Source: Candidatus Obscuribacteraceae bacterium (lineage in GTDB: Bacteria; Cyanobacteriota; Vampirovibrionia; Obscuribacterales; Obscuribacteraceae). From it: a DNA stretch of 64,000 nt. The translations under genes and the position numbers were made by a program. Location of the stretch: assembly GCA_044226015.1 (NCBI GenBank), contig JBGAHS010000002.1, positions 689,571 through 753,570 of the forward strand, read 5' to 3'. Shown in pieces: positions 1-64,000 of the stretch. The notes below the pieces were generated by a model that worked only from the letters and a program-made list of their open reading frames with translations, was not told the DNA's origin and searched no databases. Numbering within the stretch: the first letter of the stretch is position 1; each line of letters starts with the position of its first letter.

Positions 1-71
1 AAATTCTTTCCAATTGTCCTGTTACTATTGCTTGTTTAGTTAGTGGTGGCGCTTCCAAACCGGATTTTTCG

Positions 72-1925
72 ATGCAACCGTTTGACGCTCTTAGCATGAG
101 AGCAGTATTAGCTGAAGCCAATCCAATTCTGCTAAATCGTCGAGTTGAGAAGATTCAACAGATAAGCAGAGATGAGGTCGTCATTTCGCTGCGTTCCAAA
201 GCGGGAACAGTCCATTTGCTTGTGTCCGCCCAGGCGAGCTTCGGCCGCATATGCCTGCTGCCGACGCCACCTGCACCGAAAGGAAGCAACCCGCCACCCT
301 TTTGCCAGCTATTGCGCAAGCATCTGACTTCAGCGATTTTGATGGAACTGACTCAGCTGCCCGGCGAGCGCGTTGTCGACCTGGTTTTTGCCTGTTCTGA
401 TGAACTGGGTAATCGCTCAAGCAAAAGTCTGACAGCGGAAATTATGGGTCGCCACAGCAACCTCATTCTCTGGGACATTGACACAAACAAAATTCTTGGA
501 GCCTCTCACGTCGTCACCGCAGAAATGAGCAGACAGCGCGAAGTCTCAGCCGGGCTGACTTACGTGCGCCCCCCAAAGCAAGAGAAGCCGGGAATTTTCG
601 CCCTTAGCCACGATGAGTTTGATAAAGCTTACGCTCGCCTGCAGGCAAGCTATGCAGCTGCCAGCGAAACGCAAAACGACGGCACGGAAAAATCGCAGGG
701 CGGAGAAATCAAAACTTACGAGCAATGGCTGATGGCAAACTTCGCTGGGCTGGGCAGGCATCTTGCCGAAGAAATTGTTGAAGCTGCAAAATTGCCTGAT
801 GCAATCAGTAAAGAAACTACGAGCACAGCAGAGCGAGATGAGCTCTGGAAGCGCATCGAATCCATACAAAATATTAGCAACTACGCACCAAGTATGCGCA
901 TCGACCTGACTAAATTCTCTGTGCTTTCCTGGTGGAAAGAAGAAAGCAGAGGCGCAGAATTATGGAAAGAGCACAGTTCGGCGAACGAGATGATCGATAG
1001 CTACTTCAAGGGTGTGCAACTTCGTACCGAAATTCAGCAGCTGAAAGATCGCATTCGCTCAGAACTAAAAACTGAAAACGACAAGCTTCAACAGCGCATG
1101 GAATTGGCAAAGAAGCTACTGTGCGAGTCGGCTGACCACGACAGATTCAAGAAATTTGGTGATACCATTCTTGCGCACTTGAATGAAATTAAGCCAGGAC
1201 AAAGCAAGCTTGAATGCCCCGATATGTTCGCGGAAACGGAACAAATGCTTTCGATTGAGCTCAACCCGAACGTCTCAGCATCGCAAAACGCGCAAAATTA
1301 TTATCGACGGTTTGCAAAAGCGAGGACGCGCTCGAAGACTGCAAGCGCCTCCGCGCAAGATGCAAATGACAAACTCGCGGAAGTTCAAGCGTGCACACTG
1401 ACACTCGAAAAAGCAGAGACTTTAAACGACCTTCAATCACTAAAGGAAAAGGTACTTGATCGCGGACGCAAAGCTGAAGCAGTGCCAAGCAAGCCTCAGT
1501 CAACGCATGGCTCGCAACGCGAGCACAAGGCAAGCCATCCACGTTTATTGAGCACAAAGTCATCAGACGGATTCACCATCTTGGTCGGACGTAACAAACA
1601 AGAGAATGATGTGCTAGTGAGCAAATTAGCGCACCCGCATGATATATGGTTGCACGCTCAAGGACTCGAAGGCGCACATGTTCTAATAAAACTACCGAAC
1701 AAAAAAGACCCACCGCTAAGCACCTTGAAAGAGGCTGCACAAATTGCTGCTCGTTTTGCAAAAATCGGACTGGGCGGTAAAGTAAAGGTGATCTACACCT
1801 ACGGTAAGTATGTTCGAAAAATAGCAAAAGACAAGCCGGGTTTGGTTCGATATGAAAATGAAAAGACACTGGAAGTTGATACGGCAGCGCCCCTGCCGGA
1901 AGCTTTGCGCAAGTTTTTCTCGTAG
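72..1925 (+). CDS. rqcH: NFACT family ribosome quality control protein (RqcH/FbpA-like)
   Basis: N-terminal NFACT-N (MQPFD..., EIMGRHSNLIL), coiled coil with NAQNYYRRFAK, C-terminal NFACT-R (GRNKQEND, DIWLHA..GAHV). Confidence 0.9.
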   Translation: MQPFDALSMRAVLAEANPILLNRRVEKIQQISRDEVVISLRSKAGTVHLLVSAQASFGRICLLPTPPAPKGSNPPPFCQLLRKHLTSAILMELTQLPGERVVDLVFACSDELGNRSSKSLTAEIMGRHSNLILWDIDTNKILGASHVVTAEMSRQREVSAGLTYVRPPKQEKPGIFALSHDEFDKAYARLQASYAAASETQNDGTEKSQGGEIKTYEQWLMANFAGLGRHLAEEIVEAAKLPDAISKETTSTAERDELWKRIESIQNISNYAPSMRIDLTKFSVLSWWKEESRGAELWKEHSSANEMIDSYFKGVQLRTEIQQLKDRIRSELKTENDKLQQRMELAKKLLCESADHDRFKKFGDTILAHLNEIKPGQSKLECPDMFAETEQMLSIELNPNVSASQNAQNYYRRFAKARTRSKTASASAQDANDKLAEVQACTLTLEKAETLNDLQSLKEKVLDRGRKAEAVPSKPQSTHGSQREHKASHPRLLSTKSSDGFTILVGRNKQENDVLVSKLAHPHDIWLHAQGLEGAHVLIKLPNKKDPPLSTLKEAAQIAARFAKIGLGGKVKVIYTYGKYVRKIAKDKPGLVRYENEKTLEVDTAAPLPEALRKFFS

Positions 1926-1934
1926 GTAGAATGC

Positions 1935-2612
1935 ATGGCAAAAATTTTGATAGTTGAGGATGACAAACAAGTTGGAGAAGTACTGAAAGACGTACTTAAC
2001 CATGAGCACTACCTCACTGACCTGGCACCAACATTGTCTGACGCAAAACACTTTCTGAAGGTGTCGGCCTACGATTTGATTTTACTAGATTGGGAACTAC
2101 CCGATGGACCAGGCGTCGACCTATGTCGAGATTTGCGCAGAGTGAACGACGCAGTGCCGATATTGATGCTGACAGGCCGCTCAGCAATACAAGACAAAGC
2201 GACCGGGCTCGATATTGGTGCAGATGATTATTTAACCAAGCCATTCGAAATCGCAGAACTTCTAGCACGCATCAGAAGCTTGCTGCGAAGACTCTGGCAA
2301 GAGAAGAGCGAGCGCCTAACTTTTGGACCTCTGGAAATGGATATACAAACCAGACAGGTTTTTCGTGATGGCAAAGAGCTGAAATTGTTGCGCAAAGAAT
2401 TTGACTTGCTTGAACTTTTGATGCGCAACACCTCAACTCACTTCTCCACAGACATGTTGCTTCAAAAACTCTGGGGCGGCGACACGGACGCAGGAACTGA
2501 CGCAGTATTCCAATGCATACGCAGACTGCGCAGAAAACTTGATGATGGCGAGGCACCGTCCATAGTGCACCTCGAACACGGACAGGGGTATTGCCTGAAG
2601 GTTCCAAGCTAG
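1935..2612 (+). CDS. OmpR-family DNA-binding response regulator
   Basis: Receiver domain (ILIVEDD, LDWELP, GADDYLTKPF) plus winged-helix C-terminus. Confidence 0.95.
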   Translation: MAKILIVEDDKQVGEVLKDVLNHEHYLTDLAPTLSDAKHFLKVSAYDLILLDWELPDGPGVDLCRDLRRVNDAVPILMLTGRSAIQDKATGLDIGADDYLTKPFEIAELLARIRSLLRRLWQEKSERLTFGPLEMDIQTRQVFRDGKELKLLRKEFDLLELLMRNTSTHFSTDMLLQKLWGGDTDAGTDAVFQCIRRLRRKLDDGEAPSIVHLEHGQGYCLKVPS

Positions 2613-3068
2613 AATTTGGCAACGCACCGTTTGCCAGAGATTGATTCAATGGAGTGATTCAATGGCTCGGTTCAATGGAGCTATTCATTGAAGCTATTCA
2701 TTGGAATGAATCATGTGATGAATCCCTAGTAGAACAGACTGAAAATACAAAGTTTTTTAGGCAATTTCAAAAAGATCAAGCGGAGTGTTTCCGTGGAGTT
2801 ACCTCTTTTTGCCCTGAAAGTCTTGCGCAAGCTATGCGAACAGCTCAAACAAAAGGTCACTGCTGAGATTTTATGTTCCGAAAACCCAACCCCAGAGCAG
2901 AGCTTTGGTGTCAATAGCAATTTGGCAAGAATTTTGAAGAAAAAAGTCAACATGCATAGGGTATTGTGAATTTAGTCCAAATTTGATCTCAACCGGTCGG
3001 GCAACTGCTTCCGGTTGAGCGTTCTCTACTGGAAAAAATTTTGGAGCACATGTCGGGGGGCTTTGTGT

Positions 3069-3560
3069 ATGAGTCGAGATCAAAAGAATTGCGGAACCAG
3101 CATCTTGCATTTGGCAAAAGTTGCAAAAATATTTGGCAAAATTTGGTCATATGGTAAGCGAGGTGTCGCCATTTCTTTGGCATCAATGATGAGCGCACAA
3201 ATGCTCACACCAGCCCTTGCGAATCCGCCCTCGCCCCCGCGGCCAGGCTCTATAAACCCTAATGGCTTTTCCGTAGTCATGAGTGGATCAACCCCTGTGC
3301 ATTCGACAGCGACACCAGCCACGATACCAGCGAGTTTGATTTCATCGATCATGAACGCAAGTGGTACAACAAATTTTCAAAAGTCTCAGGTAATCGACAT
3401 AGGCAATTACCCGAGTGGAACGCTGAGCTTTGCTGGAAATTTTGTAAACCAGTCAACGCTTTATTTGATAAGCAGCAATCCTCATGTATCAACTGCGACG
3501 ATCAAGGCCGATAACGATGAGGTATTCGCGAGATGCGAGTTGACAATCTTGAGCAACTGA
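3069..3560 (+). pseudogene. Truncated N-terminal fragment of a large secreted/filamentous exoprotein
   Basis: Signal-like segment (GVAISLASMMSAQMLTPALA) then Ser/Thr/Asn/Gly-rich beta-type sequence ending abruptly where the next ORF overlaps. Confidence 0.45.
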
Positions 3561-4786
3561 AGCATACATCAACAATCATAGCCATCCAAGAGTTTTTCCA
3601 GAATTTCTGCATTTCCTTCGAGAGACAATTGTGGGGGTCAAGACTTGTCGGCTCATTTAAAGTCAAGATTTCTTTCCGGTACAGGGATGGTAATTTCAAT
3701 TACACCTTTCTCAACGATAGTAAATTATCGGAAGAGCAGCGCCTAGAGCTGGAAGTTGTGCTTAAAAGATTTCTAGATGACACCACTTTTTTAAATTTTC
3801 CATTACGCAATACTGACTTTGCCTTGGAATTATCACCTGGTTTCAAAATCATACTCAAGTCCCAGTCATGTACCAAAGAGCTTCTCAGCTTGGCGAATCA
3901 AATGATTTCCAAAATTGATCTAAGAAAACTAAATCTGGGAACCACAATGTTTAGAGTCACCTTCTTGCGTGCACCAAACTCTTGCTTTTGCGTTCCTGTC
4001 TATTCCGATTCAACAGTGAAAAGGGACATTGAAAAAGCCTGCCTAATTATCAAAGAGGTCGTAGGGAATCTCTTCGATGCTTTTGAAAGAATATGTGCCG
4101 CGGACTCACTAGAGTTATGTATAGGAGCAACCGAGAACCAATTGGTGCCTGTCATACCAGATATTAAGCTAGTCGAACTGGAGCGAAGTAACTATAAAAC
4201 TTCTATTGACCTGCTTTATTGGTACAAAAGACAAGTAGAGATCGAACCGGAAAAAATGCTCTATCTTTTTGACTACCGATTGGCTCTTTCTTGGTTTTCA
4301 AATTCTGAAGACATTCTTTCTCTAGCAGAAGCTTGCATTGACCAGTGCTTTGAAAATGTAGGTGAATTATCTACCCAACAGTGTTATGGTCTTGCCAAAG
4401 CTATGGGATACTTTTGCAACAAATTCAACACTTCAAAATATGAAAGTAAGATTTTACAGCTGATGAAATTTGTTGTGGAAAACGACAAAGAAACCGCCGA
4501 GTCTTCTATCTTTGACCTTGCCTTGTACTATAAGTCTTTTGGCAAGAATGATCTTGCATATGACCAGCTCGCCTCGGAAAGGTTTAGACCATTCTTGCGA
4601 CCCGGTGTACGTTACGGCATATATCTGTCCATGATCCTAGAGATGGGGCGAAAGTGCGGAAAGAAAGAAGAAGCCATCGCATTGGTTCAGGAAGTTGCTG
4701 ATGGACTAACTGAAGAGAGATTCCAAAACTATCGTGAGAGTACTAACCGGATTATAGAAGCAGCAAAGATGATAGATGACGCGTGA
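3533..4786 (+). CDS. Hypothetical protein, helical/TPR-like C-terminus
   Basis: 417-aa ORF, visibly AT-richer than neighbouring housekeeping genes. Confidence 0.65.
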   Translation: MRVDNLEQLKHTSTIIAIQEFFQNFCISFERQLWGSRLVGSFKVKISFRYRDGNFNYTFLNDSKLSEEQRLELEVVLKRFLDDTTFLNFPLRNTDFALELSPGFKIILKSQSCTKELLSLANQMISKIDLRKLNLGTTMFRVTFLRAPNSCFCVPVYSDSTVKRDIEKACLIIKEVVGNLFDAFERICAADSLELCIGATENQLVPVIPDIKLVELERSNYKTSIDLLYWYKRQVEIEPEKMLYLFDYRLALSWFSNSEDILSLAEACIDQCFENVGELSTQQCYGLAKAMGYFCNKFNTSKYESKILQLMKFVVENDKETAESSIFDLALYYKSFGKNDLAYDQLASERFRPFLRPGVRYGIYLSMILEMGRKCGKKEEAIALVQEVADGLTEERFQNYRESTNRIIEAAKMIDDA

Positions 4787-5027
4787 GATGTATTTTCCGG
4801 TTGGTGCTGAGCGCAGCATTCACCAAGTGCAACAGAAATTTCAACACAAGGATTATTCTGCAGCAGAAACTACATTACACTACGAGCACGGGAAGACACA
4901 CTGCCTGAATCTTCAGAGCTAGGCAAAACGCAGAATAACAGCACAGTCTTCCGATTACATAGTCAGCTTCCAAGCATGGTAACTTAGGATAGAAGCCTTC
5001 TTCCATGTGGCCGCTTGAGTTGAGAGA

Positions 5028-6902
5028 ATGGACAAGCTAGACGAGAAAAAAGTAAAGCTGACGGAAGCTGCTCCAACGGAGCAGCTAGCTTACGACCTCG
5101 CAATGAATAAAACTGAATCCTCGCAGGAAGCAGCCGACGACAACAGCTTGGATTTAGGCGTTTCAATAGCTGACCTTTCCGCTCAGAGCGCCTCCGCTCA
5201 AAGGACTAAAAGACGCAGGCGAATCCTCTTGATGCTGGCGTTGATTATCTTATCCTTGAGCACAAGCTATTACTCGTTCTGGTTGTACAACAAAACAAAA
5301 TTGATTTCAGTAACAGAACTGGGACTATGCGCAGATTCTGTTTTAGATAGACAATACGGCGCTAAATACGAACAAGACGAAGCACTTTGGCTAAATTTGT
5401 GCGCTCGCTTCACGGGCACTACAAGCGCAGGGAATAACGAAGCTCTAGAAATTGCAAGAGCTGTAGCAGCGAAGAAAAACAAGGACTACTTTGTGGCGAG
5501 GCTTTGTGAATCGCGGGCCCTGGAATATATCGCCCAGGCGAAGCGCAGCCAGAACAGGTATGAAGTGTTAGAAGACTACTACAAGAAGGCATTAGCAATC
5601 AATCAAGAAATACTAGGTAAGACTCATCCTGCAACACTGGAATGCCTCGGCCGCTTGTTCTATGAGTATTTTCATCATCAAAAACTCGAATATGCCAAAC
5701 AAGCTGCCGACTCAGGCTTAAAACTATGTAGTGAATCTTTTGGAATAAGGGAATCAACAAGTGCAGCTTTCCTTGAATGCCTAAGAAGAATCCGCCCTTC
5801 CTACTACAAATACAAGAGAGTAGATGTTCTTAGTCCTGAGACTTACTCACTCTTTAAAGACGAAGTGCCAGCCACAAATGCAGCACCAAAGCTCGCAATA
5901 TCAGATTCTCAAATGAATGCATATAGATTCATTCTCGCAGGCAAGATTCATGAAGCCGATTGTGAATATCGAAAACTTCTTCAACAAATAGCCAGCATGA
6001 AAGGAATTGACTCAACCAAGTACCGTAACGCAGCATCTTGCTATGCAACTCTATTGGCGAGCCAGGGCCGCCAGGAAGAAGCTAAACGGCTTTGCGAAAA
6101 AGCGCATATAGAATTACCAACAACAACATTTACACCTCTCGCTGACAGCCCCATCACTTCACCGGTATGCAAACCCGCATCGTATTCAGGTCAAAGAAGT
6201 AGAGTAGCAACGGCTTTCGATGTAGAGGAAAAACTGAGACCTTTTGCGAAGCAAGGAACTGTTGCTATTTCGGAATTGAAAACGAAAGCAAACCTCACTG
6301 GTTTCGGCTTTTTCGTTGGTCCGAGAATGTTGTTAACCAGCACCAGCGTAATAGGCTCCCGAAGCGACATACTAAACCGCACAGCAAAAAGCTGCTCTGA
6401 CGAGAGTGAATTTCTGTTGCTAAGAATTTTGGCAAAAGACCCTGAACACGGCATGACCATAGTGGAGGCGCTTCCATCGAGTCCTTCGTCCAGACTGGGC
6501 AGAACATTGCAAATATCTGATTTGAGCACTGATGCCTGGACTTCAGGTATATATCTATTTAAGAATACAGATAACACGATATCCTTTGGTTCGGGCATTG
6601 TAACCACAGTGGCAAGTAATACAACTGCGCCCGCTTCGACAGATGTAGTAAAATCCTGCTCCTTGAGCAATGCTGAATATCTTAATCTTAGCGCCTCTAG
6701 TGGAGAGAAAAACGATGGAGCCCCATGCTTAGGAGAGGACAGCAAGGTGATGGGAGTTGTTGTAGCTAAAGAGCTAGCCGCATCAGCCCGCTTTATTCCG
6801 CCACTTATTGAAAAGGCTGAAAAAGTACTAGCCGAACAAAAGAACAAATCGAACGAGCCCGAAAAAGGAACGCAAGCTAACAAGACACCCAAGGCACATT
6901 AA
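5028..6902 (+). CDS. Membrane-anchored TPR protein with degenerate trypsin-like domain
   Basis: TM helix after RRRR, kinesin-light-chain-type TPR (YKKALAINQEILGKTHPAT), trypsin-2-like C-terminus (GFGFFVG, GAPCLGEDSKVMGVV). Confidence 0.7.
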   Translation: MDKLDEKKVKLTEAAPTEQLAYDLAMNKTESSQEAADDNSLDLGVSIADLSAQSASAQRTKRRRRILLMLALIILSLSTSYYSFWLYNKTKLISVTELGLCADSVLDRQYGAKYEQDEALWLNLCARFTGTTSAGNNEALEIARAVAAKKNKDYFVARLCESRALEYIAQAKRSQNRYEVLEDYYKKALAINQEILGKTHPATLECLGRLFYEYFHHQKLEYAKQAADSGLKLCSESFGIRESTSAAFLECLRRIRPSYYKYKRVDVLSPETYSLFKDEVPATNAAPKLAISDSQMNAYRFILAGKIHEADCEYRKLLQQIASMKGIDSTKYRNAASCYATLLASQGRQEEAKRLCEKAHIELPTTTFTPLADSPITSPVCKPASYSGQRSRVATAFDVEEKLRPFAKQGTVAISELKTKANLTGFGFFVGPRMLLTSTSVIGSRSDILNRTAKSCSDESEFLLLRILAKDPEHGMTIVEALPSSPSSRLGRTLQISDLSTDAWTSGIYLFKNTDNTISFGSGIVTTVASNTTAPASTDVVKSCSLSNAEYLNLSASSGEKNDGAPCLGEDSKVMGVVVAKELAASARFIPPLIEKAEKVLAEQKNKSNEPEKGTQANKTPKAH

Positions 6903-7060
6903 TCGCAAAGCTATGCCGGGACACATTTGTCCGATCAATCATTCGATCAATCAACCCTCGCTCGGTCAGCAGCGCAGAAAAAGAAATTATCAAAAGCTAC
7001 TTCCGTAGAGCTGAAGAAATCAGATGAGTACTAAGCACCATTAATAGTACACGTCGACGA

Positions 7061-7526
7061 ACGCAGTGCCTATATTGATGCTGACGGGTCGCTCAGCAAT
7101 CAAGACAAAGCGACTGGGCTCGATATTGGTGCAGCTGATTATTCAACTAAGCCATTCAAAATTGCAGAACTTCTAACACGCGTCAGAAGCTTGCGACGAA
7201 GACTCTGGCAAGAGAAGAGCGAGCGCCTAACTTTTGGTCCTCTGGAAATGGATATACAAACCAGACAGGTTTTTCATGACGGCAAAGAGCTGAAATTGTT
7301 GCGCAAAGAATTTGACTTGCTTGAACTTTTGATGCGCAATACCTCAACATACTTCTCCACAGACATGTTGCCTCAAAACCTCTGGGGCGGCGACACGGAC
7401 GCAGGAACTGACGCAGTATTCCAATGCATACACAGACTGCGCAGAAAACTTGATGATGGCTAGGCACCGTCCATAGTGCACCTCGAACACGGGCAGGGGT
7501 ATTGCCTGAAGGTTCCAAGCTAGAAT
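7061..7526 (+). pseudogene. Decayed duplicate of the 3' two-thirds of the response regulator gene (2149-2615)
   Basis: Near-identical to 2149-2615 by eye; 1-bp deletion near 7100 and GAG>TAG stop at 7461-7463. Confidence 0.92.
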
Positions 7527-7957
7527 ATTTGCTTTGGTGTGTTACTCAAGGAAATCTATTAGTTTCTGGTTTCAATCCTGGAAGCATAACCGCCTCAACA
7601 ATAGATGTCTCTATTGTTCCCGGTAATCCTCGAAATGGAAGCATACTCATTGACACCGGTGGAGGTAACATTACAACGGGAAGTCTTATATGTCGTTTGC
7701 AATATTCCCACCAAAACATATCGATTAGCATATATTATAGATAAGCCTGACCACTGACCGCTGGCACGCTCGCAATTCGGCCAGCCCATACAGCGCTGCA
7801 ACTGATTCTTGCACAAATTATGTGATGTCGGTTATGCCGATGAAAACGTAAATTGAGAAGCCGGGCACCACTGCGCGATAAAACCGCAGAGAACCAAAGG
7901 ACAGGGAACGAGCCCTGTCCTTTGACAAAAATACTTCTGAAGAAATCAGAGTTGCAA

Positions 7958-8644
7958 TTACATTTTGCGGAATAAGGCAACAACAACGCCTTGTATTTGA
8001 AGGTCATTCAAAGAGTTGACGTAAATCGGTTCCATTGCGGAATTTGCTGGCTGTAACCGGAATCGGTTCTTCTCTTTGTAGAAGCGTTTCAACGTAGCAC
8101 TTCCGTCGTCTAGCAATGCCACCACTATCTCACCTTGATTTGGAGATGGCTTCGGCTTGATGATTACAAAGTCTCCGTCGTGTATGCCATCTTCAATCAT
8201 TGAGTCGCCCTTCACCTTCAGCGCAAAGCATCCAGCTGAATACTGGGAATCAATCTCTAGATATTCATCGCGGCTCACTACATCGATTGGCTGACCCGCA
8301 GCAATCATACCGGCATAAGGAATGCCTATCGGAGTGGCGTCGTCGTCGTCAGAGATAACGTCTTCTCCTTCTTCTGTCACAGCGGCTACAATCGGCTTAA
8401 CAGCTTCTGGAGAATCAGCTACACGGAGCGACCTGTTAAGACCTGGCTCCCACAAGACAATGCCCTTCTTTTTCAAGGCAGTTACATGCTGGTGCACTGT
8501 CATTCGGTTTCGCAACCCCATTGCTTTGGCAAGCTCCGCCAGAGTTGGTGGATATCCATGCTCCTCAGTGAGCTGAATAATTAACCGAACGACCTCCTTT
8601 TGCCGTGGTGGAAGGGATTCTAGTTCTGTCACCACTTTTAGCAC
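7958..8644 (-). CDS. lexA: SOS repressor LexA (true start probably GTG near 8635)
   Basis: wHTH (GYPPTLAELA), Ala-Gly cleavage site (IAAGQP), S24 peptidase motifs (GDSM, ATLKR). Confidence 0.96.
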   Translation of the reverse strand: MLKVVTELESLPPRQKEVVRLIIQLTEEHGYPPTLAELAKAMGLRNRMTVHQHVTALKKKGIVLWEPGLNRSLRVADSPEAVKPIVAAVTEEGEDVISDDDDATPIGIPYAGMIAAGQPIDVVSRDEYLEIDSQYSAGCFALKVKGDSMIEDGIHDGDFVIIKPKPSPNQGEIVVALLDDGSATLKRFYKEKNRFRLQPANSAMEPIYVNSLNDLQIQGVVVALFRKM

Positions 8645-8684
8645 TCCTTGTTTCTAGGGTTTCAAAAGGAAAATTATCAAACAC

Positions 8685-8720
8685 ATACGTAAGTATAGTA
8701 TCGAAGTATTTTCTTGTCTA
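8685..8720 (-). promoter_or_regulatory. sigma70-type lexA promoter with overlapping palindrome (candidate LexA operator)
   Basis: TAGACA(8720-8715)-17bp-TATACT(8697-8692); ATAC-N4-GTAT palindrome at 8685-8696. Confidence 0.6.
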
Positions 8721-8999
8721 GTAGTTTATGCAACTTTTTTCGGCATTATTGCAAATTCTTTCGTGCCACCATTCGGATGGTATCACTTACGGTGCACGAC
8801 AGAACATACACCCTTTCGAAAATGATGCTTACTCACCCATGTTCGCTTGCGCTTCGGAGAGAAAGCCAGGCTCTAACAATTCGAAACTCATGCTTTTCCC
8901 TGCCGGTTACTTGACAGCCACAAATGGCTGATTTAGTTCACAACGATGTAAATGAAGAGGCCTGGTCTGCTATGCTTGCGCTCAAAGAGAGACAATCCT

Positions 9000-10469
9000 A
9001 TGCACCTCGACCCGCTAATGCTGTCACGCATTCAGTTTGCGTTGACCATTATGTTTCACTACATCTTCCCGCCACTGACGATTGGTTTGGGATTATTTAT
9101 GGTGATAATCGAGACGCTCTGGCTCTATAAAAAAGAAGCCATTTACGAGTCTATGGCTCGCTTCTGGACCAAAATATTTGCCGTCAACTTCGCCATGGGC
9201 GTCGCGACTGGCATTGTAATGGAATTTGAGTTTGGTACGAATTGGTCTCGATATTCCAAATTTGTGGGCGATGTTTTCGGCTCAGCACTTGCGGCGGAAG
9301 GCATTTTTGCGTTTTTTCTGGAATCAGGCTTTCTTTCCATTCTCGTGTTCGGCTGGGGACGAGTTGGCAAAAAACTGCATTACCTCTCAACATTGATGGT
9401 GTGCCTGGGGTCGATTTTCTCAAGCGTCTGGATAACTATTGCAAACAGCTGGCAACAGACACCAGCTGGCTATCACATAGTAAAGACTGCCAACGGACTT
9501 TTGCGCGCAGAGATCGTCGATTTCTGGGCCATGGTCTTCAACCCATCGACAGTCCCCCGGCTTCTGCACGTCTGGTTGGGCGCTTTCGTTCTAGGTGCTT
9601 TCTTCGCACTAAGCATTAGTGCATTCTACATTTTGAAAAACATCCATCTTGATTTTGCAAAACGTAGTTTCAAAATCTCTCTTGTGTATGCGGCAGCCGC
9701 ATCGATGATCGCCGCAGCATCAGGGCATCTTCAAGCCTGCGAAGTGGCGGAGAACCAGCCCGCCAAACTCGCTGCAATGGAAGCACACTTCACCACCGGC
9801 ACTGGTGGCACAGGATTGTGGCTGTTCGGGCTGCCCGATCCCAAAAAGCAGCAGGTAAATTTCGGAGTTCAAGTGCCTTCGCTGCTCAGCCTGCTGGTAT
9901 ATTTCAACCCCGACAAACCTGTAAAAGGGCTCGACGCGTTCCCCAAGGAAGACCATCCACCAATTCTGATACCTTTCATTTCTTTTCACCTGATGGTGGC
10001 ACTCGGAACTTACTTTATTGCAGTGACCATGCTTGCATTGTTCCTGTGGTGGCGCGGAATGCTATTTAACTCGCGCCCGCTTCTGTGGACTTTTGTTTTC
10101 TCAACAGTTCCTGCCATTGCTGCAAATGAATTAGGCTGGGTCACTGCTGAAGTCGGACGACAGCCCTGGGTCGTCTATGGCCTTCTGCGCACCGCTGATG
10201 GTTACTCACAGGCAGTACCAGCAGAGCACATTTTAGGCTCGATCATCATGTTTGCAGTGATTTACTCCCTCTTATTCTGGGTGTGGATCTACGTTCTGCA
10301 CCAGAAAATACTACACGGACCCGAGCCAGTAACTGACATCACTGACAATACCCCACTCGGACAACTAATCGATTCTGCATCGCGTAGGAGCGACCCGGCT
10401 GGGCCATCAATGACTAGCTCAAAATCACCGTCCGACGAGCCGGCAAATCCCAACAGCGGGGAGGCTTGA
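9000..10469 (+). CDS. cydA: Cytochrome bd ubiquinol oxidase subunit I
   Basis: [44 protein letters not shown]. Confidence 0.97.
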
Positions 10470-10470
10470 T

Positions 10471-11487
10471 ATGGATATTCACATAATGATGTTCATTCTC
10501 ATGGGAATTCTGCTTTCCGGCTATGGCATTCTCGACGGCTTTGACCTGGGCGTGGGCATTCTTCATCTTTTTGGAAAAACGGAAGAAGAAAGAGCCGTGA
10601 TGATGCACACGATCGGCCCAGTCTGGGACGGCAACGAAGTCTGGCTAGTAACTTTTGGCGGCGCCCTTTTTGCAGCCTTTCCCAATGTGTACGCTGCGTC
10701 TTTTTCAGGGTTCTACCTTCCGTTCATGGTTCTTCTCAGTGCTCTAATTTTCCGTGGTGTGTCACTCGAATTCCGCAACAAAAACAAATCTACAAATTGG
10801 AAACGCTTCTGGGATTTTTCGTTTTGTATGTCGTCAGCGCTAATCGCATTTTTGCTCGGAGTGGCTGTAGGAGACACAATGCAGGGCTTACCTGTGGATG
10901 CCAAAGGTGATTTCGTCGGAAGCATTGCAGACGTTTTTCGCCCCTACCCACTGCTTGTTGGACTATTGTCGGTAGCAGGCTGCGCAATGCACGGTTCCAT
11001 CTACTTATATTTGAAGACAAAAGAAGAGCTGCAAAGCAAAATACACCCGTGGATGTGGACCACTTTCGGCATATTTCTAGTGTTTTACATGCTCACCACG
11101 ATGGTGACTCTAATATCAGTTCCAAGCTCAGTCGAAAACTTCAAGCGCTTCCCGATTGCCTGGACTGTTGTCATTCTAAACATTCTCGCGATCGCCAATA
11201 TTCCCCGCGCGATATTTTTGAGTAGACCTTTCTACGCATTTATTTCGTCATCAGCAACGATATTGGGTCTGACTAGCCTCTTCGGAATCGCCCTGTTTCC
11301 AAATCTTTTGCGTTCCACCATTGATGAGAAGTTCAGCTTGAATATTTACAACGCTTCCTCTTCAGAGCCTACGCTCTGGCTAATTTTCTGGATTGCGTGC
11401 ATGGGTGTTCCGTTTGTTTTGTCCTATACCGGAGTGGTGTACTGGGTTTTTAGAGGAAAGATTACCGCGGAGGACGTAATCTATTGA
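10471..11487 (+). CDS. cydB: Cytochrome bd ubiquinol oxidase subunit II
   Basis: LDGFDLGVG, PVWDGNEVWL; directly downstream of cydA. Confidence 0.97.
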   Translation: MDIHIMMFILMGILLSGYGILDGFDLGVGILHLFGKTEEERAVMMHTIGPVWDGNEVWLVTFGGALFAAFPNVYAASFSGFYLPFMVLLSALIFRGVSLEFRNKNKSTNWKRFWDFSFCMSSALIAFLLGVAVGDTMQGLPVDAKGDFVGSIADVFRPYPLLVGLLSVAGCAMHGSIYLYLKTKEELQSKIHPWMWTTFGIFLVFYMLTTMVTLISVPSSVENFKRFPIAWTVVILNILAIANIPRAIFLSRPFYAFISSSATILGLTSLFGIALFPNLLRSTIDEKFSLNIYNASSSEPTLWLIFWIACMGVPFVLSYTGVVYWVFRGKITAEDVIY

Positions 11488-11640
11488 GTTATCAGCCGCC
11501 ACTTGGAAACCGCGGTTGACATTGTGTTTATGAGAGTTTGGGTATAAACCTGAAATAAGCGTTTATGTTCTGTAGGATCCGTTGTCATATGGTGTATAAC
11601 CGCTAGAAATACGCTTTAGATAAGCTTTGGGGAGCGAGAG

Positions 11641-12774
11641 ATGGGTAAAGGTGGTCTTGAAGATGTCGTTGCAGCGGACTCCAGTGTTTGCTTTTTAGAT
11701 GGCAAAGAAGGGCGTCTGATTTATCAGGGCTATGACATACATGATTTGGCAAAACATTCGACTTTTGAAGAAACGGTTTATTTGCTCTGGTTTGGACGCA
11801 TGCCGGTCAAATCGGAATTGGACAAACTAAACACCGACCTTCAAACAAATCGCAAGTTGCCAGACGACGTTGTGAAAATGATGAAGATGCTTCCAAAGAA
11901 GGCATTGCCTATGGAAGTACTCCGCACAATCGTTTCCATGTTGTCGATGTACGATGAAGATCCGGAAAACAACGATCGTGAACATACGATCAGAAAAGCA
12001 ATTCATCTGACAGCTCAAATGCCTACCATCATTGCTTATTGGGATAACATCCGCAATGGCAAAGAACCGCTTGCACCTCTGACAGATTGCAACCTTGCTA
12101 CAAATTTCTTGTACATGTTGAATCAAAAGATGCCGGACGAGTTGAGCGCAAAGTCACTCGACCTCGCATTGATTCTGCATGCTGACCATGAATTGAACGC
12201 CTCGACTTTCGCAGCTCGCGTCGCAGCAGCTACCGAAACCGACATGCACTCAGCGATTACTGCAGCCATCGGTGCCCTCAAAGGACCACTACACGGCGGA
12301 GCTAATCAGGAAGTTATCAAAATGTTGTTGCAGATTGGCGAGTCCAGCAATGCTGACCCGTTCATCAAGAAGCAACTTGCTGAGCACAAGAAGGTTATGG
12401 GCTTCGGCCACCGCGTATACAAGACAGAAGACCCACGTGCATGGCACTTGCGTCAGATGTCCGAAGAACTCGGAAAGCGCATCGGCGAAATGAAGTGGTT
12501 CGAAATGTCACGCACCATTGAAGAAGCAGTCTTCCGTGAGAAAGGACTCTACGCAAACGTAGACTTCTACTCCGCGTCGGTGTACTACATGCTCGGTATT
12601 CCAATAGACTTGTTCACACCTATCTTCGCAATGAGCCGCATCTCAGGTTGGGCTGCACACGTTCTTGAACAACATGCAAACAACCGCCTGATTCGCCCAC
12701 GTGCAGAGTACACAGGTCAAACGAATCTCAAATACGAGCCAATCGAAAACAGACATGCACTTTCTAAGTCCTAG
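11641..12774 (+). CDS. gltA: Citrate synthase (short type; 2-methylcitrate synthase not excluded)
   Basis: DHELNAST, GPLHGGAN, MGFGHRVYK, NVDFYS motifs. Confidence 0.9.
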   Translation: MGKGGLEDVVAADSSVCFLDGKEGRLIYQGYDIHDLAKHSTFEETVYLLWFGRMPVKSELDKLNTDLQTNRKLPDDVVKMMKMLPKKALPMEVLRTIVSMLSMYDEDPENNDREHTIRKAIHLTAQMPTIIAYWDNIRNGKEPLAPLTDCNLATNFLYMLNQKMPDELSAKSLDLALILHADHELNASTFAARVAAATETDMHSAITAAIGALKGPLHGGANQEVIKMLLQIGESSNADPFIKKQLAEHKKVMGFGHRVYKTEDPRAWHLRQMSEELGKRIGEMKWFEMSRTIEEAVFREKGLYANVDFYSASVYYMLGIPIDLFTPIFAMSRISGWAAHVLEQHANNRLIRPRAEYTGQTNLKYEPIENRHALSKS

Positions 12775-12971
12775 TACTGGGACGAGCAAAGTGGCGACAA
12801 TTCGATCTGCGGATTAGTCTAAAAAATCAACGAGCACGCTACACCAATAGGGGTCGCGTGCTCGCCCTTAAGGGGTGGCAGAACTAGCAGGCTTATTCTG
12901 CAAGCGAAACAGCAGCGTGATGAACGCTCGGTCGACAGAGAAAGCCGGAAAACACAGATTACTATTTAAGA

Positions 12972-13637
12972 ATGAATTGGCAGCAAATCATGGATAAAGC
13001 GTTCACTGAATTGAAAAATTCAGGCGCTGCTGCAGCCGAACCCTGGTTGCGAAAAGCAATTGAAGTAGCAGGCGACGGCACAGAGTTCCAAGCCCTGGCA
13101 ATCTTCAATATGGGGCTTGTTTGCTACGACTTGAAGAAGCCAAAAGAAGCGGAAAATCATCTTGCACACGCCATTGAAATAATTCAGGACCACTTGCCCC
13201 AGCAAGATGAACTCTACGGAATGTTCATCAAAACGATGATTGAATTCTACGAAAAAGAGGGGCGTTTCGCTGAAAGCAAAGAATACTATTTGATGGAAAT
13301 ACAGCACACCAAAAACATGTTTGGTGAGCGGCATCCGTATGTTTCAAATATGATTTGTGAGTATGCCGACGTACTGATGAAGCTGAAAGAGTTTCCCGAG
13401 GCAGAGCGGGCACTCACACGGGCACTAGACATAATGTCTGGCGCTAAGGGACCTGACCATCTTCAGAACGCAAATATTCACAGCAACCTGGCACGCTGCT
13501 ACTCGGCGTTGGGACGCACGGAAGATGCAGAATGGCATAATGCAAGGGCGGCAACTTTGAACTCTCGCCGACCACGAAATGCTGATGGACGCCCGAACAT
13601 CGAAGACAAAGACACTGTAGAGCAACAGTTAGATTGA
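12972..13637 (+). CDS. Tetratricopeptide repeat protein
   Basis: Repeated TPR helices (EAERALTRALDI..GPDH). Confidence 0.85.
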   Translation: MNWQQIMDKAFTELKNSGAAAAEPWLRKAIEVAGDGTEFQALAIFNMGLVCYDLKKPKEAENHLAHAIEIIQDHLPQQDELYGMFIKTMIEFYEKEGRFAESKEYYLMEIQHTKNMFGERHPYVSNMICEYADVLMKLKEFPEAERALTRALDIMSGAKGPDHLQNANIHSNLARCYSALGRTEDAEWHNARAATLNSRRPRNADGRPNIEDKDTVEQQLD

Positions 13638-14158
13638 TGCCAGTTTTCGAGACAGCACGCATAGTAGTTCGCGAATTAGACATTGCTGATGCAGCCGACT
13701 TGCACACCATATGCGGTGACGCAGAAGTCATGAAATTTGTCGGCAACCTTCAACCGTACACTTTTCCACAGACAAAGCAAGCAATTTTGAAATGCCTGAA
13801 AAGCTATGGATGGAACGGCTGGGGCGGCTGGGCACTTTGCGACAAAGACAACGCTAGCTTATTCGGGTATGGTGGCTTTGAGTGGGTGGAAGAACGTTCC
13901 ATGCCAGAACTCTTCTATATCTTCAATGCCGAGCATTGGGGCAAAGGTTTCGCAAGCGAATTCGCAAAAGCAGCTGTCATGTACGCCAAAACAGAGCTAA
14001 AACTGAACCAGCTCGGAACCTCCTTTGACCCAGCCAATAAAGCCTCAATGCGTGTAGCTAGCAAGGTAGGATTCACGTTTTCCCATGAGGGACTAGACGA
14101 ATTCAATCTTCCAACCATTTACTACAGCTTGAAGCTTAATGACTTAGCTATTGATTAA
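13634..14158 (+). CDS. GNAT N-acetyltransferase, RimJ/RimL type
   Basis: FETARIVVRE, HWGKGFASE, NKASMRVASKVGF. Confidence 0.9.
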   Translation: MMPVFETARIVVRELDIADAADLHTICGDAEVMKFVGNLQPYTFPQTKQAILKCLKSYGWNGWGGWALCDKDNASLFGYGGFEWVEERSMPELFYIFNAEHWGKGFASEFAKAAVMYAKTELKLNQLGTSFDPANKASMRVASKVGFTFSHEGLDEFNLPTIYYSLKLNDLAID

Positions 14159-14215
14159 AAACCCATTCACGACGGGCTAGGCTCCTATTCTCGATGAATA
14201 AAACCTTTTGTGTCC

Positions 14216-14731
14216 TCAATACTTGTTGAGACAACCATAGCGGCACGAATACCCCATAGAATAATTTCGCACAGCTTCGATGACTCGATTGGCGAACTCA
14301 AAACGATCTCCACCATCGTTGGAGAGTCCATCGAAGTCACCACGCAATGCCTTCATTGCAAATTTTTCGACGTCAATTTCCTGCCTAGTGCGTTTACCCA
14401 TAGCACGCAAAATGGGCACTGGAGGACACCATCCCTGAATTGCATGAAGTAAGAGAAATGAACCTACAATCGCCGGAATAAGTAAAAACCACGGACTCAA
14501 AAAGGCGCCCAAAGCAGTGCCAATTATCACTAGTGAGGATGCATTAGTTTCGATGATTCTCTCAACATCCCACTCAGACTCTAGTTCTTCGATGCGACTT
14601 GAAATAGCAAAATCAGGTTGAGAAGAAAACACATGAATGTTGTGCTCGATTCTTCTGTCAATATCCAAATTCGTTCTCGCCGAAGTGTTATGCCGCACCC
14701 GGTCGAATTCCGAAGGAATCATTTCTACCAT
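14216..14731 (-). CDS. DUF2892/YgaP-like membrane protein
   Basis: EWDVERIIE, two TM helices, HAIQGWCPP; AGAAGGAG RBS before ATG 14731. Confidence 0.8.
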   Translation of the reverse strand: MVEMIPSEFDRVRHNTSARTNLDIDRRIEHNIHVFSSQPDFAISSRIEELESEWDVERIIETNASSLVIIGTALGAFLSPWFLLIPAIVGSFLLLHAIQGWCPPVPILRAMGKRTRQEIDVEKFAMKALRGDFDGLSNDGGDRFEFANRVIEAVRNYSMGYSCRYGCLNKY

Positions 14732-14836
14732 AATCGATCTCCTTCTAATTATATGTATGTCGCATAAGAGACGCGACACATGCTCACTGGTTCCGAAGAG
14801 CATGTGCCGATCGAGTTTCGTGAGCAACGCTCTGCG

Positions 14837-16570
14837 CTAGCCTGAGCTGCGTGCCATGGCTATTTCGTCAACAATGAATTGAGCGACATGGTCAATGACT
14901 ATGTCTCGAGCATCTTTGTCTCCACGCTTTTTGAATTCGACCAGACCCTGCTCGACCTTCTTACCGACAGTAATTCGCAGAGGAATACCGATTAAATCCA
15001 TATCGTTGAATTTGACTCCAGCACGTTCGTTGCGATCATCCAGCAAAACCTCAATGCCCCTTGCGCGAAGCTCAGAGTAAAGCTTTTCTGCATGATTGCG
15101 AAGGTCGTCATTTGCCCAATTAATAGGAACAATTGCAACTTGAAACGGTGCAACAGAAAGCGGCCAAATAATGCCATGCTCATCGTGATGTTGTTCTACC
15201 ACAGCCGCCAGGAGTCGTTCCACACCAATGCCGTATGAACCCATCAAAATCGGAGTCCGCGCTCCTTCAGAGGTCAAAACATGAGCGTTCATCTTTTCGG
15301 AGTAGCGTGTTCCGAGCTTAAATATATGACCGATTTCCAAAGCAGTTTTCAAACTCAAACTGGCGGAGCACTTGCTGCATTTCTCAGACCCTTTAACGGT
15401 ATGCAAGTCAACAAACCTAGCCACCTTCATGTCTCTTGTGATACTTACATTCTTAAGGTGGTAGTCATTCTGGTTTGCACCAGTAACCATTCCGGTGCGT
15501 CCTTCCAGGCGAGAGTCAGCAATCACGGTGTGAATTTTCTTTCCGTCGCCCCACTCCACGCCGCACGCACCCAGTGAACCGGGTTGAGCACCCAACGCAT
15601 CAACGATTTCAGATTCAGTAGCTGCACGGAGGGTTGCAGCTGCCAATGCCGACTGCAATTTTGATTCATTCAATTCCTGGTCACCCTGCACCAATGCAAT
15701 AACCAGTCTCTCATCGGCTCGCATCACAAGAGTTTTCACTTGCTTCGAAGCAGGATATCCCTCGCCAAACTCTTCAAGTTGTTTGATTGTCCGCACTGCC
15801 GGAGTGTGGAATTTCTCGATAGCAGCCTCACTATGCTGGGTGTCCTTTTCAAAAGCTGATTGAGCCTTCTCTAAATTTGCTGCGTAATTACAAGCATCAC
15901 AAACAACGATAGTGTCTTCGCCAGACTCACTTGCAACCATAAATTCAGCTGACGCGCTGCCGCCCATAGCTCCGGAACTAGCTTCTACCATAGTGAATGG
16001 AATGCCGCACCTCGAAAAGATCTTTTTGTAGGCCTCTCGGTGCAAAACATAAGATTTGTCGAGTCCTTCATCATTTACGTCGAAAGAATAAGAGTCTTTC
16101 ATAGTGAATTCTCGAACTCGAAGCAAACCACCTTTCGGACGCAGTTCATCCCTGAATTTCGTCTGAATTTGATACCACATCTGCGGCAATTGTTTGTAGG
16201 AGTTCAAGCTGTTTCTTGCAATCGAAGTGAATACCTCTTCATGGGTCAACCCCAGGGCAAGCGGCGAATCTTTCCTATCTTTCAAACGAAACATGATGTC
16301 CGAAACAGCTTCCAGGCGCCCCGACTCTTCCCAGAGTTCTAGCGGCTGCAGGGCAGACAACATAAACTCCTGGGCTCCAATCTCATTCATTTCCTGCCTA
16401 ATGATATCAATGATTTTCAATCTGACTCTTTGCGCCAGCGGAAGTATGCTGTAAATACCCGCCGCCAACTGCTGGATGTATCCTCCACGCAATAAAAGCT
16501 TGTGGCTAACCGCTTGCACATTTGCCGGCTCATCTCGAAGAGTCGATATAAAACAATTGCTCCAACGCAT
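14837..16570 (-). CDS. proS: Proline--tRNA ligase (bacterial type with INS editing domain)
   Basis: QIQTKFRDELRP, REFTMKDSYSF, EIGHIFKLG, GSYGIGVERL, anticodon-binding domain. Confidence 0.98.
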   Translation of the reverse strand: MRWSNCFISTLRDEPANVQAVSHKLLLRGGYIQQLAAGIYSILPLAQRVRLKIIDIIRQEMNEIGAQEFMLSALQPLELWEESGRLEAVSDIMFRLKDRKDSPLALGLTHEEVFTSIARNSLNSYKQLPQMWYQIQTKFRDELRPKGGLLRVREFTMKDSYSFDVNDEGLDKSYVLHREAYKKIFSRCGIPFTMVEASSGAMGGSASAEFMVASESGEDTIVVCDACNYAANLEKAQSAFEKDTQHSEAAIEKFHTPAVRTIKQLEEFGEGYPASKQVKTLVMRADERLVIALVQGDQELNESKLQSALAAATLRAATESEIVDALGAQPGSLGACGVEWGDGKKIHTVIADSRLEGRTGMVTGANQNDYHLKNVSITRDMKVARFVDLHTVKGSEKCSKCSASLSLKTALEIGHIFKLGTRYSEKMNAHVLTSEGARTPILMGSYGIGVERLLAAVVEQHHDEHGIIWPLSVAPFQVAIVPINWANDDLRNHAEKLYSELRARGIEVLLDDRNERAGVKFNDMDLIGIPLRITVGKKVEQGLVEFKKRGDKDARDIVIDHVAQFIVDEIAMARSSG

Positions 16571-16594
16571 TCTCTTTTCCTTATCTATATACGC

Positions 16595-16679
16595 AACGAA
16601 GAGAGCCCAACCATCTGTTGGCTCTCACAGCGTTTACTACTACCAGCAAAGCGTGTTAGCCAACCTCGATGGTTGGGCT
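16595..16679 (-). promoter_or_regulatory. Putative transcription attenuator of proS (alternative 1:2, 2:3, 3:4 hairpins)
   Basis: mRNA segments AGCCCAACC / GGTTGGCT / GAGAGCCAAC / GTTGGGCTCTC-TTCGTT are mutually complementary. Confidence 0.7.
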
Positions 16680-16712
16680 GCCTGGCGCTGCTGGTGTGTT
16701 AACTGAATTCAT
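16656..16712 (-). CDS. Putative proS leader peptide MNSVNTPAAPGSPTIEVG
   Basis: 18 codons, three CCA Pro codons at 7, 10, 13; ATG lies 6 nt after a TTGACA-N16-CATAAT promoter (16746-16719), consistent with leaderless translation. Confidence 0.65.
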   Translation of the reverse strand: MNSVNTPAAPGSPTIEVG

Positions 16713-16993
16713 TCCTTCATTATGTCCAGCGAAAAGTTTTTGTCAACCAATTACTTCAAAACACTAAGCCCCTATGCCACCACATATGGTGAGGGACAGG
16801 ATTGCTTAAGCGCCTCTAACCCAGATGAGAAAAAGCTCGGAAATGGCTATTTGATTAGGCTTCGCTAAGATACGCAGATCGAACGTGTCGGGTGGGATTT
16901 TTACGATTGCCCGTCGATATACAGCAGACTAAATTTGCATATGGGGAAAGGCAAGGACCTTGAAGTTTTTTATTTGGATGTGAGGTGGAGCTA

Positions 16994-18271
16994 ATGACGG
17001 ACAAAGTAATTCAATTAGATGAAGCGCGCGATAAGACTAGCGAGTCGAAGGACAACTCGAATCAGGCAGGGCAGAATCTAGTTGGCGAGTTGAACAACAA
17101 CAAACAAGAGGCTCTTGCATTGGCGAAGGCTGCGGCAGCTCCCGGACAGTTCCCGGTAGGGTACAGTGTGTTGCCTCCTTACTTGCTGCAAGATCTGGCG
17201 ACCCGTAATCCGCAAAACGGCGACTTCTTAAAGACATACACAAAGACGAAGGACATGCAGGAGACGCCTGTAGTAGTGCGACCAAGAGTCGACACAAATG
17301 CTAATGGCGACCGTGAAGTCTACGACGCCAAAGGCAAGGAAGACCACCCAGGAGACAAGGCTCGCTTCGAAGGAGAGGCAGCAACTGGAGACAATGAAGT
17401 AGACAACGCATACGACTACACTGGAAAAATACGCGACTTTTATCTAAAGGAATACGGACGCAATTCCATTGACGGACAGGGAATGAAATTTATTTCAACT
17501 GTCAACTATGGCGACAACTATGAAAACGCATTCTGGAACGGCTCACAAATGACCTACGGTCGCCCGAGTGACTCAAGCCCCTTCAAGACATTCGTTCTGT
17601 TAGATGTATGCGGACACGAAATCACACATGGCGTCACCGAGAAAGAATCCGGCATGCGCTACTACGGTCAGTCCGGTGCCCTGAACGAAAGTATGTCAGA
17701 CGTATTCGGTGAAATGATTGAGCAATACTCTAAGAAACAAACAGCAGACCAGGCTGACTGGGTAGTCGGAAACGGAATATGGAAAGACACTGTAAAGGGT
17801 CGTGGACTGCGAGACATGTTGAATCCGGGAACTGCCTATGACGATCCAGCAATCGGAAAAGACCCTCAGCCAGCACACATGAAGGATTACTGGAACGGCT
17901 GGGGAGACAATGGTGGCGTGCACTACAACTCCGGCATACCTAACAAGGCGTTTGCCACATTTGCAAAAGCTGTAGGCGGATACGCATGGGAAGATCCAGG
18001 ACACATCTGGTATGACGCAAGAAAAGCTGCAGGAAGTAACCCTGACTTCGCGACATTTGCGTACCATACAATTGAAGCAGCAAAAGCTCGCGGAAAAGCA
18101 GATCTTGTCCAGAAACTAGAAAAGGCTTGGGCTGATGTAGGTGTGGTACCTGCAGCACAAAAAGCTGCCGATACAAAGCCATCAACAGAGTCAGATCCAA
18201 ACAACGATGGCAAGCTTCCTCCACTCGAGAAAGATGATCATGATCACAAACCGCTAAAGAAAGCTGGCTAA
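16994..18271 (+). CDS. M4 family (protealysin-like) zinc metalloprotease, paralog 1
   Basis: PPYLL propeptide motif, NAFWNG, HEITH, GALNES, GGVHYNSGIPN. Confidence 0.93.
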   Translation: MTDKVIQLDEARDKTSESKDNSNQAGQNLVGELNNNKQEALALAKAAAAPGQFPVGYSVLPPYLLQDLATRNPQNGDFLKTYTKTKDMQETPVVVRPRVDTNANGDREVYDAKGKEDHPGDKARFEGEAATGDNEVDNAYDYTGKIRDFYLKEYGRNSIDGQGMKFISTVNYGDNYENAFWNGSQMTYGRPSDSSPFKTFVLLDVCGHEITHGVTEKESGMRYYGQSGALNESMSDVFGEMIEQYSKKQTADQADWVVGNGIWKDTVKGRGLRDMLNPGTAYDDPAIGKDPQPAHMKDYWNGWGDNGGVHYNSGIPNKAFATFAKAVGGYAWEDPGHIWYDARKAAGSNPDFATFAYHTIEAAKARGKADLVQKLEKAWADVGVVPAAQKAADTKPSTESDPNNDGKLPPLEKDDHDHKPLKKAG

Positions 18272-18293
18272 TTCACAGCAATCGAAATTATTT

Positions 18294-18325
18294 GAGAGGC
18301 ACCTTATTTGGTGCCTCTCTTTTTC
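18294..18325 (+). terminator. Intrinsic terminator
   Basis: GAGAGGCACC-ttattt-GGTGCCTCTC followed by T run. Confidence 0.85.
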
Positions 18326-18354
18326 TTCGTGAGCGCGCCAGATTCGTATAGTGA

Positions 18355-18383
18355 GAAGCAGGCTGGAAGCTTGCGCCCCAGGC
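18355..18383. repeat. REP-like dispersed repeat (copies at 22568-22599 and 25745-25773)
   Basis: AAGCAG(G/C)CTGGAAGC..GCG..CCCAGGC shared by three intergenic sites. Confidence 0.7.
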
Positions 18384-18641
18384 GGAAATCCTGCGCCCAA
18401 GCGGGAATCCCGGTGATTCACTCTGCGCCATGGAGATTCGGTGCCTGCGCCCCCAGATTCGCCATACTGCGGCACACAATATCACAACCCAAAACGCTTA
18501 CTGGCATTAGGTTCTGCTCAACTGGTGGTATTGTGCAATGCAAGTGGGATTGCTACGCTTGAAGCCAATTCGTAGCAGTTGGTAGAGTAGCTCTGGACTG
18601 GGGGGTCACATTATTCAGTAGGCAAGGCGAGGTCTTTAGAA

Positions 18642-19895
18642 ATGGACGATAACTCACGTCAAAGAGTCGAGAAAGCTACACCCGTTACCGAGCGAAATGA
18701 AGAAGCAAGCAACAAACTTGCATCCGAAGCAAATGCAAAAACAGGCGAAGTTCTGGCGTTCGCCAAAACTGGCAGCGCAGCACAAAGTTTCAAACCAAGC
18801 GGATTTAGCGTCATTCCTCCATATGTCCTGGAAGATTTAGCCAAGAAAAATCCTGGTCAAGACGGCTTTTTGAAAACGTACAACAAGACAAAGGAAATGC
18901 TTGATTCACCGAGCAAAATAAAACCGAGAGCGGTAGGTGGAAATGATTCTGCCCGGGAAGTTTATGACGCTAAAGGAAAAGAAGTACAACCCGGTGATAA
19001 AGCTCGCTTTGAAGGAGACAAGGCTACTGGTAATGAAGAAGTAGACAACGCCTATGATTACACGGGCTTTATTCGCGACTTCTACAAGAAAGAATACGGG
19101 CGCGATTCTATCGACGGCAATGGCATGAAATTTGTCTCCACCGTAAATTATGGAGACAACTATGAGAATGCATTCTGGAACGGGTCGCAGATGACCTATG
19201 GTCATCCTTCAGCAGACAGCCCTTTCAAAACGTTTGTGCTTCTAGACGTATGCGGACATGAAATCACCCATGGTGTCACAGAAAAAGAATCGAACCTGAC
19301 TTATTACGGTCAATCAGGAGCACTGAACGAAAGCCTCTCGGACGTATTTGGCGAACTAATCGAACAATACTCTAAGAAGCAAACCGCAGATCAAGCCGAT
19401 TGGGTTGTAGGTAATGGCATTTGGAAAGACACGGTCAAAGGACGCGGCTTGCGCGACATGCTAAATCCAGGCACCGCATATGATGACCCAAAAGTTGGAA
19501 AAGACCCACAACCTGCCCACATGAAAGACTATCTGAAAACGTGGGGAGACAATGGAGGCGTTCACTACAACTCGGGAATTCCAAATAAGGCATTTGCAAC
19601 ATTTGCCAGAGCGGTAGGTGGCAACGCGTGGGAAACACCTGGACATATCTGGTATGAAGCCAGAAAAGCAGCAGGTAGCGACCCAAGTTTCGCACAATTT
19701 GCATATCACACGATTGAAGCAGCAAAGACTCGCAAAGATGCAGAACTAGTGAAGAAACTGGAAAAAGCCTGGTCCGACGTAGGTGTGACTCCATCTGCCA
19801 CAGAAAAGGATAATGACACACCAAGCCGTGGCGATGACGGTGACTGGGACGAAATAAGAAAAGGCGTCAAGAAAGGCTTGAAGAAAGCTTCCTAA
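18642..19895 (+). CDS. M4 family (protealysin-like) zinc metalloprotease, paralog 2
   Basis: PPYVL, HEITH, GALNES; highly similar to paralog 1. Confidence 0.93.
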   Translation: MDDNSRQRVEKATPVTERNEEASNKLASEANAKTGEVLAFAKTGSAAQSFKPSGFSVIPPYVLEDLAKKNPGQDGFLKTYNKTKEMLDSPSKIKPRAVGGNDSAREVYDAKGKEVQPGDKARFEGDKATGNEEVDNAYDYTGFIRDFYKKEYGRDSIDGNGMKFVSTVNYGDNYENAFWNGSQMTYGHPSADSPFKTFVLLDVCGHEITHGVTEKESNLTYYGQSGALNESLSDVFGELIEQYSKKQTADQADWVVGNGIWKDTVKGRGLRDMLNPGTAYDDPKVGKDPQPAHMKDYLKTWGDNGGVHYNSGIPNKAFATFARAVGGNAWETPGHIWYEARKAAGSDPSFAQFAYHTIEAAKTRKDAELVKKLEKAWSDVGVTPSATEKDNDTPSRGDDGDWDEIRKGVKKGLKKAS

Positions 19896-20671
19896 GCGTC
19901 TTTGGTGCCTGCCAATTCAGCATAGGACAAGTAAACTTTTTCCAGAAAATTCTCGGAGGACTCTCCTTTATTTTCTGGATTTAGTTTTGTCCTGAAATAC
20001 AATTCAAGGTCCTTCGCAACGCGAGTACGGCTGGAAGGTTCCATCTTGTGGCGCTTTCGCAAAAACGCGAGCAAGAGCTGATATTCATCAAGTGAAAGTT
20101 GCCCAGCATCAACAAACGAAGTAGTTGGTAGCTCAGTGCTAATTTGCAAACTTCTTCCAGCCAGCTCAGGGCGCCGCTCTCTTATAACCAGAGTTCCGCC
20201 CATCAAATCGCCAAGACGACGTTCGTTCTTGTCAAAAATCATAAAGACGACACCGATCATCAGGACGCCGGCATCAATTATTCGCACCAGGTTTCTGATA
20301 ATAACCGAAGCCCAGTTCACGGGCTGACCATTCGCTTCGATAACTCGAATGTCCGCGAACTTTTTGCCTGGAGTCTGCCCGTTCCAAAGTTTCTCAAAAA
20401 GAATGAAGTAACCAAACTGGATGATAAAAGCAATGAGAATGCTTACACCCGCGACATAATAGTAAAGCGTAGTCTTGCTCTCCATCGGCATATCCATAGC
20501 TGTCACAAAAGACGCGATACCGACGGCGACAATAATCACAACAAACAAAGCCAGGTAAATCATAACCATGTCCAGGAAGGCGGCATAGATGCGACATCCC
20601 ATTCCTGCTAACTCAAGGTGTAGGTCAACATTTTCCGGGGTAGAGATTGAATAGTGTGGGCTGTTGCTCAT
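19892..20671 (-). CDS. RDD family membrane protein
   Basis: TPENVDL..LAG, GQTPGK, RLGDLMGGTLVI. Confidence 0.9.
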   Translation of the reverse strand: MSNSPHYSISTPENVDLHLELAGMGCRIYAAFLDMVMIYLALFVVIIVAVGIASFVTAMDMPMESKTTLYYYVAGVSILIAFIIQFGYFILFEKLWNGQTPGKKFADIRVIEANGQPVNWASVIIRNLVRIIDAGVLMIGVVFMIFDKNERRLGDLMGGTLVIRERRPELAGRSLQISTELPTTSFVDAGQLSLDEYQLLLAFLRKRHKMEPSSRTRVAKDLELYFRTKLNPENKGESSENFLEKVYLSYAELAGTKDA

Positions 20672-20690
20672 TTGCTGAAATCGAGACCTT

Positions 20691-21707
20691 ATGAACGTTG
20701 AAAGATGGGTTGCAACCAGACAAATTTCCTGGCAAAAGCTGGAGGATCTTCTCCTTCAGGTTGAGAAAAAGGGTCTGCCGAGCCTTAGTAGAGAACAACT
20801 GCAATCACTTGGCAGGCTTTACCGTTCCGCAGCCTCAGACTTGTCCAGGGCAAGAGTCATGGGACTCGGCTTCGACGTTACTGGTTACCTCAACAACCTC
20901 GTCGTCAAAGGGCACAATCAAGTTTATCAGAGTCCGAGAAATCGCTGGCACGACCTCTGGCACTTTCTCTGGATTACATTCCCAACAAACTTCAGAAACA
21001 ACCTTGGCTATGTACTGTTGTCATTTCTTTGTTTCGCAATACCTTTTGCAGTAACCTGGTTCACAGTATTGCAGAACATCAATTTCGCCCACATGGAAAT
21101 GCTTCCGAACCATCCGCTTGTGTCAGACGAACTGTGGTCATACATCGAGGCGAAACAAATGTGGACAGACGCTGTCGCTGGTCACAGCCCGGCTGCCGCG
21201 AGTTTCATAGCAACCAACAACATCAAAGTGGCGCTCATGGCATACGCATTCGGTGCCACCGCCGGTTTAGGAACTCTTTTTGTCCTGTTCACCAATGGTA
21301 TGTCAATCGGAGCAACATTCGCCGTCTGCCAGGTTTATGGAATGGCAGATCGCCTGGGCGCTTTCGTTGCGCCCCATGGAGTCTTCGAGTTGAGTGCCAT
21401 CTATATTAGTGGGGGTGCAGGCTTGATGATGGCGAAAGGCATTTTATTTCCGGGACAAATGCGGCGCACTGACTCAATGAAAAAAATGGCGAAAGAAGGC
21501 TCGCTGCTAGCGTTGGGCTGCATTCCGCTTTTGCTAATTGCCGGAGCCATCGAGGGCTATGTGTCTCCCCGAACCGACATTCCACTCGAATACAAACTTG
21601 CCGTGTCAATTGCAACCGCAGTAGTGCTTCTCTTTTACCTATTTGCACCGCGAACGATACCAACAGAAAAGAAAAAAGAGAATCAAATTCAGACCGTTCC
21701 CGCCTGA
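20691..21707 (+). CDS. SpoIIM/DUF95 family membrane protein
   Basis: IATNNIKVA, APHGVFELSAI, AGAIEGYVS; divergent from RDD gene as commonly seen. Confidence 0.9.
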   Translation: MNVERWVATRQISWQKLEDLLLQVEKKGLPSLSREQLQSLGRLYRSAASDLSRARVMGLGFDVTGYLNNLVVKGHNQVYQSPRNRWHDLWHFLWITFPTNFRNNLGYVLLSFLCFAIPFAVTWFTVLQNINFAHMEMLPNHPLVSDELWSYIEAKQMWTDAVAGHSPAAASFIATNNIKVALMAYAFGATAGLGTLFVLFTNGMSIGATFAVCQVYGMADRLGAFVAPHGVFELSAIYISGGAGLMMAKGILFPGQMRRTDSMKKMAKEGSLLALGCIPLLLIAGAIEGYVSPRTDIPLEYKLAVSIATAVVLLFYLFAPRTIPTEKKKENQIQTVPA

Positions 21708-21711
21708 ACTT

Positions 21712-22470
21712 CTATTTTATTTTGGGAACGCGACCCGTGCCGTGACAAACCGGGCACTTACCTTTGCTCACAGCTTTGCCTTCTTTATCGAACGAAATGA
21801 GCTCTCCAAGATGATGTTCAGAGAATGCTTCCCATGCGCCAGAGTGATTGAACTTGATCCATCGAAGATTTGATTTTTTTCCTTCAGGTGACATGTATTG
21901 CCAGCCAGGCATTGACAGCTTGAGACAATTTGCTGGACAAATACCGCGCTGATAGCAACGAATTGTGCGCGCAGCATTGTCAGCTGTTCGGCGCATTGTC
22001 ATACTTCGAGCATGTTCTTTCAACCAGTCATATTGAACCAACGCTTTTGCGTACTGTTTTTGAGCCTGGTAGGAAGCAGCTAAATATTCGCGCGATTCAT
22101 CGTCTGCTGTCCCCGCGCTCACAAACTTCTCAAATTTTGCAATCGCTTCTTTTGTTTTACCGCTCTTGTACAGCTTAGCGGCTTCGTCAAAACCGGCTGG
22201 TTTAGGCTTTTCAACGGAAGGAAGCGAACGTGGAGCCGCAGGTGGCGATACCGGCGGTGGTGACTGAGCACCTGCTTGCTCTGTGGACCCACCGGCTCCA
22301 TCAGGAGCTTGCTCTGAATCTTTGTCGTCTTTCGACTCGGAAGATTCAATCTTCGGAGGCGGCTTAACCAGCCATGAGTCTGGGCTCTTTTCCTGCGCCG
22401 AAACTGGCGCGGACAGTAGTAAAGCCATTAATAGCGTAGGAAACAATAGACTACTGGCTAAAAATTTCAT
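21712..22470 (-). CDS. Exported TPR-like protein with Cys-rich C-terminus
   Basis: Signal peptide, Pro-rich linker, TPR helices, CPANC and CPVCHGTG. Confidence 0.7.
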   Translation of the reverse strand: MKFLASSLLFPTLLMALLLSAPVSAQEKSPDSWLVKPPPKIESSESKDDKDSEQAPDGAGGSTEQAGAQSPPPVSPPAAPRSLPSVEKPKPAGFDEAAKLYKSGKTKEAIAKFEKFVSAGTADDESREYLAASYQAQKQYAKALVQYDWLKEHARSMTMRRTADNAARTIRCYQRGICPANCLKLSMPGWQYMSPEGKKSNLRWIKFNHSGAWEAFSEHHLGELISFDKEGKAVSKGKCPVCHGTGRVPKIK

Positions 22471-22632
22471 GATAGCGTCCTCTAGACCCACCTCATTCTA
22501 ACCCTGGGTTAGAGGCATCAAAAGCTAATACTGTTCAAAATGCATCTTTTGTCACAAATTTGCATCAGAAGCAGGCTGGAAGCCGGCGCTCTCCCAGGCA
22601 AGCTCCTTCTCACATCTTCTGGGACCAGACGA

Positions 22633-22790
22633 GGCATACATGGATCGACGCCACATAGATTCGCAGACATGGACTCCTGCCACGTTGATCCGCATACATG
22701 GATCCGTTCCACATTGATTCGCATACATGGCACATCTATTCGCAGACATGGACTCCGTGCCACGTTGATCCGCATACATGGATTCGCACA
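22633..22790. repeat. Degenerate ~29-30 bp tandem repeat
   Basis: About six units like GAT(T/C)CGCA(G/T)ACATGGA..C.TGCCACGTT. Confidence 0.8.
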
Positions 22791-22862
22791 CAAAATAGTT
22801 GGGGAGCGGGGCGGCAGCTTGCAGCACACAGAAACTGTACGAGACAGAATAATTAGAATCTC

Positions 22863-22896
22863 AAAAAGCAGTAAAGGCAGCTTGCGCTGCCTCTGC
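22863..22896 (-). terminator. Intrinsic terminator
   Basis: GCAG-AGGCAGC-GCAA-GCTGCCT-TTACTGC-TTTTT on minus strand. Confidence 0.8.
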
Positions 22897-23266
22897 TGTG
22901 TCTTCCCCTAAAAAAGTCTTTGTCTTTTACCGCTATTTTGTCTATTACCGCTATGCCTGTAATTTATTGCTCTCTTCGATATCCCATTGGGCAGAGGTCT
23001 AACTTCCACCTCCTCCACATCAGCCGTCCTCTGCCTTGTGGGATTTCGATTTGGCGCTTCCTTTTAGTCGGTCATGAAAACTTTGCACATTGTGTCTTTA
23101 TTAGAATCCTTCCGGAAGAGATGACTTCCACCCAACCACCACTATCAACTTCATGCCATCTCTTCCGGGGATTCGTTCCGCTCCTGTCTAAATCAAACTT
23201 TCAATCAATCTTTGTTGGACTTCACGATTTCTCTTTTCTGCTTCGCTCGCTCTCTCGTCTCTCAAC
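22863..23266 (-). ncRNA. Candidate structured sRNA (or long structured 3' UTR)
   Basis: Two long hairpins (23104-23174, 22976-23049) with G-U pairs favouring the minus strand, similar loops ending GGUGGAAG, GCAA-loop terminator, TAGTAT -10 at 23278-23273. Confidence 0.5.
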
Positions 23267-23328
23267 TCTCTTATACTATTTCTTTTTTGTAGGGAACGTG
23301 TGAGCCGTTCGTGAGGGTTTTGTGAGTC

Positions 23329-23706
23329 CTAGTGCCTGACTGGAACAGTTTGTCGGGTCAAGCTTTCCTTGGCTTTGCACGCAACATATGCATTCTCATC
23401 CTCAGTGAGAATTTTGAGAAGATCGACCGGTGCATCGAGATTTTCAGCAACGCCATAACGCACAGTTGCGAGGTCATCACATGCGAGCTTCTCCATAATT
23501 CGATAGGAGATGCATGGGTTTTGCGCGACGCTTAAACGCACGTCCCAATTTGCATCTGAAGCGAGCTCTTCCAAAATCGCATCAGGCGTGTGCGGATTAG
23601 ACGCTACTTGCCTGCGTATAACATGGTCTTGCGCTGTGGCCAATTTGGCCAGTACCTTTCCCGGCGTATGCGGGTTGCTTGCTATTACATAATAAACATC
23701 TGACAT
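23329..23706 (-). CDS. Leucine-rich-variant/HEAT repeat protein
   Basis: Repeats of VRxxVAxNPxTP. Confidence 0.85.
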   Translation of the reverse strand: MSDVYYVIASNPHTPGKVLAKLATAQDHVIRRQVASNPHTPDAILEELASDANWDVRLSVAQNPCISYRIMEKLACDDLATVRYGVAENLDAPVDLLKILTEDENAYVACKAKESLTRQTVPVRH

Positions 23707-23744
23707 GACTGTAAACTCCTAAATTCTGATGACGCTCAGTTCCA

Positions 23745-24170
23745 CTAATTGCAGTGACTATGCTCTGCCCACAGGTCATTTATTACCGAGAGAACCTGTT
23801 GCAACTTTGCTCCATTCACCGGCTTCACCATGTAATAGTTCATGTGAGAATCCAGGGCGCGTTGAATATCATTTTGATCATCTGACACAGTTAGCAAGAC
23901 AACGGGAATGTCATCTGCCTTAAGCAAAGTATGTACCTCTTCAAGGAATTCATGTCCTCCTTTTCGAGGCATGTTCAAGTCCAAAATAATAAGATCAGGT
24001 CGCGAAGCTTTTGAATACTCGCCATCCTTCTTTATGTAGCTGATTGCGTGCTCACCATCAGTCACAGCATGCAGATCAACATCAATGTGACAGTCTGCAA
24101 TTGCTTCTTCAACAAGGCGGCGATCAGCTGCGTGATCTTCGACTAAAAGTACATTCAATTTCTTATTCAT
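23745..24170 (-). CDS. Single-domain response regulator (Rcp1/CheY-like)
   Basis: LLVED, PDLIILDLNMP, VKP; no output domain. Confidence 0.92.
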   Translation of the reverse strand: MNKKLNVLLVEDHAADRRLVEEAIADCHIDVDLHAVTDGEHAISYIKKDGEYSKASRPDLIILDLNMPRKGGHEFLEEVHTLLKADDIPVVLLTVSDDQNDIQRALDSHMNYYMVKPVNGAKLQQVLSVINDLWAEHSHCN

Positions 24171-24196
24171 AAAACCTCCACCACGAACATTTCGAA

Positions 24197-25411
24197 CTAG
24201 GACTTACTTGGAATTTTGAAACAGAATCGCGCTCCTTTGCCGTGTTCTGATTCCACCCAGATTTCACCGCTATGCTGGACAACGATTGCTTTGCATATCG
24301 CCAGTCCCAATCCACTGCCTGGGTAAGTTTGCGTTGAGTGCAGTCGTTTGAACATCTCAAATATTTGACGTTGATACTGCCTTTCTATACCAATTCCGTT
24401 ATCTTGCACTGCAAAAATATAGCCTGAATCATACTTTTCGCAAGAGACATGGATTACCGGAGCCCGGTCAGCACTCTGAAATTTTAGAGCGTTGCCTATT
24501 AAATTTTGGAACAGCTGAGTAAGCTGAATTTTGTTTGCAATTAAGCGAGGCAATTCGTCGTGCGTGACTGTGGCTCCGGTCTCCGTGATCTTCACTTGCA
24601 GGTTGGCACAGGCATCCTCGAGGGCTTTCTCCACCTCCACATTCTCAAACTTCCTGGTGCTGTACGACACCGTCGCGTGCTCAAGAATGCCTTTAACCAA
24701 CCGCTCCATGCGTTTCGTGCCATCAACTATGTATTCAAGAAATTCATTTCCGCTTGCATCAAGCTTGTCTTTATACCTCGACTCTAACAATCCGACGTAG
24801 CCTTGAATAGCTCGAAGTGGCTCTTGCAAATCGTGCGATGCTACTCGCGCAAATTGCTGCAACATAGCGTTCGACCTGCCTAACTCATCTACCGTTCTTC
24901 GAAGCTTCTCCGCTGTGATTTTGTTTTTCGCAATTTCCTCCGACAATTGCTTGTTCGATGCAGCCAACTCAGAGGTGCGCAATGCGACGGTATCCTCGAG
25001 TTCCACAGCGCTTCTTCTTATGTGCGCGGTGCTGCGATTAGTCAACAAAATCATGAGAAGCATTATCGAAAACGGCAACGCATGACTAAAATCAAATTGG
25101 AAGATGGGCTGCGTAAAGAAATAGTCAAATAGAACGAGACTAAGAATACTTGCCCATAGTGCTGGTCCAAGGGTCGATCGGTATGCCAGCAGATATGTGG
25201 TGGCGAAGTACAGCATAATCACATCAATTAGACTGAATCGATAGCCGCCCTGAAAACACAGGTAGGTCACACTCGAGATTGCAACTGTAGCAATCAGATA
25301 TTGCATCGTCAATGATTCTAAATGCGGGGGATTTAAGACCCTATCTAGAAAGTTGTCTATGCACATCCTTGGGTCGTTGCCACATTTTTGGTTTTCAACG
25401 AGCGTGGTCAT
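24197..25411 (-). CDS. Sensor histidine kinase with DUF4118-like TM domain and Cph1-type kinase core
   Basis: FARVASHDLQEPLR, QLFQNLIGNA, GSGLGLAI; four TM helices. Confidence 0.9.
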   Translation of the reverse strand: MTTLVENQKCGNDPRMCIDNFLDRVLNPPHLESLTMQYLIATVAISSVTYLCFQGGYRFSLIDVIMLYFATTYLLAYRSTLGPALWASILSLVLFDYFFTQPIFQFDFSHALPFSIMLLMILLTNRSTAHIRRSAVELEDTVALRTSELAASNKQLSEEIAKNKITAEKLRRTVDELGRSNAMLQQFARVASHDLQEPLRAIQGYVGLLESRYKDKLDASGNEFLEYIVDGTKRMERLVKGILEHATVSYSTRKFENVEVEKALEDACANLQVKITETGATVTHDELPRLIANKIQLTQLFQNLIGNALKFQSADRAPVIHVSCEKYDSGYIFAVQDNGIGIERQYQRQIFEMFKRLHSTQTYPGSGLGLAICKAIVVQHSGEIWVESEHGKGARFCFKIPSKS

Positions 25412-25454
25412 TTGTGCGTTTCCTCTTCCAATGATTCGATAATATCGCTTTGTT

Positions 25455-25514
25455 GTGGGGGTCTTGTGAGAACGAAGTGATGATTTCGTGAGTAAATTGT
25501 GAGGAACTCGTGAG
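25455..25514. promoter_or_regulatory. 11-bp-phased GTGAG direct-repeat array (second array at 23300-23326)
   Basis: GTGGG/GTGAG/GTGAT/GTGAG/GTGAG/GTGAG at 25455, 25466, 25477, 25488, 25499, 25510. Confidence 0.65.
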
Positions 25515-25884
25515 GAATGCGCCCTGAGCAAGTTCTCCAAGACGCGCCAGAGTCCGCAGCAGAAGAGCGTTTCAAGAACCATGCCATTTCATGCCTGAAG
25601 ACACAAGTGTAACTTTGCTCGCAAAAAATAATTCTGCTCCGCTGCAGCATCAGATCCATTTCTATGCAAAATCAGAATTATTCCGCTGCAACATCAGATC
25701 AATTGCGAAGGAAAATCAGATCGCAGAACGAGCAATTGGCTTATAAGCAGCCTGGAAGCCTGCGTTCCCAGGCGATGTTCCTCTTCCTATGCATGACCAA
25801 ACAAACTTGCTATGCTTGATCATATAATTTCGATCTTGACCGGATCACTTGCTATGCTAATAAGGAATGTAGGAGAAATTTCCA

Positions 25885-26241
25885 GTGAACACATTTACTG
25901 AAACAGTTATCACTTCCTTATCCGCAACTAGCACCCTGGACGCCGCATTTCGCAAACTGAAAGAATGGAAATTTCCACTTGCAAAAATGGAGCCCATCGC
26001 GCAGGACGAATTTAGTCACGACATAGTGATACCATTTCGAGATAACAAACAGCATTTAGTTATCAGCGCGACATGACTGGGAGTAATAACGGCGGTCGCC
26101 GTCTGGCAGCATAAACCCAGTCCTAACGAACTCTTAAGCCATCGACTGAGTAATGGATGGCAAGCGCAGAGCTCTGAGCTTGTGGATGGTCCAAAGATTC
26201 TCGGCCATGCGAGTTGCCTCGGCTCCAATCTCGAGAGCTAA
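25885..26241 (+). CDS. Candidate selenoprotein (UGA at codon 64 read through), 118 aa
   Basis: AGGAG RBS; frame stays open 54 codons after TGA 26074-26076 to TAA abutting the convergent gene; SECIS-like hairpin directly downstream. Confidence 0.7.
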
Positions 26242-28082
26242 TGAGATCTCCTCTTCTCAATTTTTTCCATCATCGCTTCTTCTGATATCAGAGTATCAAT
26301 CCCAGTGCTAACACCGACCTCATCGTCAGCTCTTTCCTGCAGCAGACCAGCATCTTTATCATCCCCAAGTGAACGCAGAACAGAGACACAAGAGCGCATC
26401 TCTTGAGTGTGTCTTGCTGACCTCATGTATGGCATAGACAGCCACTGCCGCGCTGCCTTCTTGGCATACTCCAAGGCCTTCTCATTCATTTTATTCATAG
26501 CGCAGACTTGAGCGCGTCCAAGAAAGATGAGGTTTTCGCATTCTGCTTTATCTACCTTATCTCGTGCTTGCACTTGCGCACCCTCATTCAACATTTGTTC
26601 GGCTAGCTGAGCCTCACCAGTAACAATTCTGCAGTTAGCAGCATCGGCAAAGTATCTGACACTATCTACTTCTTCTTCACTCGCTGCTCTGGCAAGTCTT
26701 GCAGCAATCAAGTACAAATTTGCAGTAATCTTGTTCGGAAACAGCCTCTTCGGCTGCTCATATGCCATAGTACGCAAGGCGACTTCCAGCCCGAAAGAAT
26801 CTTTCAATCTTGCATTTACCGCCAACTCTGCGATCTTTCCCGAAGACAAATACAGCTTATTCATGGTTTCCGAATCTTTTGGCGGCGAATTGTGCAAACA
26901 GGTTAGGAGGCTTCTGATTGCGGAAGCCAATTCGTCGCCCGCAGCTACAGAATTTTTTTGCTCAAGAAACTTCTCACATGATTTTATACTCGATTGCATG
27001 CGAGTATAGATGTAATTTGCACGCGCTCTGCGGGCATCAAGTGCAAGTTTCGGTTTCAACTGGCTATTTAGTGAATCATTCTTAAGAGAATTACTTGTAT
27101 TGGCGAGCAGAAGCAGACCAATTCCCAAAACCGCAGAGATGGAGACTGCTGCAAGAACAAGAAACCTACCGCCTCCTTTCTTACTTTTTCGCTGCTCGAT
27201 GTTGATTGCTACTGTATCATCACCAAGTTCATTCAACAGCAAATCAATCGACTCTGCAAACTCAGCCATAGATTGAAATCGTCTCTCAGCTTGCTTTGCA
27301 GTTGCACGCTGCAATAGCTCATTTAGAAACCTATTTTGATTTTTGCCCAAGCCTGTTTTCAATTCAGGCAGAGTCTCGTTGATATGCTTATAAATGATGC
27401 CAACCGGAGTGTCCGCAACAAAAGGCACCTCACCAGTTATTATCTCGAACAAACAAATTCCCAGGGAATAAATATCAGCGCGGTGATCAACACGCTGCCC
27501 GGTGCATTGCTCAGGGCTCATATAGTTCACACTACCAACCAGAAACCCTGTCTTGGTCAACTTTATTTCACGCTCTTCTTGAAGTTTCGCAAGTCCAAAA
27601 TCGAGAATTTTGATGGTATCAGGCTCAGGCTCATCAACAAGAATAAAATTCTCCGGTTTTAAGTCACGATGAATAACACCTTCATGGTGCGCAAACTCCA
27701 TTGCATTCGCTAAATCTCTTATGATTTTGAGAGAACGAACATAGTTTAATCGCCTTTCAACAATCAGACGTCGAGCACTAACTCCTGAAATGTATTCCAT
27801 CACCAGATATGGTGCAAAAGATGAACTCACGCCTGCGTGGTAGATGCTTACGATGTTCAAGTGTTTAAGCTTGCCCAGGCTCAGGGCCTCACGAATGACC
27901 CGTTCTTTAAATACTTCGTCCGATTCCTCCACAACTTCAAAGATTTTGATAGCAACTAAACGGTCGGCATCTAGCTGTCGCGCTTTAAAAACTGATCCGA
28001 AGGCTCCCGTTCCCAATAGCTCAAGTAGCTCGTACCGATCGTCGAACGTCTTGCCTACCATGCTTTTGGGCGATAATTGCAT
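26238..28082 (-). CDS. Ser/Thr protein kinase with TM helix and helical C-terminal domain
   Basis: LGTGAFGSVF, HRDLKPEN, DFGLAK. Confidence 0.93.
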   Translation of the reverse strand: MQLSPKSMVGKTFDDRYELLELLGTGAFGSVFKARQLDADRLVAIKIFEVVEESDEVFKERVIREALSLGKLKHLNIVSIYHAGVSSSFAPYLVMEYISGVSARRLIVERRLNYVRSLKIIRDLANAMEFAHHEGVIHRDLKPENFILVDEPEPDTIKILDFGLAKLQEEREIKLTKTGFLVGSVNYMSPEQCTGQRVDHRADIYSLGICLFEIITGEVPFVADTPVGIIYKHINETLPELKTGLGKNQNRFLNELLQRATAKQAERRFQSMAEFAESIDLLLNELGDDTVAINIEQRKSKKGGGRFLVLAAVSISAVLGIGLLLLANTSNSLKNDSLNSQLKPKLALDARRARANYIYTRMQSSIKSCEKFLEQKNSVAAGDELASAIRSLLTCLHNSPPKDSETMNKLYLSSGKIAELAVNARLKDSFGLEVALRTMAYEQPKRLFPNKITANLYLIAARLARAASEEEVDSVRYFADAANCRIVTGEAQLAEQMLNEGAQVQARDKVDKAECENLIFLGRAQVCAMNKMNEKALEYAKKAARQWLSMPYMRSARHTQEMRSCVSVLRSLGDDKDAGLLQERADDEVGVSTGIDTLISEEAMMEKIEKRRSH

Positions 28083-28097
28083 CGATTTGTGGGGACC

Positions 28098-28127
28098 TTG
28101 ACGCTAAAAATGAAAACGATTATCATT
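28098..28127 (+). promoter_or_regulatory. Promoter with overlapping Fur-family box
   Basis: TTGACG-17-TATCAT; TGAAAAC-G-ATTATCA (28111-28125) resembles the 7-1-7 Fur consensus TGATAAT-N-ATTATCA. Confidence 0.65.
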
Positions 28128-28196
28128 AATATACAGTCAGCATAGTGCGTAAAAGTGTATTTTCCCAGAATACTGACTGCTTAAGAGTTAGAACAA

Positions 28197-28718
28197 ATGT
28201 GTCAGTCCGCAGATGATTCCATCGCAGTAAACCACCGTCCGTGCATTGGGCGGCATGGCAAAACGGAAAAAACGCCAGTGGGCGCTCACTCTGAGCTGCA
28301 CGGTTCTGTAGACCTGTCGCAGATCAATATTGTAGCCAATGAAAACTCCTGGTCCTTAGACAAGCTGGGAATTCTTGCCAGCACAATTTGCATGGTGCAT
28401 TGCATCAGCATGCCACTTCTGATTAGCGCTCTGCCTTTTGTTGGGGCAGGATTCTTGGAGTCCGACTTCACTCATGAAGTACTGGCGGCCTTTGTTCTGG
28501 TTTTTGCTTTAGCTTCGCTCGTACCAAGCTATCTGAAGTACAAAGACAACGTTATTCTAGCCGGGCTCATCGCAGGTCTCAGCACGGTTATGTTTGCGAC
28601 ATTTTTTGTTGAAAAAACACTTGGGCACGGCTGGGAAATGCCACTTATAAGCGTCGGCAACATAATAATCGTTTTGACCCATTTGCGTAATCGCAAGCAT
28701 TTAGCCTGCAAACACTAG
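28197..28718 (+). CDS. MerC-domain membrane protein
   Basis: LDKLGILASTICMVHC, four TM helices, terminal H-x-x-N. Confidence 0.85.
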   Translation: MCQSADDSIAVNHRPCIGRHGKTEKTPVGAHSELHGSVDLSQINIVANENSWSLDKLGILASTICMVHCISMPLLISALPFVGAGFLESDFTHEVLAAFVLVFALASLVPSYLKYKDNVILAGLIAGLSTVMFATFFVEKTLGHGWEMPLISVGNIIIVLTHLRNRKHLACKH

Positions 28719-28719
28719 A

Positions 28720-28819
28720 ATTGCAAATCCAAATTGCAGATCCCGGATTGCAAATCCAAATTGCAGGTCCCCGATTGCAGCTCCAGATTGCAGATTCTCG
28801 ATTGCAATTCCAGATTGCT
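28720..28819. repeat. Degenerate 13-14 bp tandem repeat between convergent genes
   Basis: ATTGCA(A/G)nnnCC(A/G) units, about eight copies. Confidence 0.75.
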
Positions 28820-28837
28820 GTAACAGATGCGCTGCGA

Positions 28838-30127
28838 TTAGTGTTTCTCGACCGCGTCGAGGTCAACTTTTCTTCCAAAGAAGGTTGACTGACCAATCGT
28901 TGGAATAGTTATGGTAAAAGTCGTTCCTTTGCCCAGCTCACTGGCAACAGCGATGGTGCCTCCGTGAGATTCCGTGATAGCCTTCACAATAGCCAGACCC
29001 AAACCGGCTCCACCCTTTGCACGCGAACGAGATTCATCGACTCGGAAGAACCGCTCAAATATTCTATCCAGAGCTTCTGCAGGAATGCCAACACCAGTGT
29101 CTGAAATTCTCAGCACCAAATTGCTTCCCGATAAATTAAGAGTGACCGTGACAGTGCCACCACTATTAGTGTAGTTGAGCGCATTCTCGAAAAGGTTGGC
29201 GAGCATGCGATAGAGAGCATCTTTGTCGCCACTAACTCTTGTAGGTGTTATTTCATCAGCCTTTAATTCAATGCCTTTGTCTTCATAGAGGTCTCCAAAT
29301 TCACCCAGAACTTCTCGAAGCAACATATCAAAACGAAGAGGTATCAGCTTCAAGGCAAGGCTCGATTGTTCAGATTTTGTCAATAACAACAGGTCTGCAA
29401 CGAGTCTTTGCATTCTGTCAGCAGTTCTACTAATAACCTCGACTCTATCAGTTGCTGCTTTATTTCCTTCCAGATCAGCAAGCAGATTGTCACAGGTTGC
29501 ATGAATTACAGCAATCGGTGTTTTCAGCTCGTGCCCCGCATCAGACATGAAGCGGCGCAGAATAGCAAAAGTGTCCTCTATAGGCCGCAAAGCTCTGCTG
29601 GCAAAGATATAACCAGCTGCGGCAAGTGCAACAATCAAGATAGGCGCCGTTGTATACAAAGCTTCGAGATATTCAGCAATTGCATGTTCTCTATGAGCGG
29701 TCGAAAGTTGAATTTGAATGAACCCTACTTTCTTTCCCTGATTATTGGTTACTTCTTCAGCCAGGGTGCGCAAATGCACCGCAGAGAATGGAACTTCGGA
29801 GGTTCCAATTCTCATGAGCGCCTTAGAACCGACAGGACCATGCTGAACAATCAATCTTCTATCGGCACCAAACAAGGTGACAGTTGGAGACAGAATCAGA
29901 TTTGAAATACTCAGCTCTTTCGGGGGCTGGCGCAAAGAAAGTGCGTCGTCAAAGCCAACTTCGACAGATGGCAGTATCACAGAATATATTTCCTGCAATT
30001 GCTCATCTAATGATTGCGAAAGTCCATGGTGAAAAAAATACGCCGATATAACTGACAAGCAAACAAACGCGGTAATTGAGAGAATCAAAAACTTGCCAGT
30101 CAGGTTGAAGCGCAGACTTTTGAACAT
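28838..30127 (-). CDS. Sensor histidine kinase
   Basis: DAGHELKTP, NLFENA, GGAGLGLAI; two TM helices. Confidence 0.93.
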   Translation of the reverse strand: MFKSLRFNLTGKFLILSITAFVCLSVISAYFFHHGLSQSLDEQLQEIYSVILPSVEVGFDDALSLRQPPKELSISNLILSPTVTLFGADRRLIVQHGPVGSKALMRIGTSEVPFSAVHLRTLAEEVTNNQGKKVGFIQIQLSTAHREHAIAEYLEALYTTAPILIVALAAAGYIFASRALRPIEDTFAILRRFMSDAGHELKTPIAVIHATCDNLLADLEGNKAATDRVEVISRTADRMQRLVADLLLLTKSEQSSLALKLIPLRFDMLLREVLGEFGDLYEDKGIELKADEITPTRVSGDKDALYRMLANLFENALNYTNSGGTVTVTLNLSGSNLVLRISDTGVGIPAEALDRIFERFFRVDESRSRAKGGAGLGLAIVKAITESHGGTIAVASELGKGTTFTITIPTIGQSTFFGRKVDLDAVEKH

Positions 30128-30810
30128 TACTTGTCCTCGAGCCTGTACCCAAGTCCATGAACTGTGGTTATTATCGAAGGCTCCCCAGAGCTGTCTAGCT
30201 TTTTTCTAAGTGCTTTGATGTACGTCCTAATGGAATCTGGAGACACCGAAGTGTCAGACTCCCAAACGCGATCGAGCAAAGCATCAGCGCTGAAAACAAC
30301 ATTGCGATTGCGCATCAAGAATTCAAGGAGAGCAAATTCTTTCGGCTCTAACTTAATGTCATGTTCTCCCTTACACACTCTGCGAGCGGCTGGGTCAAGA
30401 CTGATCATTCCCAGGTGAAGAACCTTGTCAGTGCTAGCACCAGCACCGGAAGCTCGGCGTATCAAGGCACGAACACGAGCCGACAATTCTTTCAAATGAA
30501 ATGGCTTGCACAGGTAATCATCAGCGCCCGCATCAAGGCCCTGCTCCTTATCATCAACAGTGCTTCTGGCCGTCAGCATTAACACAGGTGATTTACCACC
30601 GAGCGATCTATATTTCTTGCATATCTCAAGACCACTCATTCCCGGCAATTGCCAATCAAGAATGATGACATCATATTTGGAGACACGTAACTGATGGTAG
30701 GCCATCTCACCATTATCGAGAGTTTCGACAATATGATGGTCGCGCATCAACCAATCTTTGATTTGTTTAGACAAATCCAACTCATCTTCTACTAGTAGTA
30801 TCTTGCTCAT
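30127..30810 (-). CDS. OmpR-family response regulator
   Basis: MSKILLVED, GADDYLCKPF, TVHGLGY; coupled to the kinase. Confidence 0.94.
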   Translation of the reverse strand: MSKILLVEDELDLSKQIKDWLMRDHHIVETLDNGEMAYHQLRVSKYDVIILDWQLPGMSGLEICKKYRSLGGKSPVLMLTARSTVDDKEQGLDAGADDYLCKPFHLKELSARVRALIRRASGAGASTDKVLHLGMISLDPAARRVCKGEHDIKLEPKEFALLEFLMRNRNVVFSADALLDRVWESDTSVSPDSIRTYIKALRKKLDSSGEPSIITTVHGLGYRLEDK

Positions 30811-30934
30811 ATATTTGCGGTACTTGTGAATTGTCGCGTGATATTCGCCATCTATTTTACACAAAAATAGTGACAGTGTCTCAGCCGAAAAATTCGTTGA
30901 GCAAACGCTCTACAAGCAAGTACAATATCTCACT

Positions 30935-31996
30935 GTGAAAAATCAAAAAGCGATCCGCAAAAAGAAACGGAAGGCGCAAAACGCTGCGCCTTCGAAGCGT
31001 TTTGTACGCAGCCTGGCACTCGCCTTGTGCATCATTTGCACTATTTGTGCATATGTGCCAGCGGGGCAACAAGACAGCTCTTCTGATCCAAAATACTCCG
31101 CGCAGGTGGCACCGATGCCTGCCGCTTTCGATAAGACACAACCTTTAGACAATCTAGAAAAACAGATCTTTTCTATGGCAGACCAACCGAAATTGCACCT
31201 TGGTGCATTTGCAGTTGAACCTGCAACAGGTCGCTACGTCAGCGTCAACGGGGAGGAAACCTTTGCAGCTGCTTCAATGATTAAGGTACCAGTGCTGGTG
31301 CAATTGCTTGATGCAATCGACAAGGGTGAAGTCTCGCCTGACGAAATTCTTGTAATGCGCAAAGACCTCATAGGTGGTGGCTCTGGATTTTTGCAATGGC
31401 GGCCAGTTGACTCCAAGGTTTCTCTAAAAGAAGCAATGGAAACAATGATCATCTTTTCAGACAATACTGCCACAAACTTGATTATCGATAGGCTAGGTGG
31501 AAAAGACGTTTGCAATCGAGCTTACTCGTATTGGGGACTCAAACACACATACATAAACAACTGGCTTCCAGACCTCGAAGGAACGAACAAAACAAGTCCA
31601 TACGATTTGGTTGAGCTTCTTGCTCGCGTCGATAAAGGAGACTTGTTGCAACCAGACAGTCGTAAACGAATGATGGCAATTATGGAAAAGACAAGAATAA
31701 AGACTCTTTTGCCATTTGGGCTGCCACCCGGAGCAAAAATTGCTCATAAAACTGGAGACATCGGCTCACTCGTTGGAGATTGCGGCATCATCGACAGCCC
31801 CGAACCAGACGGCAAGCATTTTATTGCATGCATTCAAGTTTCGCGTCCTCACAATGATAGACGAGCAAACGAATTAATAAGGCAAGTTTCCCGCGTATTG
31901 TACGCCGAGATGGTGCCGGGTGGTGCCTCACAACAAATTGCCTATTCCCAAACTCCAAGAAGAAGACATCGCCGTCATCGCGGCTCGTCTATGTAA
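30935..31996 (+). CDS. Class A beta-lactamase-like serine hydrolase (cyanobacterial PBP-A-like)
   Basis: SMIK, SDN, HKTG motifs; omega-loop region reads WLPDLEGTN. Confidence 0.85.
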   Translation: MKNQKAIRKKKRKAQNAAPSKRFVRSLALALCIICTICAYVPAGQQDSSSDPKYSAQVAPMPAAFDKTQPLDNLEKQIFSMADQPKLHLGAFAVEPATGRYVSVNGEETFAAASMIKVPVLVQLLDAIDKGEVSPDEILVMRKDLIGGGSGFLQWRPVDSKVSLKEAMETMIIFSDNTATNLIIDRLGGKDVCNRAYSYWGLKHTYINNWLPDLEGTNKTSPYDLVELLARVDKGDLLQPDSRKRMMAIMEKTRIKTLLPFGLPPGAKIAHKTGDIGSLVGDCGIIDSPEPDGKHFIACIQVSRPHNDRRANELIRQVSRVLYAEMVPGGASQQIAYSQTPRRRHRRHRGSSM

Positions 31997-32137
31997 CCTT
32001 TACACTGGCTAAACCTGAGTCCAGGCAAAGACTAACTGTGAAGAGCGACACGATCTGCCTGATCTAGGGAAAAACCCATGTCGAATAAAATCGCTGCGCG
32101 CTATTTTAGGTAAAGCGCAAATATCGGAGTATTCAAC

Positions 32138-35071
32138 ATGAAGTTGCATCTTAGAATGCCACTCGTCGTTAGCACACGGCGAGTTTCAGCCATACTGTTA
32201 TCGCTTGCTCTGGGAACCTGGTCATCATTCACGCTTCCTCAGGTCTCGAAGGCGCTAGGAATTGACGCTGGCTCAATCGGTGCCACAGGAGGAATGCTAG
32301 ATTGCTCCGATTCGGGAGTACTGGTTGCGACGGCTGGCCCGGGAAAACGATTAGGCACATGCCCGCTAAAGCACACCGACGTGCAAGCCAGCGTGTCAGG
32401 TTACGTAGCACGCGTCACCGTGAAACAACAATTCCACAATCCGTTTAAACAAAAAATCGAAGCAGTTTACACATTCCCGATGCCTGACGATGCTGCAGTA
32501 GACGAAATGACAATGCGCATCGGCAATCGAGTAATCAAAGGCACAATTAAGAAAAAAGACGACGCCAGACAAACCTACGAAACAGCTAGAGCGCAAGGGC
32601 AAGTCGCAAGCCTTCTCGATCAAGAACGCCCGAATATTTTTACACAATCTGTGGCCAACATAGAACCCGGACAGAACATCGATATAGAAATTCACTACGT
32701 CAACATACTGAAGTACGAGAATGGTTCGTTCAGCTTTGTTTTTCCAACTGTTGTTGGCCCCCGATTTATTCCTGGGCATACGAACGATGGCAGAAGCGGC
32801 ACCGGCACCGCATATGATACCGAATCAGTTCCCGACGCCTCTAAAATTAGTCCTATAATGAAACAGGAGGGCGAGCGCGCGGGGCACGATATCTCAATAA
32901 ATCTAGACATCAACGCAGGAGTGCCGATTCAAACCGTTGCATCCAAGCTTCACGAAATAGATCTAACAAGACCAACAGCAAATACGGCGCATGTCTCTCT
33001 AAAGAATAAAGACAAGATACCAAACAAAGACTTCATTGCCACATGGAACGTAGCAGCCGACTCAATTCAGAGCGGATATCTAACGCACAAAAAAGGTAAT
33101 GAGGGCTTCTTCACCCTCATGCTGATTCCGCCCAAGAAGGTCACACCAAGCACGGTTCAACCAAAAGAAATGGTTTTCCTCTTAGACTGCTCTGGCTCGC
33201 AGAGAGGACTTCCGATTGAGAAAGCAAAGGAAACAATGGAATACATTGTTGACCACATGAATCCTAAAGACACATTTCAGGTGGTAACTTTCAACAACGA
33301 AATCAAATTCCTCTCTGAAACTCCTCAGCTTGCCAGCCAGAGCCTCCGAGAAAAAGCCAAGGAATTCATAAAGCCCATTTATGCAAATGGTGGCACGTGG
33401 GCAGAGCCAGCCGTAGAAAAGGTTTGTTCGCTGCCCTCACAAGATAACCGCTTGCGCGTTGTCACATTTATGACCGATGGCTACGTGGGCAACGATATGC
33501 AAGTAATTGATACAGTAAAGCGCTTCCGAGGCAAATCTCGCTGGTTTACATTCGGAACCGGGAATTCGGTAAACCGATTCATGATCGATTCAATTGCAAA
33601 AGAAGGCGGCGGCGAAGCCGATTATGTACTTTTGAACTCTTCGGCGGAAGAAGTTGGAAAGAAATTTTACGACCGCATAAGTTCGCCTGTTTTGACTGAC
33701 GTGAAAGTTGAGTTTGATGGACTTGAAGTAAAAGATGTGTTTCCGAAAGAGCCAGCGGATGTTTGGGCCCAGCGACCGGTTTACATAACAGGGCGCTATA
33801 CAAAAGGTGGCACAGGCAAAGTTATTCTCCGAGGTTTTTCGGGAGGTAAGCCGTACAAACAGGAACTAAAAATCACACTACCAGAAGATCAAAATGCAAA
33901 TGACGTTCTACCTTCAATATGGGCGCGAGCAAAGGTAGACCGCTTGATGTCAGAAGACTGGCGTGGAGTCCAATACGGAACCTTCAAATCAGAATTGAAG
34001 GAAGAGGTCGAACAAACAGCTTTGAAATACCACATCATGAGCCAGTTCACGTCCTTCGTGGCCGTAGAGGAAGACCGCAAGACAGCTGGCGGCGAGCCCG
34101 TGAAGATGGCGGTGCCGGTTGAATCACCCGAAGGGGTCAGCACCGATGCACTGCGCCAATCAGCAGCATATAGACAGAAATCAATGAGCCCATTACCCAG
34201 GGCACAGTACTCAATGGGTCAAGCAGGCACCAGGTACGGTGCAAGAGCTGCGGGCGGCGGAGGCGGCGGCGGGGGCAACGGATGGAGCAGCGGACCAGTA
34301 GGATTCAACGGATCATCAGGAGCAGCCAGTCAAAGCTACGGCTTGCCAATGCCAACACCATCATCCGTAACCACGAAAAGAAGTGCTTCGTTTCAACATT
34401 ACAATCACTATGAAGTGCATCCAAGTATGCAAAGCCGCGGCATGATGTTGCCACAGACAGCGATGGGCAATTTCGTGGCGTCGCCAGGAAATTCCACGTC
34501 GGCATACGGAGCCTCAGGCTCTGCCAATTCAGCGCCGAGCGCATCACCTATGTTCTCTAGGGAACGAAGCCAAAGTGCACCTTCATGGTATTCAAATGCA
34601 AAGCAGCCAATGCCAACCCCACCATCGGCAAGCTCGTCCCAGAATAAACCCAAGCTCTCCATTAATGAGGAGCGGCCGATCGTTCGTGATTTTAGAGAGA
34701 TGCAAACTGAAACGAAATCGGACAAAGGCAAAGGTCGCCTCAGCAAAGACAAAGAACAATTTGCACAATCACAAGCCGAAGATGACAAAACACAAGTAGA
34801 CCGACCGCTTCCTGCACGATCCAAAATAGACTCAAAATTGCAAGATGCCATTGGTCGAAAGCTAAAGCATCCCAATGAATCGCAAACGCTTAGAATCAAA
34901 ATCGTTCTTTCCAACAGCCCTGGCTCTGATTTCCTGGACAAACTAAATAAAGCAGGTCTAAAAATAGACAAACGAGAAGGGAAAAATCTAATTGGAAATA
35001 TCGATGCGAAGTTAATTCAGAAACTCTTAGAGTTTCCAGAAATACAAGCATTATTTCTGGCGAGCAAGTAG
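32138..35071 (+). CDS. Exported VIT and vWA domain protein
   Basis: VIT (EAVYTFP, PNIFTQSVANI), MIDAS DCSGS, TDG; low-complexity tail. Confidence 0.92.
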   Translation: MKLHLRMPLVVSTRRVSAILLSLALGTWSSFTLPQVSKALGIDAGSIGATGGMLDCSDSGVLVATAGPGKRLGTCPLKHTDVQASVSGYVARVTVKQQFHNPFKQKIEAVYTFPMPDDAAVDEMTMRIGNRVIKGTIKKKDDARQTYETARAQGQVASLLDQERPNIFTQSVANIEPGQNIDIEIHYVNILKYENGSFSFVFPTVVGPRFIPGHTNDGRSGTGTAYDTESVPDASKISPIMKQEGERAGHDISINLDINAGVPIQTVASKLHEIDLTRPTANTAHVSLKNKDKIPNKDFIATWNVAADSIQSGYLTHKKGNEGFFTLMLIPPKKVTPSTVQPKEMVFLLDCSGSQRGLPIEKAKETMEYIVDHMNPKDTFQVVTFNNEIKFLSETPQLASQSLREKAKEFIKPIYANGGTWAEPAVEKVCSLPSQDNRLRVVTFMTDGYVGNDMQVIDTVKRFRGKSRWFTFGTGNSVNRFMIDSIAKEGGGEADYVLLNSSAEEVGKKFYDRISSPVLTDVKVEFDGLEVKDVFPKEPADVWAQRPVYITGRYTKGGTGKVILRGFSGGKPYKQELKITLPEDQNANDVLPSIWARAKVDRLMSEDWRGVQYGTFKSELKEEVEQTALKYHIMSQFTSFVAVEEDRKTAGGEPVKMAVPVESPEGVSTDALRQSAAYRQKSMSPLPRAQYSMGQAGTRYGARAAGGGGGGGGNGWSSGPVGFNGSSGAASQSYGLPMPTPSSVTTKRSASFQHYNHYEVHPSMQSRGMMLPQTAMGNFVASPGNSTSAYGASGSANSAPSASPMFSRERSQSAPSWYSNAKQPMPTPPSASSSQNKPKLSINEERPIVRDFREMQTETKSDKGKGRLSKDKEQFAQSQAEDDKTQVDRPLPARSKIDSKLQDAIGRKLKHPNESQTLRIKIVLSNSPGSDFLDKLNKAGLKIDKREGKNLIGNIDAKLIQKLLEFPEIQALFLASK

Positions 35072-35114
35072 CACTGAGCCTGACCAAAGAGTTGCTATTG
35101 CTGGCGATCTCGTC

Positions 35115-35351
35115 CTAGTCCTTTTTTGGCAAAGCGTTCACTTTTTGCCGAATGGATTCTAGTTCAGATACACGATGCGCATTAACAACTGCCTCTTCAG
35201 CACTTTGTGCCTTTGGTGCCCATTTGAATTGTGACAGATACTGTGGAATCACGTTTAAATACCAATAACCAAACAAGAAAAAAGCACCCATAATCAGACT
35301 ACCGCGTAGAATCATTTGGGTCACCGACAGTTGTGTTTTACGCTCATTCAT
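35115..35351 (-). CDS. Small membrane protein
   Basis: Single TM helix; fills the gap between genes. Confidence 0.55.
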   Translation of the reverse strand: MNERKTQLSVTQMILRGSLIMGAFFLFGYWYLNVIPQYLSQFKWAPKAQSAEEAVVNAHRVSELESIRQKVNALPKKD

Positions 35352-35386
35352 AATATACCCTTCAGTTGCATAACACGTCAGAATAT

Positions 35387-36709
35387 TTATTTAGACTCCT
35401 GCACTCCAAGATCATTCGGTATCATTCTCGTTGATGCACCTATAAGAAATGGAATATAACACTTTTTAGTGGCTTTTTTTTGGTCCTGCCGGGCTTGTAC
35501 AGATCGTCCCAAATGTTTGAAAACGATCGCTCTCATTTCAAGCAATTCCTTTCTTTCTCCAGCATCTGCAATTACTATATTCAGGTCAGAAAGGGCGGCA
35601 CCCCAGCGCTTTTCTGCGATTTCAGCGGACGCACGTCCCTCGTAAGCTTCAAATTTTTCATTCGCTGAAAGTTCGGATTGGGCTTTTAACACGGACGAGA
35701 AGTCAGATCTCGCTTCACCGTAATGCTCCAAGCTTAACTGGAGTCTTGCGCGCTCTAATAGCAGCGTGTGATCAGTACCAGGTAACAAGTCAATCGTCGC
35801 AGTTAAGTCACTTACGGCCCCTAATGGATCACTTAACTTGATTCGCAACTGCGCCCTCTCATAAAGTACGTTGACGGCTCTTGGAGCTAGCTCTAAGCAC
35901 TTTGAATAGTCTTGCAAAGCCTGTTGATCGTAATGCAATACAGTTTGTTCAGAAGCGGATGCTCTTTCTTTGCTCACCGCATCAAATGGATACCCATGGG
36001 CAACGCTCGGGCAATCAATTATGTAGTTACGTTTGAGTTCTAACAACTTTTCACGCGCAGCCTGCGAATTGCAATCAGCTTCTAAAGCAAGAGCAAATTG
36101 CTCGGCTCCGGTTACGTAGCGCAGCGTCCCACACAATTGCGTTCCGTAGGCAATATGGGCAAAGCAAAGATTCTCCAGCAATATCTTGTTTTGCGGCTCT
36201 CTAATGCACGCCATTCGATGCAACTCGATTGCCTTCTTCCACTCATTGTTTAATCCACTCTTTATAGCTCTATTATTGATCTCAACAACCGTTGCATTTG
36301 TAATTGAGAGATTCGCCAATTTCTGAGCCAACATTTCTTTTGCACGAGCGCGATAGAAATATGCAAGAGGAAATTCGGAATTCAGACTTATACATTTATC
36401 GTAATCTGCAATCGCCCTTTCAATTTGTTGCGTGCTTAGCAAAAGCTCTCCACGCTGCAGATAGAGGTTTTCATTAGATGGATCGTGCTCAATCTTCTTG
36501 CTGATAGCATCAACTTTCATCAGAATTGGTTTCATGTAATCAAGGCAAATGCGTTTCTTGCTAATGGGTTTCTTAGCAAAACTGACAGTCCGCTTGGCTT
36601 GCGCTTCCCGAATTGTGACCGATGAAAACAAAAATAACAAAACGAAGAAACCTAACAATGACCATCGAATTGGTCGATTGGTTAGTTCAATTGGAGTAAA
36701 CTGTGTCAT
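35387..36709 (-). CDS. TPR protein with N-terminal membrane anchor/signal
   Basis: Multiple TPRs (AIADYDKCISLN, ALQDYSKCLELAP). Confidence 0.85.
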   Translation of the reverse strand: MTQFTPIELTNRPIRWSLLGFFVLLFLFSSVTIREAQAKRTVSFAKKPISKKRICLDYMKPILMKVDAISKKIEHDPSNENLYLQRGELLLSTQQIERAIADYDKCISLNSEFPLAYFYRARAKEMLAQKLANLSITNATVVEINNRAIKSGLNNEWKKAIELHRMACIREPQNKILLENLCFAHIAYGTQLCGTLRYVTGAEQFALALEADCNSQAAREKLLELKRNYIIDCPSVAHGYPFDAVSKERASASEQTVLHYDQQALQDYSKCLELAPRAVNVLYERAQLRIKLSDPLGAVSDLTATIDLLPGTDHTLLLERARLQLSLEHYGEARSDFSSVLKAQSELSANEKFEAYEGRASAEIAEKRWGAALSDLNIVIADAGERKELLEMRAIVFKHLGRSVQARQDQKKATKKCYIPFLIGASTRMIPNDLGVQESK

Positions 36710-36758
36710 GGTAAATTCGTAAGCACCCGTTAAAAAAATGGTTTCCTTTTCGACTGTT

Positions 36759-37850
36759 CTAATCTGGTAAGTGAATGACGTAATCAACATCTCGATTCGT
36801 TTCTCTGTTAAGCCGAACTAGAAAACGTTGGTGGCTCATGTCAGTGCCACTAGTCGCAGAATTTACAAGATCGGACATCGACCTTATTCTGGAGCTTCGA
36901 GCATCGTTGCTTGAGAAACCTACCACAACCGAGTCGCGATGGTATTTCTCAGCAAGAACTTGATTTAGGCGATTATTTTTTGGTGAATACCCACCATGAT
37001 TTTCGCCAGCCAAAACAGCCATTCTAGCCCCAGGAGATTCAGAAAGAGTTCTGTCGATAACTTCAGCCCAGTTCTTGTTCCTGGTGCCTAATGTATGTGC
37101 GCCTTCATCCGAGCCTTCAGTAGCATAGTAGGATGGTGATTCGAGAGCTACAACGCGAATACCAAGTTTTTTTGCTTGATCAATCACTCCCATGTATTTT
37201 TCTTCCATGCCGGGATTCCAATACTCCTTGAAATGATCGTAGAGGCGCTGTCTTGATGCATTAACCTGCTCAGCCGAAGAATTTGGATCTAGAAATTGAT
37301 CAATGGCAGGTTGAAGGTTTGTAGGTAACATCTCTAGCCCGATGTGCGAAACATGAAGTTGTTCCATATTTGCAATAAGTTCATCCTTAATGACACCACT
37401 TCCATGGCGCTCACCAAAAAACAGAACCGATTTGTCGGAAGGAAATATTTTCGACCAATCAACATCGCTACGAGTGCCTGGTTCTTTTAAGGACTTGCGG
37501 ATATTTTCCACCTCGGCATGGAAGCTCGGACCCTGGCCGCTCCATGCAATCGGTTTGTCTATAGGTATCGTTGCTGGTTGCGATAAACTCCTTTCTGGCG
37601 CTGCCGCATCGTTTGAATCGTTCTTGTTTTTGGGTTCACCATCACGGTGAGATGCATCGGTCAACTCCACCGATGGCAGGTGATCGTTGGCTGAGTCAGA
37701 ATTGTTAGCTGTTGGCAAAGTGACTGGCTTTTCTTCAGGGGAAATTGCATAAACGTCCGCACGAAGACGGTCACTAGCGCGATCGATGTCCTTCGCTGGC
37801 TTTGCTTCATCGTGATCTACTGCGTGATCGCGCCCAAGACTTTTACTCAT
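36759..37850 (-). CDS. ChaN/EreA/TIKI-superfamily domain protein with disordered N-terminus
   Basis: VLFFGERH, HIGLEM, RN..WA, LAGENH motif pattern. Confidence 0.65.
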   Translation of the reverse strand: MSKSLGRDHAVDHDEAKPAKDIDRASDRLRADVYAISPEEKPVTLPTANNSDSANDHLPSVELTDASHRDGEPKNKNDSNDAAAPERSLSQPATIPIDKPIAWSGQGPSFHAEVENIRKSLKEPGTRSDVDWSKIFPSDKSVLFFGERHGSGVIKDELIANMEQLHVSHIGLEMLPTNLQPAIDQFLDPNSSAEQVNASRQRLYDHFKEYWNPGMEEKYMGVIDQAKKLGIRVVALESPSYYATEGSDEGAHTLGTRNKNWAEVIDRTLSESPGARMAVLAGENHGGYSPKNNRLNQVLAEKYHRDSVVVGFSSNDARSSRIRSMSDLVNSATSGTDMSHQRFLVRLNRETNRDVDYVIHLPD

Positions 37851-37926
37851 AACTGCCCATTTACTAAGTTAGGCATGAGCATAGTTGCAGTGGCATAAAA
37901 AATGCGTGAAAAATTAGGGTGCGGCG

Positions 37927-39231
37927 TCAAGCCTGACTTTTTGCTTTGACTTCTTCGATGACCACCGCCACTTTTTCTTGCGACCATGAATCTAATCTAG
38001 TTGTGAAAAATGCGGCAAGCATCAAGGCAAGAACACCAGTAAGAGATAGAGTATGACCGACTCCTATGACATTTGCCAGAGCGCCAGCGCCTATGCAACC
38101 GAAGGGAGCCATCCCCATCATAGCCATAACGAAAATGCTCATGACCCTTCCACGCTTATCTTTATCAACAATTGTTTGAATCAGCGTATTACTACCCGCC
38201 ATAACGAACATGCTGCCGAACCCCATCACCGCCAGTAGTGGCAATGACAAGAACATACTTGTCGAAAATCCCATTGCAAGTAGTCCCAAGCCTGTCAGTG
38301 CGCAGCCACTCAACACCCATTTTGCAAGATTTCCCTTGGCTTTACGAGCTGCAAGCATAACCGCAGCTCCAACTGAGCCCACACCGGAAGCAGCATTCAT
38401 GAAACCGAGAATTGCAGCATTTCCATGAAAGACATCCTTAACATATGCTGGAAGCAAAACAATAAATGGCATTGCAACAAGACCAAATAATCCAACAAGC
38501 ATAATCAGGTCTCGTATTGGAGCAGTAGCAAAAGCATACCTGAAGCCTTCCTTCAGCTCGTCAGTTGGTCTACCAGTTTTCTTAGCAGCATCGACCTGGT
38601 AAGACTTGATGAGAAACAATGCAGCGATAACGGCAACATAGCTGAGCGCATTGAGTAGAAAACAAATTCCTTCCCCAGTCCAGGCAACCATAAGACCAGC
38701 AACGAAGGGACCCACCAGTCGACTCAAAGTTGTAATTGAAGAGTTGACCCCAATGACCATCGGTAATTGCGTGTGGTCTTTCAGCATGTCGACAATGAAA
38801 GTTTGGCGCGCCGGCATATCAAAAGCTGTTATTACACCAAGAATTGCACTTAAGACAATCAATTCCCACAACTGTGCCTGTCCAGTCAGAACCAACACAG
38901 ACAGCACTGCAGCCTGAATAAGGGCAGCGACTTGCGTGACAATCAGCAGTTTATGCCTATTTGACCGATCGATCACAGTGCCGGCAAATGGCGTCACCAG
39001 CAATGATGGAACCTGGCTGGCAAATCCTATCAAACCAAGCATTAGAGGTGAGTTTGTAAGACGATAGATCAGCCAGCTCATCGCCATTTGCTGCATAAAC
39101 GAACCAGTCATAGAAATGATCTGTCCGCCGAAGTAGAGCAAGAGGTTGCGATTACTGAGCACCGGGTGGCTTTTGCTTGAAGTTTGCGGCTCCATTTTTA
39201 GCTCTTCCACTGCACTGCTTACTACGGACAT
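37927..39231 (-). CDS. MFS transporter
   Basis: About 12 TM helices, FDMPARQ, RGRVMS; GAGGAG RBS. Confidence 0.93.
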   Translation of the reverse strand: MSVVSSAVEELKMEPQTSSKSHPVLSNRNLLLYFGGQIISMTGSFMQQMAMSWLIYRLTNSPLMLGLIGFASQVPSLLVTPFAGTVIDRSNRHKLLIVTQVAALIQAAVLSVLVLTGQAQLWELIVLSAILGVITAFDMPARQTFIVDMLKDHTQLPMVIGVNSSITTLSRLVGPFVAGLMVAWTGEGICFLLNALSYVAVIAALFLIKSYQVDAAKKTGRPTDELKEGFRYAFATAPIRDLIMLVGLFGLVAMPFIVLLPAYVKDVFHGNAAILGFMNAASGVGSVGAAVMLAARKAKGNLAKWVLSGCALTGLGLLAMGFSTSMFLSLPLLAVMGFGSMFVMAGSNTLIQTIVDKDKRGRVMSIFVMAMMGMAPFGCIGAGALANVIGVGHTLSLTGVLALMLAAFFTTRLDSWSQEKVAVVIEEVKAKSQA

Positions 39232-39260
39232 TATAACGACTCCTCGAACCATACTTCTAT

Positions 39261-39280
39261 AATGAATGAATTCATTCATT
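39261..39280. promoter_or_regulatory. Perfect 20-bp palindrome, probable TetR operator
   Basis: AATGAATGAATTCATTCATT directly downstream of the minus-strand TTGACA (39287-39282) of the MFS promoter. Confidence 0.85.
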
Positions 39281-39408
39281 CTGTCAAGCATCTCTAAACT
39301 TCAACTAGCATAAAAACTCATTTCCTGCCATCGATTATAGATTTTGCAGGGGAAAAGATACCAGAACAGAGTATAATGAATTCGTTCAGCTAATTCGAGA
39401 CAAATCCC

Positions 39409-40005
39409 GTGGCGCGCACCCTGGACGAAAACAAAAGAACAGCGATTTTAGAAGCTGCAAAGTCCGTTTTCTTGACCGTTGGGTATGCTGACGCCAAGAT
39501 TTCGGAGATTGCTGCTGCGGCTGGAGTCGCTGCAGGAACGCTTTATCTCTACTACGATTCCAAGGAAGCACTGGCCAGCGCAATCGGTGAGTCATTCTTT
39601 GCACGATTGAGTAAGCAGTTCGGTCTTGTAGTAAAAAAAATCAAGGGTCCGGAGACCATAGAAACATTTGTCGACTGGGCACTCTCGATTTCTGAGCAGG
39701 AAAAAGACGTTCTTGCGATTGCACGAGAATATCAGCACAGCAGCAAGAGAAAAGATTCCTCAAGGAAATTGCTGGTCAATCAGCTTGCTGATGTTTTCAA
39801 AGAAGGAATGGAACGCAAGGAGATCCGCAGCTTTAGCGATGCAGAAGCCCTTGCAGAAGTCGTATTAGCCGTGATTCGGCGGCTGTTTATGTCACAAGCT
39901 CTTTTCAAAGATGAGAACAAAGCTGCCTTGAGGCAGGTCGCAACTCAGATGCTCAAACATGCTCTGTTTGAAGATGCATACCTTCAGTCGAGAGAAAAGC
40001 TCTGA
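39409..40005 (+). CDS. TetR/AcrR family regulator
   Basis: HTH IAAAAGVAAGTLYLYYDSKEAL; divergent from MFS gene. Confidence 0.93.
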   Translation: MARTLDENKRTAILEAAKSVFLTVGYADAKISEIAAAAGVAAGTLYLYYDSKEALASAIGESFFARLSKQFGLVVKKIKGPETIETFVDWALSISEQEKDVLAIAREYQHSSKRKDSSRKLLVNQLADVFKEGMERKEIRSFSDAEALAEVVLAVIRRLFMSQALFKDENKAALRQVATQMLKHALFEDAYLQSREKL

Positions 40006-40009
40006 GCAC

Positions 40010-40177
40010 AATCGGCTCAGCATTGTAGCTCAGTTCAAGGCGTAGCTCAGGGCTAAGCGTTGCGGACCAGCCCAGGGATGAGCATTGCAGAACAGCCCAT
40101 AGCACAGTGTTGCGGACCGACTCAGGGATCAGCATTGCAGAACAGCTCAAACCCAGCGTTGCGGAAAAGCTCAGGGC
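40010..40177. repeat. Degenerate ~22-24 bp tandem repeat between convergent genes
   Basis: Recurring AGC(A/G)TTGC(A/G)GA..AGC(T/C)CAGGG. Confidence 0.65.
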
Positions 40178-41353
40178 TCATGGTTTCTTCGCAGCATCAA
40201 TATTGTCGTTATAGGCGTTGAAGAGTTTCACGAACTCCGCTGAAGCATCAAACTGGGTGTACTTCTCCTGCGCATTTGTGCGAGCACCTCGCAGCGGACC
40301 AGGATAGCTATGCTTCGCTTCAACCAAATTAAAAACAGTCAATCGCAGCGGGTCGCCACTAGATGTGGTGCTTCTATACTCTTTGACATAATCTTTGGTT
40401 TTCTCTTTAGCGGGAGTTGCCAGTTTCCAATTGCTCTCAGCGTGAGCGGTGCCTTTCGGAAACAAATTTGCAGCATAAAACTTCTCTTGCAAAAGCGGGT
40501 TTTGGTCTATGTTATTGATCGCGGCCAATGGACTTGCCTTTTCAACAACATCATTGCGTCCGACAGAACGCAAAATCTCAGCAAGAACAGACTGCCTGCG
40601 ATACTTCCAACTTCCTGTAATCGGCAACGTTATTTTGTCTCCAAGGAGATTTATAACAGCTACATTGTGTGCGTTTCCAGGCTTCAATTCATATTTGTAT
40701 GCTGTGGACATGGTTGAACCGACCAGACCAATCGACGGAAACAAATTCGCCTCTTTGGAGACAAGCGCATTTAGAAATGGACCGCCCTGAGACCAGGCAA
40801 TGGCACCCCAGGTTTTGTGAGATTCGTCAACGTTAGCAATCTTTGGCACAAGGTCTGCTACTGATTTGACGAACTTCATATCGTCATAGCCGGCAAAAGC
40901 CTGGTCTTCTTTATTCAAAAGCGAGCCTTCAGCATTCCAGGCAAAAGCTTGCTGCTTGGAATACTTGCCCAAATAGTGCTTCAGGGGAAGGGGATAAACA
41001 GCCACAAAGCTATGTTTAGGGTCATCAGCTAACTGGTTCATTCCTGACTCTTTGGCAAAGTCTTTTATGTCCCACTGCGGCTGAGCTGAGCCCGCCAGAA
41101 CAAACATGACAGGCAGAGACTTTGCATCAACATTAGCGGGAATGTGAATCTGAAACTCACGACCATCTTTCATTTTCACGAGGTGATCGCCGGCCGAAAG
41201 CTTGCCCAGTGGCAGCTCTTTGCCTTCTGGTGTTAATTCAACTGCATGGGAAATTGCATCTTTTGTCAGAGCCTGGCGTGAACGCTCAGCCTCACTGTGC
41301 GGGGCAGGCTCAACAAAATTCTCTTTGGCTCTGTCTTCTAGAACAGCAATCAT
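40178..41353 (-). CDS. Alpha/beta hydrolase, PHB depolymerase/LpqC-like esterase
   Basis: LPVMFVLAG, FVAVYP, AWN, DDMKFV, AWSQGG nucleophile elbow, HSYPG. Confidence 0.75.
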   Translation of the reverse strand: MIAVLEDRAKENFVEPAPHSEAERSRQALTKDAISHAVELTPEGKELPLGKLSAGDHLVKMKDGREFQIHIPANVDAKSLPVMFVLAGSAQPQWDIKDFAKESGMNQLADDPKHSFVAVYPLPLKHYLGKYSKQQAFAWNAEGSLLNKEDQAFAGYDDMKFVKSVADLVPKIANVDESHKTWGAIAWSQGGPFLNALVSKEANLFPSIGLVGSTMSTAYKYELKPGNAHNVAVINLLGDKITLPITGSWKYRRQSVLAEILRSVGRNDVVEKASPLAAINNIDQNPLLQEKFYAANLFPKGTAHAESNWKLATPAKEKTKDYVKEYRSTTSSGDPLRLTVFNLVEAKHSYPGPLRGARTNAQEKYTQFDASAEFVKLFNAYNDNIDAAKKP

Positions 41354-41370
41354 AAATCACTAAACGACCC

Positions 41371-41459
41371 TATATATGCGACTCTAATGAGCAATTGGCG
41401 AAATGCCAAGTTATAAAAGTTTCCCCTGCAATATTTTTCGTAAAAACATCACTGATGTT
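41371..41459. repeat. ~89-bp direct repeat, copy 1 (copy 2 at 44791-44877)
   Basis: TATATATGCGACTCTAATGAGCAA...CATCACTGATGTT at both sites. Confidence 0.92.
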
Positions 41460-41787
41460 AGAAAGACTTTCATTTTCGAATCATGGGCGGCCTCCATAAC
41501 AGCTCCATAACAGCTTTGACGTTAGCCGCTGGGAACACCGAAATATCTTCCGCAGTGGGTGTGCATGACCCGAACTAGATGGTCACAGTATCCATGCCAT
41601 CAGTCTTGTAAATGTCGAATCGCTTTTTCCAGTAAGCAGCTTCGTGGTCGCCTTCAAATTGAATAAATCCACCGCCGGATTAAATTGATCTGTATTCTAA
41701 TTTTCTGATGAACCATAACCGTTTCACACTCCTTCCAAGAAAATTTCAACCTCTTCTGGGAATATTGAATGCGGTAGAGGACTTCGA

Positions 41788-43526
41788 GTGCCAAATCAGC
41801 CAAGCGACCACAACGAAAAAGAACGTCCCGAATCAAAAGCGGAACAGGCTGAGCAGCGCGCTGCGAAGTCAATCATGCGCCAGGAATCGCCTGAGGATCG
41901 CCAGGCGTTAGTCGACCGGCAAACCGAAGCCGCGGAGAAGGACAAGTCGATTCGGGCGATGACCCCAGAGGCGGCTGCAACGCTTGCTAACGCGGCGAGA
42001 AAGTCGTTGGACCAGCGACACTTGCGCTTGGGTTCAGTCCCATCCTGGAGAAGACGAAGAAGGATGGATCGAAATCTGTGATCCTCCCTGGCAGAACCCC
42101 CGAAGATGTGCAGGCGCTGAACAACGCAGAGGCTGCGGGTGGGAAGAGTCCGTTCCCATTTAATCCAGATGAGCTGCAGGGGAAAGCAGCCGAGCCTGAC
42201 TCGCACCATGCAAATGTTGAGGAGCGGCGCGGTGATGGATCCGTTTTTCTGAAGGTGAATCAGCCGCTCGACGATGGACCGCCGCCTGCGGAGAAGTTCA
42301 TGAAATTCGTCGAGGCTGCCGCCAATAGAAGCCTGGATCCTCAAGCCTGGGGCAATTGGTGCCAGGCTGAGCTGACGAAATTTGGTGGCATCGGCGAAGG
42401 TTTGAATGAGGCGAAGGAGGAGACCAAAGCGGCGGTTGTCGCTGGCGTGAAGGCGCTATTTGATGGAACTGTGACGAACTTCTTGGCGCAGCCGAATGCG
42501 ATCAACTTGCCATTGTTCAAAACCGTTTCGAATGTAGTTGATGCGATGGGAAAGGATCCGAACTCTGTGAACCATGCGCTGGAAGCGCTCAGTAATGCCG
42601 TGGTAAAGGCGAGCAATGATTACAGCGCGAAAGGACCTGCGGAGCAGGGAAAGGATATCGGCAAGGCTATGTTCGGCATGGCGAATCTTGAAGGAAGCAC
42701 TGAAGGGGCTGAAGTCGCTCTGAAAGTCCTCGACCGGGTTGCAACTCACGTCGATAAGACCGTGTGGAGTGCAATTGACACGACCATGGTTGCGATCAAA
42801 GATATGGCTCCCGACCTCGCTGCGCAGACAAAGCAATCGCTGTATGATTACATTAGAGCTAGCGGAATCACTGGACCAGAGTTGGAAGCTGCGGGTGTCC
42901 CACGCGATTATTTTGCAGCGATGAGCGATGCTGCTGGTGGAAAGGAAGAAAATTTTCTCGCCATGTCCAAAGCAGAGGGCTCTGATGGTGCTCCAAAGAA
43001 AGCTAAACTCAGCGATTCAGCTGGAGAAATTGAATTTCAAATTGATAAATCAACAGGTCGCTTACAACGTACTGACATGGGAAAAGTTCGACCACCATAC
43101 AACTGGGAAGCCATCAATGAGCGCTTTTCTTCGGAGGTGGTTAGGCAAACGACCGACGACTCTTGCATCTCGGCTGTTGGCGAAATGTTATCGCAGGGAA
43201 GGCTGTCGGAGAAAGAATTGATTACTAAGCTTGGCGAAAGACCCGACATTTTTGATCTTCTAGAGCATCTTGGACCCAACTGGTCGAAGAAAGGAAAATT
43301 TAGGTCTCTAGCTGAAATAGGTAAGAATGGACCATGGGGAACTGAATTGATGGAAAATGCCGGAACTGATCTCGGAAAATCAGTGCATTCTGTTATTGTT
43401 GAAGTTATCACTTCCTCAGGTAACGTGGTTATTCACGATCCATGGGAAGGAACTGTATATGAAATGACAGAGAAGAATTTTAATAAGGGTTGGACGAGAA
43501 GGATTGTGTACAAGACGGAATTGTAG
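41788..43526 (+). pseudogene. Polymorphic-toxin-like protein with C-terminal papain-fold (C39-like) domain, split by a 1-bp frameshift near 41990
   Basis: Second frame opens at 41991; QTTDDSC...HSVIV...IHDPW Cys/His/Asp pattern. Confidence 0.65.
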
Positions 43527-43539
43527 CGAGGTTAGCTTG

Positions 43540-43938
43540 GTGTCGATTATTCCTGATAGATATTTAAAACAGCTTATAAATTCCGGTCTTTTTGTTTCGG
43601 AACCATTTCCCGAAGGACATGTGTGGGAGCATGGCGTGCGCGTCGGAAAACCAACGGCGGCAAAAGGCAATCTCATTCCGGGGTATGAAGCTGGGTACGT
43701 CACTATGGGAGATGAAGTTGAACCACCTGAGATGGATGCACCATATGTGGTTCTTTTTTCGAAGGGGAAGGAATGGTTTGTTCGTGCACAGGAATGCATA
43801 CCGAAGCCCGGGCATGGCGATTTCACAAATGTATGGACGACGGCTGATGAAGCTGTACAAGATATTTTGGATTTCTATTTCGGTGACCCAGCTCGAATGC
43901 TTTTGAAAGCAGAACGCAAAATGTCTTCGTCACCCTGA
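43540..43938 (+). CDS. Putative immunity protein
   Basis: Small acidic/aromatic ORF 13 bp after the toxin-like gene; followed by a truncated paralog. Confidence 0.55.
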   Translation: MSIIPDRYLKQLINSGLFVSEPFPEGHVWEHGVRVGKPTAAKGNLIPGYEAGYVTMGDEVEPPEMDAPYVVLFSKGKEWFVRAQECIPKPGHGDFTNVWTTADEAVQDILDFYFGDPARMLLKAERKMSSSP

Positions 43939-44016
43939 GCAAGACTCACAGTCCAATCGGGAATAGTGATCAGTCATTCGCAAAAAATTCTAGGATGCGG
44001 AGAATTTTCTGAAGTT

Positions 44017-44395
44017 ATGGCATTAATCGAAAAAGAGTATTTAGACCAATTGAGAGCCGCTGGCTTATTTGTTTCGCCTCCGTATTCTCCAAATCACGGA
44101 TTTCCGAACGGTTTCTTTGTGGATCTCTCACCGCAATCTCTATTTTCACAAAGGTGGAGAAACAGTAGTTTTCCCCTATGAAAGCATTAAGGTATCGCTG
44201 CCGTTCAACGATATTGTCGATGCAAAAAACGACAGCACGCTTCGTGGTGTATTCCTTGCTGCTGGTGATGGAAAGCGATTTTTTGTTCCTGTCGATGGTA
44301 TCACTGATGGTGAATTAGACCTGTTGAAAATCAAACCGATGGTAACTCTGGCGCGTGAGGCATTAGGTTTAGTGGTTGAAGTGAAAAACTCCTAG
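44017..44395 (+). pseudogene. Truncated immunity-gene paralog joined to an unrelated gene fragment
   Basis: MALIEKEYLDQLRAAGLFVSPPY resembles MSIIPDRYLKQLINSGLFVSEPF; similarity ends after about 35 aa. Confidence 0.6.
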
Positions 44396-44790
44396 AAACA
44401 ATCTTCATCTTATGCGGGACAGCTCCAGGCAAAGCCTCTCTCATGTTAATACTGGAATTATCGCAATTCTTGCATGACGAACAGCAGCCGTCCCCTGTAG
44501 ACGAGCTTATAGGAGGCGCTGCAGTTCTTCCTTTTCTCGAATTCCGAAAAGGCGAGCAAGAAAAGTGAATGCGCGAAGAAGGTGAGCGTATCTGTAGGCA
44601 CCAATTTAGTGACTACGAGGTGAAAATCTTTTCCGTAGGTGATTGTGCAAATCAGCACGCGAATATCAATCTAGAATACCCTGCACCCAAATTGTCTACA
44701 CAACTACAACTATTCTATCTGTCGCCTTGCACCACTGGTTAAGCGCGTCTCGCACCATCTGATCGAATTGTTCATAAAACTCTGGAACTC

Positions 44791-44877
44791 TATATATGCG
44801 ACTCTAATGAGCAACTGGCGAAATGCCAAGTTATAAAAGTTTCCCCACTCTATTTTTCGTAAAACATCACTGATGTT
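44791..44877. repeat. ~89-bp direct repeat, copy 2
   Basis: Matches 41371-41459 with a few differences. Confidence 0.92.
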
Positions 44878-44920
44878 GCCGGGGTCAATAGATGTACAAT
44901 AACGTCTCAGCCCCTTCTTC

Positions 44921-47701
44921 ATGATCAAAATGAGTGCAGAGCAAGAACCAAAAATCGGAGAAGAGCTTGGCAGGTTCAAACTGCTAGCTTTGCTCGGAAG
45001 AGGCGCCTCTGGAGACGTATACAAGGCGCATGACGCCCTTATGGACAGAGAGGTCGCGCTCAAGATTTTGCACAAACATGAGCTTGCCGACCCAATCGCA
45101 AGAGCAAGGTTTGAGCGCGAAGGAGTAATCGTCTCATCGCTTTCCCACGAAAACATAGTTCAGTTTTTCGCGGTAGGAATTTCCAAAAGCGGTTATCCAT
45201 ACATTGCCATGGAATTGCTGGAGGGCAAAACACTCAGAGAAGTATTAGACAGCGAAGGTTCTCTAAATATAGAACGAGCAATTGATATAGTTAGTAAAGT
45301 TACCGAAGCGATTCAATACGCCTTCGATAAGGGTATCCTTCATCGCGACATCAAACCAGAGAACATAGTTTTACTTGAATCAGGATTCGGCGAAACAGCT
45401 AAACTACTGGACTTCGGCCTGGCGAAAAATCTAACGAGCCATTTAGACGAAACAACGCTAACCCAAACAGGGCACCTTATCGGAAGCGCATCATACATGG
45501 CTCCTGAGCTGGGAAAAGGCGAAAAGCCCGACCACAGGACAGACCTTTACGCTATCGTATCCGTGTTGTTTGAATGCATTGCAGGGTCGCAGCCATACAC
45601 TGGTGAGACACCAGCTGCGGTGCTCTATCGGCACGCCAACGAACCAATTCCATCGCTCAGCAAGCGCGCGCGAAAGACAATCACACCCGAACTCGAATCA
45701 GTAATCAAACGCGGTTTGGCAAAAGACGCATCTGAGAGATTCCAGCTTGCAAGTGAATTAAACACCGCCTTGCAAAAGGCTCGCAGTTCACTTACTAGAA
45801 CGCAAGAAAAAAAGAAACTCCTTCTCCCTATTACAGCTCTTAGCGTATTGGCAGTCGCAGCCATGCTAATCACAAACATGACAGTCCATAATGACAAGGC
45901 GATTCAAGCAAGCGAAAAAACCATATCACCACTCAAGCTAAGGCAGCTAATTATGGCGTCCTTATCGGATAATCCGGCGGAGTTTCCGGCGCAATCAATT
46001 GAGCAAGCGCTAAAGCAAGAGCTCACTCCGGTTGAGCGCGGACTGATACTGCGACTCAAAGCAAGAAACACAAAGAACCCTTCTGCGAGATTGTACTATT
46101 ACATACGTGCATTTCAGTTTATGGCTTCCGACGAAGCAAATGCACCAATGTACTGCGAGCTAGATTGTTTGCGAAACGCCATACAAGGCTGCGGCAATGC
46201 AGGTCTCTCAAATGCCCAGAATAGATACTTATATCGCTACATAAACAAGCTTACGAAATGGATCAAAGACGGTAAACCAATTCCGGGACAATATAAAGTA
46301 GCGACCATTGTTCCTTACAGAACAAACCTGCAAAACGCCAAACTTGAAAAGATTCTAGTACATCTATCCAGAGGACAAATTGCTAAAGGTCGTGCTGAAT
46401 TCGCCCAGATAGAAGGGGGATTAGAGTATGCCCCTAGTGTTTTCTTGAGTCAAATCAGATGGAAGCTGGGAGAAAAAAAACGGGTTGAAGATTCCATTTA
46501 TGAAGACCATTGTACAGCAGAATATTTATCCTTTATGTCCGGTTTCTTTAGAGAAAAAGGATTGAACGAAATGGCACAACGCTGCTCATCCCAGGCAATT
46601 GAAAAAACCAAAGACAGTGTAAACGAAGAGGTCTTCCAGACAAGTATTCTTTCATACATAGCAGAACGAAGATTTGCAGATGCGATAGAGTCTATCAAAC
46701 AGAGGTGTGCACTCGATTCAAACAATTCGCGAAGCAACTGGCGCGAATACACAAGAAGGCGCTCTTTTCGCATTGCTGCTCTTGAGTATTGCGGCGACTC
46801 AGCTGAAGCAGAAAAGATGCTGAAATCATTCCTCGCTTCCAAAATAGCCGAAAAAGAAGATCAAGCTATCTTGACTCAGTTTAGTGAGTTGCTCTCAAAG
46901 GCTCCTTCGGCTCCACGAGAGCAGTTTCACTACTTACTCAAAACATCCTTAAAGCAAAATGCCGCCCCCTTGCTGCAGTGGTTTGCCATGAGCCACGCGA
47001 AAAATATTTCCAAGACTTTTGTTTTGAGCAAAGACGAGAAATTACCTTTGTGGCTTGCAGAGCAAATAATAATACGACAATATTGGCTCAGCACTAGAGA
47101 AATAGAACTTTGTAAGAGCATTTTGCAAGAAACGAAAAATCCAAAAGACAACAGCTTTAACGCAGGAAATATCAGGGAGGCAGCACAAATAAGGCTGGCA
47201 GAATTGTATTACACCGTAGAAGATCCAGCAAAATGCATCAGAGAACTAGAGAATATTGAAGCAGCTAGTAATGAAGCCTACGCTTGCAATCGAATCTACG
47301 GTCTCGAACTGCAACTCAAACGACAAAAGCAAGCCTCTAGAATCATAGACAGCTGCACCGATTTCAAGGAACTTTTGCACATGAGCAGGTCTTCTATTGA
47401 AAATTCAGAGCAAATACTTGGAGAGAAGTGCCTGAGCAAAGCCAAGTCAATGCTGGGAAAAAACGTTTTGAGACAAACTCAGTTCTACACAGAGCAAGCC
47501 CTCGCATACCTGGAATTTGACCAGAATAACAAAGTAGAAAGCGCAACCAAATGGATAGATTCAATGAAAATTCGCCTGAATCTAACTGCCTTTAACACGA
47601 CTACAATAAGCGATGCGGCACTAGCCATGCTAATTGCAGACAAGAGAGAGCGAGGCGATGAAATCATAAAGATTCTACAAACACGAGACGACAAAAACTA
47701 G
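44921..47701 (+). CDS. Ser/Thr protein kinase with TM helix and long helical C-terminus
   Basis: LGRGASGDVY, HRDIKPEN, DFGLAK, YMAPE. Confidence 0.93.
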   Translation: MIKMSAEQEPKIGEELGRFKLLALLGRGASGDVYKAHDALMDREVALKILHKHELADPIARARFEREGVIVSSLSHENIVQFFAVGISKSGYPYIAMELLEGKTLREVLDSEGSLNIERAIDIVSKVTEAIQYAFDKGILHRDIKPENIVLLESGFGETAKLLDFGLAKNLTSHLDETTLTQTGHLIGSASYMAPELGKGEKPDHRTDLYAIVSVLFECIAGSQPYTGETPAAVLYRHANEPIPSLSKRARKTITPELESVIKRGLAKDASERFQLASELNTALQKARSSLTRTQEKKKLLLPITALSVLAVAAMLITNMTVHNDKAIQASEKTISPLKLRQLIMASLSDNPAEFPAQSIEQALKQELTPVERGLILRLKARNTKNPSARLYYYIRAFQFMASDEANAPMYCELDCLRNAIQGCGNAGLSNAQNRYLYRYINKLTKWIKDGKPIPGQYKVATIVPYRTNLQNAKLEKILVHLSRGQIAKGRAEFAQIEGGLEYAPSVFLSQIRWKLGEKKRVEDSIYEDHCTAEYLSFMSGFFREKGLNEMAQRCSSQAIEKTKDSVNEEVFQTSILSYIAERRFADAIESIKQRCALDSNNSRSNWREYTRRRSFRIAALEYCGDSAEAEKMLKSFLASKIAEKEDQAILTQFSELLSKAPSAPREQFHYLLKTSLKQNAAPLLQWFAMSHAKNISKTFVLSKDEKLPLWLAEQIIIRQYWLSTREIELCKSILQETKNPKDNSFNAGNIREAAQIRLAELYYTVEDPAKCIRELENIEAASNEAYACNRIYGLELQLKRQKQASRIIDSCTDFKELLHMSRSSIENSEQILGEKCLSKAKSMLGKNVLRQTQFYTEQALAYLEFDQNNKVESATKWIDSMKIRLNLTAFNTTTISDAALAMLIADKRERGDEIIKILQTRDDKN

Positions 47702-49101
47702 TAATCAAACGGTTCTAGTCGAAGGAAGCGATAAAGGCGCTTTGGCTTTCCGCCAGATTGCTTAAGTGTGGTTCTATCAGGGCGCTTATGGACCAATTGC
47801 AGCTTTAGTTGAGGCAGGTGTTGATTTGCCATGTACGCTGAAATCACAGAAAACGCAGCGCCGTGACCAAAGTCTTTTGTCACCAGATCGGTCACGTCAA
47901 TGAATCTGCATTTTTTACCAAGCTCAACATCGAGAGACGGATTTTCATTGAGCCAACGCTTAACGTCATTGGGTTCGGTAAAATCATTGAAGGTAAGCAG
48001 GTCTCCCGTGTCTGTGGTGAGCTGCGCAATGTAAGACTGACTAAAAACTTTACTTCTTTCGCGAGTAAACTTGGGTAAATCGATTGGACGACCAAGTCGA
48101 GGTTGAGTATGAATAAAGTGCGAGAGAATTAGCGGTTTGTCGCGGTCCGAGACGAAGACATAAACCATGTTTGTCACGGCACTTTCAAATATAGATTTCT
48201 TTGACTCAAAGCTAAAAAAATCAATGTCAGCGGAACACATGAATATGTTGCGAAAAACTGGTTCTTTCAAATCAGTTACGCTAAGTCTATTTAGGTACCA
48301 GAAAAGCAATCGAGCACCCATGCTGTGGCTGATCACATCTATTTGCGCGTCCGGATTTTTTTCCTTCAGAATTCTATCGATGACCTGGTCAAAGCAAGGA
48401 GAACTCCATTCTACGTCTGCTTCATCGGTACCGTATTCGGTGCGACCACCTACCGACGGCCAGGTAAACAAAATGGGCAGTAACTTTCGTTGCGGGCTGG
48501 TCTCATACTGTTGATAGTCGCCAAAAATCATTGCCGCATCTTCGGCGGCTTCTTCAAAGGGCTTATCATAACCATGAATATAAATCGCTATAGTGCCGGT
48601 CCAATCGTGCACGCGTTTAAAGAAGTCCTCTTCGTCCATTTTAGACACAAAGTTAACTTTGGATTTTCTCCAATCGTCAGCGTCAACACGCAAGAGTTTC
48701 TTGTATTCTTTTCCTGTTTTTGCTTTTGCGGGGCTGATAAGCCCCTTGGGCTCTGCAATACCAGCCATACCATATTCGAGCGAACCAGTCCCCTGATCAA
48801 GATGCCGCTCGCCACTAAAATCAGGAGATTTATCGCTGCCTGTGTTCAATCTTGTTGTGGCGAAATAGACCTGCACCATCTTTGCCTTTTCGGGATTCGT
48901 TTCCACGGTGGCCGCCAGAGACAACGGCGCAGCAAACAAACCCGAGAGCGAACAAGTCGCGAACATAGCAGTCAATTTCTGCCAGAGATGGTTTCTTATA
49001 AAAGAGTTTCCGATAAAAAATTCAGAAGGGCGTGTGCGAGAAATCCGCTTTCTGAGCGCTAGCAGTACGTTCGCAACTGTCCTTATATCTACTCCTCTCA
49101 T
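47698..49101 (-). CDS. DUF900 family alpha/beta hydrolase (start uncertain)
   Basis: YFATTR, IYIHGY, FTWPS, SHSMG, RLG. Confidence 0.88.
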   Translation of the reverse strand: MRGVDIRTVANVLLALRKRISRTRPSEFFIGNSFIRNHLWQKLTAMFATCSLSGLFAAPLSLAATVETNPEKAKMVQVYFATTRLNTGSDKSPDFSGERHLDQGTGSLEYGMAGIAEPKGLISPAKAKTGKEYKKLLRVDADDWRKSKVNFVSKMDEEDFFKRVHDWTGTIAIYIHGYDKPFEEAAEDAAMIFGDYQQYETSPQRKLLPILFTWPSVGGRTEYGTDEADVEWSSPCFDQVIDRILKEKNPDAQIDVISHSMGARLLFWYLNRLSVTDLKEPVFRNIFMCSADIDFFSFESKKSIFESAVTNMVYVFVSDRDKPLILSHFIHTQPRLGRPIDLPKFTRERSKVFSQSYIAQLTTDTGDLLTFNDFTEPNDVKRWLNENPSLDVELGKKCRFIDVTDLVTKDFGHGAAFSVISAYMANQHLPQLKLQLVHKRPDRTTLKQSGGKPKRLYRFLRLEPFDY

Positions 49102-49260
49102 ACCATTTCGAATTCGTATTCCGCTTACATATTCCTACTCTAGCAGACAATTTCAAATTCAACCCGACAATCTATATTTCCTCGGCATCTAAAGTAAATA
49201 CTCGCTGCTAGCTTGAATGTGCGCTACATTCTCTGCCTCGCAATTTTCGCACCTCCGCCA

Positions 49261-49470
49261 AGCTCAAAGCAAAAGCAGATTGCCTACAGCTCAAAGCAAG
49301 CGATGATCGCCTACGGCTCAAAGCAAGCGATGATCGCCTACGGCTCAAAGCAATCGAAGATAGCTTACAGCTCAATTCAATCGAAGTTCGCATACAGCTC
49401 AAAGCGAAAGCAGGACTCAAGCGAAGATCGCTTACGGCTCAATTCAAGCGAAAATTGCTTACGGCTCAAA
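49261..49470. repeat. 27-bp tandem repeat overlapping the stop codon of the upstream DUF900 gene
   Basis: About seven units of GCTCAAAGCAAGCGATGATCGCCTACG. Confidence 0.88.
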
Positions 49471-50856
49471 CCTGATGTACCGATACAGAAAAATCGGTTT
49501 GCCACCACATTGATCAAGAAACTTCGCATCCGGGCGTTTGTGCACGGGACGACCTCGCAACTGAGGGAAATCCAAATATCCAGCCATTATTGAGGACACG
49601 ATGGGCCACGCAAGTGCATGTCCCATGTTCGCAATCGAAAGTTCACTTACATCTAGAAGTCGTGACTTAGTTCCAAACTCTCTGTCCAGTTGAGGATTTT
49701 TATTCAGCCAGGTGGCAACATCTGGTGTGTCTGTAAATGACGGCGCCATCAAAAGTTCCGCAGCATCTAGTGAGAGCTGTTTCCAAAAATCACCATTCAT
49801 AAATTTGTCAGTCAAAGAAGTCGGCTTATTATCACTAGTTTTTGCTGTGGAGGAGTTCTGCTGAGGAGTGGAACTCGGGGGATCCATTGGTCGCCCCAGC
49901 CGCGGTGAGCCATGCATGTATTGAGACATGATCAGAGGGCGATCACGATCAGACACGAATATGTAAACCATTCCAGAAACTGCATTCTCAATCTTCTCCC
50001 GGGCAGCTTCTACTGCATGAAAATCAACATCACCAGAACAGAGGAAAAGATTATTCAAAAGTGGCTTCGACAGCTCGGGATGCTCTTCCGTCAAATAAGA
50101 GAAAATAAGTCGATTTCCCATGCTGTGCGCCACAACATCAACCGAGCAATCAGCACTTTTTTCCTTGATGACACGATCAAGAAGATGATCAAACAGCTGC
50201 TGGCTCCATTCAACATTAGCCTCATCTTCCGCATAGCGACTGCGTTCTCCTGAAGACGGCCAACTAAAAAGAATGGGCATGAATGACTTGCCTTCTTCAA
50301 CGAATTGCCCATAATCAGCCGCTAGCATCGCCGTGTCCTGCAATGCCTCATCGAAAGTTTTGTCATAGCCGTGAATGTAGATGCAAATCTTACCTGAGCA
50401 TTTCCGCACTTTCTCAATCAAGTCGTCTTCGCTGAAACAACCTATAAAATTGCGCTTCGCTACGCGCCAAACATCGGTATCAGCCTTCATCAAATCACGA
50501 AATTGCAAACCAGAAAGCGCTCTGTTTGGCGAAATCAAATTTTGCGGGGTTCGTAAGGTCGCGGTACCGTATTCGAGAGAACCAAAGCCAAGATCGAAGT
50601 GTCGGCTTCCGTTATAGCTGGGGTCTGAACGTGAACCCGCGTTGTATCTGCTTGTCGCAAAATAAAGTTGAATCGATTTGGGAATCTTGCTAAAAGTTCG
50701 AGGACCGCGAGTATCGCCAACCGGCGTCGTTGCGGGCTTGCCGTCCTTGCAGTCTTCATCAGCTGCAAAAACCCATGCAGTTGTTTGCGAACATATCGCC
50801 AACGACATGAGAACGATCAAAAACCTGCATTTCAAAAACGAGAAGAGTCGAGTCAC
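49459..50856 (-). CDS. DUF900 family alpha/beta hydrolase, exported paralog
   Basis: Signal peptide, YFATSR, IYIHGY, FSWPS, AHSMG. Confidence 0.88.
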   Translation of the reverse strand: MTRLFSFLKCRFLIVLMSLAICSQTTAWVFAADEDCKDGKPATTPVGDTRGPRTFSKIPKSIQLYFATSRYNAGSRSDPSYNGSRHFDLGFGSLEYGTATLRTPQNLISPNRALSGLQFRDLMKADTDVWRVAKRNFIGCFSEDDLIEKVRKCSGKICIYIHGYDKTFDEALQDTAMLAADYGQFVEEGKSFMPILFSWPSSGERSRYAEDEANVEWSQQLFDHLLDRVIKEKSADCSVDVVAHSMGNRLIFSYLTEEHPELSKPLLNNLFLCSGDVDFHAVEAAREKIENAVSGMVYIFVSDRDRPLIMSQYMHGSPRLGRPMDPPSSTPQQNSSTAKTSDNKPTSLTDKFMNGDFWKQLSLDAAELLMAPSFTDTPDVATWLNKNPQLDREFGTKSRLLDVSELSIANMGHALAWPIVSSIMAGYLDFPQLRGRPVHKRPDAKFLDQCGGKPIFLYRYIRFEP

Positions 50857-50902
50857 TCAGTAAGCCTTCCACACCACATATGACCAGAAGGGCTATTCTA
50901 CT

Positions 50903-50936
50903 AAAAAACAAAAGCCAGCACCGTGAGATGCTGGCT
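50903..50936 (-). terminator. Intrinsic terminator of the coaD operon
   Basis: AGCCAGCA-N8-TGCTGGCT then TTTTGTTTTTT on minus strand. Confidence 0.8.
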
Positions 50937-50960
50937 AAATACTTTACTTATGCGACCTTT

Positions 50961-51581
50961 TTACTCTTCGCGATGTGGAAGCAAGTTAGGTGCAGCACCA
51001 GTGTGTCTCTTAACCTGGCCGAGCACTCGTTGACCATTGCGTACAATGTTTTGAGCCTCAGCAAGGGTTCTGCCCATGTTATTGAGGTCAGTGTCGATGC
51101 GTGTTAGAACTTGTTCGGCATAGTGGTCAGCACCTTCGCGAACACGAGCAGCATCTTCCTCTGCTTCGATACGCAACTTGTCTGCCTCTGCCAGAGCCTC
51201 ACGTCGCATTTGCTCAACTTCTTGAACAACTTGCTTACGAATTCTGTCTACTTCGGCTTGAACTGCTTTGAGCAGCTCAGATTCCTGGACCATATTCTCA
51301 GCTTGACGGCGTGCGGTCGAAATGATTTGCTCGGCGCGTCTCTGCGACTCAGCAATGATGTCATCACGTTGCTGCAGCACTTCGGTAGCTTCCCTCAGTT
51401 CTTCTGGAAGGCGAGCTCTTGCCTTATCGAGAACCTCGAGGAATTGGTCAGCGTTGATAAGTTTGAACTTCCAAACGCCTGACGCATCCTCAATAAGGTG
51501 CTCGAGCAAGTCGAGATGCTTGTAGATGGATGTTTGCTTATATGCAGCTGTATTCGGACTAATTGCTACTGTCGTTGTCAT
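50961..51581 (-). CDS. Coiled-coil protein commonly downstream of coaD (DivIVA/ATP synthase b-like)
   Basis: LPEELREA, GADHYA motifs; coupled to coaD. Confidence 0.8.
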   Translation of the reverse strand: MTTTVAISPNTAAYKQTSIYKHLDLLEHLIEDASGVWKFKLINADQFLEVLDKARARLPEELREATEVLQQRDDIIAESQRRAEQIISTARRQAENMVQESELLKAVQAEVDRIRKQVVQEVEQMRREALAEADKLRIEAEEDAARVREGADHYAEQVLTRIDTDLNNMGRTLAEAQNIVRNGQRVLGQVKRHTGAAPNLLPHREE

Positions 51582-52075
51582 TACTCAGCGCCCCTGCTGA
51601 AGTTGAAGTGCTTCTTCAAATAGGAATTGACTGCGGTCGGTACGAATTGCGAAACGTCTCCGCCTAATCTAGCGATTTCCTTTACGGTTGACGAGCTTAT
51701 AAAAGAATACTCGGGTTTTGTCATGAGAAAAATAGTTTCTAGTTCAGGAAGCAACTGTTTATTGGTTTGAGCCATGCCCAGTTCTGCCTCGTAGTCTGAT
51801 ACTGCCCTAAGTCCTCGGATAATGACAGAAATCTGATTATTCTTCGCAAAGTCTACTGTCAGACCTTGAAAGGTATCCACCGCCACATTTGGAATGTCTC
51901 TCACCACCTCTCTAATGAGCTCAGAGCGCATTTCGATTGGTAGAAGAGGAGACTTTCCGGGATTAGCCACCACCGCCATTATGACTTCATCTACGAGTTT
52001 GCTAGCTCTTCGGATGATGTCTAGATGTCCAAGCGTCATCGGATCGAAGGATCCTGGGTATACGGCTCGAATCAC
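51581..52075 (-). CDS. coaD: Phosphopantetheine adenylyltransferase
   Basis: YPGSFDPMTLGH, IIRGLR, ISSSTVKE. Confidence 0.97.
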   Translation of the reverse strand: MIRAVYPGSFDPMTLGHLDIIRRASKLVDEVIMAVVANPGKSPLLPIEMRSELIREVVRDIPNVAVDTFQGLTVDFAKNNQISVIIRGLRAVSDYEAELGMAQTNKQLLPELETIFLMTKPEYSFISSSTVKEIARLGGDVSQFVPTAVNSYLKKHFNFSRGAE

Positions 52076-52629
52076 GGTCCTTTTCCCAAAACCTCTGCGA
52101 TAACTGATGTTACATTGAACTCCTCGATTCGCCAAGACAAAAACTTGTCATTCTTGTCAACCGAAATACTAACACAGCAAATCCGATCTTCAGCCACTTT
52201 ACATCCCTAGATTTCTCTCATGAGACAACTACGAAGATCCTGTTGCAATCTGGGAAAGAGCCAATTACACAGCATCTTGGAACTTCAATCTTTTGATGAG
52301 AACATGCGCATCTATGTAGCCAAGCAAGTGAAAACTGATCACGTTGACAGCGAAACCGAGATATAGAAAGCATCAGCGCCCGCATATCGAGACGCCATGC
52401 GGACAGTTTAAAAGATTGAGCAATTCTTAGCTGGGCAGTCGTCAATTGTTACTCTTAGTTTCACAAATTGACGCAGATCTGCGGAATTAGTTTTTCGCCA
52501 AGCCTTCAATTCGAGAACTCATGTAGCCAGGTTTTGTCATTCAAGCGAACAAGAAATTCCAAATATCGCTGATGGCGGAAACGAGGAGATCGGGGCCTGT
52601 ATATACATCAGACATGCTAGTTGAGAAAA

Positions 52630-52774
52630 TCTTCGCTGCTTTTCAAAACTGGACCGGTTCCGTTTGAGTTCTCCTGAATATCTTCGCCCTTTTCAAAACT
52701 GCGCCGGTACCGTTTGAGTTCTCCTGAATATCTTCGCTGCTTTTGAGAACTGGACCGGTACCGTTTGAGTTCTC
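52630..52774. repeat. 50-51 bp tandem repeat x3
   Basis: TCTTCGCTGCTTTTCAAAACTGGACCGGTACCGTTTGAGTTCTCCTGAATA; inverted relative at 59769-59913. Confidence 0.9.
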
Positions 52775-53022
52775 AAATTTTCTACGTGTTTTACTGGGAA
52801 GATTTTGCTGGAACCTCATCTGTAGCCGGGCGATACCACCCCGAGCGAGCAACTGGAGACGCTTGCACCCGGGGACGCCACTATTTTGCGGCTTCGCAGT
52901 TCCAGACAACAGAATCGAGCACAGCGGCAGGATCGAGCACAACAAGCATCCACTAAAGTTCTTGAAGATGACTTCGGGTAAACTCGTGGGGTCAAAATAT
53001 TTCTGCAAGCGTAGAAAGACTC

Positions 53023-53087
53023 GCAAGTGAAGATAGATTGGCAAGTGAAGATAGATTGGCAAGTGAAGAAAGATTAGCAAGTGAAGA
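53023..53087. repeat. 18-bp tandem repeat x~3.6
   Basis: GCAAGTGAAGATAGATTG units. Confidence 0.9.
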
Positions 53088-53105
53088 AAGAATAGAGAGC
53101 TTTAA

Positions 53106-53936
53106 TTGAACGAAAATGACATTGCTAAAAGTGAAAGCCTGGCTCGGTTTCATAACGAACTAATCATGTCCAGATATTTGTTTGAGCAAGCTCGTAGAAT
53201 CTATCCTGCTCTACAGTCCCACGTACCTGCCTTCGGCGATGCCATTGCCTTGATGAACTATTCATTCGAGACTTTCAGAAAAGCTACGCCGTTCGTGTCC
53301 ACGGAAGAGCGCTCAAGTCTCTTGCATCTATTGTGTCTTCATTCGGTTCAGGAAATTTGTAGGGTCGAACCCAACTTCAACTGCCGCTCAATAATGGATT
53401 CCAACCCAGTAGAAGCGCTCATATCCTTCAACTCTGAAAAACTAAGCAGCATCAGCGATGAGCTTCTGGAGCAAACTAGCTCAAGCCAAAAACGCACTAG
53501 TGAAGCGGCATGCAAACTACTTTTGCACCTTTCAGAACCTGAATGGCTAGAGAAAATAGAAATCAATTCGCTGGATTTTGTTGAAGAACCTGTCGGCGAG
53601 AGCATTTTGCGAAAACTCAAATATCTAAGACGACTGGAATATTTGAACCTGAGCCACACTTATTTCCCCGCAGAAGCGCTACAAAACCTGGTGCATCTGC
53701 CATTATTGCGAGAATTAGTATTGAGCGATACACGAACGAGTAACAACGGGCTTGCACTGCTGAAAAATAGCCCATCAATAGAAATATTGGACATCAAAAA
53801 CACACTAGTAACGAACGCAGCCTACGAGAGCATACGCAAGGTTGCAAGACTGCAATGCTTGAAGTGCGATGAGCACACATTCTCGTCCACAAACCTGAAC
53901 TCATTGAATGCAGCAGGCGTAAAAATCGAACATTAG
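53106..53936 (+). CDS. Leucine-rich repeat protein
   Basis: LEYLNLSHT, LRELVLSDT, IEILDIKNT. Confidence 0.8.
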   Translation: MNENDIAKSESLARFHNELIMSRYLFEQARRIYPALQSHVPAFGDAIALMNYSFETFRKATPFVSTEERSSLLHLLCLHSVQEICRVEPNFNCRSIMDSNPVEALISFNSEKLSSISDELLEQTSSSQKRTSEAACKLLLHLSEPEWLEKIEINSLDFVEEPVGESILRKLKYLRRLEYLNLSHTYFPAEALQNLVHLPLLRELVLSDTRTSNNGLALLKNSPSIEILDIKNTLVTNAAYESIRKVARLQCLKCDEHTFSSTNLNSLNAAGVKIEH

Positions 53937-53976
53937 CTTTACTGCCGTTTTCTGAGCACTCTCGGGTCCCACGTCC

Positions 53977-55539
53977 TCAGCAAATAGATTTCAAATCCGC
54001 GATAACCTGCTCGGCGGAAGCATAGCGTTTGCTAACATCTAGTTGAGTAGCTTTCGCTACAATCGCATCTAGCCTATCACCGACCTTCTCGGACATTCCT
54101 TTCGGATGTAGTACCGTAATTGGTGGCGGATCAGTACCTACAAGCAAATAGTACAGCGTGGCCCCAAATGAATAAATATCGCTCTGGATAGTGGGTTTCC
54201 CTCTAAACTGCTCAGGGGAAATGTAGTTTGGCTTGCCCACAACAGAACCAGTAACTCCGCTAGAGACTTCCTGCGCAACAGAAAAGTCAATCAGCTTGGC
54301 GTAGCCGTCTAAACCCAGCATTATATTGTCCGGAGTCAAGTCACGATGGATCACTGGCGGCACCTGCTGATGAAGATATTTCAAAATGTCGCAGATTTGA
54401 AGCGCCAATTGAACGACTTGCTCTTCAGGCATGGGTCCCTCAAGAGCTACGCGCTCTTTCAATGAAGCCCCTTCTATATGCTCAATTACAAGATAAGCTC
54501 TGTGATCCTCAACAAACAAATCAAGAAACTTAGCTATGCGTGGATGGTCCAATTTGCTCAACATGCTCGCCTCAGACTGAAATCGCTCGGCAGCTTTTTT
54601 GCGAACACGAATGTCAGGAAAAACTGGCAAGACGAATTCCTTTAAGACTAGCGGGTTATTGTCCGGATACTTTTGCGATTCCGCTAAATAAACAGTAGCC
54701 TGCCCTCCCACACCTACCTTGCTGAGTATCTTGAAATTGCCTTGCTCTAATGTCGCGCCTTCGAGCAAGGGAGTCAGCTTGTCGCGCTTCGGAGCACCCG
54801 ACAATTCGCGCAACCAGAGTTCTGTATAACTCTGCCTGGGCGAAGCAATACGGAAAGGCTCCAAAATACTCAAGTCCAAATTTTCGGGGTAATGCTCCTC
54901 CAAATACTGAAAAAGAGTGCCTCTGTCTTTCACATCGACAATGTCGCCCCACTTCAAGCTGAGCGCTTCACCGAAATCAGGAGCAATTGAAATTACGTAA
55001 TCTGCATATGATTTTTTTCCCTTTGCCCTCTCCACGCTAACGCCGGCAATTTCGCTCATCTCTATTGAACGATGAACAATGTACGTCTTACCATCCACCT
55101 CAATTGAAGAGGCAGTGGCAACATTCTGCGAGCTAGCCAACTTGAGCCAATACAGCCGCTGCTCATCCAGAAATAAGAAATCGGACTGCTTGTTTGCCGA
55201 TATAGTCAAAAGTACTATAGCTGGAATCATAGTCAAATTAGCGAGCGTGCTTGCTGTTGCCAAAAGCGACACAAGACCAGAGGCACTCGCTGCCGGCTTC
55301 GCGAAAAGCAAAGGCTTAATAGGAGCCAGAAGCAATCTAAAAAATGGATAGAGAATGTTCTCAGCCAGAAAAGGAAATATCTGGCAGAGAATTAGCATTA
55401 CTACTAGAGAGCAAATACAAAGAATAACAGTTTTAGAGAATCGTTGAAAACCCAGCCGCAAAGCAGCATCTGGAAGATACTCAATCATACGAGCATTCTT
55501 GACCTGAACCGGCATCCATCGAGTCAAGATGGTAGTCAT
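53977..55539 (-). CDS. Ser/Thr kinase with N-terminal TM helices and C-terminal kinase domain
   Basis: GVGGQATVY, HRDLTPDN, DFSVA. Confidence 0.92.
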   Translation of the reverse strand: MTTILTRWMPVQVKNARMIEYLPDAALRLGFQRFSKTVILCICSLVVMLILCQIFPFLAENILYPFFRLLLAPIKPLLFAKPAASASGLVSLLATASTLANLTMIPAIVLLTISANKQSDFLFLDEQRLYWLKLASSQNVATASSIEVDGKTYIVHRSIEMSEIAGVSVERAKGKKSYADYVISIAPDFGEALSLKWGDIVDVKDRGTLFQYLEEHYPENLDLSILEPFRIASPRQSYTELWLRELSGAPKRDKLTPLLEGATLEQGNFKILSKVGVGGQATVYLAESQKYPDNNPLVLKEFVLPVFPDIRVRKKAAERFQSEASMLSKLDHPRIAKFLDLFVEDHRAYLVIEHIEGASLKERVALEGPMPEEQVVQLALQICDILKYLHQQVPPVIHRDLTPDNIMLGLDGYAKLIDFSVAQEVSSGVTGSVVGKPNYISPEQFRGKPTIQSDIYSFGATLYYLLVGTDPPPITVLHPKGMSEKVGDRLDAIVAKATQLDVSKRYASAEQVIADLKSIC

Positions 55540-56909
55540 GTCATGGTCTCAAGGTTGGCCAACAGTGCGCTTGCATCAGCCGGACGCTCCCCTGCTTCCT
55601 GCGCAGTACAGGCAGCCACTAGCTGATTCAGTCTTTTGGAAACCGAAGCATTCAGCACTTTTGGATATGCCACCGCCAGCGGTTCAGGATCCTCCCCTGT
55701 GAGCAAGAAGTTCAGAGTGCAACCGAATGCATAGATATCGCTCTGCGGTACCGCCTTACCTCGCAACTGTTCTGGCGCAATGTAAGCTTGTTTTCCAATC
55801 AAAGTCCCCGTGGCTGTTCCTACGAAATGGTTTGCTGCACCAAAATCAATAACGCAAATATCTCCATCTTCTTTTAGCATAAGATTGTCTGGGGACAAAT
55901 CCCTATGAATCACTGGAGGTGTCTGAGCATGGAGATAAACCAGAATTTGCGCCAGCTGCTTTGCCCAGACAATAACATCTGATTCTGGCTGGGGACCATG
56001 CTCTTTAACCAGGCGCCGCAAGTCTGAGCCCTTTATCAGTTCCATCAAAATGTAATGTCTTCCAGACTCAACGAAGTTATCCAAAACCTTTGCCAGGTTA
56101 GGATGTGTTAAAGCGCTCAAAATCTCAGCTTCACGGTTGAGCATGTTTTCGGCAGCCTGACGCAACTCATCGTTTGCATCGTGCGGCACCACTGCTTCCT
56201 TCAGCACAAAATGCTGATGCTTCTCATCAGTAACCAGATAAATAGCGGAAAGACCACCAAAAGCCAACTGCCGCTCAACTTTGAACGTGCCAACTTGATG
56301 GCCCGGTTCCAGTGGAATGAAGTTGGTCGGACCAAATCGCCGTGTCAACTCATCTTCCCACAACTCAGTAAAACCCGGAGCTGAACTATTTTGAGAGCCC
56401 GTAAGTAAGCGCATTCTGGCTTCGAGTAATTCAGGGAAAGCATCTCCACCACCTGCCCAGACTTCGAGTGAGACAATTAGATTTTCAATTTCACTTTCTT
56501 TCAATGCATCCAATCGAAGATTGGCTTTTGTTCCGTTTTTGAAACAGAGCTGCATAGTGCCATGCTTTCCCGACGGCAGAATGCGCAAGGATCTTAAATC
56601 CGACCAGGACTTCTGGTTACGCAATCCGAATGTCGGACACATAAGAAATGGTAGTGATATACCATCTCGCGTCAAATAAATCGTCTTGTCGCCGGTGAGC
56701 GTATTTCCCAGGATTACAAACCCAAGCAGCAAGAACTGAAAAAATACAAAAATCGTGGCATTCTCGCCACTTATATTATTGACTGTCCAGATGTTCAAAC
56801 TGGAAATCATTACAAATAGCGTTATGATAGGAATAGCGAGCATGAAGCCCCCATTCGCAATGGCGACCGGCAACTCGCGGTAAGTGATGGTGACTTCTGC
56901 TTCAGCCAT
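55536..56909 (-). CDS. Ser/Thr kinase paralog, translationally coupled
   Basis: AFGGLSAIY, HRDLSPDN, DFGAA; ATGA overlap. Confidence 0.92.
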   Translation of the reverse strand: MAEAEVTITYRELPVAIANGGFMLAIPIITLFVMISSLNIWTVNNISGENATIFVFFQFLLLGFVILGNTLTGDKTIYLTRDGISLPFLMCPTFGLRNQKSWSDLRSLRILPSGKHGTMQLCFKNGTKANLRLDALKESEIENLIVSLEVWAGGGDAFPELLEARMRLLTGSQNSSAPGFTELWEDELTRRFGPTNFIPLEPGHQVGTFKVERQLAFGGLSAIYLVTDEKHQHFVLKEAVVPHDANDELRQAAENMLNREAEILSALTHPNLAKVLDNFVESGRHYILMELIKGSDLRRLVKEHGPQPESDVIVWAKQLAQILVYLHAQTPPVIHRDLSPDNLMLKEDGDICVIDFGAANHFVGTATGTLIGKQAYIAPEQLRGKAVPQSDIYAFGCTLNFLLTGEDPEPLAVAYPKVLNASVSKRLNQLVAACTAQEAGERPADASALLANLETMT

Positions 56910-57011
56910 GAATTGATCATGCCTCGGACGAGATAGAATTAGTCGCTACTGGATGCCTAAATGATTCTAACCGTATCGATTCGAGCGTTTTTTTTCGCCC
57001 CGGCAGTTAAT

Positions 57012-57341
57012 GCAATGATCTGCGCTAATCCAGAATCCTCTATGTCTGTGCTGCGCTAATCCAGAATCCTGTACGCCATTGTGCTGCGCTAAGCCTAGAA
57101 TCCTCAACTCTGCTGGAGAAGGCATAGCTCCCTCTGGCATACCGGATCCATACTCAAAACAAGAATGTGCTGCGCTACGCCCAGAATCCTTTACGCCAAT
57201 GATCTGCGCTAATCTAGAATCCTTTACGCCAATGAGATGCGCTAATCCCAGAATCCTCAACTCCGTTGGAGAAGGCATAGCTCCCTCTGGCATAACCGGA
57301 TCCATACTCAAAACGAGAATGTGCTGCGCTACGCCCAGAAT
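57012..57341. repeat. Composite repeat: ~31-bp units plus a ~90-bp duplication
   Basis: TGCGCTAATCCAGAATCCT units; 57098-57187 duplicated at 57251-57341. Confidence 0.88.
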
Positions 57342-57346
57342 GGTCT

Positions 57347-59629
57347 TTAGTGGATAATATCAGTTCCAGGCATAGACGCCCGCAATTTTCCAAGCCCTGA
57401 AGGACTAATTTTCGTACCACTCACATCTATTGAACTGGCGCCTTGCAAACGCTGCAAGAAAGGCACAGCCTGGTCACCAATTGCGGTACCACTCAGATCA
57501 ACACTCTTGATTCCCCGTGGAAGAAAAGTCAGACTAGGACTGGTTATTTTAGTTCCTGCCAAATTCGCATGTTGAAGTGGAAGCTTTTCCAATGCCCGCA
57601 TCGTTTCGACACCGATTTGTGTATATGACAAATCCAGATCATGTACATCAAGCATCTCTGCGATACGTTTCCCCTGGGTGTCGCCGATTGGTTCATAGCT
57701 CAAGTTTATGCTATTCATTTTTAAGCCGCTGAAGTCCGCAGTTTCACCCAGATACAACAAAGCGCGAAAAGCATTCTTCGCCGCAGCGCTATTAGGGTCA
57801 GCTTTAATTTGCTCTAGGAGGCTTGTTCTCGCAACGTCGCGACCTGCCGTTCGAAGCATTTCCGCTCGCTGCATAAGCTGATCATGCATTGGACCACGTT
57901 CTGCAGGCGACAGTCCGGTCAGCAAGCCATGGAGTCCCTCACCAATAGCTGTGGCCGTCACAGGAGCTGCTTCAATCAAACTAACTGCGCGCTTTCCATC
58001 AGGGTGCAGCGCATACTCACCCATCAAGATAGCAAGCCGTTCTCTCGGAACCTCTGCATATGGACGTGTTGGCAAATTATCAACCCGGTTTGCGGCCTGA
58101 ATAACCTGGGCGGCAAGAGGATTTTTTTCCTCGAAGTGATGCGACCATTCGTGCATGGTGTCTTCAACGAGAGTTTCGCCCTTATTCTTGCGATACCAGG
58201 TGGTTTGCCCAGTTTTGAAAACTGTATCAGCAGCCGACTCGAACTGAGAATTGCCACTTCTCGACTTGTACCAGGCGTCGTAAGGGTTCGCCTCTCCTGA
58301 AAGAACAATCTCCTGAAACTTACCAGGCTCGGGCGTCATTAGAGCATGGCGGAACGCATCTTCCACGTTCATTCTTCCTGCCAGTTCTTGCATTTCTGGC
58401 TTCGACAATTCCATGCGAGCCTTTTCCGCTGCCTGCCCTGTTCCCTCAGATTGCTTTTGCAATTCAGCAAGGCGATCTAGCTGTAAGGCGTATTCTTCAG
58501 GAACCAGCACTCTCAACGAGCTTCCCTCTGCCTCATAGACCCGCACAGGAGTTGGCTTCTGGACAATGTTGTTTCGCTCAAAAGCTCCTAGCGACTGCCC
58601 TGTGGCAGCACCGTCAGCTCCTTCTTTCACGGTTGGAAGGTCCTTCACATCTCGCCCATAGCTGATTTTTGAAGGAGCTTTAGCCAGATCAAGGTTAAGG
58701 TCAGGAATCTTCCCTTCGCCACCCAATCTAGTGCTCAGTTCGCGCAAAAGTTCTGCGCTCGGTTTGCTTGCTAGCGCATTGTCGCTGGCAGAGCGTTCAA
58801 GTCCCAATTGAACAGGCTCTCGCTCAGTACCAGCTTTGGGCGATAATATGCGACCCAAACCCGCGCCAACAACCGAGAAGTTGTAGATTGACTCAAGGTA
58901 TTTGGAATTGAAATGCTGTTCAAGCGTTGGCAGTCCCTTACCATGCATGACAGAATCCGCATCCACAGCAACAATACCCGCTGGAATTCCAGACAAAGCC
59001 ATCACTGCCGTATCATTTTTCAAAATCTTCGCTAGAGTTGTGCCTTTCAGCATCTCGCTTTGACCCAGATTTTTAAGTCCCATAGAACTTAGGGTCAATG
59101 CGCCAAAAGTCGTGCCCCCCGCCCCCGCTTGCCTAACGCGAGCATCAAGCAGAGATTGACCCGGTTCGAGCTTGCTCGGAGTGAGCAAGCCGCCGTAAGC
59201 TAGCCCGGTGCCTATCGACACCCCTAGCTCGTAACGTCCTAGAGTCCTGAGCTCTGAGGATGTGAGCGCCGCAAGTCCCTTTTGCGCCGCAAGATCCGCA
59301 GTTGCTGACGGAAACGCTGATGTCACAAGCTTCCTGGACAGCAAAATAGGGGCTAGCATTCCAGCCCCGGTTCCAATTTGTTGAAGATTCCAGTCCAGTG
59401 ACCAGGTTTTTGCAGCCTGCGGGGCACTTATAAGCGCGTCTTGTTTCCCACCAAATGGTTGCACAATGGCATTCAGCGGTGATTGAACAGCCGCATATGC
59501 TGCCGAGTGCAAAAGAACTTCAGCCTCATGCAAAACAGGTCGATTGTCCGCCTGAGTGAGGAGTTCCGGATGTCTAGTTAGCGATGGAAAGTTATCCACG
59601 TCGGTGAAAACTGGTTTGGGACTTGCCAA
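57347..59629 (-). CDS. Effector-like protein: Gly-rich hydrophobic N-terminus, HExxH zincin motif, C-terminal LRR
   Basis: TMHEWSHHFE; LDLSYTQI, ANLAGTKI, VDLSGTAI repeats. Confidence 0.7.
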   Translation of the reverse strand: MASPKPVFTDVDNFPSLTRHPELLTQADNRPVLHEAEVLLHSAAYAAVQSPLNAIVQPFGGKQDALISAPQAAKTWSLDWNLQQIGTGAGMLAPILLSRKLVTSAFPSATADLAAQKGLAALTSSELRTLGRYELGVSIGTGLAYGGLLTPSKLEPGQSLLDARVRQAGAGGTTFGALTLSSMGLKNLGQSEMLKGTTLAKILKNDTAVMALSGIPAGIVAVDADSVMHGKGLPTLEQHFNSKYLESIYNFSVVGAGLGRILSPKAGTEREPVQLGLERSASDNALASKPSAELLRELSTRLGGEGKIPDLNLDLAKAPSKISYGRDVKDLPTVKEGADGAATGQSLGAFERNNIVQKPTPVRVYEAEGSSLRVLVPEEYALQLDRLAELQKQSEGTGQAAEKARMELSKPEMQELAGRMNVEDAFRHALMTPEPGKFQEIVLSGEANPYDAWYKSRSGNSQFESAADTVFKTGQTTWYRKNKGETLVEDTMHEWSHHFEEKNPLAAQVIQAANRVDNLPTRPYAEVPRERLAILMGEYALHPDGKRAVSLIEAAPVTATAIGEGLHGLLTGLSPAERGPMHDQLMQRAEMLRTAGRDVARTSLLEQIKADPNSAAAKNAFRALLYLGETADFSGLKMNSINLSYEPIGDTQGKRIAEMLDVHDLDLSYTQIGVETMRALEKLPLQHANLAGTKITSPSLTFLPRGIKSVDLSGTAIGDQAVPFLQRLQGASSIDVSGTKISPSGLGKLRASMPGTDIIH

Positions 59630-59768
59630 TATTAAACTCTCTAAAGCTTTCGCTCACAATGGTGGTCCTCCCATCGCGGCAAACCCAGTCGGGGCGGAAG
59701 AAAAGTCGCAATATCAGGCACAAAATCTGAGGTTCTCACTTCGGTGTCGGACGGAAGCCAGGGCTTTC

Positions 59769-59913
59769 GGTCCAGTTTTCAACTTCTCCGAGGATTTTCC
59801 TCAAAACTCAAGCGGTACCGGTCCAGTTCTCCGCTTCAGCGCAGATTTTCCCCGGAACTCAAACGGTACCGGTCCAATTTTCAACTTCAGCGTAGATTTT
59901 CCTCAAAACTCAA
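59769..59913. repeat. 51-bp tandem repeat x~3, inverted relative of the 52630 array
   Basis: AACTCAAACGGTACCGGTCCA core. Confidence 0.88.
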
Positions 59914-60346
59914 TTTAACACTCTGACCCAAATCTGCCACGAGCATGTCCCGATTGTGACCGCGCCGCTGAGTTTAATAAGGACATCAGCAGCGCACGAG
60001 GTTCAAGCAAATGCCTAAGCAATCCACCAAAATGAACGGCACAGAAGCAGCAACCCTCATTCTCGTAAAAGCTTCGCTAGTTCTTCTCAGCGTAAACAGT
60101 CTCCTCGGATTTGCTTGTGTGTGCAAAACGGTCCTCGGCTAAATCTCAATACTGAGAAGAGCTGCTCTGTGGGCACATACAGAGATCGCACAATTCATCT
60201 ATGAGGCTTGTCCGCGATGAGCATCAGTACGAGATGAGCATTAGTACGCGCAACAGCAACGTGCAATCAGCACAATCGGCGCACTTAATCGGCGCACCAA
60301 ATTAGCGCACCAACTGTGCCAACCAATTAGCCCACAAGAAAATGGA

Positions 60347-61267
60347 TTAGTTTCTTCTGTAGGCTCGTTCAAGCGATTTCATGTTGGTGTAGCCATCTGC
60401 AGGAAGCTTGTTGAACATTTTCAGATAATCCTGGGCACTTCGCACACTACCACTCATTACGTACAAAGCTTGATCACTAGCGGATTTCATTGAATTAGGC
60501 AAACTTGTTATATTCGAAAAATCTGGACGTCCATAAGGGTCTGTTTTGTATGCTGCCGCCCGTCCGCCTTCAGGAACGACAACGGTTCGCCAATCACCTG
60601 TTCTGGTGAAAAAGTACGGTTTGCCGTTGGGGTCTTTTCCAAAACTAAAGGTTTCAGCAAGTGAAGCCTGATTGAGAGCCTCGTCCACAACTTTCAATTC
60701 AACAGGATTTTTCATAATCTCCTGCGCGGAACTGGTCAACTTATCAACATCGCCTTTTAGATAAGACGAGAATAGATTCGATACTTTTTGCTGGGTAGAC
60801 GGTGCCAGGTCATAGCCTCTCTGAGCCAAGAAGGGGTCAGTCATTACAGCAGAGACGTACTCATTTACCTGTGTGACACTCGCTCTTCTTAACTCATTGT
60901 CGGTCTTTCCATTTATAGTTTCATGCTGAACATTGATGTCCGACTGTTTCCCATCCTTCCCTGGAAAAACAATATGTTCAATATCGCCGTTAGCGTCGTA
61001 TTGAATTTTTGCACTGCCTGACTGTTGAAGCTGCTCCGCGACTGCCGGAAGCAAGCCTTCTCGTTTCATTTCTCGTATTCCAGAAAGTGCACTACGTCCT
61101 TCACTGATGCTCCCCTTACTTAGATTCTCAACTTCTCTGGAAAGGAGTTGAGCGTTGGATTCCGCAATAACCTTGGGGCTAATTTCGAGCCCATCTACTT
61201 CTTCGCTGGACGGAGAATTTTTTAGACTCTCACTGGAAAAGCTAGAATCAAACGATCTGCCAGCCAT
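60347..61267 (-). CDS. Hypothetical protein
   Basis: 306-aa ORF with GAAGGGG RBS-like sequence. Confidence 0.75.
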   Translation of the reverse strand: MAGRSFDSSFSSESLKNSPSSEEVDGLEISPKVIAESNAQLLSREVENLSKGSISEGRSALSGIREMKREGLLPAVAEQLQQSGSAKIQYDANGDIEHIVFPGKDGKQSDINVQHETINGKTDNELRRASVTQVNEYVSAVMTDPFLAQRGYDLAPSTQQKVSNLFSSYLKGDVDKLTSSAQEIMKNPVELKVVDEALNQASLAETFSFGKDPNGKPYFFTRTGDWRTVVVPEGGRAAAYKTDPYGRPDFSNITSLPNSMKSASDQALYVMSGSVRSAQDYLKMFNKLPADGYTNMKSLERAYRRN

Positions 61268-61539
61268 AATTCAACCCCTTCTAAGCCTCAGAAAGACTTC
61301 TTGCGTAGAACCAACCATCTCTATATAAACCGTAATTAACCTACAAAACAATGCAGATTTACACAGTCCAAAATCGAGAAAGTGAAGGTGTTCATCCCAA
61401 TGAGCCTTGGACAATTCGTTCCATGCCATCTATCCGTGACTAAAACCATTTTGAATCAAAAACCGCAAAAGACAAAACGCAAGGGCACCGCATACAGTAC
61501 CATTAAGTAAATCCTGAAAGCTCATACCGGAAGACATTT

Positions 61540-62634
61540 ATGGCTGCCGTTTTCCGCCCGGGCTGTTATACTGTGGCAAACGAAACTACCGACGATGCAA
61601 AGGCGCAAGAATTGTCATTTCAAATAAAAATGGGCTCTAACAAAGAATTTCCCCCTGAAGCCCGCGGCTGGAACTGGGGAGCATTTTGTTTGACATGGGT
61701 TTGGGGAATTTGCAACGGAACCTATATTGCACTGCTGTGTCTCATTCCTGCAGTTTCCTTTGTGATGATGTTCGTCTTAGGCGCAAAGGGAAATGAATGG
61801 AGCTGGTGCAATAAGAACTGGAATAGCGTTGAGGAGTTTCACCGAGCCCAAAGAACTTGGGCAATAGCTGGAATAACGCTATGGGCTTTGTTCACTGTGC
61901 TTGTAATTGTGATTCCCATCGGATTGCTAGGATGGGGAGTCAAAACTGAGTGGCCGCAAATAACGGAAATGTTCAGGGATTTCAACCCTCACAAGAGATT
62001 TTGCAACTACGCACTGCAAGAAGCGGAACACAACCCTAGACTTACAGAACAGCTTGGTGCGCCACTTCTGCCCAATGGCCCCAGTGAAACCTACGCTGGA
62101 AATGGCTATTTTGAAACAGCGATACCCGTGCATGGTCCAAAGGGAGATGCAACGCTCTATGTTCGCTCTCGTCAAAAGAATGACGAGCTGCAATTAGAAA
62201 AGGCCGAGGTTGAATTAAAGTCACTTGAGCGAGTGCCTATCGAATCGCGACAGCAACAAAATGAAATTCGCGAAGCGGAAGGTCGCATAGTTCAACTAGA
62301 AAGAGCTATTCATCGCGAAGTTGCATGGAATAATCGAGAGCCCAAAGGTGAGCCAGAAGGCGAGGTCATTTTCCGTAAAGAAATGGCGGATATCCAGGCG
62401 AATCCAGAAATAAGAGAGTACTTTGGCGAGCACTTCAGTTTCAAAATCGAGAACGCCTTTGTCAAAATCTACGGACCGGCAGGAGAAGCCAGCTTCGTGG
62501 TCCTTCTTGCAGGAAAAGGGCATGAAGGCACTCTCAAACTGTACGCAAATCGCTCTCTCGGGCGCTGGCAGTTTGCGGATGCGCGAGTGAGCACCGCCGG
62601 CGGGGTCATCAACATTCCACTTCGAGTTGATTAG
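61540..62634 (+). CDS. Membrane protein with WNWGAF motif and two Coa1-like C-terminal domains
   Basis: WNWGAF..W, GNEWSW; repeated NP....(L/F)G...A...V.G.KG.(A/G)TL pattern. Confidence 0.7.
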   Translation: MAAVFRPGCYTVANETTDDAKAQELSFQIKMGSNKEFPPEARGWNWGAFCLTWVWGICNGTYIALLCLIPAVSFVMMFVLGAKGNEWSWCNKNWNSVEEFHRAQRTWAIAGITLWALFTVLVIVIPIGLLGWGVKTEWPQITEMFRDFNPHKRFCNYALQEAEHNPRLTEQLGAPLLPNGPSETYAGNGYFETAIPVHGPKGDATLYVRSRQKNDELQLEKAEVELKSLERVPIESRQQQNEIREAEGRIVQLERAIHREVAWNNREPKGEPEGEVIFRKEMADIQANPEIREYFGEHFSFKIENAFVKIYGPAGEASFVVLLAGKGHEGTLKLYANRSLGRWQFADARVSTAGGVINIPLRVD

Positions 62635-62721
62635 CTAGCCTAAAAGCACCAGGTTCAACGCTGCACTTCGCGTTGATTAGTAGCGTAAAAGCACCAGGTT
62701 CAACGCTGCACTTCGCGTTGA
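62620..62721. repeat. ~45-bp tandem duplication including the gene 3' end
   Basis: TAAAAGCACCAGGTTCAACGCTGCACTTCGCGTTGA x2; CACTTCGAGTTGATTAG at the gene end. Confidence 0.85.
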
Positions 62722-62949
62722 ATAGGCTCAGCAATAACAGTGAAGCCCTAGACTCCACATCGGTACAAAAATCGAGCAAATTAACGTAGCTCCGCACTTA
62801 ATTCCGATTTCAGCAGGCCCAGCGAAAACTGCGTAGTGCAGGGGAGCACTGAGCGCATAGACAAGAGCCGTGCAAGCAGATTCGATAAGGACGAGCAAGA
62901 TCTTTGCTAATCAGTTTTGCTAATCAGTAAAATCGTATTGAAATCGTAT

Positions 62950-63474
62950 TTATGGTATCGGTACCGATTTGCTTATTCGCGCGATGTAGTTGCTTGCGAT
63001 AATTATCGACACATCAGTAGGAAGCACATCGCGTACGTCTCTTATCAAAATCGCCAGAGCAAGACATGCGGCTTTGGCAGCTTTCGCATCGTCGAGACCA
63101 TGCTTGCCGAACACAGCTGATGCTTTCGGACGCAACTCTTGCGCGAGCTTCAATGGATCACGCACAGGCTGATGGTCTGGCGGAATTTTGCCAGTCCAGA
63201 TATCAGCTTTGATACCAAGTTCCCCAAGAACCTGTTCCAAATATGCGAGTATTCGCGGTGTACTATCATTCACTTCATCAACAAGAATGATTCCGCCTTG
63301 TGGAAACTTCGACAAATCAACATTGCATGAGCGCAAAATCGACTCACCACACACCGCTGATAGTGCAGCAACAGCTGACTCAGCATGAATTCCTCTGCTG
63401 TCTTTTAAATGATCCAAAACAGCCTGGTAAATTTCACCAGCTGCTTCTTTGTGCTGTAATTCTGTCACCGTCAT
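62950..63474 (-). CDS. Hypothetical protein
   Basis: 174-aa helical ORF from ATG 63474. Confidence 0.7.
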   Translation of the reverse strand: MTVTELQHKEAAGEIYQAVLDHLKDSRGIHAESAVAALSAVCGESILRSCNVDLSKFPQGGIILVDEVNDSTPRILAYLEQVLGELGIKADIWTGKIPPDHQPVRDPLKLAQELRPKASAVFGKHGLDDAKAAKAACLALAILIRDVRDVLPTDVSIIIASNYIARISKSVPIP

Positions 63475-63682
63475 TAGTAAATTGCCCCGGACGCCCAAGT
63501 ATTTACAAGTTGCCCACTGGACTAGAAAGATAACCGCTTTTTTGTTAAAGCTCTGTTTGTGCAGCAAAATACCCCTCACGGGTGAGTCACTTATTTATTG
63601 CATGAAGACGTTTCATTTCAACAACATTACGCTTTAGCAAAAGCAAAATCACAGCGATTTGACAGTACGGTCGACGTAGAGC

Positions 63683-64000
63683 TCAGATGTTCAATTCAAT
63701 AGCAGCACCGCGAGTCTTTGCTGCGATTTCGGCATCTGCTGCTTCGCCCACGCTACGCGATTCTGCCATCAATTCTTGAGCCGGAAAGTTCATGATAAAT
63801 GTGGAGCCAAGTCCGATTTCTGATTCTACAGCCACGTTTCCACCATGCTTTTCCACGATGTTTTTGACGATTGTTAGACCCAACCCTGTTCCTTTGATGG
63901 TATGCACTTTTTTCTCGACCCGGAAGAAGCGTTCGAAAATATGTTCGACGCATTCTTCAGGAATACCGATACCGTTGTCTTTCACTGCAACACGCACTTC
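63683..64000 (-). CDS. Histidine kinase C-terminal HATPase (partial), NblS/Hik33-like
   Basis: DNGIGI, FFRVEKKVHTIKGTGLGL resembling the cyanobacterial NblS ATP lid; truncated by window edge. Confidence 0.75.
   Translation of the reverse strand, partial: EVRVAVKDNGIGIPEECVEHIFERFFRVEKKVHTIKGTGLGLTIVKNIVEKHGGNVAVESEIGLGSTFIMNFPAQELMAESRSVGEAADAEIAAKTRGAAIELNI

Follow-up and report, generated by a model that had tools for sequence, protein, structure and literature searches.

Upstream of proS in the analysed window, which is a stretch of 64,000 nucleotides from a representative of the family Obscuribacteraceae, a promoter-like site, a short open reading frame (ORF) with proline codons and several complementary segments follow one another as a cassette of about 140 nt. 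The question raised by this locus is whether the cassette controls the synthesis of prolyl-tRNA synthetase (ProRS) by ribosome-mediated attenuation, as was claimed in a preliminary description of this DNA, which also assigned it a leaderless leader peptide. Probably it does: the conserved leader ORF with proline codons and the mutually exclusive terminator and antiterminator folds predicted for it point to a leaderless attenuator of proS, reading the level of charged tRNA-Pro. The claim is well supported by conservation, by frame-specific enrichment of proline codons, by covariation and by sister leaders with cognate serine and methionine codons, while a transcription start at the leader and a response to proline are what these data would imply.

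Elements of the leader region

The gene proS (16570-14837, minus strand) encodes family II (bacterial-type) ProRS of 577 amino acids with 15 prolines, as judged by profile match, and all elements of the leader are located on the same strand. The promoter is represented by the -35 hexamer TTGACA (16746-16741) and, after a spacer of 16 nt, the -10 hexamer CATAAT (16724-16719), located 6 nt before the ATG at 16712. It matches at 11 of 12 positions and is the sole promoter-like site in 16000-17500; some 1.8 sites of this quality would turn up by chance, and the promoter by itself is therefore no proof. Transcription is predicted to start at the A of the ATG or adjoining it. The leader ORF comprises 18 codons and TAA (16712-16656) and contains CCA as codons 7 (16694-16692), 10 (16685-16683) and 13 (16676-16674).

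Segment 1 (16679-16668), within which the codon for Pro13 is located, is predicted to pair either with segment 2 (16665-16658), forming a hairpin of -9.6 kcal/mol, or with segment 4 (16611-16601), the latter through a perfect 12-bp helix (16679-16668 with 16615-16604). The stop codon lies at the end of segment 2, which forms the 5' strand of the putative antiterminator; segment 3 (16626-16617) serves as its 3' strand or, alternatively, pairs with segment 4 in the terminator hairpin 3:4 (-12.8 kcal/mol), segment 3 being the 5' arm and segment 4 the 3' arm. An inner hairpin (16655-16626) is predicted to stack within the 2:3 helix. The hairpin 3:4 is followed by the tract TTCGTT (16600-16595) and ends 30 nt upstream of the start of proS, leaving free the SD-like AAGGA (16582-16578), which lies outside it. 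The promoter hexamers with their spacer, the ATG, the ORF with three CCA codons, segments 1 to 4 and TTCGTT were all found where the preliminary description had placed them on the minus strand. As to the alternative pairings, given there as 1:2 with 3:4 against 2:3, the 2:3 antiterminator is retained, but the perfect 1:4 helix and the inner hairpin had been overlooked.

The caveat of a weak U tract holds for this locus, where a standard terminator scan over the proS leader region called no terminators because of that weakness, but most relatives carry longer and clearer U tracts behind the leader hairpin. In an Rfam search of 14000-19000, no match was detected at E <= 5, T-box included, and a T-box riboswitch with its Stem I specifier loop and antiterminator consensus was rejected on this ground. 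A repeated palindrome of the REP/BIME type was likewise rejected, the leader being present in a single copy and matching only itself in the genome. Divergent from proS are two tandem, similar M4-type metalloprotease genes (16985-18271 and 18642-19895, plus strand), the first of which has weak M4 family matches. ORFs at 8952-12774 (plus strand), judged by eye, resemble the genes for both subunits (I and II) of cytochrome bd oxidase and, after them, for citrate synthase.

Conservation of the leader in the family

Genes of family II proS were found in 59 of the 104 genomes of the family sample, and the upstream DNA of all 59 was compared, a comparison that the preliminary description had proposed. 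The rule for recognizing a leader called for TTGACA no more than 300 nt upstream, followed after 34-37 nt by an ATG that opens an ORF of 12-30 codons; proline was not demanded. By this rule a leader is present in 36/59 genomes, spanning 12 genera, and in each of the 36 the ORF contains 2-5 proline codons and is followed by a hairpin with a U-rich tail. TTGACA is found in 36/36 leaders because the rule demanded it; at the same -10 spacing, relatives carry CATAAT, GATAAT, CATACT or weaker variants of the CAAAAC type. The 16-nt spacer, regarded as a weakness in the preliminary description, is less of one now, being the rule among proS leaders of the family. The counts of promoter spacers over the whole genome, which show no peak at 16 nt, carry no information on this. 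An SD-like word precedes the leader ATG in 5/36 cases only, so leaderless starts of the leader ORFs are likely on the evidence of their sequences.

At least two proline codons are present in 36/36 leaders and at least three in 32/36; as a background, the same promoter and ATG rule applied to this genome yields 90 short ORFs, with at least two proline codons in 29 and at least three in 13. Genus-weighted, proline accounts for 20% of leader codons 2-20 against 4.7% in long ORFs, and it is the only residue present at least twice in these codons in 36/36 leaders; alanine, second by weight, reaches 12.6% and occurs twice in 16/36. All four proline codons occur among the 36 leaders, CCA representing 25.8 of 43.5 genus-weighted proline codons against 35% in long ORFs. 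Apart from proline, neither the sequence of the leader peptide nor its length (12-30 codons) is conserved.

Of the 23 genomes that lack the leader, 2 are cut by contig ends, and in 16 proS is preceded by a gene of the same orientation whose end is at most 42 nt away; G007, G011, G017, G067 and G077 have room upstream or an unclear context, yet carry no leader. Inspection of the head of the upstream operons (3-7 kb) in 20 of the 23 genomes revealed only a Ser/Pro leader in G086 and two intragenic chance matches. In G043 (L105), a TTGACA-16-CATAAT promoter stands about 30 nt ahead of the start of proS, the leader ORF is missing and the gene match has one internal TAA, which possibly reflects a loss of the attenuator. 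In other families of the class, the leader was found in 0/6 genomes with bacterial-type proS, and in other phyla 1/79 proS loci (one of 80 was dropped, its upstream DNA being too short) has a promoter with a two-proline ORF, a weak match. For proB, the TTGACA and ATG rule gave no match within 300 nt.

Predicted folding and the proposed mechanism

The predicted minimum free energy of the leader is -58.9 kcal/mol (z = -4.1; 0/200 shuffles as good); the 2:3 helix with the inner stem amounts to -22.7 kcal/mol and the full rod with 1:4 to -46.1 kcal/mol. A similar inner stem is present in the leaders of the relatives displayed, and in most relatives the partner of segment 3, equivalent to segment 2, is located at about nt 45-70. 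For all 36 leaders the RNA under a ribosome standing at each proline codon or at the stop was masked and the remainder folded in equilibrium models; terminators were picked by script, that of G104 being re-called by hand, and the hairpin stem is present in all 36 as picked. The mean terminator probability is 0.28 with the ribosome at the first proline codon, 0.32 at the second, 0.84 at the last and 0.92 at the stop; at the second proline codon it rises to 0.84 once the free upstream sequence is shuffled (30 shuffles each). It is below 0.5 at an early proline codon in 30/36 leaders and at least 0.8 at the stop in 32/36. G002, G004, G006, G045, G115 and G116 are exceptions: their equilibrium fold retains the terminator even when the ribosome stands at an early proline codon. 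In G042 (L117), the leader ORF of which stops at codon 13 against codon 25 in its genus, no terminator is predicted with the ribosome at this early stop.

In the genome studied, the fold is predicted to switch somewhere within codons 12-15, according to the footprint size; stalls at Pro7 and Pro10 are clearly ON, and a stall at Pro13 is borderline, with a terminator probability of 0.26-0.89 by footprint size. Folding with masking, proposed in the preliminary description, thus agrees with it in that Pro7 and Pro10 stalls favour the antiterminator, but in these models the deciding factor for the terminator is whether segment 2, not segment 1, is covered by the ribosome. The supposed masking of segment 1 by a stalled ribosome applies partly or wholly to Pro10 and Pro13, but not to Pro7: a ribosome there would leave segment 1 (nt 34-45) uncovered, and the predicted pairing of this segment with segment 4 would strengthen 2:3. 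The naked RNA of this genome is predicted to be antiterminated at equilibrium (terminator probability 0.03), and relatives are mixed, with a mean of 0.50; in stepwise folds, pairing of the 1:2 type persists up to nt 97.

RNAalifold, applied to 20 of the 36 leaders as aligned by MAFFT, returned no consensus pairs, the alignment being out of register, and covariation was therefore examined by swapping: one leader per genus (the first handle in order) was taken, and each upstream part was joined in silico to each terminator. Antitermination is predicted in 12/12 native leaders against 30/132 cross-genus chimeras, with 0/20000 permutations as good. By duplex energy, 2:3 alone was equalled in 1/20000 permutations and 1:4 alone in 625/20000, which is weak covariation. 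These swap-test and folding numbers overstate independence, since the genera are kin and the terminators were picked by script.

From the sequence, its conservation, the gene identities and the predicted folds we infer the start site, the translation, the termination and the signal, as follows. Transcription would start at or next to the AUG, and a ribosome would load onto the RNA at its 5' end. With ample Pro-tRNA it would pass codons 7-13, reach the stop and cover segment 2, so that segment 3 would be free, 3:4 would form and RNA polymerase would halt at the U tract. With Pro-tRNA in short supply, the ribosome would pause on one of the CCA codons located upstream of segment 2, and 2:3 with the inner stem would form; in an early stall, segment 1 would also capture segment 4, the resulting rod would engage both arms of the terminator, and proS would be transcribed. 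The enzyme induced would be a proline-poor ProRS with an editing domain. Several features of the attenuator class are seen here, namely an ORF with cognate codons, an exclusive antiterminator over the end of the ORF and a stall geometry that switches in silico in the 30/36 leaders mentioned above. No gene for rho (TIGR00767) was matched in the 92% complete genome, which fits intrinsic termination; together with a hairpin clear of the SD-like site of proS, it suggests that transcription is what is terminated.

The main rival explanation keeps the attenuator and replaces the signal: general slowness at proline, caused by EF-P activity, ribosome stress or Mg2+ stress, would be sensed instead of Pro-tRNA charging. 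Runs of two or more prolines in 23/36 leaders and the presence of efp in the genome would accord with it, as would the leaders of Salmonella, where, according to an excerpt of PMC3641672, proline codons control magnesium-transport genes and not proline genes. It is nevertheless improbable, given that 13/36 leaders, including the one studied here, have no adjacent prolines, that the controlled gene encodes ProRS itself, and that the sister leaders match their own amino acids. An RNA switch working without translation, or a fixed leaky terminator, would make the prolines a by-product of C-rich pairing segments, an idea that draws on the position of Pro13 within segment 1, on the high stability of the naked RNA and on the few prolines of the methionine leaders (in 27 of them, one in 17, two in 5, three in 1 and none in 4). 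We regard this reading as very improbable: over their first 20 codons, the 36 proS leaders contain 143 CCN triplets in the ATG frame against 64 and 57 in the other frames, while in the methionine leaders (30, 77 and 26) the peak is outside the ATG frame. The distance between TTGACA and ATG is, moreover, held at 34-37 nt in 36/36 leaders, and the Rfam search found no match.

In a third alternative, control would be exerted on proS translation or by the leader peptide as such, rather than on transcription. In mycobacteria, leaderless cysteine sORFs exert their effect at a ribosome-binding site (excerpt of bioRxiv 10.1101/834739), and the weak U tract at this locus would suit such a mode. The chance of this is slim, because the hairpin leaves the SD-like site uncovered, most relatives have U-rich tails behind it, and nothing in the peptide beyond proline is conserved in sequence or length. 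The reading preferred here is accordingly still the attenuator of transcription that responds to charged tRNA-Pro.

Sister leaders, known systems and the two prolyl-tRNA synthetases

A genome-wide scan blind to amino acids, based on a promoter, a close ATG, a short ORF, a hairpin and a downstream gene, gave 9 matches, three of which are cognate pairs (Pro with proS, Ser with serS, Met with the gene for cystathionine gamma-synthase); the other six have no cognate match. The serine leader (L146, G000:C8:646542, minus strand) is a leaderless-type ORF ending in five serine codons, followed by a second serS (TIGR00414), and leaders with serine runs and the same promoter layout were found in 6/6 related loci (L190-L195). 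The methionine leader (L147, G000:C7:258397, minus strand), a Met-rich ORF of the leaderless type, precedes the gene for cystathionine gamma-synthase; methionine leaders with the same promoter layout are present in 27/30 related loci (L196-L225), 26 of them with at least two internal methionines. Among 22 synthetase-family matches in the genome (selected families were searched), a leader is found only at family II ProRS and at the second SerRS. In G086 (L173:1-4040, minus strand), serS, a gene for a pentapeptide-repeat-like protein and proS form an operon, the leader of which, MQTVIQQFIFAPSSSSPSK..., has two proline codons flanking a serine run and is possibly a dual Ser/Pro sensor, a single suggestive case.

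A synthetase operon under a leader-peptide attenuator is represented by pheM-pheST, and in Firmicutes proS is under T-box leaders, which bind tRNA directly, without translation. The gene and the signal, uncharged tRNA-Pro, are the same in the latter case, but the leader described here has no T-box match. An auxiliary, antibiotic-resistant TrpRS of Streptomyces, described in 2010 by Vecchione and Sello, is reportedly under ribosome-mediated attenuation; the present case is similar in that a second synthetase copy has an attenuator with cognate codons, and differs in that the two ProRS copies belong to different families. We know of no inhibitor for this ProRS case.

In the trp and his attenuator model, a short ORF with cognate codons is followed by four segments, with 2:3 opposed to 3:4 (excerpt of PMC1183508). 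Like trp and his of E. coli and Salmonella, the proS leader has the cognate-codon ORF, the four segments, the stop codon at segment 2 and a putative intrinsic terminator. Unlike trp, his and pheST, it concerns proline and proS, has a predicted leaderless start and would use a rod antiterminator with an inner stem and a 1:4 helix. It would also depart from trp super-attenuation, the untranslated proS leader RNA being predicted to read through at equilibrium. In Streptomyces lividans TK24, the synthetase leaders leuL2-leuS, trpL2-trpS and thrL-thrS have been reported, with alaL-alaS also listed, several of them leaderless, and the words 'proline' and 'prolyl' are absent from the main text (PMC8079986). 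These are likewise leader peptides of synthetase genes, but their sequences are unrelated and they belong to another phylum. The proline codons of Salmonella mgtP (mgtCBR) and mgtL (mgtA) respond to conditions lowering Pro-tRNA (excerpt of PMC3641672). Their targets are magnesium transport and virulence, mgtP has an SD sequence, and there is no intrinsic terminator, mgtA using Rho. A leader of the mgtL/mgtP type was rejected for proS on account of the conserved terminator-type hairpin and of the 92% complete genome without a rho match.

Proline and proS are absent from the excerpted part of a survey of Actinobacteria (PMC1262725), and for cyanobacteria an excerpt of PMC4833913 states that reliable evidence for attenuation is lacking. 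No leader-peptide attenuator of proS was found in the literature, as judged by titles and the beginnings of abstracts; the surveys of Vitreschak 2004, Lopatovskaya 2010 and Naville and Gautheret 2010 could list predicted ones. Comparison supports the leader well as a real variant of classical ribosome-mediated attenuation, within what sequences and models can indicate. It would bring proline and proS within the range of classical attenuation by an intrinsic terminator, in presumed relatives of the cyanobacteria, and the 140-nt cassette would serve as a direct in-cell sensor of Pro-tRNA.

The product of proS contains a tRNA_edit domain at residues 256-374. A second ProRS, of family I (archaeal type), is encoded on contig C6; it has neither an editing domain nor a leader. 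The proline content of the family II enzyme (2.6%, 15 in 577 amino acids) is below that of the family I copy (3.94%) and also lower than in any of the 77 full-length orthologues compared from other phyla, which average 4.69% and reach down to 2.85%. Within the family, the mean is 3.10% in leader-bearing copies (20 of 36) and 3.58% in the others (20 of 23), a small difference among kin. Identity across the family is 79-97% for the family I protein and 58-76% for the N-terminal part of family II, which fits a housekeeping role of the former and an accessory role of the latter; the archaeal-type ProRS is thus likely the housekeeping copy. It was found in 22/36 leader-bearing and 14/23 leader-less genomes (assemblies are incomplete), and the idea that the leader tracks a spare ProRS copy was rejected on these counts. 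In G069, 91% complete, neither ProRS query was matched.

A wider reading, which we offer tentatively and consider rather unlikely as a whole, combines these observations. The Pro, Ser and Met leaders would be a lineage-specific leaderless set, re-tunable as in G086, and the proS leader would swap enzymes: failure of the archaeal-type ProRS would switch on the editing-competent, proline-poor bacterial-type ProRS. Such failure would be triggered by a lack of proline, by mischarging with alanine or by a natural inhibitor of the housekeeping archaeal-type family. An untranslated leader would also be ON through the 1:4 rod, the reverse of trp super-attenuation. Attenuation of proS would offer a testable reason why two unrelated ProRS enzymes are kept in these genomes. 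The genome has genes for tRNA-Pro with each of the anticodons UGG, CGG and GGG, among 72 tRNAs annotated by ARAGORN, many of which are packed as a tRNA array within about 2 kb near 356333-358584 of one G000 contig.

Follow-up and report, generated by a model that had tools for sequence, protein, structure and literature searches.

A lineage-restricted structured RNA candidate with a start-less Shine-Dalgarno motif downstream of a kinase-receiver-LRV operon in Obscuribacterales

Bacterial sRNAs characterized so far act in most cases by pairing with mRNAs or by titrating a protein. The protein-titrating RNAs CsrB, CsrC, RsmY and RsmZ, as they are generally described, resemble the RNA candidate presented here in length, in purine richness, in adjoining two-component genes and in mimicking ribosome-binding sites; they differ from it in that its carriers have no detected csrA gene, its GGA triplets are not enriched and its loops are large. 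A start-less Shine-Dalgarno (SD) sequence of a different kind is STAB-SD, the stabilizer of cryIII mRNA, for which a review gives the proposal that a strong SD unused for translation holds a 30S subunit, and states that 30S binding without translation can stabilize the RNA (PMC7509114). The cuckoo RNAs and CcsR (RSs0680) are modular, vary in hairpin number, carry a conserved loop motif related to ribosome-binding sites and lie behind a small-protein gene (PMC4615179, PMC8034643). The large bacterial ncRNA OLE possesses a conserved helix, P6, in which an SD-like strand is paired to a CCUC-type strand and which binds bS21 through this SD-like/CCUCCU duplex (PMC12054373). Finally, an extended SD drives translation of rpsU in Bacteroidota, a phylum that otherwise ignores SDs, and is connected with autoregulation by bS21 (PMC9976891).

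The element compared here with these systems lies in a window of 64,000 nucleotides from a Candidatus Obscuribacteraceae bacterium (genome G000; the window is G000:C1:689571-753570), and its features are compiled in Table 1. An earlier note, made from the letters alone, had proposed a structured sRNA candidate downstream of an operon for a sensor kinase, a receiver and an LRV-repeat protein. The position behind a DUF4118 sensor kinase gene, a single-domain receiver gene and an LRV-repeat gene was borne out, and homologues, covariation and a conserved promoter and terminator support the proposal. We regard the element as real, and as an uncatalogued, lineage-restricted candidate for a structured RNA gene whose transcription is predicted. 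No description of this RNA was found in the literature covered, which left subscription papers and preprint supplements outside its scope, nor did the literature searched contain an ncRNA paper for the lineage.

Table 1. Features of the predicted RNA and of the operon upstream of it (positions in the window).
Feature	Position	Strand	Remarks
Predicted sRNA	23266-22863	minus	about 404 nt, 64% purine, A-rich linkers; 5' end deduced from the -10 box
Hairpin 1	23104..23174	minus	stem GGAAGAGA/UCUCUUCC; GUGGUGG in loop; z -5.0; homologous hairpin in G060, G063, G064, G065
Conserved single-stranded lead-in to hairpin 2	23050..23069	minus	GAC-N4-5-GGARCGCCAAA; CGC invariant in 9/9 modules
Hairpin 2 (type-A module)	22976..23049	minus	stem GGCAGAGG/CCUCUGCC; 30-nt loop; z -4.3; covariation
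GGAGGUG, start-less extended SD in hairpin-2 loop	23007..23013	minus	invariant in 9/9 type-A loops
Intrinsic terminator	22863..22908	minus	conserved GGGAAGAC lead-in, GCAA-tetraloop hairpin and U-tract; lead-in and hairpin also in G060, G063, G064, G065
Four phased direct-repeat boxes, CTCACA-like, 11-bp period	23288..23326; starts 23326, 23315, 23304, 23293	minus	predicted activator site; conserved in 7/7 homologues
-10 box TAGTAT	23273..23278	minus	TAnnnT begins 26 nt past third-box start in 6/7 homologues, 27 nt in G063
LRV-repeat protein gene, 125 aa	23329..23706	minus	Pfam LRV, E 1.9e-17
Single-domain response regulator gene	23745..24170	minus	Pfam Response_reg; GGAGG ribosome-binding site, -10.2 kcal/mol
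DUF4118-HisKA-HATPase sensor kinase gene	24197..25411	minus	Pfam domains
Kinase-operon promoter	25439..25514	minus	six phased CTCAC-like boxes and TATTAT, same 26-nt spacing

Most of the structural description given in the earlier note could be reproduced. Both long hairpins and the TAGTAT box were found where it had placed them, each hairpin being more stable than 200 of 200 shuffles; the loop sequences it had quoted (23142-23125 and 23018-23003) are correct, and the GCAA-loop terminator with its U-tract is the sole terminator-like site within 22400-23800. It had also recognized no hallmarks of RNase P, tmRNA, SRP or 6S RNA and no credible long open reading frame. The Rfam covariance models returned only two chance hits in the window (E 0.95 and 2) and nothing significant in eight homologous loci, the CsrB/Rsm and OLE models being unmatched. 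The only frame of at least 80 aa across the element has 127 codons on the plus strand, and when translated it matches homologues over short or stop-interrupted stretches; the 17- and 18-codon peptides proposed in the note are not conserved. A match to a mobile repeat was not seen either, the element being present in G000 as a single copy. Two statements of the note hold in part. The GGUGGAAG end that the twin loops share is peculiar to G000; what homologues keep instead is GGAGGUG in the loop that corresponds to hairpin 2. G-U pairs do favour the minus strand in hairpin 1, as claimed, and fail to do so in hairpin 2 and in the terminator.

The strand call thus depends on promoter and terminator, because the G-U pairs are uninformative (G-U and A-C cells are tied 3:3 over 12 aligned modules) and plus-strand folds are as good (-33.0 versus -30.1 kcal/mol for hairpin 2 and -20.5 versus -19.8 kcal/mol for the terminator, plus versus minus). 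Larger z-scores on the plus strand (-4.6 versus -3.1 overall) and a more stable antisense hairpin in six of ten modules would even suit a functional plus strand, that is, a cuckoo-like RNA whose C-rich anti-SD loops block the ribosome-binding sites of mRNAs. Against that, the conserved promoter is oriented along the minus strand in all seven genomes, the terminator U-tract of G000 and the GNRA loop of four of the five homologues of that type lie on the minus strand, and the far flank varies between genomes, with no shared plus-strand promoter seen in it; we therefore consider a functional plus strand very improbable. Membership in the cuckoo/CcsR group was rejected, since CCUCCUCCC does not occur in the loops of the predicted strand, and the opposite strand has CCACCUCCUCCAC in one loop only. 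The present RNA is rather a mirror image, with the SD GGAGGUG in its loops where cuckoo loops carry the anti-SD CCUCCUCCC; its stems are long, conserved in sequence and separated by A-rich linkers, and its lineage is unrelated. Like the cuckoo RNAs it is modular, with a variable number of hairpins and an RBS-related loop motif, and lies behind a small-protein gene; its modules number from 1 to 5 or 6 and have long linkers between them, those of the cuckoo RNAs being two to four and adjacent (PMC4615179).

Conservation of the fold was assessed with a covariance model for which nine hairpins from five genomes (G000, G060, G063, G064 and G065) served as input. RNAalifold on the raw MAFFT alignment had yielded no pairs, the 3' arms being misaligned, hence the realignment to the model. 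Among 12 model-aligned hairpins 92% of the cells are paired and 11 of 16 pairs are changed on both sides, which none of 500 shuffles reached, in an alignment that was fitted to the model and combines hairpins of different paralogues, and in which the register of the outer stem is uncertain. When the alignment was slid as a control, 31-57% of the cells were paired. Covariation was also examined on the nine-hairpin alignment. The clearest covarying pair, in the inner stem, appears as C-G, U-A and A-U. The stem consensus GGYAGAG(G)/(C)CUCURCC recurs two to five times per RNA, including hairpins without G-rich loops, and the loops are 21-37 nt long. Of the features expected of a trans-encoded sRNA, a covarying conserved structure is thus present in this model-fitted alignment, and an own promoter and an intrinsic terminator are indicated by their conservation.

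Homologues occur in seven of the eight genomes of one Obscuribacterales genus, g1. Following the LRV orthologues led to elements directly behind the LRV gene in G060, G063, G064 and G065, and a search with the covariance model gave E values below 1e-9 in 7 of 107 genomes of the order, all of them in g1, with G059 and G062 newly detected in this way. In the eighth member, G061, the syntenic position has no more than a degenerate hairpin. The model hit in G061 is antisense to a proline-rich ORF. In genus g28 one related hairpin, without the promoter, lies in the LRV 3' region of both genomes; these hairpins were found by synteny and are scored weakly or not at all by the model. At class level (151 genomes) strong scores were confined to g1, and the three weak matches outside it are one terminator-like hairpin and two coding-like stretches. 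Nineteen weak order-level loci were inspected, none of which resembled the module, and the element was absent 3' of spoIIM in 20 further loci. None of 43 loci retrieved with a metagenome pattern (39) and a viral pattern (4) passed covariance model R2. A genome pattern scan with at least 119 loci produced four strong scores, all titled Candidatus Obscuribacterales and possibly from the same genomes as the g1 sample.

Overall identity of the RNA to that of G000 is 0.55-0.58 in the four closest homologues, and lengths range from 409 to 685 nt, reaching about 820-940 nt in G059 and G062. Hairpin copies number two in G000, G060, G063 and G065, three in G064 and five to six in G059 and G062, where the loops of the extra hairpins are mostly A-rich. 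These extra hairpins bear a loose likeness to the stem of Y RNA. A Ro60 (TROVE) gene is present in G059 and G062, two of five genomes tested, and absent from G000, G064 and G065; its presence coincides with the long RNA form (L288, L289), which may reflect shared ancestry only. A Y RNA/YrlA reading of the RNA in the window was not supported, the Ro60 gene being absent in G000. A DNA contig of run X6 contains the 48 terminator bases of 22865-22912 exactly, with both flanks different; it may stem from the form that the RNA takes in a relative, or the terminator may have been reused.

The long forms also bear on whether the RNA encodes small proteins, in which case the loop SD would be a start site of translation, either genuine or decayed. 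Within them G059 and G062 hold an ORF of 73-75 aa (L056:1141-1362 and L054:1135-1362, both on the minus strand) that is 65% identical between the two, shows synonymous codon changes by eye and is predicted to be helical, and in G068 an AUG 8 nt past the SD opens a 20-aa hydrophobic peptide. However, strong matches to the 73-75 aa ORF exist in 2 of 107 genomes only and not in G000, the loop SD is followed by a different frame or none, peptides after the SD being absent or unrelated, and a 1-nt indel separates G059 from G062 inside the module; a coding function is accordingly quite improbable. Neither a Pfam match nor a database relative other than itself was found for the 73-aa ORF of G059, the Atlas hits lying below 0.9. 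In G062 the end of the ORF and the next hairpin appear to be tandemly duplicated.

The promoter separates the element from the gene upstream. The note had offered a long 3' UTR as an alternative, and for genus g1 a pure 3' UTR fails: in two of seven genomes, G059 and G062, the element retains its promoter and sits behind a gene for a protein kinase or a polyketide synthase-like protein instead of LRV. Because the promoter moves with the element away from LRV and behind unrelated genes, the element is not merely the LRV 3' UTR, and we infer that it forms a transcription unit of its own. The one-hairpin form of g28, which lacks the promoter, may be an LRV 3' UTR. In G063 promoter and element are still beside LRV, yet 16 kb away from spoIIM.

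Within the genus, the promoter pattern has one match each in six of eight genomes, every one at the RNA. Across the order, a pattern derived from the promoter matched 12 of 107 genomes, compared with one for the reversed control; six of these matches are at the RNA, and the remaining six belong to other genera, where they precede or adjoin different protein genes. In G000 the kinase-operon promoter is the second-best site genome-wide, scoring 30.8 compared with 15.4 for the next of 27 sites. As it is the only other strong site of this genome, the RNA and the kinase-receiver-LRV operon are probably co-regulated. Weak CTCACA-box sites precede several genes for large, exported-looking or low-complexity proteins in G000, and in other genera of the order the phased CTCACA-box promoter likewise stands upstream of large, often exported-looking or low-complexity proteins (L303, L304, L306, L307, L314). 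Together the CTCACA-box sites may constitute a previously undescribed regulon.

With about 98-99% identity, contigs from RNA runs (X8, X10, X20) match portions of the operon, namely of its genes for the kinase, the receiver and the LRV protein. On 22863-23280 no RNA-run contig was placed at 90% likeness, nor at 80% (X8 and X10 only), contigs being able to show presence and not absence. Two of the contigs terminate close to the start predicted for the kinase (25418 and 25422), one with an adapter loose end, and contigs cannot mark a start.

A sponge for CsrA of the CsrB/RsmY type, the idea first put forward for this element, is hardly tenable. A GGA does occur in loop 2, and G063 has five CAGGA where 1.1 are expected, but csrA (PF02599) was not found in any of the eight genomes of g1 or in g28, and the five of 107 order genomes in which it scores above cut-off do not carry the RNA. 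Nor do the many GGA triplets noted earlier stand out, with 13 observed against 12.3 expected (p 0.48) and enrichment in only one of seven homologues; six of seven RNAs show none. The loops of 21-37 nt, moreover, are not the short GGA loops of such sponges.

What is invariant is the loop motif. Each RNA has one type-A hairpin (hairpin 2 in G000), which follows a lead-in containing CGC and displays GGAGGUG in nine of nine loops, the remainder of the loop being variable; in eight of nine genomes the full motif is found in one loop per RNA. The obvious partner of this conserved loop, one that the earlier note had not considered, appears to be the 16S rRNA tail: that of G000 reads GGAUCACCUCCUUU and is complementary to GGAGGUG. 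The best duplex with the 16S tail amounts to -14.9 to -19.7 kcal/mol in nine of ten sequences and to -11.2 in the remnant of G061. At 1209 ATG starts of G000 the median SD energy is -5.6 kcal/mol and 0.3% reach -14, in a comparison of the best window per RNA with a fixed window per gene that favours the RNA. GGAGGUG itself serves as SD at 4 of these 1209 starts and GGAG at 23%, this genome using ordinary SDs. GUGGUGG of hairpin 1 pairs more weakly with the tail (-9.1 kcal/mol in G000).

No conserved start codon accompanies the motif. After ten GGAGGUG loops, start codons are lacking in four (including G000, where the 14 positions checked after GGAGG contain none), lie only 2-5 nt away in five and 8 nt away in one (G068), and the peptides behind the loop SDs are mutually unrelated. 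A terminator follows within about 100 nt of the loop SD in G000, and ORFs downstream inside the unit are confined to G059 and G062. The G000 loop resembles STAB-SD in that its SD is strong (-16.4 kcal/mol with the 16S tail of that genome) and that no start codon lies at a distance suited to initiation. The setting is different: STAB-SD is a cis element of an mRNA leader (PMC7509114), and the present SD is predicted to occupy the loop of a hairpin halfway along an RNA that stands by itself, behind which G000 has no gene. GGAGGUG is predicted to be unpaired with a probability of 0.76 in G000; three homologues reach 0.93-0.94, four loops have 0.43-0.65 and two have 0.20-0.26. Pairing of the motif is thus predicted to predominate in G059 and G062 and to be about half in G063, G068 and G069.

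Our preferred reading, to which we assign a probability of roughly 0.4, is that a regulated sRNA binds free 30S subunits through a start-less super SD loop. Conservation, covariation, promoter architecture, complementarity to the 16S tail and the lack of a conserved start codon are the support in hand. The geometry of the direct-repeat boxes resembles that of OmpR/PhoB-like sites, and a putative activator binding these repeats would switch on the RNA together with the kinase-receiver-LRV operon. Long stems would then keep the GGAGGUG loop open, and 30S subunits could dock there via the 16S 3' tail without initiating. For an exposed, start-less and over-strong SD the 16S tail of free 30S subunits would be the simplest partner, a choice that we make tentatively and at somewhat less than even odds. 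Subunits might thereby be titrated from the weak-SD bulk of mRNAs, which would favour strong-SD messages such as those of the receiver gene or rpsU; 30S docking could also protect the RNA from decay, as STAB-SD does. A further contact, to bS21, may come from the conserved stems (GGYAGAGG/CCUCURCC), which are similar to an SD:anti-SD duplex. Several points speak against binding of 30S subunits. In five genomes the 7-mer is predicted to be partly inaccessible. It is the stem that is repeated, a feature that 30S binding explains poorly, and the full motif usually occurs in a single loop per RNA. One site per RNA would titrate ribosomes only if the RNA were very abundant. A G-rich seed, finally, suits protein or mRNA partners equally well.

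Alternatively, the RNA would act by base-pairing. Its G-rich loop would then be a seed for CACCUCC in mRNAs, where pairing might for instance release an SD sequestered by an upstream anti-SD, or it would soak up a C-rich sRNA. The loop length of 21-37 nt is suitable for a seed, candidates for Hfq-like and KhpA/B proteins are present, and in two leaders an anti-SD hairpin covers the GGAGG of the leader itself. Such sites, however, were found in only 2 of 1758 SD-bearing leaders tested, one of them before a transposase-like ORF, and no C-rich loop partner stood out, as judged by eye, among the 43 intergenic CACCUCC sites listed, one of which is the 16S tail. Base-pairing with mRNAs or sRNAs therefore seems unlikely to us.

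A protein partner other than CsrA is somewhat easier to envisage, though still doubtful. The repeated stems, with or without RBS-like loops, would here titrate bS21 by mimicking the SD:anti-SD duplex, or a repressor of GGAGG sites like the one in the ribosome-binding site of the receiver gene. Such a decoy would suit the repetition of a conserved stem sequence two to five times per RNA even where G-rich loops are missing, the GGAGG or GAGG in the receiver ribosome-binding site of all nine g1/g28 loci with the gene in view, and the KhpA/B homologues and sub-threshold Hfq-like ORF of the genome. A precedent is the binding of bS21 by OLE P6, but the present RNA has no Rfam OLE match and a far simpler architecture, its stems have CCUCU in place of CCUCCU, and a contact with bS21 is hypothetical (PMC12054373). 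The stems match CCUCU and not the exact 16S tail, the partner proteins are hypothetical candidates only, and a decoy alone leaves the invariant loop 7-mer unexplained.

The rpsU gene of G000 has an unusually strong SD, -14.1 kcal/mol with a UUG start, compared with -4.0 to -11.2 for 25 S10-spc-alpha genes whose starts and names were assigned by eye, which could point to bS21 as the titrated protein. Yet such an SD is found throughout the family (median -12.4 in 34 loci, calculated with the 16S tail of G000 throughout and including one mis-picked start), and the RNA is confined to two genera. Being family-wide, the strong SD of rpsU is no evidence for the RNA itself. The gene lies at G000:C1:801374-801535 (L292), and the UUG start with a strong SD recurs at L290-L294 and L315-L343. 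The feature recalls the bS21 autoregulation of Bacteroidota, from which the genome of the window differs in using ordinary SDs (PMC9976891).

Binding of 30S subunits and of bS21 may also be combined. It is tempting to speculate, as a possibility that we hold to be clearly less probable than 30S binding as such, that the RNA is a signal-induced chromosomal 'ribosome decoy' whose loop captures 30S subunits, perhaps preferentially those without bS21, while the repeated SD:anti-SD-like stems hold bS21. Translation initiation would then be re-tuned by an RNA that has no mRNA target.

An sRNA with the anti-SD tail of 16S rRNA as its conserved partner would represent a different way of controlling translation. 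The tail is near-universal, so that the hypothesis is easily tested, laboratory 30S subunits being suitable for assays of RNA transcribed in vitro. Read modestly, the locus provides a predicted RNA family without an Rfam match and a defined promoter motif that links this RNA to a two-component locus, within a narrow range, namely two genera of uncultured bacteria.

Several repeats surround the element. An 18-nt tandem duplication (22919-22954) is located inside the 3' linker of the RNA, and a second hairpin (22806-22835), 63 nt downstream of the terminator, has 10 nt in common with it. Just downstream of the terminator (22634-22786) a 29-nt unit is repeated in tandem about 5.4 times; this array is single in G000, was not seen behind homologous RNAs and also occurs in DNA contigs from the runs X6 and X9. 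A short palindromic, REP-like repeat (22568-22599) has eight weak look-alikes listed elsewhere in the genome, most of them matching these positions, one of which adjoins a 20-nt tandem array (L002). Between the RNA and spoIIM, G000 has an exported-looking ORF of 259 aa with CxxC motifs and no Pfam match (21712-22491, minus strand), whose place in homologues is taken by other genes or none. Farther away, at 16985-19895, two tandem paralogous ORFs of 417-428 aa with a HEITH zinc-protease motif, presumably thermolysin-like, diverge without overlap, at 37 nt, from the region of an RDD gene.
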